Positions 1 to 64,000 of a stretch of 64,000 nt of DNA are shown piece after piece (within the stretch, counting starts at the first letter, position 1; each line of letters opens with the position of its first letter). The notes under the pieces are model-generated. The model did not search any database and had not been told where the DNA came from. It saw only the letters and a list, made by a program, of their open reading frames with translations. This DNA is from Balanoglossus misakiensis (Eukaryota > Animalia > Hemichordata). The translations under genes and the position numbers were made by a program. Where the stretch lies: the NCBI GenBank assembly GCA_040954595.2, contig CM082589.2, forward strand, positions 11,172,894-11,236,893, in the 5' to 3' direction.

Positions 1-1639
1 CAAAATCTCAAGTTTTCGTCGATTTTTGAAAAAAAATCATGGTTGAAAATCATCAAAAAATGACAAAATTTTCGACTTTGTAAAATCACAAAATTTCGTC
101 GATTTTTGAAAAAAATCATGGGGGAAAATCATGAAAAAATGACAAATTTTCCTCTTTGCAAAATCTCAAAATTTCGTCGATTTTTGAAAAAAAATCATGG
201 GTGAAAATCATCAAAAAATGACAAATTTTCGTCTTTGCAAAATCTCAAAATTTCATCCATTTTTGAAAAAAAATCATGGGTAAAAATCATCAAAAATGAC
301 AAATTTTCGTCTTTGCAAAATCTCAAATTTTCGTCGATTTTTGAAAAAAAATCATGGTTGAAAATCATCAAAAAATGACAAAATTTTCGACTTTGTAAAA
401 TCACAAAATTTCGTCGATTTTGAAACAAATCATAGGTTCGTCGATTTTTTAAAAAAAAACATGTGTGAAAATCATCAAAAAATGACACATTTTCGTCGAC
501 TTTGCAAAATCTCAAAATTTCGTCGATTTTTGAAAAAAATCATGGGGGAAAATCATGAAAAAATGACAAATTTTCCTCTGCAAAATCTCAAAATTTCGTC
601 GATTTTTAAAAAAAGACGGGTGAAAATCATCAAAAAATAACAAATTTTCGACTTTGCAAAATCTCAAAATTTCGTCGATTTTTGAAAAAAATCATGTGTG
701 AAAATCATCAAAAAATGACAAATTTTCGTCTTTGCAAAATCTCACAATTTCGTAGATTTTTGAAAAAAATCATGGGGGAAAATCATGAAAAAATGACAAA
801 TTTTGAAAAAAAAAACTGGTGAAAATCATCAAAAAATGACACATTTACGACTTTGCAAAATCTCAAAATTTCGTCCATTTTTGAAAAAAAATCATGGGTA
901 AAAATCATCAAAAATGACAAATTTTTGTCTTTGCAAAATCTCAAGTTTTCGTCGATTTTTGAAAAAAAATCATGGTTGAAAATCATCAAAAAATGACAAA
1001 ATTTTCGACTTTGTAAAATCACAAAATTTCGTCGATTTTTGAAAAAAATCATGGGGGAAAATCATGAAAAAATGACAAATTTTCCTCTTTGCAAAATCTC
1101 AAAATTTCGTCGATTTTTGAAAAAAAATCATGGGTGAAAATCATCAAAAAATGACAAATTTTCGTCTTTGCAAAATCTCAAAATTTCATCCATTTTTGAA
1201 AAAAAATCATGGGTAAAAATCATCAAAAATGACAAATTTTCGTCTTTGCAAAATCTCAAATTTTCGTCGATTTTTGAAAAAAAATCATGGTTGAAAATCA
1301 TCAAAAAATGACAAAATTTTCGACTTTGTAAAATCACAAAATTTCGTCGATTTTGAAACAAATCATAGGTTCGTCGATTTTTTAAAAAAAAACATGTGTG
1401 AAAATCATCAAAAAATGACAAATTTTGAAAAAAAAACAGGTGAAAATCATCAAAAAATGACACATTTTCGTCGACTTTGCAAAATCTCAAAATTTCGTCG
1501 ATTTTTGAAAAAAATCATGGGGGAAAATCATGAAAAAATGACAAATTTTCCTCTGCAAAATCTCAAAATTTCGTCGATTTTTAAAAAAAGACGGGTGAAA
1601 ATCATCAAAAAATAACAAATTTTCGACTTTGCAAAATCT

Positions 1640-3110
1640 CAAAATTTCGTCGATTTTTGAAAAAAATCATGTGTGAAAATCATCAAAAAATGACAAATTT
1701 TCGTCTTTGCAAAATCTCACAATTTCGTAGATTTTTGAAAAAAATCATGTGTGAAAATCATCAAAAAATGACAAATTTTCGACTTTGCAAAATCTCAAAA
1801 TTTCGTCAATTTTTGAAAAAATCATGGGTGAAAATCATCAAAAAATGACAAATTTTCGTCTTTGCAAAATCTCACAATTTCGTAGATTTTTGAAAAAAAT
1901 CATGTGTGAAAATCATCAAAAAATGACAAATTTTCGACTTTGCAAAATCTCAAAATTTCGTCAATTTTTGAAAAAATCATGGGTGAAAATCATCAAAAAA
2001 TGACAAATTTTCGTCTTTGCAAAATCTCAAAATTTCGTAGATTTTTGAAAAAAATCATGTGTGAAAATCATCAAAAAATGACAAATTTTCGTCTTTGCAA
2101 AATCTCACAATTTCGTAGATTTTTGAAAAAAATCATGTGTGAAAATCATCAAAAAATGACAAATTTTCGTCTTTGCAAAATCTCACAATTTCGTAGATTT
2201 TTGAAAAAAATCATGTGTGAAAATCATCAAAAAATGACAAATTTTCGACTTTGCAAAATCTCACAATTTCGTAGATTTTTGAAAAAAATCATGTGTGAAA
2301 ATCATCAAAAAATGACAAATTTTCGTCTTTGCAAAATCTCACAATTTCGTAGATTTTTGAAAAAAATCATGTGTGAAAATCATCAAAAAATGACAAATTT
2401 TCGTCTTTGCAAAATCTCACAATTTCGTAGATTTTTGAAAAAAATCATGTGTGAAAATCATCAAAAAATGACAAATTTTCGTCTTTGCAAAATCTCACAA
2501 TTTCGTAGATTTTTGAAAAAAATCATGTGTGAAAATCATCAAAAAATGACAAATTTTCGACTTTGCAAAATCTCAAAATTTCGTCAATTTTTGAAAAAAT
2601 CATGGGTGAAAATCATCAAAAAATGACAAATTTTCGTCTTTGCAAAATCTCACAATTTCGTAGATTTTTGAAAAAAATCATTTGTGAAAATCATCAAAAA
2701 ATGACAAATTTTCGACTTTGCAAAATCTCAAAATTTCGTAGATTTTTGAAAAAAATCATGTGTGAAAATCATCAAAAAATGACAAATTTTCGTCTTTGCA
2801 AAATCTCAAAATTTCGTAGATTTTTGAAAAAAATCATGTGTGAAAATCATCAAAAAATGACAAATTTTCGTCTTTGCAAAATCTCAAAATTTCGTAGATT
2901 TTTGAAAAAAATCATGTGTGAAAATCATCAAAAAATGACAAATTTTCGTCTTTGCAAAATCTCACAATTTCGTAGATTTTTGAAAAAAATCATGTGTGAA
3001 AATCATCAAAAAATGACAAATTTTCGACTTTGCAAAATCTCAAAATTTCGTCAATTTTTGAAAAAATCATGGGTGAAAATCATCAAAAAATGACAAATTT
3101 TCGTCTTTGC
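1640..3110. repeat. Homogeneous monomeric sub-array of one satellite variant
   Basis: About 19 consecutive 77-78-bp monomers, most sharing diagnostic catgtgtg / ctcacaa / cgtagat variants that are rare elsewhere. They produce the spurious 228-aa and 176-aa ORFs. Confidence 0.85.
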
Positions 3111-4593
3111 AAAATCTCAAAATTTCGTCCATTTAAAAAAAAAAACGGGGGAAAATCATCAAAAAATGACAAATTTTCGACTTTGCAAAATCTCAAAATT
3201 TCGTCGATTTTTGAAAAAAATCATGGGTGAAAATCATCAAAAAATGACAAATTTTCGACTTTGCAAAATCTCAAAATTTCGTCAATTTTTGAAAAAATCG
3301 TGGGTGAAAATCATCAAAAAATGACAAATTTTCGTCTTTGCAAAATCTCAAAATTTCGTCGGTTTTTGAAAAATAATATGGGTGAAAATCATCAAAAAAT
3401 GAAAAATTTTTGACTGCAAAATCTCAAAATTTCGTAGATTTTTGAAAAAAATCATGTGTGAAAATCATCAAAAAATGACAAATTTTCGACTTTGCAAAAT
3501 CTCAAAATTTCGTCAATTTTTGAAAAAATCATGGGTGAAAATCATCAAAAAATGACAAATTTTCGTCTTTGCAAAATCTCAAAATTTCGTCCATTTAAAA
3601 AAAAAAACGGGGGAAAATCATCAAAAAATGACAAATTTTCGACTTTGCAAAATCTCAAAATTTCGTCGATTTTTGAAAAAAATCATGGGTGAAAATCATC
3701 AAAAAATGACAAATTTTCGACTTTGCAAAATCTCAAAATTTCGTCAATTTTTAAAAAAAAATCATGGGTGAAAATCATCAAAAAATGACAAATTTTCGTC
3801 TTTGCAAAATCTCAAAATTTCGTCGGTTTTTGAAAAATAATATGGGTGAAAATCATCAAAAAATGACAAATTTTTGACTGCAAAATCTCAAAATTTCGTC
3901 GATTTTTGAAAAAAATTATGGGTGAAAATCATCAAAAAATGACAAATTTTCGACTTTGCAAAATCTCAAAATTTAGTCGGTTTTGAAAAAAATCATGGGT
4001 TCGTCGATTTTTTTAAATAAAAACATGGGTGAAAATCATCAAAAAATGACAAATGTTCGACTTTGCAAAATCTAAAAATTTCGTCGATTTTTGAAAAAAA
4101 ATCATGGGTGAAAATCATCAAAAAATGACAAATTTTCGTCTTTGCAAAATCTCAAAATTTCGTCGATTTTTGAAAAAAAATCATGGGTAAAAATCATCAA
4201 AAATGACAAATTTTCGTCTTTGCAAAATCTCAAATTTTCGTCGATTTTTGAAAAAAAATCATGGTTGAAAATCATCAAAAAATGACAAAATTTTCGACTT
4301 TGTAAAATCACAAAATTTCGTCGATTTTGAAAAAAATCATAGGTTCGTCGATTTTTAAAAAAAAAACATGGGTGAAAATCATCAAAAAATGACAAATTTT
4401 GAAAAAAAAACGGGTGAAAATCATCAAAAAATGACACATTTTCGTCGACTTTGCAAAATCTCAAAATTTCGTCGATTTTTGAAAAAAATCATGGGGGAAA
4501 ATCATGAAAAAATGACAAATTTTCCTCTTTGCAAAATCTCAAAATTTCGTCGATTTTTAAAAAAAGACATGGGTGAAAATCATCAAAAAATAA

Positions 4594-7500
4594 CAAATTT
4601 TCGACTTTGCAAAATCTCAAAATTTCGTCAATTTTTGAAAAAATCATGGGTGAAAATCATCAAAAATGACAAATTTTCGTCTTTGCAAAATCTCAAATTT
4701 TCGTCGATTTTTGAAAAAAAATCATGGTTGAAAATCATCAAAAAATGACAAAATTTTCGACTTTGTAAAATCACAAAATTTCGTCGATTTTGAAAAAAAT
4801 CATAGGTTCGTCGATTTTTAAAAAAAAATCATGGGTAAAAATCATCAAAAATGACAAATTTTCGTCTTTGCAAAATCTCAAATTTTCGTCGATTTTTGAA
4901 AAAAAATCATGGTTGAAAATCATCAAAAAATGACAAAATTTTCGACTTTGTAAAATCACAAAATTTCGTCGATTTTGAAAAAAATCATAGGTTCGTCGAT
5001 TTTTAAAAAAAAAACATGGGTGAAAATCATCAAAAAATGACAAATTTTCGACTTTGCAAAATCTCAAAATTTCGTCGATTTTTGAAAAAAAATCATGGGT
5101 AAAAATCATCAAAAAATGACACATTTTCGATTATGCAAAATCTCAAAATTTCGTCGATTTTTGAAAAAAAATCATGGGTGAAAATCATGAAAAAATGACA
5201 CATTTTCGACTTTGAAAAATCTAAAAATTTCGTCGATTTTTGAAAAAAAATCATGGGTAAAAATCATCAAAAATGACAAATTTTCGTCTTTGCAAAATCT
5301 TAAAATTTCGTCGATTTTTGAAAAAAATCATGGGTGAAAATCATCAAAAAATGACAAATTTTCGACTTTGCAAAATCTCAAAATTTCGTCAATTTTTGAA
5401 AAAATCATGGGTAAAAATCATCAAAAAATGACAAATTTTCGTCTTTGCTAAATCTCAAAATTTCGTCGGTTTTTGAAAAATAATATGGGTGAAAATCATC
5501 AAAAAATGACAAATTTTCGACTTTGCAAAATCTCAAAATTTCGTCGATTTTTGAATAAAAATCATGGGTGAAAATCATCAAAAAATGACACATTTTCGAC
5601 TTTGCAAAATCTCAAAATTTCGTCGATTTTGAAAAAAATCATAGGTTCGTCGATTTTAAAAAAAAAACATGGGTGAAAATCATCAAAAAATGACAAATTT
5701 TCGACTTTGCAAAATCTCATAATTTCATCGATTTTTGAAAAAAAATCATGGGTGAAAATCATGAAAAAATGTCACATTTTCGACTTTGAAAAATCTAAAA
5801 ATTTCGTCGATTTTTGAAAAAAAATCATGGGTAAAAATCATCAAAAATGACAAATTTTCGTCTTTGCAAAATCTTAAAATTTCGTCGATTTTTGAAAAAA
5901 ATCATGGGTGAAAATCATCAAAAAATGACAAATTTTCGACTTTGCAAAATCTCAAAATTTCGTCAATTTTTGAAAAAATCATGGGTAAAAATCATCAAAA
6001 AATGACAAATTTTCGTCTTTGCTAAATCTCAAAATTTCGTCGGTTTTTGAAAAATAATTTGGGTGAAAATCATCAAAAAATGACAAATTTTCGACTTTGC
6101 AAAATCTCAAAATTTCGTTGATTTTTGAATAAAAATCATGGGTGAAAATCATCAAAAAATGACACATTTTCGACTTTGCAAAATCTCAAAATTTCGTCGA
6201 TTTTGAAAAAAATCATAGGTTCGTCGATTTTAAAAAAAAAACATGGGTGAAAATCATCAAAAAATGACAAATTTTCGACTTTGCAAAATCTCATAATTTC
6301 ATCGATTTTTGAAAAAAAATCATGGGTGAAAATCATGAAAAAATGACACATTTTCGACTGAAAAATCTAAAAATTTCGTCGATTTTTGAAAAAAATCATG
6401 GGTAAAAATCATCAAAAATGACAAATTTTCGTCTTTGCAAAATCTTAAAATTTCGTCGATTTTTGAAAAAAAATCATGGTGAAAATCATCAAAAAATGAC
6501 AAATTTTCGTCTTTGCTAAATCTCAAAATTTCGTCCATTTTTGAAAAAAAAATCATGGGTAAAAATCATCAAAAAATGACAAATTTTCGTTTTTGCAAAA
6601 TCTCAAAATTTCGTCCATTTAAAAAAAAAAACATGGGGGAAAATCATCAAAAAATGACAAATTTTCGACTTTGCAAAATCTCAAAATTTCGTCCATTTTT
6701 GAAAAAAAATCATGGGTAAAAATCATCAAAAAATGACAAATTTTCGTCTTTGCAAAATCTCACAATTTCGTCGATTTTTGAAAAAAATCATGTGTGAAAA
6801 TCATCAAAAAATGACAAATTTTCGACTTTGCAAAATCTCAAAATTTCGTCAATTTTTGAAAAAATCATGGGTGAAAATCATCAAAAATGACAAATTTTCG
6901 TCTTTGCAAAATCTCAAATTTTCGTCGATTTTTGAAAAAAAATCATGGTTGAAAATCATCAAAAAATGACAAAATTTTCGACTTTGTAAAATCACAAAAT
7001 TTCGTCGATTTTGAAAAAAATCATAGGTTCGTCGATTTTAAAAAAAAAATCATGGGTAAAAATCATCAAAAATGACAAATTTTCGTCTTTGCAAAATCTC
7101 AAATTTTCGTCGATTTTTGAAAAAAAATCATGGTTGAAAATCATCAAAAAATGACAAAATTTTCGACTTTGTAAAATCACAAAATTTCGTCGATTTTGAA
7201 AAAAATCATAGGTTCGTCGATTTTTAAAAAAAAAATATGGGTGAAAATCATCAAAAAATGACAAATTTTCGACTTTGCAAAATCTCAAAATTTCGTCGAT
7301 TTTTGAAAAAAAATCATGGGTAAAAATCATCAAAAAATGACACATTTTCGATTATGCAAAATCTCAAAATTTCGTCGATTTTTGAAAAAAAATCATGGGT
7401 GAAAATCATGAAAAAATGACACATTTTCGACTTTGAAAAATCTAAAAATTTCGTCGATTTTTGAAAAAAAATCATGGGTAAAAATCATCAAAAATGACAA

Positions 7501-9518
7501 ATTTTCGTCTTTGCAAAATCTTAAAATTTCGTCGATTTTTGAAAAAAATCATGGGTGAAAATCATCAAAAAATGACAAATTTTCGACTTTGCAAAATCTC
7601 AAAATTTCGTCAATTTTTGAAAAAATCATGGGTAAAAATCATCAAAAAATGACAAATTTTCGTCTTTGCTAAATCTCAAAATTTCGTCGGTTTTTGAAAA
7701 ATAATATGGGTGAAAATCATCAAAAAATGACAAATTTTCGACTTTGCAAAATCTCAAAATTTCGTCGATTTTTGAATAAAAATCATGGGTGAAAATCATC
7801 AAAAAATGACACATTTTCGACTTTGCAAAATCTCAAAATTTCGTCGATTTTGAAAAAAATCATAGGTTCGTCGATTTTAAAAAAAAAACATGGGTGAAAA
7901 TCATCAAAAAATGACAAATTTTCGACTTTGCAAAATCTCATAATTTCATCGATTTTTGAAAAAAAATCATGGGTGAAAATCATGAAAAAATGTCACATTT
8001 TCGACTTTGAAAAATCTAAAAATTTCGTCGATTTTTGAAAAAAAATCATGGGTAAAAATCATCAAAAATGACAAATTTTCGTCTTTGCAAAATCTTAAAA
8101 TTTCGTCGATTTTTGAAAAAAATCATGGGTGAAAATCATCAAAAAATGACAAATTTTCGACTTTGCAAAATCTCAAAATTTCGTCAATTTTTGAAAAAAT
8201 CATGGGTAAAAATCATCAAAAAATGACAAATTTTCGTCTTTGCTAAATCTCAAAATTTCGTCGGTTTTTGAAAAATAATATGGGTGAAAATCATCAAAAA
8301 ATGACAAATTTTCGACTTTGCAAAATCTCAAAATTTCGTTGATTTTTGAATAAAAATCATGGGTGAAAATCATCAAAAAATGACACATTTTCGACTTTGC
8401 AAAATCTCAAAATTTCGTCGATTTTGAAAAAAATCATAGGTTCGTCGATTTTAAAAAAAAAACATGGGTGAAAATCATCAAAAAATGACAAATTTTCGAC
8501 TTTGCAAAATCTCATAATTTCATCGATTTTTGAAAAAAAATCATGGGTGAAAATCATGAAAAAATGACACATTTTCGACTGAAAAATCTAAAAATTTCGT
8601 CGATTTTTGAAAAAAATCATGGGTAAAAATCATCAAAAATGACAAATTTTCGTCTTTGCAAAATCTTAAAATTTCGTCGATTTTTGAAAAAAAATCATGG
8701 TGAAAATCATCAAAAAATGACAAATTTTCGTCTTTGCTAAATCTCAAAATTTCGTCCATTTTTGAAAAAAAAATCATGGGTAAAAATCATCAAAAAATGA
8801 CAAATTTTCGTTTTTGCAAAATCTCAAAATTTCGTCCATTTAAAAAAAAAAACATGGGGGAAAATCATCAAAAAATGACAAATTTTCGACTTTGCAAAAT
8901 CTCAAAATTTCGTCCATTTTTGAAAAAAAATCATGGGTAAAAATCATCAAAAAATGACAAATTTTCGTCTTTGCAAAATCTCACAATTTCGTCGATTTTT
9001 GAAAAAAATCATGTGTGAAAATCATCAAAAAATGACAAATTTTCGACTTTGCAAAATCTCAAAATTTCGTCAATTTTTGAAAAAATCATGGGTGAAAATC
9101 ATCAAAAATGACAAATTTTCGTCTTTGCAAAATCTCAAATTTTCGTCGATTTTTGAAAAAAAATCATGGTTGAAAATCATCAAAAAATGACAAAATTTTC
9201 GACTTTGTAAAATCACAAAATTTCGTCGATTTTGAAAAAAATCATAGGTTCGTCGATTTTTAAAAAAAAATCATGGGTAAAAATCATCAAAAATGACAAA
9301 TTTTCGTCTTTGCAAAATCTCAAATTTTCGTCGATTTTTGAAAAAAAATCATGGTTGAAAATCATCAAAAAATGACAAAATTTTCGACTTTGTAAAATCA
9401 CAAAATTTCGTCGATTTTGAAAAAAATCATAGGTTCGTCGATTTTTAAAAAAAAAACATGGGTGAAAATCATCAAAAAATGACAAATTTTCGACTTTGCA
9501 AAATCTCAAAATTTCGTC
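4594..9518. repeat. 2221-bp higher-order repeat (about 2.2 copies) within the satellite
   Basis: Variant pattern and ORFs recur at +2221 (4771/6992/9213, 5405/7626, 6513/8734). Confidence 0.9.
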
Positions 9519-12500
9519 CATTTTTGAAAAAAAATCATGGGTGAAAATCATCAAAAAATTACAAATTTTCGACTTTGCAAAATCTCAAATTTTCGTCGAT
9601 TTTTGAAAAAAAATCATGGTTGAAAATCATCAAAAAATGACAAAATTTTCGACTTTGTAAAATCACAAAATTTCGTCGATTTTGAAAAAAATCATAGGTT
9701 CGTCGATTTTTAAAAAAAAATCATGGGTAAAAATCATCAAAAATGACAAATTTTCGTCTTTGCAAAATCTCAAATTTTCGTCGATTTTTGAAAAAAAATC
9801 ATGGTTGAAAATCATCAAAAAATGACAAAATTTTCGACTTTGTAAAATCACAAAATTTCGTCGATTTTGAAAAAAATCATAGGTTCGTCGATTTTTAAAA
9901 AAAAAACATGGGTGAAAATCATCAAAAAATGACAAATTTTCGACTTTGCAAAATCTCAAAATTTCGTCGATTTTTGAAAAAAAATCATGGGTAAAAATCA
10001 TCAAAAATGACAAATTTTCGTCTTTGCAAAATCTTAAAATTTCGTCGATTTTTGAAAAAAATCATGGGTGAAAATCATCAAAAAATGACAAATTTTCGAC
10101 TTTGCAAAATCTCAAAATTTCGTCAATTTTTGAAAAAATCATGGGTAAAAATCATCAAAAAATGACAAATTTTCGTCTTTGCTAAATCTCAAAATTTCGT
10201 CGGTTTTTGAAAAATAATATGGGTGAAAATCATCAAAAAATGACAAATTTTCGACTTTGCAAAATCTCAAAATTTCGTCAATTTTTGAAAAAAAATCATA
10301 GGTTCGTCGATTTTTAAAAAAAAAACATGGGTGAAAATCATCAAAAAATGACACATTTTCGATTATGCAAAATCTCAAAATTTCGTCGATTTTTGAAAAA
10401 AAATCATGGGTGAAAATTATCAAAAAATGACACATTTTCGATTATGCAAAATCTCAAAATTTCGTCGATTTTTGAATAAAAATCATGGGTGAAAATCATC
10501 AAAAAATGACAAATTTTCGACTTTGCAAAATCTCAAAATTTCGTCGATTTTTGAAAAAAAATCATGGTGAAAATCATCAAAAAATGACAAATTTTCGACT
10601 TTGCAAAATCTCAAAATTTCGTCGATTTTTGAAAAAAAATCATGGTGAAAATCATCAAAAAATTACAAATTTTCGACTTTGCAAAATCTCAAATTTTCGT
10701 CGATTTTTGAAAAAAAATCATGGTTGAAAATAATCAAAAAATGACAAAATTTTCGACTTTGTAAAATCAAAAAATTTCGTCGATTTTGAAAAAAATCATA
10801 GGTTCGTCGATTTTTAAAAAAAAACAAGGGTGAAAATCATCAAAAAATGACAAATTTTCGACTTTGCAAAATCTCAAAATTTCGTCGATTTTTGAAAAAA
10901 AATCATGGGTGAAAATTATCAAAAAATGACACATTTTCGATTATGCAAAATCTCAAAATTTCGTCGATTTTTGAATAAAAATCATGGGTGAAAATCATCA
11001 AAAAATGACAAATTTTCGACTTTGCAAAATCTCAAAATTTCGTCGATTTTTGAATAAAAATCATGGGTGAAAATCATCAAAAAATGACAAATTTTCGACT
11101 TTGCAAAATCTCAAAATTTCGTCGATTTTTGAAAAAAAAATCATGGGTGAAAATCATCAAAAAATGACAAATTTTCGTCTTTGCAAAATCTCAAAATTTC
11201 GTCGATTTTTGAAAAAAAATCATGGTTGAAAATCATCAAAAAATGACAAAATTTTCGACTTTGTAAAATCACAAAATTTCGTCGATTTTGAAAAAAATCA
11301 TAGGTTCGTCGATTTTTAAAAAAAAAACATGGGTGAAAATCATCAAAAAATGACAAATTTTCGACTTTGCAAAATCTCAAAATTTCGTCGATTTTTGAAA
11401 AAAAATCATGGGTAAAAATCATCAAAAAATGACACATTTTCGATTATGCAAAATCTCAAAATTTCGTCGATTTTTGAAAAAAAATCATGGGTGAAAATCA
11501 TGAAAAAATGACACATTTTCGACTTTGAAAAATCTAAAAATTTCGTCGATTTTTGAAAAAAAATCATGGGTAAAAATCATCAAAAAATGACAAATTTTAG
11601 TCTTTGCAAAATCTTAAAATTTCGTCGATTTTTGAAAAAAATCATGGGTGAAAATCATCAAAAAATGACAAATTTTCGACTTTGCAAAATCTCAAAATTT
11701 CGTCAATTTTTGAAAAAATCATGGGTAAAAATCATCAAAAAATGACAAATTTTCGTCTTTGCTAAATCTCAAAATTTCGTCGGTTTTTGAAAAATAATAT
11801 GGGTGAAAATCATCAAAAAATGACAAATTTTCGACTTTGCAAAATCTCAACATTTCGTCGATTTTTGAAAAAAAATCATGGTGAAAATCATCAAAAAATG
11901 ACAAATTTTCGACTTTGCAAAATCTCAAAATTTCGTCGATTTTTGAAAAAAAAATCATGGGTGAAAATCATCAAAAAATGACAAATTTTCGTCTTTGCAA
12001 AATCTCAAAATTTCGTCGATTTTTGAAAAAAAATCATGGTTGAAAATCATCAAAAAATGACAAAATTTTCGACTTTGTAAAATCACAAAATTTCGTCGAT
12101 TTTGAAAAAAATCATAGGTTCGTCGATTTTTAAAAAAAAAACATGGGTGAAAATCATCAAAAAATGACAAATTTTCGACTTTGCAAAATCTCAAAATTTC
12201 GTCGATTTTTGAAAAAAAATCATGGGTAAAAATCATCAAAAAATGACACATTTTCGATTATGCAAAATCTCAAAATTTCGTCGATTTTTGAAAAAAAATC
12301 ATGGGTGAAAATCATGAAAAAATGACACATTTTCGACTTTGAAAAATCTAAAAATTTCGTCGATTTTTGAAAAAAAATCATGGGTAAAAATCATCAAAAA
12401 ATGACAAATTTTAGTCTTTGCAAAATCTTAAAATTTCGTCGATTTTTGAAAAAAATCATGGGTGAAAATCATCAAAAAATGACAAATTTTCGACTTTGCA

Positions 12501-15500
12501 AAATCTCAAAATTTCGTCAATTTTTGAAAAAATCATGGGTAAAAATCATCAAAAAATGACAAATTTTCGTCTTTGCTAAATCTCAAAATTTCGTCGGTTT
12601 TTGAAAAATAATATGGGTGAAAATCATCAAAAAATGACAAATTTTCGACTTTGCAAAATCTCAAAATTTCGTCGATTTTTGAATAAAAATCATGGGTGAA
12701 AATCATCAAAAAATGACACATTTTCGACTTTGCAAAATCTCAACATTTCGTCGATTTTTGAAAAAAAATCATGGTGAAAATCATCAAAAAATGACAAATT
12801 TTCGACTTTGCAAAATCTCAAAATTTCGTCGATTTTTGAAAAAAAATCATGGTGAAAATCATCAAAAAATTACAAATTTTCGACTTTGCAAAATCTCAAA
12901 TTTTCGTCGATTTTTGAAAAAAAATCATGGTTGAAAATAATCAAAAAATGACAAAATTTTCGACTTTGTAAAATCAAAAAATTTCGTCGATTTTGAAAAA
13001 AATCATAGGTTCGTCGATTTTTAAAAAAAAACAAGGGTGAAAATCATCAAAAAATGACAAATTTTCGACTTTGCAAAATCTCAAAATTTCGTCGATTTTT
13101 GAAAAAAAATCATGGGTGAAAATTATCAAAAAATGACACATTTTCGATTATGCAAAATCTCAAAATTTCGTCGATTTTTGAATAAAAATCATGGGTGAAA
13201 ATCATCAAAAAATGACAAATTTTCGACTTTGCAAAATCTCAAAATTTCGTCGATTTTTGAATAAAAATCATGGGTGAAAATCATCAAAAAATGACAAATT
13301 TTCGACTTTGCAAAATCTCAAAATTTCGTCGATTTTTGAAAAAAAAATCATGGGTGAAAATCATCAAAAAATGACAAATTTTCGTCTTTGCAAAATCTCA
13401 AAATTTCGTCGATTTTTGAAAAAAAATCATGGTTGAAAATCATCAAAAAATGACAAAATTTTCGACTTTGTAAAATCACAAAATTTCGTCGATTTTGAAA
13501 AAAATCATAGGTTCGTCGATTTTTAAAAAAAAAACATGGGTGAAAATCATCAAAAAATGACAAATTTTCGACTTTGCAAAATCTCAAAATTTCGTCGATT
13601 TTTGAAAAAAAATCATGGGTAAAAATCATCAAAAAATGACACATTTTCGATTATGCAAAATCTCAAAATTTCGTCGATTTTTGAAAAAAAATCATGGGTG
13701 AAAATCATGAAAAAATGACACATTTTCGACTTTGAAAAATCTAAAAATTTCGTCGATTTTTGAAAAAAAATCATGGGTAAAAATCATCAAAAAATGACAA
13801 ATTTTAGTCTTTGCAAAATCTTAAAATTTCGTCGATTTTTGAAAAAAATCATGGGTGAAAATCATCAAAAAATGACAAATTTTCGACTTTGCAAAATCTC
13901 AAAATTTCGTCAATTTTTGAAAAAATCATGGGTAAAAATCATCAAAAAATGACAAATTTTCGTCTTTGCTAAATCTCAAAATTTCGTCGGTTTTTGAAAA
14001 ATAATATGGGTGAAAATCATCAAAAAATGACAAATTTTCGACTTTGCAAAATCTCAAAATTTCGTCGATTTTTGAATAAAAATCATGGGTGAAAATCATC
14101 AAAAAATGACACATTTTCGACTTTGCAAAATCTCAACATTTCGTCGATTTTTGAAAAAAAATCATGGTGAAAATCATCAAAAAATGACAAAATTTTCGAC
14201 TTTGTAAAATCACAAAATTTCGTCGATTTTGAAAAAAATCATAGGTTCGTCGATTTTTAAAAAAAAAACATTGGTGAAAATCATCAAAATATGACAAATT
14301 TTCGACTTTGCAAAATCTCAAAATTTCGTCGATTTTTGAAAAAATCATGGGTGAAAATCATCAAAAAATGACAAATTTTCAACTTTGCAAAATCTCAAAA
14401 TTTCGTCGATTTTTGAAAAAAAATCATGGTGAAAATCATCAAAAAATGACAAAATTTTCGACTTTGTAAAATCACAAAATATAGTCGATTTTGAAAAAAA
14501 TCATAGGTTCGTCGATTTAAAAAAAAAAAACATTGGTGAAAATCATCAAAAAATGACAAATTTTCGTCTTTGCAAAATCTCAAAATTTCGTCCATTTTTG
14601 AAAAAAAATCATGGGTAAAAATCATCAAAAAATGACAAATTTTCGTTTTTGCAAAATCTCAAAATTTCGTCCATTTTAAAAAAAAAACATGGGGGAAAAT
14701 CATCAAAAAATGACAAATTTTCGACTTTGCAAAATCTCAAAATTTCGTCCATTTTTGAAAAAAAATCATGGGTAAAAATCATCAAAAAATGACAAATTTT
14801 CGTCTTTGCAAAATCTCAAAATTTCGTCCATTTAAAAAAAAAACATGGGGGAAAATCATCAAAAAATGACAAATTTTCGACTTTGCAAAATCTCAAAATT
14901 TCGTCGATTTTGAAAAAAACCATTGGGGGAAAATCATCAAAAAATGACAAATTATCGACTTTGCAAAATCTCACAATTTCGTCGATTTTTGAAAAAAATC
15001 ATGGGTGAAAATCATCAAAAAATTACAAATTTTCGACTTTGCAAAATCTCAAAATTTCGTCGATTTTTGTAAAAAATCATGGGTGAAAATCATCAAAAAA
15101 TGACAAATTTTCGACTTTGCAAAATCTCAAAATTTAGTCGACTTTTGAAAAAAAATCATAGGTGAAAATCATCAAAAAATGACAAATTTTCGACTTTGCA
15201 AAATTTCAAAATTTCGTCAATTTTTGAAAAAAATCAGGGGTAAAAATCATCAAAAAATGACAAATTTTCGTCTTTGCTAAATCTCAAAATTTCGTCGGTT
15301 TTTGAAAAATAATATTGGTGAAAATCATCAAAAAATGACAAATTTTCGACTTTGCAAAATCTCAAAATTTCGTCGATTTTTGAAAAAAAAACATGGGGGA
15401 AAATCATCAAAAAATGACAAATTTTCGACTTTGCAAAATCTCAAAATTTCGTCGATTTTGAAAAAAACCATTGGGGGAAAATCATCAAAAAATGACAAAT

Positions 15501-18500
15501 TATCGACTTTGCAAAATCTCACAATTTCGTCGATTTTTGAAAAAAATCATGGGTGAAAATCATCAAAAAATTACAAATTTTCGACTTTGCAAAATCTCAA
15601 AATTTCGTCGATTTTTGTAAAAAATCATGGGTGAAAATCATCAAAAAATGACAAATTTTCGACTTTGCAAAATCTCAAAATTTAGTCGATTTTTGAAAAA
15701 AAATCATAGGTGAAAATCATCAAAAAATGACAAATTTTCGACTTTGCAAAATTTCAAAATTTCGTCAATTTTTGAAAAAAATCAGGGGTAAAAATCATCA
15801 AAAAATGACAAATTTTCGTCTTTGCTAAATCTCAAAATTTCGTCGATTTTTGAATAAAAATCATGGGTGAAAATCATCAAAAAATGACAAATTTTCGACT
15901 TTGCAAAATCTCAAAATTTCGTCGATTTTTGAAAAAAAATCATGGTGAAAATCATCAAAAAATGACAAATTTTCGACTTTGCAAAATCTCAAAATTTCGT
16001 CGATTTTTGAAAAAAAATCATGGTGAAAATCATCAAAAAATGACAAATTTTCGACTTTGCAAAATCTCAAATTTTCGTCGATTTTTGAAAAAAAATCATG
16101 GTTGAAAATAATCAAAAAATGACAAAATTTTCGACTTTGTAAAATCAAAAAATTTCGTCGATTTTGAAAAAAATCATAGGTTCGTCGATTTTTAAAAAAA
16201 AACAAGGGTGAAAATCATCAAAAAATGACAAATTTTCGACTTTGCAAAATCTCAAAATTTCGTCGATTTTTGAAAAAAAATCATGGGTGAAAATTATCAA
16301 AAAATGACACATTTTCGATTATGCAAAATCTCAAAATTTCGTCGATTTTTGAATAAAAATCATGGGTGAAAATCATCAAAAAATGACAAATTTTCGACTT
16401 TGCAAAATCTCAAAATTTCGTCGATTTTTGAATAAAAATCATGGGTGAAAATCATCAAAAAATGACAAATTTTCGACTTTGCAAAATCTCAAAATTTCGT
16501 CGATTTTTGAAAAAAAATCATGGTGAAAATCATCAAAAAATGACAAATTTTCGACTTTGCAAAATCTCAAAATTTCGTCGATTTTTGAAAAAAAATCATG
16601 GTGAAAATCATCAAAAAATGACAAATTTTCGTCTTTGCAAAATCTCAAAATTTCGTCCATTTTTGAAAAAAAATAATGGTTGAAAATCATCAAAAAATGA
16701 CAAATTTTTGACTTTGCAAAATCTCAAAATTTCGTTCATTTTTAAAAAAAATCATGGGTGAAAATCATCAAAAAATGACAAATTTTCGATTATGCAAAAT
16801 CTCAAAATTTCGTCGATTTTGAAAAAAATCATGGGTTCGTCGATTTTTAAAAAAAAAACATTGGTGAAAATCATCAAAATATGACAAATTTTCGACTTTG
16901 CAAAATCTCAAAATTTCGTCGATTTTTGAAAAAATCATGGGTGAAAATCATCAAAAAATGACAAAATTTTCGACTTTGTAAAATCACAAAATTTCGTCGA
17001 TTTTGAAAAAAATCATAGGTTCGTCGATTTAAAAAAAAAAAACATGGGTGAAAATCATCAAAAAATGACAAATTTTCGACTTTGCAAAATCTCAAAATTT
17101 CGTCGATTTTTGTAAAAAAATCATGGGTAAAAATCATCAAAAAATGACACATTTTCGATTATGCAAAATCTCAAAATTTCGTCGATTTTTGAAAAAAAAT
17201 CATGGGTGAAAATCATGAAAAAATGACACATTTTCGACTTTGAAAAATCTAAAAATTTCGTCGACTTTTGAAAAAAAATCATGGGTAAAAATCATCAAAA
17301 AATGACAAATTTTCGTCTTTGCAAAATCTTAAAATTTCGTCGATTTTTGAAAAAAATCATGGGTGAAAATCATCAAAAAATGACAAATTTTCGACTTTGC
17401 AAAATCTCAAAATTTCGTCCATTTTTGAAAAAAAATAATGGTTGAAAATCATCAAAAAATGACAAATTTTTGACTTTGCAAAATCTCAAAATTTCGTTCA
17501 TTTTTAAAAAAAATCATGGGTGAAAATCATCAAAAAATGACAAATTTTCGATTATGCAAAATCTCAAAATTTCGTCGATTTTGAAAAAAATCATGGGTTC
17601 GTCGATTTTTAAAAAAAAACATTGGTGAAAATCATCAAAATATGACAAATTTTCGACTTTGCAAAATCTCAAAATTTCGTCGATTTTTGAAAAAATCATG
17701 GGTGAAAATCATCAAAAAATGACAAAATTTTCGACTTTGTAAAATCACAAAATTTCGTCGATTTTGAAAAAAATCATAGGTTCGTCGATTTAAAAAAAAA
17801 AAACATGGGTGAAAATCATCAAAAAATGACAAATTTTCGACTTTGCAAAATCTCAAAATTTCGTCGATTTTTGAAAAAAAATCATGGGTGAAAATCATCA
17901 AAAAATGACACATTTTCGATTATGCAAAATCTCAAAATTTCGTCGATTTTTGAAAAAAAATCATGGGTGAAAATCATGAAAAAATGACACATTTTCGACT
18001 TTGAAAAATCTAAAAATTTCGTCAACTTTTGAAAAAAAATCATGGGTAAAAATCATCAAAAAATGACAAATTTTCGTCTTTGCAAAATCTTAAAATTTCG
18101 TCGATTTTTGAAAAAAATCATGGGTAAAAATCATCAAAAAATGACAAATTTTCGTCTTTGCTAAATCTCAAAATTTCGTCGGTTTTTGAAAAATAATATG
18201 GGTGAAAATCATCAAAAAATGACAAATTTTCGACTTTGCAAAATCTCAAAATTTCGTCGATTTTTGAATAAAAATCATGGGTGAAAATCATCAAAAAATG
18301 ACAAATTTTCGACTTTGCAAAATCTCAAAATTTCGTCGATTTTTGAAAAAAAATCATGGTGAAAATCATCAAAAAATGACAAAATTTTCGACTTTGTAAA
18401 ATCACAAAATTTCGTCGATTTTGAAAAAAATCATAGGTTCGTCGATTTTTAAAAAAAAAACATTGGTGAAAATCATCAAAATATGACAAATTTTCGACTT

Positions 18501-21500
18501 TGCAAAATCTCAAAATTTCGTCGATTTTTGAAAAAATCATTGGTGAAAATCATCAAAAAATGACAAATTTTCGACTTTGCAAAATCTCAAAATTTCGTCC
18601 ATTTTAAAAAAAAAACATGGGGCAAAATCATCAAAAAATGACAAATTTTCGACTTTGCAAAATCTCAAAATTTCGTCGATTTTTGAAAAAAAATCATGGT
18701 GAAAATCATCAAAAAATGACAAAATTTTCGACTTTGTAAAATCACAAAATTTCGTCGATTTTGAAAAAAATCATAGGTTCGTCGATTTTTAAAAAAAAAC
18801 ATTGGTGAAAATCATCAAAATATGACAAATTTTCGACTTTGCAAAATCTCAAAATTTCGTCGATTTTTGAAAAAATCATTGGTGAAAATCATCAAAAAAT
18901 GACAAATTTTCGACTTTGCAAAATCTCAAAATTTCGTCCATTTTAAAAAAAAAACATGGGGCAAAATCATCAAAAAATGACAAATTTTCGACTTTGCAAA
19001 ATCTCAAAATTTCGTCGATTTTTGAAAAAAAATCATGGTGAAAATCATCAAAAAATGACAAATTTTCGACTTTGCAAAATCTCAAAATTTCGTCGATTTT
19101 TGAAAAAAAAACATGGGGGAAAATCATCAAAAAATGACAAATTTTCGACTTTGCAAAATCTCAAAATTTCGTCGATTTTGAAAAAAACCATTGGGGGAAA
19201 ATCATCAAAAAATGACAAATTATCGACTTTGCAAAATCTCACAATTTCGTCGATTTTTGAAAAAAATCATGGGTGAAAATCATCAAAAAATTACAAATTT
19301 TCGACTTTGCAAAATCTCAAAATTTCGTCGATTTTTGTAAAAAATCATGGGTGAAAATCATCAAAAAATGACAAATTTTCGACTTTGCAAAATCTCAAAA
19401 TTTAGTCGATTTTTGAAAAAAAATCATAGGTGAAAATCATCAAAAAATGACAAATTTTCGACTTTGCAAAATTTCAAAATTTCGTCAATTTTTGAAAAAA
19501 ATCAGGGGTAAAAATCATCAAAAAATGACAAATTTTCGTCTTTGCTAAATCTCAAAATTTCGTCGATTTTTGAATAAAAATCATGGGTGAAAATCATCAA
19601 AAAATGACAAATTTTCGACTTTGCAAAATCTCAAAATTTCGTCGATTTTTGAAAAAAAATCATGGTGAAAATCATCAAAAAATGACAAATTTTCGACTTT
19701 GCAAAATCTCAAAATTTCGTCGATTTTTGAAAAAAAATCATGGTGAAAATCATCAAAAAATGACAAATTTTCGACTTTGCAAAATCTCAAATTTTCGTCG
19801 ATTTTTGAAAAAAAATCATGGTTGAAAATAATCAAAAAATGACAAAATTTTCGACTTTGTAAAATCAAAAAATTTCGTCGATTTTGAAAAAAATCATAGG
19901 TTCGTCGATTTTTAAAAAAAATCATGGTGAAAATCATCAAAAAATGACAAATTTTCGACTTTGCAAAATCTCAAAATTTCGTCGATTTTTGAAAAAAAAT
20001 CATGGTGAAAATCATCAAAAAATGACAAATTTTCGTCTTTGCAAAATCTCAAAATTTCGTCCATTTTTGAAAAAAAATAATGGGTGAAAATCATCAAAAA
20101 ATGACAAATTTTTGACTTTGCAAAATCTCAAAATTTCGTTCATTTTTAAAAAAAATCATGGGTGAAAATCATCAAAAAATGACAAATTTTCGATTATGCA
20201 AAATCTCAAAATTTCGTCGATTTTGAAAAAAATCATGGGTTCGTCGATTTTTAAAAAAAAAACATTGGTGAAAATCATCAAAATATGACAAATTTTCGAC
20301 TTTGCAAAATCTCAAAATTTCGTCGATTTTTGAAAAAATCATGGGTGAAAATCATCAAAAAATGACAAAATTTTCGACTTTGTAAAATCACAAAATTTCG
20401 TCGATTTTGAAAAAAATCATAGGTTCGTCGATTTAAAAAAAAAAAACATGGGTGAAAATCATCAAAAAATGACAAATTTTCGACTTTGCAAAATCTCAAA
20501 ATTTCGTCGATTTTTGTAAAAAAATCATGGGTAAAAATCATCAAAAAATGACACATTTTCGATTATGCAAAATCTCAAAATTTCGTCGATTTTTGAAAAA
20601 AAATCATGGGTGAAAATCATGAAAAAATGACACATTTTCGACTTTGAAAAATCTAAAAATTTCGTCGACTTTTGAAAAAAAATCATGGGTAAAAATCATC
20701 AAAAAATGACAAATTTTCGTCTTTGCAAAATCTTAAAATTTCGTCGATTTTTGAAAAAAATCATGGGTGAAAATCATCAAAAAATGACAAATTTTCGACT
20801 TTGCAAAATCTCAAAATTTCGTCCATTTTTGAAAAAAAATAATGGTTGAAAATCATCAAAAAATGACAAATTTTTGACTTTGCAAAATCTCAAAATTTCG
20901 TTGATTTTTGAAAAAAATCATGGTGAAAATCATCAAAAAATGACAAAATTTTCGACTTTGTAAAATCACAAAATTTCGTCGATTTTGAAAAAAATCATAG
21001 GTTCGTCGATTTTTAAAAAAAAAACATTGGTGAAAATCATCAAAATATGACAAATTTTCGACTTTGCAAAATCTCAAAATTTCGTCGATTTTTGAAAAAA
21101 TCATTGGTGAAAATCATCAAAAAATGACAAATTTTCGACTTTGCAAAATCTCAAAATTTCGTCCATTTTAAAAAAAAAACATGGGGCAAAATCATCAAAA
21201 AATGACAAATTTTCGACTTTGCAAAATCTCAAAATTTCGTCGATTTTTGAAAAAAAATCATGGTGAAAATCATCAAAAAATGACAAATTTTCGACTTTGC
21301 AAAATCTCAAAATTTCGTCGATTTTTGAAAAAAAAACATGGGGGAAAATCATCAAAAAATGACAAATTTTCGACTTTGCAAAATCTCAAAATTTCGTCGA
21401 TTTTGAAAAAAACCATTGGGGGAAAATCATCAAAAAATGACAAATTATCGACTTTGCAAAATCTCACAATTTCGTCGATTTTTGAAAAAAATCATGGGTG

Positions 21501-24500
21501 AAAATCATCAAAAAATTACAAATTTTCGACTTTGCAAAATCTCAAAATTTCGTCGATTTTTGTAAAAAATCATGGGTGAAAATCATCAAAAAATGACAAA
21601 TTTTCGACTTTGCAAAATCTCAAAATTTAGTCGATTTTTGAAAAAAAATCATAGGTGAAAATCATCAAAAAATGACAAATTTTCGACTTTGCAAAATTTC
21701 AAAATTTCGTCAATTTTTGAAAAAAATCAGGGGTAAAAATCATCAAAAAATGACAAATTTTCGTCTTTGCTAAATCTCAAAATTTCGTCGATTTTTGAAT
21801 AAAAATCATGGGTGAAAATCATCAAAAAATGACAAATTTTCGACTTTGCAAAATCTCAAAATTTCGTCGATTTTTGAAAAAAAATCATGGTGAAAATCAT
21901 CAAAAAATGACAAATTTTCGACTTTGCAAAATCTCAAAATTTCGTCGATTTTTGAAAAAAAATCATGGTGAAAATCATCAAAAAATGACAAATTTTCGAC
22001 TTTGCAAAATCTCAAATTTTCGTCGATTTTTGAAAAAAAATCATGGTTGAAAATAATCAAAAAATGACAAAATTTTCGACTTTGTAAAATCAAAAAATTT
22101 CGTCGATTTTGAAAAAAATCATAGGTTCGTCGATTTTTAAAAAAAAACAAGGGTGAAAATCATCAAAAAATGACAAATTTTCGACTTTGCAAAATCTCAA
22201 AATTTCGTCGATTTTTGAAAAAAAATCATGGGTGAAAATTATCAAAAAATGACACATTTTCGATTATGCAAAATCTCAAAATTTCGTCGATTTTTGAATA
22301 AAAATCATGGGTGAAAATCATCAAAAAATGACAAATTTTCGACTTTGCAAAATCTCAAAATTTCGTCGATTTTTGAATAAAAATCATGGGTGAAAATCAT
22401 CAAAAAATGACAAATTTTCGACTTTGCAAAATCTCAAAATTTCGTCGATTTTTGAAAAAAAATCATGGTGAAAATCATCAAAAAATGACAAATTTTCGAC
22501 TTTGCAAAATCTCAAAATTTCGTCGATTTTTGAAAAAAAATCATGGTGAAAATCATCAAAAAATGACAAATTTTCGTCTTTGCAAAATCTCAAAATTTCG
22601 TCCATTTTTGAAAAAAAATAATGGTTGAAAATCATCAAAAAATGACAAATTTTTGACTTTGCAAAATCTCAAAATTTCGTTCATTTTTAAAAAAAATCAT
22701 GGGTGAAAATCATCAAAAAATGACAAATTTTCGATTATGCAAAATCTCAAAATTTCGTCGATTTTGAAAAAAATCATGGGTTCGTCGATTTTTAAAAAAA
22801 AACATTGGTGAAAATCATCAAAATATGACAAATTTTCGACTTTGCAAAATCTCAAAATTTCGTCGATTTTTGAAAAAATCATGGGTGAAAATCATCAAAA
22901 AATGACAAAATTTTCGACTTTGTAAAATCACAAAATTTCGTCGATTTTGAAAAAAATCATAGGTTCGTCGATTTAAAAAAAAAAAACATGGGTGAAAATC
23001 ATCAAAAAATGACAAATTTTCGACTTTGCAAAATCTCAAAATTTCGTCGATTTTTGTAAAAAAATCATGGGTAAAAATCATCAAAAAATGACACATTTTC
23101 GATTATGCAAAATCTCAAAATTTCGTCGATTTTTGAAAAAAAATCATGGGTGAAAATCATGAAAAAATGACACATTTTCGACTTTGAAAAATCTAAAAAT
23201 TTCGTCGACTTTTGAAAAAAAATCATGGGTAAAAATCATCAAAAAATGACAAATTTTCGTCTTTGCAAAATCTTAAAATTTCGTCGATTTTTGAAAAAAA
23301 TCATGGGTGAAAATCATCAAAAAATGACAAATTTTCGACTTTGCAAAATCTCAAAATTTCGTCCATTTTTGAAAAAAAATAATGGTTGAAAATCATCAAA
23401 AAATGACAAATTTTTGACTTTGCAAAATCTCAAAATTTCGTTCATTTTTAAAAAAAATCATGGGTGAAAATCATCAAAAAATGACAAATTTTCGATTATG
23501 CAAAATCTCAAAATTTCGTCGATTTTGAAAAAAATCATGGGTTCGTCGATTTTTAAAAAAAAACATTGGTGAAAATCATCAAAATATGACAAATTTTCGA
23601 CTTTGCAAAATCTCAAAATTTCGTCGATTTTTGAAAAAATCATGGGTGAAAATCATCAAAAAATGACAAAATTTTCGACTTTGTAAAATCACAAAATTTC
23701 GTCGATTTTGAAAAAAATCATAGGTTCGTCGATTTAAAAAAAAAAACCATGGGTGAAAATCATCAAAAAATGACAAATTTTCGACTTTGCAAAATCTCAA
23801 AATTTCGTCGATTTTTGAAAAAAAATCATGGGTGAAAATCATCAAAAAATGACACATTTTCGATTATGCAAAATCTCAAAATTTCGTCGATTTTTGAAAA
23901 AAAATCATGGGTGAAAATCATGAAAAAATGACACATTTTCGACTTTGAAAAATCTAAAAATTTCGTCAACTTTTGAAAAAAAATCATGGGTAAAAATCAT
24001 CAAAAAATGACAAATTTTCGTCTTTGCAAAATCTTAACATTTCGTCGATTTTTGAAAAAAATCATGGGTAAAAATCATCAAAAAATGACAAATTTTCGTC
24101 TTTGCTAAATCTCAAAATTTCGTCGGTTTTTGAAAAATAATATGGGTGAAAATCATCAAAAAATGACAAATTTTCGACTTTGCAAAATCTCAAAATTTCG
24201 TCGATTTTTGAATAAAAATCATGGGTGAAAATCATCAAAAAATGACAAATTTTCGACTTTGCAAAATCTCAAAATTTCGTCGATTTTTGAAAAAAAATCA
24301 TGGTGAAAATCATCAAAAAATGACAAAATTTTCGACTTTGTAAAATCACAAAATTTCGTCGATTTTGAAAAAAATCATAGGTTCGTCGATTTTTAAAAAA
24401 AAAACATTGGTGAAAATCATCAAAATATGACAAATTTTCGACTTTGCAAAATCTCAAAATTTCGTCGATTTTTGAAAAAATCATTGGTGAAAATCATCAA

Positions 24501-27500
24501 AAAATGACAAATTTTCGACTTTGCAAAATCTCAAAATTTCGTCCATTTTAAAAAAAAAACATGGGGCAAAATCATCAAAAAATGACAAATTTTCGACTTT
24601 GCAAAATCTCAAAATTTCGTCGATTTTTGAAAAAAAATCATGGTGAAAATCATCAAAAAATGACAAAATTTTCGACTTTGTAAAATCACAAAATTTCGTC
24701 GATTTTGAAAAAAATCATAGGTTCGTCGATTTTTAAAAAAAAAACATTGGTGAAAATCATCAAAATATGACAAATTTTCGACTTTGCAAAATCTCAAAAT
24801 TTCGTCGATTTTTGAAAAAATCATTGGTGAAAATCATCAAAAAATGACAAATTTTCGACTTTGCAAAATCTCAAAATTTCGTCCATTTTAAAAAAAAAAC
24901 ATGGGGCAAAATCATCAAAAAATGACAAATTTTCGACTTTGCAAAATCTCAAAATTTCGTCGATTTTTGAAAAAAAAATCATGGGTGAAAATCATCAAAA
25001 AATGACAAATTTTCGTCTTTGCAAAATCTCAAAATTTCGTCCATTTTTGAATAAAAATCATGGGTAAAAATCATCAAAAATGACAAATTTTCGTCTTTGC
25101 AAAATCTCAAATTTTCGTCGATTTTTGAAAAAAAATCATGGTTGAAAATCATCAAAAAATGACAAAATTTTCGACTTTGTAAAATCACAAAATTTCGTCG
25201 ATTTTGAAAAAAATCATAGGTTCGTCGATTTTTAAAAAAAAAACATGGGTGAAAATCATCAAAAAATGACAAATTTTCGACTTTGCAAAATCTCAAAATT
25301 TCGTCGATTTTTGAAAAAAAATCATGGGTAAAAATCATCAAAAAATGACACATTTTCGATTATGCAAAATCTCAAAATTTCGTCGATTTTTGAAAAAAAA
25401 TCATGGGTGAAAATCATGAAAAAATGACAAATTTTCGACTTTGCAAAATCTCAAAATTTCGTCGATTTTTGAAAAAAAATCATGGTGAAAATCATCAAAA
25501 AATGACAAAATTTTCGACTTTGTAAAATCACAAAATTTCGTCGATTTTGAAAAAAATCATAGGTTCGTCGATTTTTAAAAAAAAAACATTGGTGAAAATC
25601 ATCAAAATATGACAAATTTTCGACTTTGCAAAATCTCAAAATTTCGTCGATTTTTGAAAAAATCATTGGTGAAAATCATCAAAAAATGACAAATTTTCGA
25701 CTTTGCAAAATCTCAAAATTTCGTCCATTTTAAAAAAAAAACATGGGGCAAAATCATCAAAAAATGACAAATTTTCGACTTTGCAAAATCTCAAAATTTC
25801 GTCGATTTTTGAAAAAAAATCATGGTGAAAATCATCAAAAAATGACAAAATTTTCGACTTTGTAAAATCACAAAATTTCGTCGATTTTGAAAAAAATCAT
25901 AGGTTCGTCGATTTTTAAAAAAAAAACATTGGTGAAAATCATCAAAATATGACAAATTTTCGACTTTGCAAAATCTCAAAATTTCGTCGATTTTTGAAAA
26001 AATCATTGGTGAAAATCATCAAAAAATGACAAATTTTCGACTTTGCAAAATCTCAAAATTTCGTCCATTTTAAAAAAAAAACATGGGGCAAAATCATCAA
26101 AAAATGACAAATTTTCGACTTTGCAAAATCTCAAAATTTCGTCGATTTTTGAAAAAAAAATCATGGGTGAAAATCATCAAAAAATGACAAATTTTCGTCT
26201 TTGCAAAATCTCAAAATTTCGTCCATTTTTGAATAAAAATCATGGGTAAAAATCATCAAAAATGACAAATTTTCGTCTTTGCAAAATCTCAAATTTTCGT
26301 CGATTTTTGAAAAAAAATCATGGTTGAAAATCATCAAAAAATGACAAAATTTTCGACTTTGTAAAATCACAAAATTTCGTCGATTTTGAAAAAAATCATA
26401 GGTTCGTCGATTTTTAAAAAAAAAACATGGGTGAAAATCATCAAAAAATGACAAATTTTCGACTTTGAAAAATCTAAAAATTTCGTCGATTTTTGAAAAA
26501 AAATCATGGGTAAAAATCTTCAAAAAATGACAAATTTTCGTCTTTGCAAAATCTTAAAATTTCGTCGATTTTTGAAAAAAATCATGGGTGAAAATCATCA
26601 AAAAATGACAAATTTTCGACTTTGCAAAATCTCAAAATTTCGTCAATTTTTGAAAAAATCATGGGTAAAAATCATCAAAAAATGACAAATTTTCGTCTTT
26701 GCTAAATCTCAAAATTTCGTCGGTTTTTGAAAAATAATATGGGTGAAAATCATCAAAAAATGACAAATTTTCGACTTTGCAAAATCTCAAAATTTCGTCG
26801 ATTTTTGAATAAAAATCATGGGTGAAAATCATCAAAAAATGACACATTTTCGACTTTGCAAAATCTCAACATTTCGTCGATTTTTGAAAAAAAATCATGG
26901 TGAAAATCATCAAAAAATGACAAAATTTTCGACTTTGTAAAATCACAAAATTTCGTCGATTTTGAAAAAAATCATAGGTTCGTCGATTTTTAAAAAAAAA
27001 ACATTGGTGAAAATCATCAAAATATGACAAATTTTCGACTTTGCAAAATCTCAAAATTTCGTCGATTTTTGAAAAAATCATGGGTGAAAATCATCAAAAA
27101 ATGACAAATTTTCAACTTTGCAAAATCTCAAAATTTCGTCGATTTTTGAAAAAAAATCATGGTGAAAATCATCAAAAAATGACAAAATTTTCGACTTTGT
27201 AAAATCACAAAATTTCGTCGATTTTGAAAAAAATCATAGGTTCGTCGATTTAAAAAAAAAAAACATTGGTGAAAATCATCAAAAAATGACAAATTTTCGT
27301 CTTTGCAAAATCTCAAAATTTCGTCCATTTTTGAAAAAAAATCATGGGTAAAAATCATCAAAAAATGACAAATTTTCGTTTTTGCAAAATCTCAAAATTT
27401 CGTCCATTTTAAAAAAAAAACATGGGGGAAAATCATCAAAAAATGACAAATTTTCGACTTTGCAAAATCTCAAAATTTCGTCCATTTTTGAAAAAAAATC

Positions 27501-30500
27501 ATGGGTAAAAATCATCAAAAAATGACAAATTTTCGTCTTTGCAAAATCTCAAAATTTCGTCCATTTAAAAAAAAAACATGGGGGAAAATCATCAAAAAAT
27601 GACAAATTTTCGACTTTGCAAAATCTCACAATTTCGTCGATTTTTGAAAAAAATCATGGGTGAAAATCATCAAAAAATTACAAATTTTCGACTTTGCAAA
27701 ATCTCAAAATTTCGTCGATTTTTGTAAAAAATCATGGGTGAAAATCATCAAAAAATGACAAATTTTCGACTTTGCAAAATCTCAAAATTTAGTCGATTTT
27801 TGAAAAAAAATCATAGGTGAAAATCATCAAAAAATGACAAATTTTCGACTTTGCAAAATTTCAAAATTTCGTCAATTTTTGAAAAAAATCAGGGGTAAAA
27901 ATCATCAAAAAATGACAAATTTTCGTCTTTGCTAAATCTCAAAATTTCGTCGGTTTTTGAAAAATAATATTGGTGAAAATCATCAAAAAATGACAAATTT
28001 TCGACTTTGCAAAATCTCAAAATTTCGTCGATTTTTGAAAAAAAATCATGGGTGAAAATCATCAAAAAATGACAAATTTTCGTCTTTGCAAAATCTCAAA
28101 ATTTCGTCCATTTTTGAATAAAAATCATGGGTAAAAATCATCAAAAATGACAAATTTTCGTCTTTGCAAAATCTCAAATTTTCGTCGATTTTTGAAAAAA
28201 AATCATGGTTGAAAATCATCAAAAAATGACAAAATTTTCGACTTTGTAAAATCAAAAAATTTCGTCGATTTTGAAAAAAATCATAGGTTCGTCGATTTTT
28301 AAAAAAAAAACATGGGTGAAAATCATCAAAAAATGACACATTTTCGATTATGCAAAATCTCAAAATTTCGTCGATTTTTGAAAAAAAATCATGGGTGAAA
28401 ATTATCAAAAAATGACACATTTTCGATTATGCAAAATCTCAAAATTTCGTCGATTTTTGAATAAAAATCATGGGTGAAAATCATCAAAAAATGACAAATT
28501 TTCGTCTTTGCAAAATCTCAAAATTTCGTCCATTTTTGAAAAAAAATAATGGTTGAAAATCATCAAAAAATGACAAATTTTCGACTTTGCAAAATCTCAA
28601 AATTTCGTCGATTTTTGAAAAAAAATCATGGTGAAAATCATCAAAAAATGACAAATTTTCGTCTTTGCAAAATCTCAAAATTTCGTCCATTTTTGAAAAA
28701 AAATAATGGTTGAAAATCATCAAAAAATGACAAATTTTTGACTTTGCAAAATCTCAAAATTTCGTTCATTTTTAAAAAAAATCATGGGTGAAAATCATCA
28801 AAAAATGACAAATTTTCGATTATGCAAAATCTCAAAATTTCGTCGATTTTGAAAAAAATCATGGGTTCGCCGATTTTTAAAAAAAAACATTGGTGAAAAT
28901 CATCAAAATATGACAAATTTTCGACTTTGCAAAATCTCAAAATTTCGTTCATTTTTAAAAAAAATCATGGGTGAAAATCATCAAAAAATGACAAATTTTC
29001 GATTATGCAAAATCTCAAAATTTCGTCGATTTTGAAAAAAATCATGGGTTCGCCGATTTTTAAAAAAAAACATTGGTGAAAATCATCAAAATATGACAAA
29101 TTTTCGACTTTGCAAAATCTCAAAATTTCGTTCATTTTTAAAAAAAATCATGGGTGAAAATCATCAAAAAATGACAAATTTTCGATTATGCAAAATCTCA
29201 AAATTTCGTCGATTTTTGAAAAAAAATCATGGGTGAAAATCATGAAAAAATGACACATTTTCGACTTTGAAAAATCTAAAAATTTCGTCGATTTTTGAAA
29301 AAAAATCATGGGTAAAAATCATCAAAAAATGACAAATTTTCGTCTTTGCAAAATCTTAAAATTTCGTCGATTTTTGAAAAAAATCATGGGTGAAAATCAT
29401 CAAAAAATGACAAATTTTCGACTTTGCAAAATCTCAAAATTTCGTCAATTTTTGAAAAAATCATGGGTAAAAATCATCAAAAAATGACAAATTTTCGTCT
29501 TTGCTAAATCTCAAAATTTCGTCGGTTTTTGAAAAATAATATGGGTGAAAATCATCAAAAAATGACAAATTTTCGACTTTGCAAAATCTCAAAAAAATTT
29601 TCGTCTTTGCAAAATCTCAAAATTTCGTCCATTTTTGAAAAAAAATCATGGGTAAAAATCATCAAAAAATGACAAATTTTCGTTTTTGCAAAATCTCAAA
29701 ATTTCGTCCATTTAAAAAAAAAAACATGGGTGAAAATCATCAAAAAATGACAAATTTTCGACTTTGCAAAATCTTAAAATTTCGTCCATTTTTGAAAAAA
29801 AATCATGGGTAAAAATCATCAAAAAATGACAAATTTTCGTCTTTGCAAAATCTCAAAATTTCGTCCATTTAAAAAAAAAACATGGGGGAAAATCATCAAA
29901 AAATGACAAATTTTCGATTATGCAAAATCTCAAAATTTCGTCGATTTTTGAATAAAAATCATGGGTGAAAATCATCAAAAAATGACAAATTTTCGACTTT
30001 GCAAAATCTCAAAATTTAGTCGATTTTTGAAAAAAAATCATAGGTGAAAATCATCAAAAAATGACAAATATTCGACTTTGCAAAATCTCAAAATTTCGTC
30101 AATTTTTGAAAAAAATCAGGGGTAAAAATCATCAAAAAATGACAAATTTTCGTCTTTGCTAAATCTCAAAATTTCGTCGGTTTTTGAAAAATAATATTGG
30201 TGAAAATCATCAAAAAATGACAAATTTTCGACTTTGCAAAATCTCAAAATTTCGTCCATTTTTGAAAAAAAATCATGGTGAAAATCATCAAAAAATGACA
30301 AATTTTCGACTTTGCAAAATCTCAAAATTTCGTCGATTTTGAAAAAAATCATAGGTTCGTCGATTTTTTAAAAAAAAAACATGGGTGAAAATCATCAAAA
30401 AATGACAAATTTTCGACTTTGCAAAATCTCAAAATTTCGTCGATTTTTGAAAAAAAATCATGGGTAAAAATCATCAAAAAATGACACATTTTCGATTATG

Positions 30501-33500
30501 CAAAATCTCAAAATTTCGTCGATTTTTGAAAAAAAATCATGGGTGAAAATCATGAAAAAATGACAAATTTTCGACTTTGCAAAATCTCAAAATTTCGTCG
30601 ATTTTTGAAAAAAAATCATGGTGAAAATCATCAAAAAATGACAAAATTTTCGACTTTGTAAAATCACAAAATTTCGTCGATTTTGAAAAAAATCATAGGT
30701 TCGTCGATTTTTAAAAAAAAAACATTGGTGAAAATCATCAAAATATGACAAATTTTCGACTTTGCAAAATCTCAAAATTTCGTCGATTTTTGAAAAAATC
30801 ATTGGTGAAAATCATCAAAAAATGACAAATTTTCGACTTTGCAAAATCTCAAAATTTCGTCCATTTAAAAAAAAAAACATGGGGCAAAATCATCAAAAAA
30901 TGACAAATTTTCGACTTTGCAAAATCTCAAAATTTCGTCGATTTTTGAAAAAAAATCATGGTGAAAATCATCAAAAAATGACAAAATTTTCGACTTTGTA
31001 AAATCACAAAATTTCGTCGATTTTGAAAAAAATCATAGGTTCGTCGATTTTTAAAAAAAAAACATTGGTGAAAATCATCAAAATATGACAAATTTTCGAC
31101 TTTGCAAAATCTCAAAATTTCGTCGATTTTTGAAAAAATCATTGGTGAAAATCATCAAAAAATGACAAATTTTCGACTTTGCAAAATCTCAAAATTTCGT
31201 CCATTTTAAAAAAAAAACATGGGGCAAAATCATCAAAAAATGACAAATTTTCGACTTTGCAAAATCTCAAAATTTCGTCGATTTTTGAAAAAAAAATCAT
31301 GGGTGAAAATCATCAAAAAATGACAAATTTTCGTCTTTGCAAAATCTCAAAATTTCGTCCATTTTTGAATAAAAATCATGGGTAAAAATCATCAAAAATG
31401 ACAAATTTTCGTCTTTGCAAAATCTCAAATTTTCGTCGATTTTTGAAAAAAAATCATGGTTGAAAATCATCAAAAAATGACAAAATTTTCGACTTTGTAA
31501 AATCACAAAATTTCGTCGATTTTGAAAAAAATCATAGGTTCGTCGATTTTTAAAAAAAAAACATGGGTGAAAATCATCAAAAAATGACAAATTTTCGACT
31601 TTGAAAAATCTAAAAATTTCGTCGATTTTTGAAAAAAAATCATGGGTAAAAATCTTCAAAAAATGACAAATTTTCGTCTTTGCAAAATCTTAAAATTTCG
31701 TCGATTTTTGAAAAAAATCATGGGTGAAAATCATCAAAAAATGACAAATTTTCGACTTTGCAAAATCTCAAAATTTCGTCAATTTTTGAAAAAATCATGG
31801 GTAAAAATCATCAAAAAATGACAAATTTTCGTCTTTGCTAAATCTCAAAATTTCGTCGGTTTTTGAAAAATAATATGGGTGAAAATCATCAAAAAATGAC
31901 AAATTTTCGACTTTGCAAAATCTCAAAATTTCGTCGATTTTTGAATAAAAATCATGGGTGAAAATCATCAAAAAATGACACATTTTCGACTTTGCAAAAT
32001 CTCAACATTTCGTCGATTTTTGAAAAAAAATCATGGTGAAAATCATCAAAAAATGACAAAATTTTCGACTTTGTAAAATCACAAAATTTCGTCGATTTTG
32101 AAAAAAATCATAGGTTCGTCGATTTTTTAAAAAAAAACATTGGTGAAAATCATCAAAATATGACAAATTTTCGACTTTGCAAAATCTCAAAATTTCGTCG
32201 ATTTTTGAAAAAATCATGGGTGAAAATCATCAAAAAATGACAAATTTTCAACTTTGCAAAATCTCAAAATTTCGTCGATTTTTGAAAAAAAATCATGGTG
32301 AAAATCATCAAAAAATGACAAAATTTTCGACTTTGTAAAATCACAAAATTTCGTCGATTTTGAAAAAAATCATAGGTTCGTCGATTTAAAAAAAAAAAAC
32401 ATTGGTGAAAATCATCAAAAAATGACAAATTTTCGTCTTTGCAAAATCTCAAAATTTCGTCCATTTTTGAAAAAAAATCATGGGTAAAAATCATCAAAAA
32501 ATGACAAATTTTCGTTTTTGCAAAATCTCAAAATTTCGTCCATTTAAAAAAAAAAACATGGGGGAAAATCATCAAAAAATGACAAATTTTCGACTTTGCA
32601 AAATCTCAAAATTTCGTCCATTTTTGAAAAAAAATCATGGGTAAAAATCATCAAAAAATGACAAATTTTCGTCTTTGCAAAATCTCAAAATTTCGTCCAT
32701 TTAAAAAAAAAACATGGGGGAAAATCATCAAAAAATGACAAATTTTCGACTTTGCAAAATCTCAAAATTTCGTCGATTTTGAAAAAAACCATTGGGGGAA
32801 AATCATCAAAAAATGACAAATTATCGACTTTGCAAAATCTCACAATTTCGTCGATTTTTGAAAAAAATCATGGGTGAAAATCATCAAAAAATTACAAATT
32901 TTCGACTTTGCAAAATCTCAAAATTTCGTCGATTTTTGTAAAAAATCATGGGTGAAAATCATCAAAAAATGACAAATTTTCGACTTTGCAAAATCTCAAA
33001 ATTTAGTCGATTTTTGAAAAAAAATCATAGGTGAAAATCATCAAAAAATGACAAATTTTCGACTTTGCAAAATTTCAAAATTTCGTCAATTTTTGAAAAA
33101 AATCAGGGGTAAAAATCATCAAAAAATGACAAATTTTCGTCTTTGCTAAATCTCAAAATTTCGTCGGTTTTTGAAAAATAATATTGGTGAAAATCATCAA
33201 AAAATGACAAATTTTCGACTTTGCAAAATCTCAAAATTTCGTCGATTTTTGAAAAAAAATCATGGGTGAAAATCATCAAAAAATGACAAATTTTCGTCTT
33301 TGCAAAATCTCAAAATTTCGTCCATTTTTGAATAAAAATCATGGGTAAAAATCATCAAAAATGACAAATTTTCGTCTTTGCAAAATCTCAAATTTTCGTC
33401 GATTTTTGAAAAAAAATCATGGTTGAAAATCATCAAAAAATGACAAAATTTTCGACTTTGTAAAATCAAAAAATTTCGTCGATTTTGAAAAAAATCATAG

Positions 33501-36500
33501 GTTCGTCGATTTTTAAAAAAAAAACATGGGTGAAAATCATCAAAAAATGACACATTTTCGATTATGCAAAATCTCAAAATTTCGTCGATTTTTGAAAAAA
33601 AATCATGGGTGAAAATTATCAAAAAATGACACATTTTCGATTATGCAAAATCTCAAAATTTCGTCGATTTTTGAATAAAAATCATGGGTGAAAATCATCA
33701 AAAAATGACAAATTTTCGACTTTGCAAAATCTCAAAATTTCGTCGATTTTTGAAAAAAAATCATGGTGAAAATCATCAAAAAATGACAAATTTTCGACTT
33801 TGCAAAATCTCAAAATTTCGTCGATTTTTGAAAAAAAATCATGGTGAAAATCATCAAAAAATGACAAATTTTCGTCTTTGCAAAATCTCAAAATTTCGTC
33901 CATTTTTGAAAAAAAATAATGGTTGAAAATCATCAAAAAATGACAAATTTTTGACTTTGCAAAATCTCAAAATTTCGTTCATTTTTAAAAAAAATCATGG
34001 GTGAAAATCATCAAAAAATGACAAATTTTCGATTATGCAAAATCTCAAAATTTCGTCGATTTTGAAAAAAATCATGGGTTCGCCGATTTTTAAAAAAAAA
34101 CATTGGTGAAAATCATCAAAATATGACAAATTTTCGACTTTGCAAAATCTCAAAATTTCGTTCATTTTTAAAAAAAATCATGGGTGAAAATCATCAAAAA
34201 ATGACAAATTTTCGACTTTGCAAAATCTCAAAATTTCGTCGATTTTTGAAAAAAAATCATGGTGAAAATCATCAAAAAATGACAAAATTTTCGACTTTGT
34301 AAAATCACAAAATTTCGTCGATTTTGAAAAAAATCATAGGTTCGTCGATTTTTAAAAAAAAAACATTGGTGAAAATCATCAAAATATGACAAATTTTCGA
34401 CTTTGCAAAATCTCAAAATTTCGTCGATTTTTGAAAAAATCATTGGTGAAAATCATCAAAAAATGACAAATTTTCGACTTTGCAAAATCTCAAAATTTCG
34501 TCCATTTAAAAAAAAAAACATGGGGCAAAATCATCAAAAAATGACAAATTTTCGACTTTGCAAAATCTCAAAATTTCGTCGATTTTTGAAAAAAAATCAT
34601 GGTGAAAATCATCAAAAAATGACAAAATTTTCGACTTTGTAAAATCACAAAATTTCGTCGATTTTGAAAAAAATCATAGGTTCGTCGATTTTTAAAAAAA
34701 AAACATTGGTGAAAATCATCAAAATATGACAAATTTTCGACTTTGCAAAATCTCAAAATTTCGTCGATTTTTGAAAAAATCATTGGTGAAAATCATCAAA
34801 AAATGACAAATTTTCGACTTTGCAAAATCTCAAAATTTCGTCCATTTTAAAAAAAAAACATGGGGCAAAATCATCAAAAAATGACAAATTTTCGACTTTG
34901 CAAAATCTCAAAATTTCGTCGATTTTTGAAAAAAAAATCATGGGTGAAAATCATCAAAAAATGACAAATTTTCGTCTTTGCAAAATCTCAAAATTTCGTC
35001 CATTTTTGAATAAAAATCATGGGTAAAAATCATCAAAAATGACAAATTTTCGTCTTTGCAAAATCTCAAATTTTCGTCGATTTTTGAAAAAAAATCATGG
35101 TTGAAAATCATCAAAAAATGACAAAATTTTCGACTTTGTAAAATCACAAAATTTCGTCGATTTTGAAAAAAATCATAGGTTCGTCGATTTTTAAAAAAAA
35201 AACATGGGTGAAAATCATCAAAAAATGACAAATTTTCGACTTTGAAAAATCTAAAAATTTCGTCGATTTTTGAAAAAAAATCATGGGTAAAAATCTTCAA
35301 AAAATGACAAATTTTCGTCTTTGCAAAATCTTAAAATTTCGTCGATTTTTGAAAAAAATCATGGGTGAAAATCATCAAAAAATGACAAATTTTCGACTTT
35401 GCAAAATCTCAAAATTTCGTCAATTTTTGAAAAAATCATGGGTAAAAATCATCAAAAAATGACAAATTTTCGTCTTTGCTAAATCTCAAAATTTCGTCGG
35501 TTTTTGAAAAATAATATGGGTGAAAATCATCAAAAAATGACAAATTTTCGACTTTGCAAAATCTCAAAATTTCGTCGATTTTTGAATAAAAATCATGGGT
35601 GAAAATCATCAAAAAATGACACATTTTCGACTTTGCAAAATCTCAACATTTCGTCGATTTTTGAAAAAAAATCATGGTGAAAATCATCAAAAAATGACAA
35701 AATTTTCGACTTTGTAAAATCACAAAATTTCGTCGATTTTGAAAAAAATCATAGGTTCGTCGATTTTTAAAAAAAAAACATTGGTGAAAATCATCAAAAT
35801 ATGACAAATTTTCGACTTTGCAAAATCTCAAAATTTCGTCGATTTTTGAAAAAATCATGGGTGAAAATCATCAAAAAATGACAAATTTTCAACTTTGCAA
35901 AATCTCAAAATTTCGTCGATTTTTGAAAAAAAATCATGGTGAAAATCATCAAAAAATGACAAAATTTTCGACTTTGTAAAATCACAAAATTTCGTCGATT
36001 TTGAAAAAAATCATAGGTTCGTCGATTTAAAAAAAAAAAACATTGGTGAAAATCATCAAAAAATGACAAATTTTCGTCTTTGCAAAATCTCAAAATTTCG
36101 TCCATTTTTGAAAAAAAATCATGGGTAAAAATCATCAAAAAATGACAAATTTTCGTTTTTGCAAAATCTCAAAATTTCGTCCATTTTAAAAAAAAAACGG
36201 GGGAAAATCATCAAAAAATGACAAATTTTCGACTTTGCAAAATCTCAAAATTTCGTCCATTTTTGAAAAAAAATCATGGGTAAAAATCATCAAAAAATGA
36301 CAAATTTTCGTCTTTGCAAAATCTCAAAATTTCGTCCATTTAAAAAAAAAACATGGGGGAAAATCATCAAAAAATGACAAATTTTCGACTTTGCAAAATC
36401 TCAAAATTTCGTCGATTTTGAAAAAAACCATTGGGGGAAAATCATCAAAAAATGACAAATTATCGACTTTGCAAAATCTCACAATTTCGTCGATTTTTGA

Positions 36501-39500
36501 AAAAAATCATGGGTGAAAATCATCAAAAAATTACAAATTTTCGACTTTGCAAAATCTCAAAATTTCGTCGATTTTTGTAAAAAATCATGGGTGAAAATCA
36601 TCAAAAAATGACAAATTTTCGACTTTGCAAAATCTCAAAATTTAGTCGATTTTTGAAAAAAAATCATAGGTGAAAATCATCAAAAAATGACAAATTTTCG
36701 ACTTTGCAAAATTTCAAAATTTCGTCAATTTTTGAAAAAAATCAGGGGTAAAAATCATCAAAAAATGACAAATTTTCGTCTTTGCTAAATCTCAAAATTT
36801 CGTCGGTTTTTGAAAAATAATATTGGTGAAAATCATCAAAAAATGACAAATTTTCGACTTTGCAAAATCTCAAAATTTCGTCGATTTTTGAAAAAAAATC
36901 ATGGGTGAAAATCATCAAAAAATGACAAATTTTCGTCTTTGCAAAATCTCAAAATTTCGTCCATTTTTGAAAAAAATCAGGGGTAAAAATCATCAAAAAA
37001 TGACAAATTTTCGTCTTTGCTAAATCTCAAAATTTCGTCGGTTTTTGAAAAATAATATTGGTGAAAATCATCAAAAAATGACAAATTTTCGACTTTGCAA
37101 AATTTCAAAATTTCGTCAATTTTTGAAAAAAATCAGGGGTAAAAATCATCAAAAAATGACAAATTTTCGTCTTTGCTAAATCTCAAAATTTCGTCGGTTT
37201 TTGAAAAATAATATTGGTGAAAATCATCAAAAAATGACAAATTTTCGACTTTGCAAAATCTCAAAATTTCGTCGATTTTTGAAAAAAAATCATGGGTGAA
37301 AATCATCAAAAAATGACAAATTTTCGTCTTTGCAAAATCTCAAAATTTCGTCCATTTTTGAATAAAAATCATGGGTAAAAATCATCAAAAATGACAAATT
37401 TTCGTCTTTGCAAAATCTCAAATTTTCGTCGATTTTTGAAAAAAAATCATGGTTGAAAATCATCAAAAAATGACAAAATTTTCGACTTTGTAAAATCAAA
37501 AAATTTCGTCGATTTTGAAAAAAATCATAGGTTCGTCGATTTTTAAAAAAAAAACATGGGTGAAAATCATCAAAAAATGACACATTTTCGATTATGCAAA
37601 ATCTCAAAATTTCGTCGATTTTTGAAAAAAAATCATGGGTGAAAATTATCAAAAAATGACACATTTTCGATTATGCAAAATCTCAAAATTTCGTCGATTT
37701 TTGAATAAAAATCATGGGTGAAAATCATCAAAAAATGACAAATTTTCGACTTTGCAAAATCTCAAAATTTCGTCGATTTTTGAAAAAAAATCATGGTGAA
37801 AATCATCAAAAAATGACAAATTTTCGACTTTGCAAAATCTCAAAATTTCGTCGATTTTTGAAAAAAAATCATGGTGAAAATCATCAAAAAATGACAAATT
37901 TTCGTCTTTGCAAAATCTCAAAATTTCGTCCATTTTTGAAAAAAAATAATGGTTGAAAATCATCAAAAAATGACAAATTTTTGACTTTGCAAAATCTCAA
38001 AATTTCGTTCATTTTTAAAAAAAATCATGGGTGAAAATCATCAAAAAATGACAAATTTTCGATTATGCAAAATCTCAAAATTTCGTCGATTTTGAAAAAA
38101 ATCATGGGTTCGCCGATTTTTAAAAAAAAACATTGGTGAAAATCATCAAAATATGACAAATTTTCGACTTTGCAAAATCTCAAAATTTCGTTCATTTTTA
38201 AAAAAAATCATGGGTGAAAATCATCAAAAAATGACAAATTTTCGATTATGCAAAATCTCAAAATTTCGTCGATTTTGAAAAAAATCATGGGTTCGCCGAT
38301 TTTTAAAAAAAAACTGGTGAAAATCATCAAAATATGACAAATTTTCGACTTTGCAAAATCTCAAAATTTCGTTCATTTTTAAAAAAAATCATGGGTGAAA
38401 ATCATCAAAAAATGACAAATTTTCGATTATGCAAAATCTCAAAATTTCGTCGATTTTTGAAAAAAAATCATGGGTGAAAATCATGAAAAAATGACACATT
38501 TTCGACTTTGAAAAATCTAAAAATTTCGTCGATTTTTGAAAAAAAATCATGGGTAAAAATCATCAAAAAATGACAAATTTTCGTCTTTGCAAAATCTTAA
38601 AATTTCGTCGATTTTTGAAAAAAATCATGGGTGAAAATCATCAAAAAATGACAAATTTTCGACTTTGCAAAATCTCAAAATTTCGTCAATTTTTGAAAAA
38701 ATCATGGGTAAAAATCATCAAAAAATGACAAATTTTCGTCTTTGCTAAATCTCAAAATTTCGTCGGTTTTTGAAAAATAATATGGGTGAAAATCATCAAA
38801 AAATGACAAATTTTCGACTTTGCAAAATCTCAAAATTTCGTCGATTTTTGAATAAAAATCATGGGTGAAAATCATCAAAAAATGACAAATTTTCGTCTTT
38901 GCAAAATCTCAAAATTTCGTCCATTTTTGAAAAAAAATCATGGGTAAAAATCATCAAAAAATGACAAATTTTCGTTTTTGCAAAATCTCAAAATTTCGTC
39001 CATTTAAAAAAAAAAACATGGGTGAAAATCATCAAAAAATGACAAATTTTCGACTTTGCAAAATCTTAAAATTTCGTCCATTTTTGAAAAAAAATCATGG
39101 GTAAAAATCATCAAAAAATGACAAATTTTCGTCTTTGCAAAATCTCAAAATTTCGTCCATTTAAAAAAAAACGGGGGAAAATCATCAAAAAATGACAAAT
39201 TTTCGATTATGCAAAATCTCAAAATTTCGTCGATTTTTGAATAAAAATCATGGGTGAAAATCATCAAAAAATGACAAATTTTCGACTTTGCAAAATCTCA
39301 AAATTTAGTCGATTTTTGAAAAAAAATCATAGGTGAAAATCATCAAAAAATGACAAATATTCGACTTTGCAAAATCTCAAAATTTCGTCAATTTTTGAAA
39401 AAAATCAGGGGTAAAAATCATCAAAAAATGACAAATTTTCGTCTTTGCTAAATCTCAAAATTTCGTCGGTTTTTGAAAAATAATATTGGTGAAAATCATC

Positions 39501-42072
39501 AAAAAATGACAAATTTTCGACTTTGCAAAATCTCAAAATTTCGTCCATTTTTGAAAAAAAATCATGGTGAAAATCATCAAAAAATGACAAATTTTCGACT
39601 TTGCAAAATCTCAAAATTTCGTCGATTTTGAAAAAAATCATGGGTTCGTCGATTTTTAAAAAAAAACATTGGTGAAAATCATCAAAATATGACAAATTTT
39701 CGACTTTGCAAAATCTCAAAATTTCGTCGATTTTTGAAAAATTCATGGGTGAAAATCATCAAAAAATGACAAATTTTCAACTTTGCAAAATCTCAAAATT
39801 TCGTCGATTTTTGAAAAAAAATCATGGTGAAAATCATCAAAAAATGACAAAATGTTCGACTTTGTAAAATCACAAAATTTCGTCGATTTTGAAAAAAATC
39901 ATAGGTTCGTCGATTTTTAAAAAAAAAACATGGTTGAAAATCATCAAAAAATGACAAATTTTCGTCTTTGCAAAATCTCAAAATTTCGTCCATTTAAAAA
40001 AAAAAACATGGGGCAAAATCATCAAAAAATGACAAATTTTCGACTTTGCAAAATCTCAAAATTTCGTCGATTTTTGAAAAAAAAATCATGGGTGAAAATC
40101 ATCAAAAAATGACAAATTTTCGTCTTTGCAAAATCTCAAAATTTCGTCCATTTTTGAATAAAAATCATGGGTAAAAATCATCAAAAATGACAAATTTTCG
40201 TCTTTGCAAAATCTCAAATTTTCGTCGATTTTTGAAAAAAAATCATGGTTGAAAATCATCAAAAAATGACAAAATTTTCGACTTTGTAAAATCACAAAAT
40301 TTCGTCGATTTTGAAAAAAATCATAGGTTCGTCGATTTTAAAAAAAAAAACATGGGTGAAAATCATCAAAAAATGACAAATTTTCGACTTTGCAAAATCT
40401 CAAAATTTCGTCGATTTTTGAAAAAAAATCATGGGTAAAAATCATCAAAAAATGACACATTTTCGATTATGCAAAATCTCAAAATTTCGTCGATTTTTGA
40501 AAAAAAATCATGGGTGAAAATCATGAAAAAATGACACATTTTCGACTTTGAAAAATCTAAAAATTTCGTCGATTTTTGAAAAAAAATCATGGGTAAAAAT
40601 CATCAAAAAATGACAAATTTTCGTCTTTGCAAAATCTTAAAATTTCGTCGATTTTTGAAAAAAATCATGGGTGAAAATCATCAAAAAATGACAAATTTTC
40701 GACTTTGCAAAATCTCAAAATTTCGTCAATTTTTGAAAAAATCATGGGTAAAAATCATCAAAAAATGACAAATTTTCGTCTTTGCTAAATCTCAAAATTT
40801 CGTCGGTTTTTGAAAAATAATATGGGTGAAAATCATCAAAAAATGACAAATTTTCGACTTTGCAAAATCTCAAAATTTCGTCGATTTTTGAATAAAAATC
40901 ATGGGTGAAAATCATCAAAAAATGACACATTTTCGACTTTGCAAAATCTCAACATTTCGTCGATTTTTGAAAAAAAAATCATGGTGAAAATCATCAAAAA
41001 ATGACAAATTTTCGTCTTTGCAAAATCTCAAAATTTCGTCCATTTAAAAAAAAAACATGGGTGAAAATCATCAAAAAATGACAAATTTTCGACTTTGCAA
41101 AATCTTAAAATTTCGTCCATTTTTGAAAAAAAATCATGGGTAAAAATCATCAAAAAATGACAAATTTTCGTCTTTGCAAAATCTCAAAATTTCGTCCATT
41201 TAAAAAAAAAACATGGGGGAAAATCATCAAAAAATGACAAATTTTCGATTATGCAAAATCTCAAAATTTCGTCGATTTTTGAATAAAAATCATGGGTGAA
41301 AATCATCAAAAAATGACAAATTTTCGACTTTGCAAAATCTCAAAATTTCGTCGATTTTTGAAAAAAAATCATGGTAAAAATCATCAAAAAATGACAAATT
41401 TTCGACTTTGCAAAATCTCAAAATTTAGTCGATTTTTGAAAAAAAATCATAGGTGAAAATCATCAAAAAATGACAAATTTTCGACTTTGCAAAATCTCAA
41501 AATTTCGTCAATTTTTGAAAAAAATCAGGGGTAAAAATCATCAAAAAATGACAAATTTTCGTCTTTGCTAAATCTCAAAATTTCGTCGGTTTTTGAAAAA
41601 TAATATTGGTGAAAATCATCAAAAAATGACAAATTTTCGACTTTGCAAAATCTCAAAATTTCGTCCATTTTTGAAAAAAAATCATGGTGAAAATCATCAA
41701 AAAATGACAAATTTTCGACTTTGCAAAATCTCAAAATTTCGTCGATTTTTGAAAAAGAAAAATGGTGAAAATCATCAAAAAATGACAAATTTTCGACTTT
41801 GCAAAATCTCAAAATTTCGTCGATTTTTGAAAAAAAATCATGGTGAAAATCATCAAAAAATGACAAATTTTCGACTTTGCAAAATCTCAAAATTTAGTCG
41901 ATTTTTGAAAAAAAACCATGGGTGAAAATCATCAAAAAATGACAAATTTTCGACTTTGCAAAATCTCAAAATTTCGTCGATTTTTGAAAAAAAATCATGG
42001 TGAAAATCATCAAAAAATGACAAATTTTCGACTTTGTATTTGACCAAAATCACCCCAAAAATATACTTCAAA

Positions 42073-44421
42073 CCAGATATTAACTGAATATGCTCACGTG
42101 CAGTACTGTGATTGGTTGACAGAATAACAAGATTAGAAAAACCAGTGTTAAACCAATTTGGTTTATAGTGTATATGGTGTAAGGGTTGTGTGTTGCACCA
42201 TTGTGAAATGTAAACATGTTTGTGGAATTGTTGCCTTGTCAATTTTTGTAAGGGGTTATGAGTCATGTACCCCATCCTGAACTGCATAAAAAGATAAGTC
42301 TATGGAATTCTAAAACTCGTTGATCAAAAATGGCAAGAAATATACCAAAAAGTATGAATATTTCACCAGATTTCAACAAATCTGATTTCTGTTCATGCCT
42401 AAGAACCTCTTTAACAAGTTTCAATAAGGAAGACATTTTGGCAAACAACAGGTAATTCAGACAAATCTGACTGATATCACATATATGAATTCCCATTCAA
42501 AATTTCCAATCAATTGGACTTGTGGTTTTACTGAAGACTATTTGGCCAAACCCTGCAGAATTCCCAAAAAATACAATTATGCAAATTTCTTTACAATTTG
42601 ATCATATCTGACTGAGATCACCCCTAGAAACCCAAATACAAAGTATCAAAACAATTGCACTTACAGTTTCACGGGATTTGATTTTTTGACAAAAACAGGA
42701 AATATTGCCCAAAAATGCATTTTTGCAAATTTCACCACCGTTTGCACAAATGTGATTCAGGTAAGCCCTATGAACCTCCATACCAAGTTTCCAATCAATT
42801 GGACATGTAATTTCAGAGAAGAATTTTTTTTAACAAAACTGCAGAAAATTCCCCCAAAAATTCATAAAAAATAGCAAACGCCAGATACTGACTCCACCTG
42901 AACAAAATCATACGAGGTCTTCCCATAGTACTTGCACACCAATGCACGCCAATTTTTAACTGAATCTGATCCGCTGTTATTAAGTTTTTCAATTTTGACT
43001 ACTTGAACATTTTTCCAGTTAATACCAGTATGCATTTTTTCGCAATAACAATTTCTATGTACACACTAAATATCAGTAGTTTCAAGTTTTTGATGTTGAT
43101 GGACATACACATACATACATCAATACATTAAGACGAAACTGATCCATTCACAAAATACATAATTCTGTATGAGGCACACATACAGACATACATAGACGAC
43201 GGACACCAACTTATGCTATAAGCTGACATTGATATACATGTTAGCCAAAAACCAAAAATCAACCTCAAAATAGACATTAAAATATATTGCACCACCATGA
43301 GAAGACAAATTCATTTTTCGACAAATTTTCTGGGGCGTCATTGATATAGCATGGCATATTGTCAAAGTACGTAGTCTCTGTGATAAGATTCCATACACAC
43401 AAAATGGTAACCTTGGAAGTCCAGCTGACGTAGTTATGCAATGGCGTCTCGTGTATTCCGTCGCCAAAAAATCATCGTAAAATTGATAGTCGGGGTCACA
43501 ATTCAAGACGACTTTCTCTAAATTCTTTATGAATGGATTAAATCGAAATCGAAATGTTGACGTATGACGTACGGAATGAGATCTGAACAGACATTCAATG
43601 TTATCATTCTCGCTCGATCACATATTGGGTAAGCCATCTAGCAATCGCTATATAGTATTGGCGATAACAGACTGTCTATAAACTCACAAAACGGATTTTA
43701 CTGTTGAGTGTGATCAACCGCCACGTTATTTTTCTCTGAACAATAGACAAATAGAAAGCCTGGTGACATTTTGAGATTGACTGCGTGAGGACCACAATAT
43801 GCGTGAATCATTTACGGTTTGTCTTGATGAATGGGTCACGTCATAGTCATAACGCGGATTCGGCTGCACGCCAACTATCCGCCATATTGTCTCCACTAAC
43901 TTACTCGTAAGTAGTTTCAAACTTCATTTGAAAAGAGTATTCGTCTGACGGTCCTGTAGATTAACAATTTACGCTCTATGAAGCAACTAAACAACGTTAG
44001 CTTCCTTGTGGATTCACGTAGGGAAGTTATTCGTAACGACGGGTACAGCGTCTGAGCATGGACAGAACCACGGCAATATCGCCAGGAATGTCTCATTTCA
44101 CAGCGCCCTCAAACTGTCGATCTCCTCAAACTATCGTTTCCACTGGTCATATATGCGGCATTAACGAAAGCTCACATAGACAATCATGTAATAGAAAAAT
44201 TAAAACTTAAATAACTTCATTAATATCAAAGCCACACGCACCAAAACCTTTTCAGTTCTTGCCATATGATATCTGAACCTGTGTACTAAATTTGGTTGAA
44301 ATCGGTTCAGCGGTTCTTTAGATATCGGGTATACAGACAGACACACACACACATACATACATACACACACACACACACAGACATCGCTAAACCATAAGCT
44401 CACGTGATTTTCACGTGAGCT
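42073..44421 (-). mobile_element. Complete non-autonomous Helentron-associated element (HINE/DINE-1/pearl-like)
   Basis: Minus strand: T-run, 5' hairpin AGCTCACGTG-aaaat-CACGTGAGCT, then a TGTC/TG/TATG microsatellite (44331-44382). The far end has subterminal IR CACGTGAGC, stem-loop atatt-cagtt-aatat and ctgg/tt. The empty T-run site is preserved in the right arm (~63226-63231). Confidence 0.8.
42290..43246 (-). mobile_element. Second, degraded HINE-like element nested in the first
   Basis: Terminal hairpin gctgacat...atgttagc followed by an A-run (43222-43251), adjacent ACAT/ACAG/GACG microsatellites, and degenerate internal repeats (aatcaattggac at ~42508 and ~42793). Left boundary uncertain. 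Confidence 0.55.
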
Positions 44422-44571
44422 AAAAATGAAAAAAAATCCATGAGGTCTCAAAATGAATACACACCAATTTCTAAAGCAATTTGACCAGTTTCCACCAATT
44501 TCACATTGGTCCCAGTGGTAGATAGACATATACGAAATGGGAACCAAAGAATAAAACACATTTCAAAGATT

Positions 44572-44887
44572 TAACACATCTTTTTCCTCAAGAGTGTTTT
44601 TCAAATCTTCTCCACATCCTTCAAAATCGCCACCATAAAGCCATATTACTTGTAGTGCTTATGTTTGTCATATCTAGGTGATGCATACCACTATAGATGT
44701 GTACCCTTTGTATAGAGGCAGATTAAACAGGTGTGGTACCTGTTAAATATCTGACTTCTTTAAATTACAGCCACAATCGTCAGTCAACAAGATGTTCATG
44801 TAGATGTATACCTAGCAGTAAGCTTATTTAGATTGACAAATCTTAGATGAAAATAATGAAAAAGTGGCACAACCCTTAGGGCTTTAA
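44572..44887 (+). mobile_element. TTAA-site MITE, copy 1 (one end deleted)
   Basis: Homologous to 50920-51292 (aagccatattacttg; cagtaagcttattt; ends aaaagtggc...ggctTTAA). Confidence 0.6.
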
Positions 44888-45694
44888 CTAGCAGCTTTAT
44901 GCCAGATGAGTTCGAGTCTAACGATGTAATGTTGACATTAAGGTTTCATTGAAATAACTTGGGAACCTCTCTACTATTTGAAGCACCAAAGCTGTGAAAA
45001 ACTTCCTTCTTTCCCTGAGTTTTTTATGAATATGTTCTAATCTGGGACAACAATTTGTTGCCAAGTGTCTTGACCCCTTTACCAAATGTCAGGGACCGGA
45101 TTTTTTTCAGCAAAATTTCAAATAACCTTGGCTGATTTTTTACCTACTTTCACATATTGGGTAGCATGAAACAAAGTATGGCTTCCAGAAGGGTTATAGA
45201 TACAGTGTTTTGTAATAACAAGAATTAACATGAAACTATAATTTCATGGTTAATTTAGGACCGCCTTAATCTATGGTAATGTCATTAAATATTTGCATAT
45301 CTAATTGTAGGCTATCCAGTGGAGGGAGAAACCTAAACATGGACAACATTGGGGTCAAAATTGTTTGACAGAACTTTGGGTGACTTTGGGTAAACCTTGA
45401 CCAACATTACTATATCTTGGCATCCAGAGCAGATGCAACCTTGACACTTGGAGTGATGGAAATGCATAATGGAGTATTATGTCTCAGCTAGTCACAGTGC
45501 TTTTGCTGTGTTTTATGTCTTTTATTCAGCCAAATTAGATGTTTTTTATTACACATTGGATGTGTTTGCCAGTACTTTTTAGCTGGTCACACTGCCTTAA
45601 GACAATGTATTCTCAAAATACCATGCAATCATTATAAAGCATATACAGCAGACAAAGTTATGGTATGATTGAACTTGCCCTTCTTTGTGACTAA

Positions 45695-45910
45695 AGCATG
45701 ACCGGCCTGTCTTAGGTGGCCCCTACCTAGGGGCTTTACCCGTCATTGGCTCACAGTCTGAGAAATCAGCTCTGCAGGGAAGTTAACGATGTAACCCACC
45801 ATTAAAGCTTGGATTTCCGCTTTTTGTATCTGATGCCTGGCTGAGGCCTTCTTAGGATCTACCCAACGCTGAGTAGGCTATCCCGTCATTGGCACACAGT
45901 CTCAGGGAGG
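45695..45910. ncRNA. Candidate structured RNA with two related stem-loop motifs (45704-45759, 45845-45902); family and strand unresolved
   Basis: Shared frame ggcc-YKtcttagg-[variable hairpin]-cccgtcattggcWcacagtct. The central hairpins differ in sequence yet both pair. Only 2 mismatches in ~240 bp versus the right-arm copy. Confidence 0.55.
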
Positions 45911-45964
45911 GAGTCCAAAGTTCAGTATACCAGCAAAGCCTTTATATTGTCCATTCTTTTTAAG

Positions 45965-46057
45965 AGAAGGCTGGCTGCTGTAGAAAAATGTTGATCTCAA
46001 ATGTATCATGTCCAAAAAAAGGCAGACTTCCAGCCCTATTGGTTAGGCTGGCATTAG
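45965..46057 (+). other. Candidate non-coding exon
   Basis: Acceptor ccattctttttaag| and donor |gtatgt. The mirror copy (61606-61696, minus) has donor |gtaagt and is 2 nt shorter, so reading frame is not kept. An upstream donor at 45663 (gtatga; mirror gtaaga) defines a 302-nt intron in both arms. Confidence 0.45.
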
Positions 46058-47049
46058 GTATGTACATAATTAATGAGGCAAGACATAATATTCCATTACA
46101 TAGTTCCATAACTCCAAGTGTCAAGGATGTATCTGTGCCGGATGCCAAGATATAGGAATGTAGGTCAAAGTTTACCCAAGATCACCCAAAAGTTTGTCAA
46201 CAGATTTTGACCCCAGAGTTGTCCATGTCCAGGTTACCACATCCACTAGAATAAGATATGCACATATTTAATGAGGTTACCATAGCTCAAGGGGGTCTTT
46301 AATTAACCATCAACATTTAGTTTCATATTAATGCATGTTAATATAATACACTGTATCTATAACCCTACTGGTAAGCCTAGAATTAGGTACATGCGAAAGT
46401 TTTTGACAAGATAGATAAGTTGTAAAATATGTACATGAACCTGACAATTGACTTAAAATAACATAAGGCAGACTTGATACTTATCGGAGATAGATACTAA
46501 TAACAACAGTGATGTTAATTACACTGGGAATGTTTGTCTTATTATAGCTACATGTAAAAGACTGCTTGAGGTAATGTAATTAAAGTGACCACTTGCGATT
46601 CACCTTCAAAGTGCTATGCAAGTCTACGGTACATTGTTTTTCCAATGATTGGACAAAGGATATTCATAATGTGTAATTAAGGCTGGATAGCATTTTCAAT
46701 GTAATAAGCCCTGCCTTCACTATAATCTTACGCCAAATCAACATTGTTCAATTTATGTTAATAATTTCACTAAGGGATACTTGTTACATCAAATTTCCCA
46801 GCAAGGGGTGTCAGATTATTGGGCAAGTGGCATGCATGACACTAGACGATACTTTTGGAAGCAAAGCGGACAGAACACGGCTGGATATAGACTAGGTAAT
46901 TCTGAATGTGACCATGAACTGTACCACAGACTCTGTATTGTATGTTTCTGAAGAATCCCATTTAACCCAGACATCAACATACTTCAACCTTGTAAGAAGT
47001 AGAACATACATGATTTACTAGTAAATATTTGCTAGGTTATTACACACTT

Positions 47050-47975
47050 TGGATTACACAAAAATAGGTGTGTACACCGCTGTGACATTGCCAAGCAGAT
47101 ATGACCTACCAGGTAACCTAATACAATTTCACAGGAATCGGAGTATTTTCAGTGAAAACAACATTTCTTCAACAATGACAAAAACTGCCTCAACCACAAA
47201 AATTCAGATATCAACAAATCCAACAATATCTCACTTCAATCACCACAAGGAACATGCCTACCAAAATTGAAAGCAATTTGACATGCGGTTTCAAAGAATA
47301 CAAATTGCAAAAATTGCCTCAAGACCACAAATATGCAAATTTCACCAAAATGATATACAACATTACTTGGGTTACCTCATGGAACAAGCAAACCAAAATT
47401 TAAATGCAACCTGACCTGACATAGAGTTTCAGAGAAAATGATTTTTGACCAAAAATGACAAAATTACATTTCCCAAAAATTACAAATTTTGCCACAATTT
47501 AAACAATACTAACAAAGATTACCTATAGGAAATAGCTTACTAAATTCTAGATACAATTCACGATATTAGCTGAAAGTATATCAGGCGTGACATAAGCTAC
47601 ATGCATACAAATGTTCAAAGCAATCTGACCAGTTGTTGAGTTTCTGAGTTTTGATCAATTTCACATTGCTCCAGGTAATTAGCATATTTCATTTGAACAG
47701 GCGTGCCTGCATCTAAAAACCCAATATCAAGACTTACCACACAGACTCTGTATTGTATGTTTCTGGAGTAATCAAATAAAACCAATCATGAAAATACTTC
47801 AACCTTCTTAATATGAACAAAATCCTATTTACAGGCTGGCCTACATCTACACACCAAATATCAAGGGGATACGCGAAGGGGTTTTCAAGTTTTTGATGTG
47901 GACAGACATACATACATCCATACATACTACATACACACATACAGAGGCAACTGACTGGTCAGAAGGCATGAGCAA
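47050..47975 (-). mobile_element. Degraded HINE-like element shared by both arms
   Basis: Same type of internal repeats as 42290-43246 (aaatatgcaaatttcacc, aaagcaatctgaccag, tttcaagtttttgatg) followed by an ACAT microsatellite at 47901-47943. Counterpart at ~58290-59100. Confidence 0.55.
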
Positions 47976-49659
47976 AAATGCAGGAAATCAATGTTGTGAC
48001 ACTGGTAGTAGGCCTTAATGTATACAATATCAAGACAGTTTATTTAACATGAAGTTTGATATGTTCATAATCATTCAGAGCTAAGCATATTTTGAAATTG
48101 TAAAATTAATATCAATCACATGAAAACTGACAGCATGCTTTCATTTGGGAATTTAGGTATTGTAATTAACACTAACAGTCATGAAACTATTGAATCGTCA
48201 ATAAAATCATACAGTAGAAATTAATGGGTTTTCTATTTATATGCGATGTGAAAATGCAACTTGTGGTCCTTCGGCCAGTAAGAGGCATCAGATAATATTG
48301 TAAGACCCAGTTGCCCAATTGATTAGACCTACATGTATGCGCTGTGTGAAGCGCAAGTTATGGCAACTGAATTCACAGGACACTGAAGAAAGTGGAATCA
48401 CTCAAGGTACATATGTATACATGTAGGCTAACAATCACAACACAGAGAATAGTTCTCCATATTCATTTTTAATACGATAAGATTCACTGAATTGGCGCAT
48501 CCATGGGCAGGCAAGGTTAGTTCCAACTCAATCAGGCCCATGTATCTTGTTCCCTGAGACTGTCTGCTTCTAATAATAGCTGTAAGAACATAATCGTTGA
48601 CCGAATGGTTGGTTCAATTTTGCGACATTTTATGATTTCAAGCTGTGCAATATTTGCAACTCAGTTTCAACTTTGGTTGGAGGGATGATGATGAAGCAAT
48701 TTCACTGACAAAATAGCACTACTAACTGACGTCAATATTTGTTCAAAGTTAAATGCATTGCCATCAGAAAAATGTTTACGAAAAGTTTCGTATGTGAATA
48801 ATAACACTTTTTCGCATAACTGCAAACCCTGTCACAGTTGTGAAATTCTAAGAAAATTCATTCATTAGGTAGAATTCGTGCTTTATGAATTCTTAAACAA
48901 ACTTAGTCATGAAACCTAAATGGTTACCTTACACATGTGGAGGCTCGACTTCTGTGATATGATAGTCTTTAATTAATGTGTATGTGATTCAATACAAATC
49001 CATATGATTACCTGAACATACAAAATAAATTAAAAATAAATACATAAATTAAAAATAAATAAGTATCTCATACATATGCATAAGTGCTTGTGAGAAATAT
49101 ATCATATATCTAAATAAACCTGTCATTTATTGACCTCATTTTCCCAGTAAACCAAAGGACTAAATTGCACTTTAATATTACAGCTTCATTTCAATGCAAC
49201 AGGTACACTACATCATAAGGGAACAAATATGCCAGCTCAACATTTATATAAACAGTGTCAAAATATAAGTGGCTACAAAAGCTTGTGTCCCTTCAATCCA
49301 TTCTCCCACTCAGGTCAAACGTGTTACATATTAAAATTGCAATGTGCATAATATACAATTAGTCTTTTGTAAATTCAGACTGAGAAAATATGACTGATAA
49401 ACATTATCTGGCACATGTTGGTGAATGGCTGGCGTTGATGTTGTGGGTTGAAATCCGAACTATGATTATCGCGGGTACAAATCACATTTATTTTCTCAGA
49501 GACAACACGTTTGCAACTTCGGGACAGAAAGGTGAAAACGAACGTCATTAGTTCTTGGGAAAAAACTCTGAAATCAATTTCGGTGAGGTCAAATGTGTTC
49601 CAAAGGCAAACCGTTTCTGGTAAACAAATCAATGGCAAATAGTTACTTCGGCGACTTAC

Positions 49660-49865
49660 CAATCAATCAACATGGCTGCCAAATCGTTGGATATCCCGGT
49701 TTCATCTCGCGATCATTCTATCTTCCGATATGGCGTTGCTTGGTTAAATTCGTCTCTTCTTTGCCGACATAGTCGGGCGACAGCGGTCCAGAAGCATATA
49801 CAGCGACGCCATCTTGTTTACAATGTGAAGTATCAACTGCGCATGCTCAATGGTTGTTGATTGGA
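49660..49865 (-). promoter_or_regulatory. CpG-rich promoter and first-exon candidate, left copy, facing outward
   Basis: NRF1-like tgcgcatgc (49838-49846), YY1 motif caagatggcg on minus (~49807-49816), tctcgcga (~49706), an opposite-strand YY1-like aacatggctgcc (49669-49680), and a minus-strand donor G|gtaagt after 49660. Confidence 0.55.
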
Positions 49866-50919
49866 AAGTGGGCAGAGCCTGCAAGATCCAGGGTTCGCTT
49901 GACCGGCCAAACGCGGTTATTCTCCCTGGACCAAATCATTTAAGCGTCAGGCGTAATACATCACATAATTGACTGGAAAACTAAACAGTCTTCCACCTAT
50001 ATATCAACACAGTTTATTAAACCAGCACCCGCGCAAATATTTACAAGTATATGATTAAAATTGATCAAATCATTAATCGCACGGTTACAGCTGTCATAGT
50101 TTCTAATAATATTATTCACTGGTAGCGCTGACATACCATGTTGAAACTTGTCGCGGAAAACAAGATAATTGATCTTACGGTGTCATTTGTTTTTAAAAAG
50201 TGCTTAATAACTATTGATCCCATTGATATATTTTTCCATATTTATATATTTTTCGCAAAGTTTGACTGCTTGGGCTACTAATAGCATGGTAATCACAATG
50301 GATTTACCACCTCCCAGCTGCGTTATAAAAGAATGCCTATTCTGTGGACACTAGCCTCATCGAAGACCGAACGTGTTCATCGATGTTTCCATTCATGACG
50401 AATCCAATGCAGGCGTCGCAGTCATTCTGGCTTTCACGCTGTGGGCACCTCTGGTGACAGCAATTCCCAACAAGTTGCGGGTAAGTAATCACACAACCTA
50501 TATGAGTGAAAGTTTCTTGTCATTTTCGCAACGTCAAGGTTGATATTCTCTTCTTGGATCGAAAATGTGTGACACAACAAATGAATATGCGTGGCAGGGT
50601 CGGCTGTGTCTTTTGCTTCGAGGCATAGTCGTCAGACACACATCCCTAACACGCGAAGCCAGCTTATCCTTTGATCAAATGGCAGCGCTATTCTAAATAT
50701 TTTACAGCATGCCCTAAAGGACAAACACGTGCCGCTGGAAGAGGCCAAAACTCAGCAGAGACGGCAAGATGTTAACGGAGGTGAGCCCCAACAATAAATT
50801 AATATTGTTCCTTTTATTTAGAAAACGCCGCATAATTAGCCAACCAATCATGGTTATGAGAAACCTCCAAAATACAATGTATCGATATTTACTGCATCTG
50901 TTCATACTTCGCCCGCGCT

Positions 50920-51292
50920 TTAAAAACCCTATAGCTGCTAAAATTGGCATATTTTTTTCCAGAGTAAAATACTTCATATGTATATTCCCTATTCCCTAAA
51001 ATCTTCACCCGTGACCATTAAGCCATATTACTTGCATTTGCATTGGTTTGTCATCACTTGGCGTCGCATTTCACGATAGCTGCTTAGCTGCTATTGTTTG
51101 TATGAAGGCTGATTAAATCGGTGAGGCACCGTTTTAATACATAGCATGTTCCAATTGCAACATGCAGTCACAATCGGGCATCGATAAGATGTTTATGTAT
51201 ACCTATCAGTAAGCTTATTTTGATGAACCAATTTAAGTTGGAAAATAAAATCATGAAAATAATGCAAAAAGTGGCAGCTTTGGAGGCTTTAA
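50920..51292 (+). mobile_element. TTAA-flanked MITE (~370 bp, Kolobok-like termini), copy 2
   Basis: TTAA at 50920-50923 and 51289-51292. Degenerate TIR aaccctatagctgc / gcagctttggaggct. Internal homology to 44572-44887 and 62740-63048. Confidence 0.65.
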
Positions 51293-51322
51293 ACTACAGT
51301 TCTCCCAAATTGTCTTGACTAA

Positions 51323-51473
51323 ATGACATACATGTGGTCAAAAGTTCTGACTGCAGAAGAGGTTGCAGCTCTGGCGGGGGACTGTTCAATTGGAGGAAAT
51401 ATATTTACATGGAATACAGACAATATTGAAATGGCAGCAGAAATAGTTCCTACTGAAAAGAATGCTATCTGCA
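51323..51473 (+). pseudogene. Isolated 3' part of a pentraxin/LamG-like domain exon
   Basis: YMWSKVLTAEEVAALAGDCSIGGNIFTWN resembles the pentraxin C-terminal pattern W-x-x-x-L-[ST]-x-x-E-[IV]...C...G-N-x-x-x-W. Phase-1 donor A|gtgagt at 51474. In-frame TAA immediately upstream and no partner exons recognised. Confidence 0.55.
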
Positions 51474-52355
51474 GTGAGTATCACAACTTTAAAATGAAAG
51501 ATTTTGCAAATTTAAAAAAAATATTGAGTGTTTTGACATGCGTCAGTGGTCAGTAACACACAAGCTGCATGATAAGAGGGTCACGAGAAATTGTAAGCCG
51601 CAATGTATAATGGATTAACTCCATGACCTATGCGACCTACGAACTGTGACGTACAGAATTTATTTCTACGTGTAATGCGGTCTGCGGCAGTGAGCCACAG
51701 ACCGCATTGCGAGAGCAGTGAGAATTCACCACAATGCAAACTTTCTGAACGTAGGTTGATCTTCGAATGAAATATTACCTTGTCACCGGTTTTCCACATG
51801 GCTACACTGTAAAATTGGGTGACGTGTTCGTTCACAAGTGGAATAATTGTGAGTAGTAAAGCACGCGAAGTTAAGCAACGAGCACGTTTTGAAATGCGCG
51901 CAGATGATCCCAGTTTAGCAAATTCCATTGCGTGCATGCAAAAAAAATAATACTGTACCGGGGGTGAGCCTACTTTCTTTCCATACAGATACACGTATAT
52001 GTTGGTTAAGGTATGTGACAAACAGTTTTCATGTAACAGCCAGTGATGCTGACCATAAAACCAGCGCAGCTGATGCTTTCATCTACAATTTGCAACATGG
52101 ACGTTTGTGTCTCTGCATGTGTCGTGCATGTTACTGCTGAACAAAAAAGATATGCGGGCACCACAGGCTGGCGAAAGCGGTGCTCACGTGCTCTGCAAGC
52201 TGATGTTGTCACTAAATTGGCAAAGTATTGTACACATGGAGGAGTTTCTTGAGCTGTCTGTTGTATAAATGTCGGTTGTGAGTACATTATTTTTTATTTT
52301 ATTTTAATAATTTTCAAAGCCCCTATGATTGAAGCATATTATTACGACTCATCCG

Positions 52356-52418
52356 TTCATCATTCATTCATTCATTCATTCATTCATTCATTCATTCATT
52401 CATCCATTCAGTCAGTCA
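52356..52418. repeat. (TTCA)n microsatellite
   Basis: cattcattcattcatt... about 12 units, grading into cagt. Confidence 0.9.
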
Positions 52419-52800
52419 CTGTACCAATTGAAGACGCCCTTGTATAGGAGAATTTAGCTATGTACTGAGTGTCTTTTCATTTTTTCTTCATCCTATAGAA
52501 TCTACCGACCTGGTCGCTGTCAATAACAATTCAACTCCTTAAACATCCTGTGTGTGTGAAGTCTATGAACACTGGCCATGCATTTCAATTCAAGGACAAA
52601 ATGAATGCGCAATATTTCGTTTTATCGAGAGTAATGTGCAGTGATTAAATTTGCTAGGGCTCTCTTAGCAGATTTGGAGTTAGTCATTTTGGTAGAAACT
52701 TTTCGAGATGGGAAATCTTTGGTCATCTAACCAAGTTATTTGTATTTTTGTTATATAAGACAGAGTCATTTCTATATCATAGATGCAAGTTTAATTTATA

Positions 52801-52878
52801 ACATGAATTTGAATAAAATATTTTTTTTTAAATATCACCACATGAATTTGAATAAAATATTTTTTTTTAAATATCACC
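52801..52878. repeat. Perfect 39-bp tandem duplication
   Basis: acatgaatttgaataaaatatttttttttaaatatcacc x2. Confidence 0.92.
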
Positions 52879-54907
52879 AGATTGAAATCTTTGGAAGTTT
52901 GCACTTAGAGGGATGGCATGGCAGTTTTCCACTGTTCATATTACAAAGAATTTGGCGTCACGTGTAGATTTCATGAGTGTTCGAGTTTTGCTCTTCCCAG
53001 CCTCGTACCCACAATCCTCTGATACTTACACTTACGTCAGTTCTATAGCCGCTGACCCACTAGATTCTCCTTATGAATTGCCCAAATTATTTGTTGGTAT
53101 AGTTTTGATAGTTGGTGCACGGAAACTTTTGATCGATTCACGAAATTCAAAATATGTTACATCACAAACCTCATAAAATGGAGGCTAGAGTAGCCTGTTT
53201 GTTTTCAGGTAATTTTACAATTACCTCAATTACCTTTTTTCGAGGGAGGGGGTTAAGAAAACATACAGATTGAAATAACAAGGAAGTGGTATATCAAACT
53301 GAAACCTTATCTCAATCGTGATTCTAGAGTGTTTCCATGTCATGTGACATCCACAAAAATGTGGTATTATCTTGAAAAGAGTCCCGATTTCCCAAACTGG
53401 TTTTGCGAATGTACTTCACTTTGGAGCAATGCATGAGTACATTCGTAGAAAGATATTGCTCCACTATTTACTGACACTCCTCTTGTACTGCAAATATTAC
53501 TGCATTCTGTCAGGGCAAGACAAAAGACACAGCAGAACTGCCAGAATTAAAACAGACAACTGGCAATTTCAATAAACATGTAATAACAAATATATGTAAC
53601 ATTGAATGAGGTGTCCATACAGCTTGGTCATTTAAAGACCTCCAGTCATTGTGACAATGCATAAATATTTATGTACACCATGTTAAAAATTAGTTCAGGC
53701 ATACCTTATACATGTATGTTTTTGACTGACCATATCCTCAGCACGCCCTTTTTTTCAAAAAGACTATCATTATTCTCTGCCAGGCAGAGAGTTGCCGCTT
53801 TCTTGTTAACAATAATATACTATTATAACATTGCATAGATTCCTGTTTGTTTCTGTCCATATCTCACAAACTGTGGTGTGCATACTGTTGAAATGACCTC
53901 AAGAAGAAAATGCCAAATGGAAAAATATTTGACATACTAACCTGTATGATAATGTTATACGGTACAATATATTTAACGGTTCCAATCCAATGTTGAGAAC
54001 TAACAAAACAATTTGAGCAGAATTCATTTAAAATTAATTGCAGTTCCGTTTCACCGCATTTCATAGGATGCTGGCTAAAATTCATACTATGGTGGATTAC
54101 CTGTTATGCATTTCTTTCCCTATTTCGTCTGGCAGATTTGAGTTTGACAAGCTGTCATTTTCCTTTCAGCTCCGCAAAATTGATGGATTTACTTTGACAG
54201 CACACAGACTGTCCATTTGTCATCGGAGATACAAGCAGCATCAGGTGCTGAACAGCTTGCAGCAGTGTTGGAAAAGAGTACACAACACTAACTTGCAAGA
54301 GTGCTTTGGCCCTTTCTTCACACTGTCCGAAACTTGTTGTGTTACATCATTGCTTAATGAATAAGAAATACACAGGTATTTAGCGTTCTATTCAATACCT
54401 ACAATAGATAAAAGGGTGTCGGTCTGTATGCGACAATCTTCAATGTTCTTATGAGCACAAGGCTTTATTCAGGGAACGTTTTACAGTAAGAATTATATGA
54501 TATAAACTGAATAGGTTTGCTGTCTGTCAACTCTTCTGTCTTTGTCTTACCGATACGGTTCTAACCGCGAACACTGAGGCTTCTCTGCTCGTACACAGTA
54601 TAAATCAATGGATGATAAAATGCGCCCTCTTTTGGTGAACTCTTCCTACCGCCCGACCTTCTACCTTACATTAAGGCATGTAGGGCGGTCAGGTAGATGG
54701 CAGTGTATTGCAAGCGTCTCTTGCATATTTTTTTCCGCCAGGAATGGCATACATTCGTTTTTGGCGACACCACAACTGCTGGAACTTCTCGAAAAATTGA
54801 GAGCCGGATTTCATAAATGCTCATGTTTTCCGAAGGGCTGAAAGAAGATCCAGAGTGGAATATTTAAATTTGCCTGTGGCAGACATCATAGTGGCTGCCA
54901 GTTATTC

Positions 54908-55098
54908 TATTTCTTGTGCAAGAGATAGTATCTTGTTCCAGCGAGATGTTTTCTCGTGTGCACGAGAAACATGCTATCTCGTGCATATCTCGTGCGCACG
55001 AGAAAATTGCGAGCGCACTCGTGTTCACGAGAAAATATCACATGCACACGTAAGTCGTGCGCACGAGATAAAAAAATGTGCCCTGTAGTCTTTCTTAG
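54908..55098. repeat. Cluster of palindromic units tctcgtgcgcacgaga, probable degenerate MITE
   Basis: At least five variants of the palindrome (e.g. ttctcgtgtgcacgagaa, tctcgtgcgcacgaga, ctcgtgttcacgag) within ~190 bp. Confidence 0.6.
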
Positions 55099-55164
55099 GA
55101 CATGGTAGCGTGACGTCGCATTGTAATTAACGGACGATCTTGGAAATTCGGCTATTAATGGTGA

Positions 55165-55497
55165 ATGGACTTTCGCCTCCTTCGAACAACAACAGAGACT
55201 GACGTCGCAACAATGACAGAAAAAGTGAAGCAAATGGCCGACAAAACGAAGAGAATCGGAAAACGGGCAGGATCCTCGGCACAGACATCTGGGAATAATA
55301 CCACCACATCAAATAGAACGACGAGTAGTGCAGGACAAACCGCCACCAGTGACTATGACAACAAGTCTGAAGGCGATGCTGGCGAACCCTTGCACAATAC
55401 AACTACAGTCCTACAGAGAAATGCAGCCCAGCGCCACTCAAGATTTTCCATTCCTGGTCTGGCAGCAGCCAAAATATGCTGTTGTTTTTTCTCTTAG
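55165..55497 (+). CDS. Hypothetical 110-aa Ser/Thr-rich ORF ending KICCCFFS; may be spurious
   Basis: ATG-initiated ORF in a locally GC-richer stretch, tgacgtcg CRE-like site at 55111, no recognisable domain. Confidence 0.22.
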   Translation: MDFRLLRTTTETDVATMTEKVKQMADKTKRIGKRAGSSAQTSGNNTTTSNRTTSSAGQTATSDYDNKSEGDAGEPLHNTTTVLQRNAAQRHSRFSIPGLAAAKICCCFFS

Positions 55498-56099
55498 AAG
55501 CGACCTCAGTCTGAGCTGCATGAGAATAAACTGTAGGTTGGGAATACAACAAAAAAACACGCAGTCGCTGCGGTCAACACGTAGCTATTAGTTTCATATA
55601 GTATTATGTTCGCTACAGCTCGGAAACCAAAATGTGGTACAACTTCAAGCTACATAAACTGGAAAGCATAGTACGTGCAGAGCAGACCATGGTGACGAAA
55701 GCAGGTATTCTAGGTCGTAAGATAAAAACACGGCGCTAGAAAAACAGTCATCAAAAGTTGCACGTGTTCCCCGGCCACAAATAATGTAATTGTTGGCGCA
55801 CAGAAAGTCCAGTCGATATACGTTTACGCTATAGAAACTCACTCTCTCAGCAAAAGTCTGACACCCTCGTCAATGACAAAACGCAAACCGAGCTGGGTAT
55901 GATCAAGTCAAACATAGGGCCAATCCCCACTCTATGTTTTATTATTTTCCACATACGATGGTTCTAAATAAAAATGTACCTATTTGAAATGCTTACTGAG
56001 GTAAGATCATTGAAAGTTTTCAAACGTTGATGACAAATGTATAACTGATTTTTTACAAATGAATAATCGCGCACTTGCATGTTATTTTCTCTATACCAG

Positions 56100-56333
56100 A
56101 CACCGCGCGCGCGCCGTTGGCAAAAAAAAACGCGGAAAATTATTGAGCATGCGCAGTCGATACTTCACATTGTAAACAAGATGGCGTCGCTGCCTATGCT
56201 TCTGGACCGCTGTCGCCTGACTATGTCGGCAAAGAAGAGACGAATTTAACCATGCAACGCCATATCGGAAGACAGAATGATCGCGAGATGAAACCGGGCT
56301 ATCCAACGATTAGGCAGCCATGTTGACTGATTG
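56100..56333 (+). promoter_or_regulatory. CpG-rich promoter and first-exon candidate, right copy, facing outward
   Basis: cgcgcgcgcg, cgcggaaaa, gcatgcgca (NRF1-like), caagatggcg (YY1, 56177-56186), tcgcgaga (56281), donor G|gtatgt after 56333. Gap-free mirror of 49660-49851. Confidence 0.55.
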
Positions 56334-57788
56334 GTATGTCGCCGAAGTAATTATTTGCCATTGATTTGTTTACCAGAAACGGTTTGCCTTTGGAACACAT
56401 TTGGCCTCACCGAAATTGATTTCAGAGGTTTTTTCCCAAAAACTAATGACGTTCGTTTTCACCTGAGTGCGAGGATGGATTGAAGGGACACAAGCTTTTG
56501 TAGCCACCAATATTTTGACACTCTTTATATCAATGTTGAGCTGGCATATTTGCTCCAATATGATGTAGTGTACCTGTTGCATTGAAATGAAGCTGTAATA
56601 ATATTACAGTGCAATCTAGTCCTTTGGGTTAATAGGAAAACGAGGTCAATAAATGACAGGTTTATTTAAATACAGGATATATTTATCACAAGCACTTATG
56701 CATATGTATGAGATACTTATTTATTTTTAATTTATTTTTTATTTTTTATTTATTTTGTACGTTCAGGTAATCATATGGATTTGTATGGAATCACATACAC
56801 ATTAATTGAAGACTATCATATCACAGAAGTCGAGCCGCCAGATGTGTAAGGTAACCATTTAGGTTTCATGACTAAGTTTGTTTAAGAATTCATAAAGCTA
56901 CCCAATGAATGAATTTCCTTAAAATTTCACAAATGTGACAGAGTTTGCAGTTGTGCAAGAAAGTGTGTATTATTCACATAAGAATTTTTTCGTATGCATT
57001 TTTCTGATGGCAATGCATTTGACTGTAAACAAATATGGATGTCAGTTAGTAGTGCTATTTTGTCAGTGAAATGGCTTCATCATCATCCCTCCAACCAAAG
57101 TTGAAACAGAGTTGCAAATATTGCACAGCTTGAAATCATAAAATGTTGCAAAATTGAACCAACCCTTTGGTCAACGATTATGTTCTTACAGCTATTATTA
57201 GAACCAGACAGTCTCAGGGAACAAGAGACATGGGCCTGATTTGCAAGTTGAGTTAGAACTGCCTTTGCCTGCCCACGGACGCCCCAATTTCAGCAAAAAT
57301 TATTGCATTAAAATATGAGTATGGAGAACTATGCTCTGTGTTTCTTTTGTTAGCTTACATAGCTGTTGTCATTCTAGTTTTTCCTCTGTCCTGTGAGCAG
57401 AGTTTCAGTTGCGAAAACTGACAGTTCTCAAAGTACAAAAGTACACCTAAATTGCCTCGGTGATGAGCATGCAGAATTTATCTGATGCTTCTTACTGGCA
57501 GAAGGACCCCACCAGTTGCAGATTGTGAATTCCATGGCACAAGGGAATTTACGCTTTGCGTTCAAATATAAATAATTAAATCCTGTAAAATTATTCTATA
57601 TGTTATTTATTGATGATTCAAAAGTGTTATGACTGATTGTGTTAGAGTACCTGTATTCCATATAAGCATGCTGTCAGTGCACATCCGATTGATAACAATT
57701 TCACATTTTTAAAAATTTGCTTCTCTGAATAATTATGAATACATAAAACTTCATATGATATAAATTGTCCTGATATCGTAAACATTAA

Positions 57789-58243
57789 ACCCCGATGCGT
57801 GGTATAAAAGACCCCCCAAATCAGTGGCGAATCTTAATGCCGTTTGACTGACAACAGACAACACCAACGATCTTGGCTCTAACGATCTTGGCTCTATGAA
57901 AATCGGCCCAAACAGATCCAAGCATAAAGAATTACACCACACAACGACAGTGGTTGGCTTTATAAACACACACAACATAAAGTTATCGATGAAAAAGTAC
58001 ACGAGCTTTTGAAACAACGATGATTTTGGGAGAAATCTGGTTTCAGTGCTTTTCAGAAGCATCCCTGGGAAACAATAACCACGCCATTCAAACAGCTGTC
58101 AATCGCATAGAGGTGTAAAGTGTTCAATTATTTTCTATGTACATGAGATCAATTACACAGTTATTATGCACGACGACCACTCCCAAATAAACAACTGTAC
58201 AAACACACGTTAATCCGAACCCCAGTACTTTCCGCACCGGGGT
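57789..58243. mobile_element. 455-bp non-autonomous DNA transposon with TTAA target duplication
   Basis: TTAA|accccgatgcg ... cgcaccggggt|TTAA (10/11 TIR match). The left arm has a single TTAA at the homologous site (48015-48018). Confidence 0.85.
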
Positions 58244-58291
58244 TTAAGGCCTAATGCTAGTGTCACAACATTGATTACCAGACCGTTTCCC

Positions 58292-58414
58292 TATGTATGT
58301 ATGTATGTATGTATGTATGTATGTATGTATGTATGTATGCAGCCATGTATGCATGTGTTTGTGTGTGTGTGTACATGTGTGTCTGCATGTTACATGTATA
58401 TATGGATGTATGTC
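58292..58414. repeat. (TATG)n/(TG)n compound microsatellite of a HINE-like element
   Basis: About 12 perfect tatg units followed by tg-rich sequence; mirror of 47901-47943. Confidence 0.88.
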
Positions 58415-59350
58415 TGCCCTGATCCAAAACATGAAACCACGCTTTTTGTATTTTGGTGTGTAGATGGGATTTTGCTTAAATGAAGTTGTCATTGCAAAAA
58501 TACGCAAATAACCTGTGAAATATGTGGAATTGATCAAAACTCAACAACTGGTTAGACTGCTTTGAACATTTGTATGCATGTAGGTAATGTCATCATACCT
58601 GATATACTTTGAGTTTATATCGTGAATTGTCTATTTTTTATGCAATTATTTTGTCTTGTTTTACCATTTGAAAAAAAATCTTTTCCTCTTAAAGAGATTG
58701 GCTGATTTCTTTAGAATTTAGTATGACACTTCCGGTAGGTGATCATAGTTGGTTTTGTTTAAATTGTCGCAGAATTTGTAATCTGTCATTTTTGGTCAAA
58801 ATTCATTTTCTGAGAAACTCCTTAGATTGCTTTTAAATTTTGGTATGCTTGTTCCAAGAGGTAACCCAAGTAATGGTGTATATCATTTTGGTGAAATTTA
58901 CATATTGTGGTCTTGGGGCAATTTTTGCAATTTGTATTCTTTGAAACTACTAGTCAGATTGCTTTCAACTTTGGTAGGCGTGGTGATTGAAGTAGATATT
59001 ATACAATTTGTTGATAGTTGGATAGATGTGGTTTGAGGCAGTTTTTGTCATTGTTGAATGTTGTTTTCCCTAAAATACTTGTCTGGTTCCTTTGAAATGT
59101 TCTTACAGAAGGTCATATCTGCTTGCCAATGTCACATGATTTTTCCCATGAACACAGACATACCTAATTTTGTGTAATCCCCAGATGGGACCACAGTGTG
59201 TAATAACCTGACCAACAGTGACTAGTATATCCTGTGTGTTATACAGTACTTCTCACAAGGTTGAAGTACATGTAGACTGTTGATGATTTTTTGCGATTCT
59301 TCAGAAACTTACAATACAGAGTCTAATGTGGTAACGTCCATGGTCACATT

Positions 59351-60738
59351 AGTCCTGTTTCAAAATGACCTACATTACACGTCCTATACACATGTATTGC
59401 ATGTTTTGATTGGTTTATCCGCTTCTCTTAGGTCCACTTGCGGCACGCTGATTGGAGGGACCTTGTAGGTTAGGTCTTATTATTATGTATTATTCACTAG
59501 ACCTTGTAGGTTAGGTCTTATTACTATGCATTTTTCGCTTTACAGCTCCCTGATTGGTTAACGTGTCAGTCTGGTCCCCCATGTGTTCACTGCCTCATAA
59601 TACAGGACCTTGTAGGTTAGGTCATATTAATATGTATTTATTCACCATACAGCTCCCTGATTGGTTAACGTGTCAGTCTGGTCTCCCAGTGTTCACTGCC
59701 TCATTGTGAAATGTCCCATGTGCTTCCTGGCTAGCGTTGTGGTAACACATTATTCGGGATGTCCGCAGATCATTCATTAATTTTCTGAGAAATAGCCTGA
59801 CTGATACTATCTCCAACATAAACCGCACCCTGGAAAGATTAAATGATTTTTAGATGGACTTTGAAAATCTGATTAACACATCTAAGCATTTTTGCTAACA
59901 GTTGTATATTTTCTTAAATCACCCTCCTACTTCTCATCATCAATATTATTATTGTTGTTTTACTATTTTAAAGTAAATTTGTTTTGACGTAGATGTTGTG
60001 AAAAGGAGTACGTTGTCTGTTTATACATTCGTATATTGTTTTCATAAAAATGGAACTATGACGGTGCAGCTTCGTGAAAGAAGTACAATAAAAGTAATCA
60101 TACCTGTAAAGCAACTAATGAGGTATCCCAATTAAAGAAATGCAATGCTATTCTAAACAGTTCTATTGTAAGATATTTTTGGTTTGCTCGAATGAATAGC
60201 ACACACTTCGTATTCAGCCAGGTGTTACACGAAGTGATGCGCTGAAAAGCATTACGTAACAAAACACTAGCCCATTTCAACAAACCGCCACTGGAAATAA
60301 AATAAAAAAATTCTCCTGGCAATTTTTATTTCGAGTATCTAGTTCACAGTATCACAAAAAAATGCCATGAATAGTGAAGGAAAGGTTAAATCCAATCATT
60401 ATATGAGTGCCTTTCTTTATACACTGGGATCGAGCTTCGACAACGCGCAGGCAGCATGCCAGACAGAATACGACAACTGTATTCAGAAGGACAAAAGACT
60501 TTGCATAACGAGGCAGTGAAAATTGGAGACCTACACATTAACCAATCAGGGAGCTGTAAAGTGAATAATACATAGTAATAAGACGTAACCTACAAGGTCT
60601 AGTGAATAATACATAATAATAAGACCTAACACATAAGGTCCCTCCAATCACCGTGCCTCAAGTGGACCTAAGATTACCAGATGGACCAATCACAGATGTC
60701 GGTACATATGTCATGGACCTGACTTATGAAACATGACT
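59351..60738. mobile_element. 1388-bp foldback-like non-autonomous DNA transposon, ~220-bp TIRs, ATT duplication
   Basis: cac-ATT|agtcctgtttca ... tgaaacatgact|ATT-cag. The left arm reads catggtcacATTcagaa (minus, ~46901-46917) without the insert. 59351-59572 is inverted to 60527-60738 and contains ~40-bp tandem units gaccttgtaggttaggtcttatta.... Confidence 0.82.
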
Positions 60739-61282
60739 ATTCAGAACTACCTAGTCTATGCCCGGCAGTGTTCTGTCCGCTTTGCTTCCAAAACTAATGT
60801 CTGGCCTCACTCATGCCACTTGCCCAATAAACTAATACCCCTTGCTGGGAATTATGATGTAACTAGCGTCGCTTTGAAGCCTATCACATTACTGAACAGT
60901 GTTGATTTGGTGTAAGATTATAGTGAAGGCAGGGCTTATTACATTGAAAATGCTACCCAACCTTAATTACACGTATGTATATCCTTTGTCTAATCATTGG
61001 AAAAACAATGTACATGTACCAAAGACTAAGTAGCTATTTGAAGGTGAATCGCAAGTGGGCACTTTCATTACTTAACCTCAAGCAGTCGGTTAGCTACCGT
61101 ATACTAAGACAAACATTCCTGGTGTAATTAACATCACTGTCATTAGTAATATCTATCTCCAATCAGTATCAGTTCTGCCTTTATGTTATTTTAAGTCAAT
61201 TGTCAAGGTTCATGTACATATATTACAGCTTAACTGTCTTGTCAAAAACTTACGCATGTACATGTACCTAATTCTAGGCTTA

Positions 61283-62476
61283 CCTGTAGGGTTAGAGATA
61301 CAGTGTTTTATATTAATATGCATTAATATGAAACTAAAATTTGATGGTTAATTTAAGACCCCCCTGAGCAATGGTAACCTCGTTAAATATGTGCATATCT
61401 AATTCTAGGCTATTCAGCTGAAGTAGAAACCTGGACATGGACAACTTCGGGGTCAAAATCTTTTGACAAACATTTGTGTGATCTTGGGTAAACTTTGACC
61501 TACATTCCTATATTTTAGCATCCGGAGCAGATACAACCTTGACACTTGGAGTGATGGAACTATTTGATTGAGTATTATGTCTTGCCTCATTAATTATGTA
61601 CTTACCTAATGCCAGCCTAACCAATAGGGCTGGAAGTCTGGCTTTTTGGACATGATAAATTTGAGATCAACATTTTTCTACAGCAGCCAGCCTTCTCTTA
61701 AAAAGAATGGACAATATAAAGGCTTTGATGGTATACTGAACTTTTGACTCCCTCCCTGAGACTGTGTGCCAATGACGGGATAGCCTACTCAGCGTTGGGT
61801 AGATCCTAAGAAGGCCTCAGCCAGGCATCAAATACAAAAAGCGGAAATCCAAGCTTTAATGGTGGGTTACATCGTTAACTTCCCTGCAGAGCTGATTTCT
61901 CAGACTGTGAGCCAATGACGGGTAAAGCCCCTAGGTAGGGGCCACCTAAGACAGGCCGGTCATGCTTTAATCACAAAGAAGGGCAAGTTTAGTCTTACCA
62001 CAACTTTGTCTGCTGTATATGCTTCATAAAGATTGCAGAGTATTTTGAGAATACATTGTGTTAAGGCAGTGTGACCAGCTAAAAAGTACTGGCAAACACA
62101 GCCAATGTGTAATGAAAAACATCTAATTTGGCTGAATAAAAGACATAAAACACAGCAAAAGCACTGTGACTAGCTGAGACATAATACTCCATTATGCAGT
62201 TCCATCACTCCAAGTGTCAGGGATGTATCTGTGCCGGATGCCAAGATATAGGAATGTAGGTCAAAGTTTACCCAAGATCACCCAACATTTTGTCAAAAGA
62301 TTTTGACCCCAAAGTTGTCCATGTCCAGGTTTCTACCGCAACTGGATAGCCTAGAATTAGATATGTACATATTTAATGAGGTTACCATGGATCAAGGCAG
62401 TCCTAAGTAAACCATCAAATTTTTAGTTTCATGTTAATTCATGTTAATATAAAACGCTGTATCTCTAACCCACTGG
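61283..62476. repeat. ~300-bp inverted repeat pair (61283-61582 / 62177-62476) enclosing the core, right arm
   Basis: gggttagagatacag vs ctgtatctctaaccc; gatcttgggtaaactttgacctacattcctata vs tataggaatgtaggtcaaagtttacccaagatc. Confidence 0.92.
61751..61966. ncRNA. Mirror copy of the candidate structured RNA (motifs 61759-61816, 61902-61957)
   Basis: agactgtgWgccaatgacggg-[hairpin]-cctaaga(c)aggcc twice, separated by a third hairpin gaaatc..agct-ttaatggtg-ggtta-catcgttaa..agct-gatttc. Confidence 0.55.
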
Positions 62477-62739
62477 TATGCCATTCTGTGTTTCATGCTA
62501 CCCAATATGGGTAAGTAGGTAAAAAGTCACCCTAGGCCATTTGAAATTTTGCTGAAAAAATCACGTCTCTTACATATGTACATTTGGTAAAAGGGAAATT
62601 TTAATCACGGAGTAGAACATATTCATAAAAAATATTTGAGGGAAAGAAGGAAGTTTTTCATAGCTTTGGTGCGTCAAATAGTAGAGAGGTTCCCTTGTTA
62701 TCCTTAGACTCAAACTCAGAGTTTCCAATCTTTCAGTAT

Positions 62740-63048
62740 TTTCATGATATTACTTTCCATCTTAGATTTGTTCATCTAAACAAACTGACTGATAGGTATA
62801 CATGAACATTTTATTGACTAATGAATGTGCCTGTATGTTGCAATTTAAAGAAGTCAGATATTAAACGAGCGCCACACCTGTTTTAATCAGCCTCCATATG
62901 GAGGGTACACATCGCAGAGAGATGACAAACCCCATGCAAATTCAAGTAATATGGCTCAATGGTGCTGATTTTAAAGGATAGGTGGATGATTTGAAAAATG
63001 TTATTGTGGAAAAAGATGTGTAAAATTTGGCAGCTTGTGAGGCTTTAA
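62740..63048 (-). mobile_element. TTAA-site MITE, copy 3 (mirror of copy 1, other end retained)
   Basis: Ends ggcagcttgtgaggctTTAA (63048), matching the terminus at 51273-51292; contains caagtaatatggct. Confidence 0.6.
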
Positions 63049-63679
63049 TTGTAAAATCTTTGAAATGTGTTTTACTCTTTAGGTCCAATTTTGTATATGT
63101 CAATATACCATTGGGACCAATGTGAAATTGTTCTAAACTCAGAAACTCAAGAAGGTACTGGTCAGATTGCTTTAGAAATTGGTGTGTATTTATGTTATTG
63201 AGACTTTATACAGATTTTATTTTTCATTTTTGAAGTATATTTTGGGGTGATTTTGGTCGTCATATACTCAGAAACCTCTACCCACATTTTTTTTAAAATT
63301 TGGTTTGCATGTTCTTAGGTGTGATTTTATGACAATTTAACAAACCCAGTGATGGAAGTGACAATATTTTTTTTTTTTTTTGGCAATTACTGCCATTTTT
63401 GTCTGATTGCTTTGCAATTTAGTTTGCAGTTTCTAGGGAATTCTTACTGTGGTGCACAAAATTCACAAAGGTGATTTACTATCCTCATGCGCTTTGTTGA
63501 ACTGGCACCCTGTTGCAAAACAGACATTACAACACTCTTTGAATTGAATTCATAGCTACCAATTTTTCGGGGGTGTAGCACCTTTTTTATGCCTAAAACT
63601 TTGATCGAGAACTTCAAATTAAATGCAACCCTCCAAATATTTGCAATATTTCAGGTATAATGATTTAATTTTAAAGCAT

Positions 63680-64000
63680 AAATTATGATGTATTCATAAT
63701 CATTAAGAGAAACACATTTTGAAAATAGAATATTAATCACACTAGCAGTCATAATACTTTTGAATCATCACTAAAGAACATATAGAAAAATTAAACAGGT
63801 GTTAATTATTTATATTTGAACGCAAAGCGTAAATTCCCTTGTGCCATGGAATTGACAATCTGCAACTGGTGGGGTCCTTCTGCCAGTAAAAAGCATCAGA
63901 TAAATTCTGCATGCTCATCACCGAGGCAATTTAGGTGTACTTTTGTACTTTAAGAACTGTCGGTTTTCGCAACTGAAACTCTGTTCACAGGACAGAGGAA
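63680..64000. repeat. Third copy of part of the arm unit, same orientation as the left arm, running off the window
   Basis: 63803-64000 is the reverse complement of 57381-57580 with about 5 differences. 63680-63800 matches 48050-48230 more loosely. Confidence 0.88.

Follow-up and report, generated by a model that had tools for sequence, protein, structure and literature searches.

Constitutive transport elements (CTEs) are RNA hairpins with a loop recognised by the mRNA export factor NXF1 (TAP); they bind NXF1:NXT1 without adaptors, each loop independently (PMC4330390). In vertebrates the element lies in intron 10 of NXF1 as a single hairpin. Its internal loop is 6x6, the two loop strands starting at a distance of about 36 nt, and it has conserved flanking stems and a word resembling a 5' splice site beside the loop (PMC4338338). 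According to that paper, NXF genes carry CTEs in mammals, zebrafish and coelacanth, mammals have none elsewhere than in the NXF family, and fly and worm have none; it describes all known cellular CTEs as single-loop, places those with sequence homology in vertebrate NXF introns, and gives the two-loop form as thought to be viral in origin. In type-D retroviruses (MPMV/SRV) an internal duplication has produced two NXF1-type loops shortly before the 3' end, and the viral repeats, about 72 nt apart, pair crosswise in one rod, described as two-fold symmetric in PMC4330390. Engineered reporters with the NXF1 CTE in direct tandem show a strong gain in export, two cellular loops performing far better than one (PMC4338338, PMC6478720), with 33-fold over background for two and 3-fold for one (PMC6478720). 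In the literature searched, mostly at the level of listings and abstracts and with few subscription papers, neither a doubled cellular CTE beyond NXF genes nor an invertebrate CTE came up. In humans, minisatellites that bind TAP and functional cellular CTEs lacking sequence similarity have also been described.

The element described here occupies positions 45695-45910 of a 64,000-nt window, the whole stretch of DNA that was analysed; all coordinates are positions in this window and the element is read on the minus strand. It is a duplicated, conserved structured RNA motif with covarying apical stems, and its two hairpins almost certainly descend from, or are, CTEs. Since the motif itself is known, the surprise is its setting: what appears to be new is a tandem CTE outside NXF1, in a multicopy and likely non-coding unit. 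A cellular genome would here have relocated the CTE into a separate multicopy unit that appears to be non-coding, and doubled it in a different geometry, which supports a host origin of the signal. The features of the locus are collected in Table 1.

Table 1. Positions of the tandem CTE element, its second copy and the surrounding signals in the 64,000-nt window.
Feature	Position	Strand	Description
3' CTE unit, intact	45705..45751	-	GCC-AAUGAC-GGGU / apical stem GCCCCU-AGGGGC / ACCU-AAGACA-GGC
5' CTE unit, degenerate	45846..45893	-	loop AAUGAC/AAGA-A (C missing); fourth pair A-U, not U-A
Linker, weak predicted hairpin	45752..45845	-	z +0.61 (45763-45842); tolerates indels
Second tandem CTE copy	61750..61970	+	units 61766-61817 and 61909-61958; within inverted duplicate 56142-63231
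TATAAAG, TATA-like box	45940..45946	-	about 35 nt before the element; identical in both copies; putative promoter role
CCAAT-like box	46038..46042	-	identical in both copies; putative function
Acceptor-like word (U-rich, CAG)	45978..45988	-	picked by eye; kept in both copies; below acceptor score 11
Conserved block around AATAAA (45521-45526)	45463..45600	-	candidate poly(A) signal
Left arm of ~300-bp inverted repeat (MITE-like)	45180..45484	.	80% identical to right arm; encloses 596-nt island
Right arm of inverted repeat	46081..46377	.	repeat comparison
Block with AAGATGGCG, which we take to be YY1-like, and donor-like G/GTAAGT after 49660	49530..49851	-	96% identical between copies; candidate promoter and first exon
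Candidate internal exon, 84 nt	48928..49011	-	alignment and conserved donor; open frame in copy B, stop in copy A
Duplicated unit	44422-49851 and 56142-63231	inverted, head-to-head	repeat comparison

The preliminary description of this DNA had noticed two minus-strand motifs with wholly different apical stems that still pair. Both were found as described, at 45893-45846 and 45750-45705 with starts 143 nt apart and apical stems CUACUCA/UGGGUAG and GCCCCU/AGGGGC. That description had called the RNA unidentified, which no longer holds: AAUGAC/AAGACA, enclosed between GCC/GGC and GGGU/ACCU, constitutes the loop of the CTE. The 3' unit has an exact AAGACA, named as the conserved CTE loop word in PMC4330393, opposite AAUGAC. 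The 5' unit has closing strands GGGA/UCCU above the loop and is a degenerate rather than a canonical CTE, because the C of AAGACA is missing in both window copies. The word resembling a 5' splice site is present in the 3' unit (G/GUAAA), lost in the 5' unit, and present as G/GUAAG in the 5' unit of a diverged paralogue described below. As in the vertebrate intron, the strands of each loop start at a similar spacing, 34 and 37 nt apart in the two window units.

Several lines of evidence carry the identification. The minus strand of the element has exact words of 16, 14, 13, 12, 12 and 11 nt in common with the CTE of retroviral locus L057, the 16- and 13-nt words falling in the 3' unit, while the plus strand shares no word of 7 nt or more with that CTE and the remaining window none of 11 nt or more. 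Among 2,000 shuffles the longest word in common with L057 was 13 nt (3 of 2,000), and none reached 14 nt. The doubled CTE of L057 stands behind an env frame (PF00429, E 2.6e-117) and agrees with the CTE printed in 10.1101/2020.03.20.000869, which contains both core words, each twice; CTE primers are given in PMC4330393 and PMC3669200. Cellular evidence comes from metagenome locus L029. There, an exon encoding a match to human NXF1 (E 5e-5, best match 3RW6; PF24048 at E 4.5e-6, below the family cut-off) is followed by a donor site and, about 900 nt into the intron, by a hairpin identical to the 3' unit at all 15+13 core positions. This placement corresponds to that of the CTE in intron 10 of vertebrates (PMC4338338).

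L057 was retrieved with a pattern from the element, and its match is therefore partly circular; the same applies to viral locus L058 and metagenome loci L012 and L029, all fetched with element-derived patterns, so that 11-12 plus 7 nt of each match exist by construction. Free of this circularity are the continuation of the matches past the pattern, the agreement of L057 with the CTE in print, and the place of the L029 hairpin in an Nxf1 intron. Of 30 metagenome loci holding the two core words, L012 and L029 extend the match well past the pattern and 28 are background; of 28 loci from the viral pattern scan, L057 and L058 carry the doubled CTE and 26 are background. A 20-nt pattern had no match in viral contigs, and the full core pattern none in prokaryote genomes.

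Two of these loci merit a note of their own. L029 (1-99 and 1001-1049) presents an NXF1 LRR exon and then an intron that contains one canonical, single-loop CTE, in metagenomic DNA that looks animal; about half of the exon's residues match human, and the locus is possibly another invertebrate Nxf1 CTE. Compared with protein representatives, its 33-aa exon returned four long repeat-like proteins. The hairpin of L012 (566-620, minus strand) is likewise a canonical single CTE; its 1.6 kb of sequence show no evident NXF exon, and it may lie deep inside an Nxf1 intron or outside Nxf1.

A covariance model, R2, was built from non-viral rows only: the 3' unit of the window, L012 and L029. It finds exactly four sites in the window and scores the 5' unit, which lies outside its training set, at 29.1 bits (E 6.6e-6), above the best of the pattern-selected background loci (25.2 bits). 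Three of the four viral units score 36-40 bits; the second unit of L058, at 20.4 bits, falls within background. A 19-nt pattern across the 5' strand likewise occurs four times in the window, in two units of two copies, and in 0 of 100 shuffles. In the three rows 33 of 33 cells pair, with seven invariant core pairs and four apical pairs that change on both sides, counts that refer to three rows from which the structure itself was read. The covarying, duplicated stem-loop proposed earlier is borne out. An Rfam scan, suggested as a check on novelty, returned no match for the element: there were none at gathering score in the whole window, none in 48350-49950, and one chance match (E 6.9; no snoRNA or snRNA) when the element was searched by itself. 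Among the six loci scanned there was one chance match and none for the true CTE hairpins of L012 and L029. Because these hairpins also give none, the missing Rfam match is no sign of novelty.

The strand was resolved by the pairs themselves. G-U pairs on the minus strand would be A-C mismatches on the plus strand, and in the paralogue a C-G pair becomes a U-G wobble at 45876/45859, so the minus strand is the correct one, as the preliminary description had favored. The same comparison bears on two suggestions made there, a plus-strand H/ACA guide for 18S rRNA and a U4-like kink-turn RNA, which we regard as scarcely credible. In an H/ACA RNA one hairpin is followed by the H box and a second by ACA, each box lying 14-16 nt from a pocket, and an ACA does follow each hairpin on the plus strand; when folded, however, that strand does not form the hairpins of the element, and the flank containing the ACA is absent from L012 and L029. 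A U4 kink-turn consists of a C-stem, a 3-nt bulge and tandem G.A/A.G pairs that immediately adjoin the C-stem. Although GCCAAUGA resembles U4, as the preliminary description pointed out, one or two extra bases stand between GA and GGC, and the loop is 6x6 or 6x5. For either suggestion the best Rfam score was the chance match just given, and the conserved core is accounted for by the CTE on the other strand. Readings as a SECIS element, C/D box RNA, ribozyme, telomerase RNA or U17 were dropped after the CTE match.

Both hairpins appear in the free MFE fold, with loops closed by CC/GG below and by GGGU/ACCU (in the 5' unit GGGA/UCCU) above. The overall folding energy of the element is no better than that of shuffles (z -0.67 for the minus and +0.83 for the plus strand), and the individual hairpins reach z -1.0 to -1.7; as folding energy alone is unremarkable, the signal consists of sequence conservation and compensation. 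Of the third hairpin claimed between the motifs, a weak predicted one exists, but it is not above chance and other versions of the element carry indels there (a 3-nt deletion at 45810 and a 2-nt insertion behind 45822). The predicted geometry departs from that of the viral CTE. Tandem folding of the window element is predicted at -67.8 kcal/mol and crosswise pairing at -54.4, 13 kcal/mol worse, whereas the L057 control prefers the crossed form (-39.5 against -30.0 kcal/mol), in agreement with the published rod. The window element has in common with type-D CTEs two NXF1-type loops, identical words and a place shortly before a 3' end; it differs in that its more widely spaced repeats form separate predicted hairpins with unrelated apical stems. 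From the vertebrate NXF1 CTE it differs in having two loops, one of them degenerate, in being multicopy, and in lying where no NXF exon was found in the scanned frames; and from the engineered tandems in being natural and long-diverged. As a case provided by nature, it also lends itself to testing whether the NXF1:NXT1 dimer platform put forward for the symmetric viral rod (PMC4330390) would serve two hairpins that stand apart.

The island might also serve a mobile element for the export of its own RNA: either a solo LTR or a non-autonomous element of the retro or DNA type could have captured and doubled a host CTE as type-D retroviruses did. The order CCAAT, TATA, CTE, AATAAA resembles U3-R-U5, the established anatomy of an LTR, and the element is multicopy. 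However, the island between the inverted arms starts with TG and does not end with CA, no target-site duplication was recognised by eye at the ends of the island or of the arms, and the scanned frames contain no env or pol. The longest frame in 42000-64000 has 165 aa, and 0 of 300 frames reach a Pfam cut-off. Moreover, the window copies share kilobases of flank and therefore arose by segmental duplication. We consider a mobile-element origin quite improbable.

The near-invariance reported for the element was reproduced: 45692-45932 differs at 2 of 241 positions between the two window copies, compared with 46 of 305 and 31 of 297 in the inverted-repeat arms alongside, and 45695-45910 at 1 of 216. 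Conservation is selective even at close range. The element (1 of 224) differs from the adjoining spacer at 45601-45691 (10 of 91) with p 2e-5 between copies A and B, and the block around AATAAA (2 of 138) differs from the same spacer with Fisher p 0.002. Outside the element, the 596-nt island is 4-6% different between copies and the arms 10-15%; since the whole island of about 600 nt is more alike than the arms, partial gene conversion may contribute.

The island exists in at least four versions. Sequencing contigs from two studies hold the element, and one of the studies adds two more versions. Contig depth of the element over its flank was about 2 in run X3 and about 10 for one contig in X1, ratios that are not copy numbers. 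A diverged paralogue, whose linkage was deduced from equal depths and single contigs, has 12-14 changes over about 120-135 nt (about 10%), of which 3-5 changes and at least one gap are unlisted. In its 5' unit a double change at 45857 and 45881 restores a U-A pair, a compensated pair; the paralogue also has the wobble mentioned above and the word GGGUAAG.

These data also bear on the view that the element is a non-functional relic, a piece of an Nxf1 intron captured between inverted repeats, spread by segmental duplication and homogenised by recent conversion. Its position would fit, since MITE-like arms enclose it and the duplicated region around them is rich in repeats and borders a satellite, as would the loss of the C and of the splice-site-like word from the 5' unit and the greater likeness of the whole island than of its flanks. 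Against this, a conversion tract would need to skip a 91-nt spacer between two conserved blocks, the listed changes in the paralogue fall in the linker, bulge or apical parts or are compensatory (3-5 changes being unlisted), and the two units keep 12+7 core bases although their apical stems have turned over completely. A relic seems an unlikely account.

We consider it probable that the tandem CTE hairpins serve as the direct export signal of a multicopy, likely non-coding polyadenylated transcript. This reading builds on the observed CTE match in sequence and structure, the strand, the predicted tandem folding, the selective conservation and the absence of an NXF domain from the scanned frames. 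The hairpin was presumably taken from an Nxf1 intron and then duplicated, long ago to judge from the apical stems, which share no sequence. Transcription would be by RNA polymerase II, in a short form as an unspliced unit of about 420 nt from CCAAT/TATA to AATAAA; alternatively a spliced RNA may start near 49830 and have the island as its last exon, and the acceptor-like word could place the start of that exon in the block upstream of the element. On the minus strand the tandem hairpins would likely bind NXF1:NXT1 directly, the RRM-LRR domains of NXF1 contacting the AAUGAC/AAGACA loop, and the RNA would leave the nucleus without splicing-linked adaptors. Export would be much stronger with two loops than with a single one; full binding is expected of the 3' loop, whereas the 5' loop, lacking its C, may bind weakly. 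The element is more likely a cis-acting protein-binding element in a longer transcript than a stand-alone small RNA of 215 nt. If expressed, it would indicate that a non-coding RNA carries a signal dedicated to export or to titration of NXF1.

Reading frames in both candidate transcript forms are short. No NXF domain was found in 81+94=175 sense-strand frames of at least 28 aa around both copies, in a scan that detected the L029 control exon and would miss shorter or decayed exons, or in 125 further frames. The island contains no ATG frame over 22 codons, and a guessed spliced form none over 47. The lack of longer ATG frames in the island is also compatible with titration: the island could be a small multicopy gene whose Pol II product is essentially the tandem CTE itself, little more than two NXF1-binding loops, acting as a decoy that tunes global mRNA export. 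Such an RNA may titrate NXF1 and dampen bulk mRNA export, or keep NXF1 in store (in oocytes or during stress, for instance), and would mean that the Nxf1 CTE was doubled in a cellular genome separately from the retroviral doubling. The conserved island spans the CCAAT- and TATA-like boxes to AATAAA neatly and exists in several versions, and excess CTE RNA outcompetes mRNA export in Xenopus oocytes (PMC7551171). The upstream exon-like blocks, however, share in the duplication and the conservation of the island, a pattern that suits a longer transcript, and one of the two loops is degenerate. We judge the decoy rather unlikely and prefer, as the simplest reading, an export signal of a non-coding RNA. 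Because the evidence for promoter, splicing and polyadenylation consists of matches to consensus signals, and because the first donor and three acceptors chosen by eye score below the threshold, the host model is inferred. RNA runs X7, X11 and X10 yielded 0, 1 and 0 reads, too few to test expression.

Several further features of the region were observed. CpG observed/expected, one of the grounds for the candidate promoter at 49530-49851, is 0.74-0.93 in 48000-52000 and 0.27 in 46000-48000; the value of 0.62 for the non-satellite part of the window weakly suggests invertebrate animal DNA. Segments 48500-48750 and 48900-49300 are 91-96% identical between copies, with neighbours at 60-75% and no Rfam match. 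A 13-nt complementarity joins an upstream exon-like block (57208-57220) to the 5' flank of the element (61753-61765), and recurs in the other copy at about 48553-48565 and 45897-45909; it is one of three such 13-mers and could pair in a spliced RNA or be due to chance. Copy B carries an insertion at 59378-59744 and 60469-60721, with 41- and 106-bp repeats in inverted, MITE-like arms. Between the two units, 51323-51553 (plus strand) weakly matches pentraxin (PF00354, at E 0.0009 short of the cut-off) and may represent an exon or a remnant. Part of a third unit copy, inverted relative to 57381-57764 (94% over 262 nt), occupies 63670-64000 and continues beyond the window. At the other end, positions 1-42036 consist of an AT-rich satellite of 78-79 bp with 27-bp part-units and longer periods of 105, 183 and 261.
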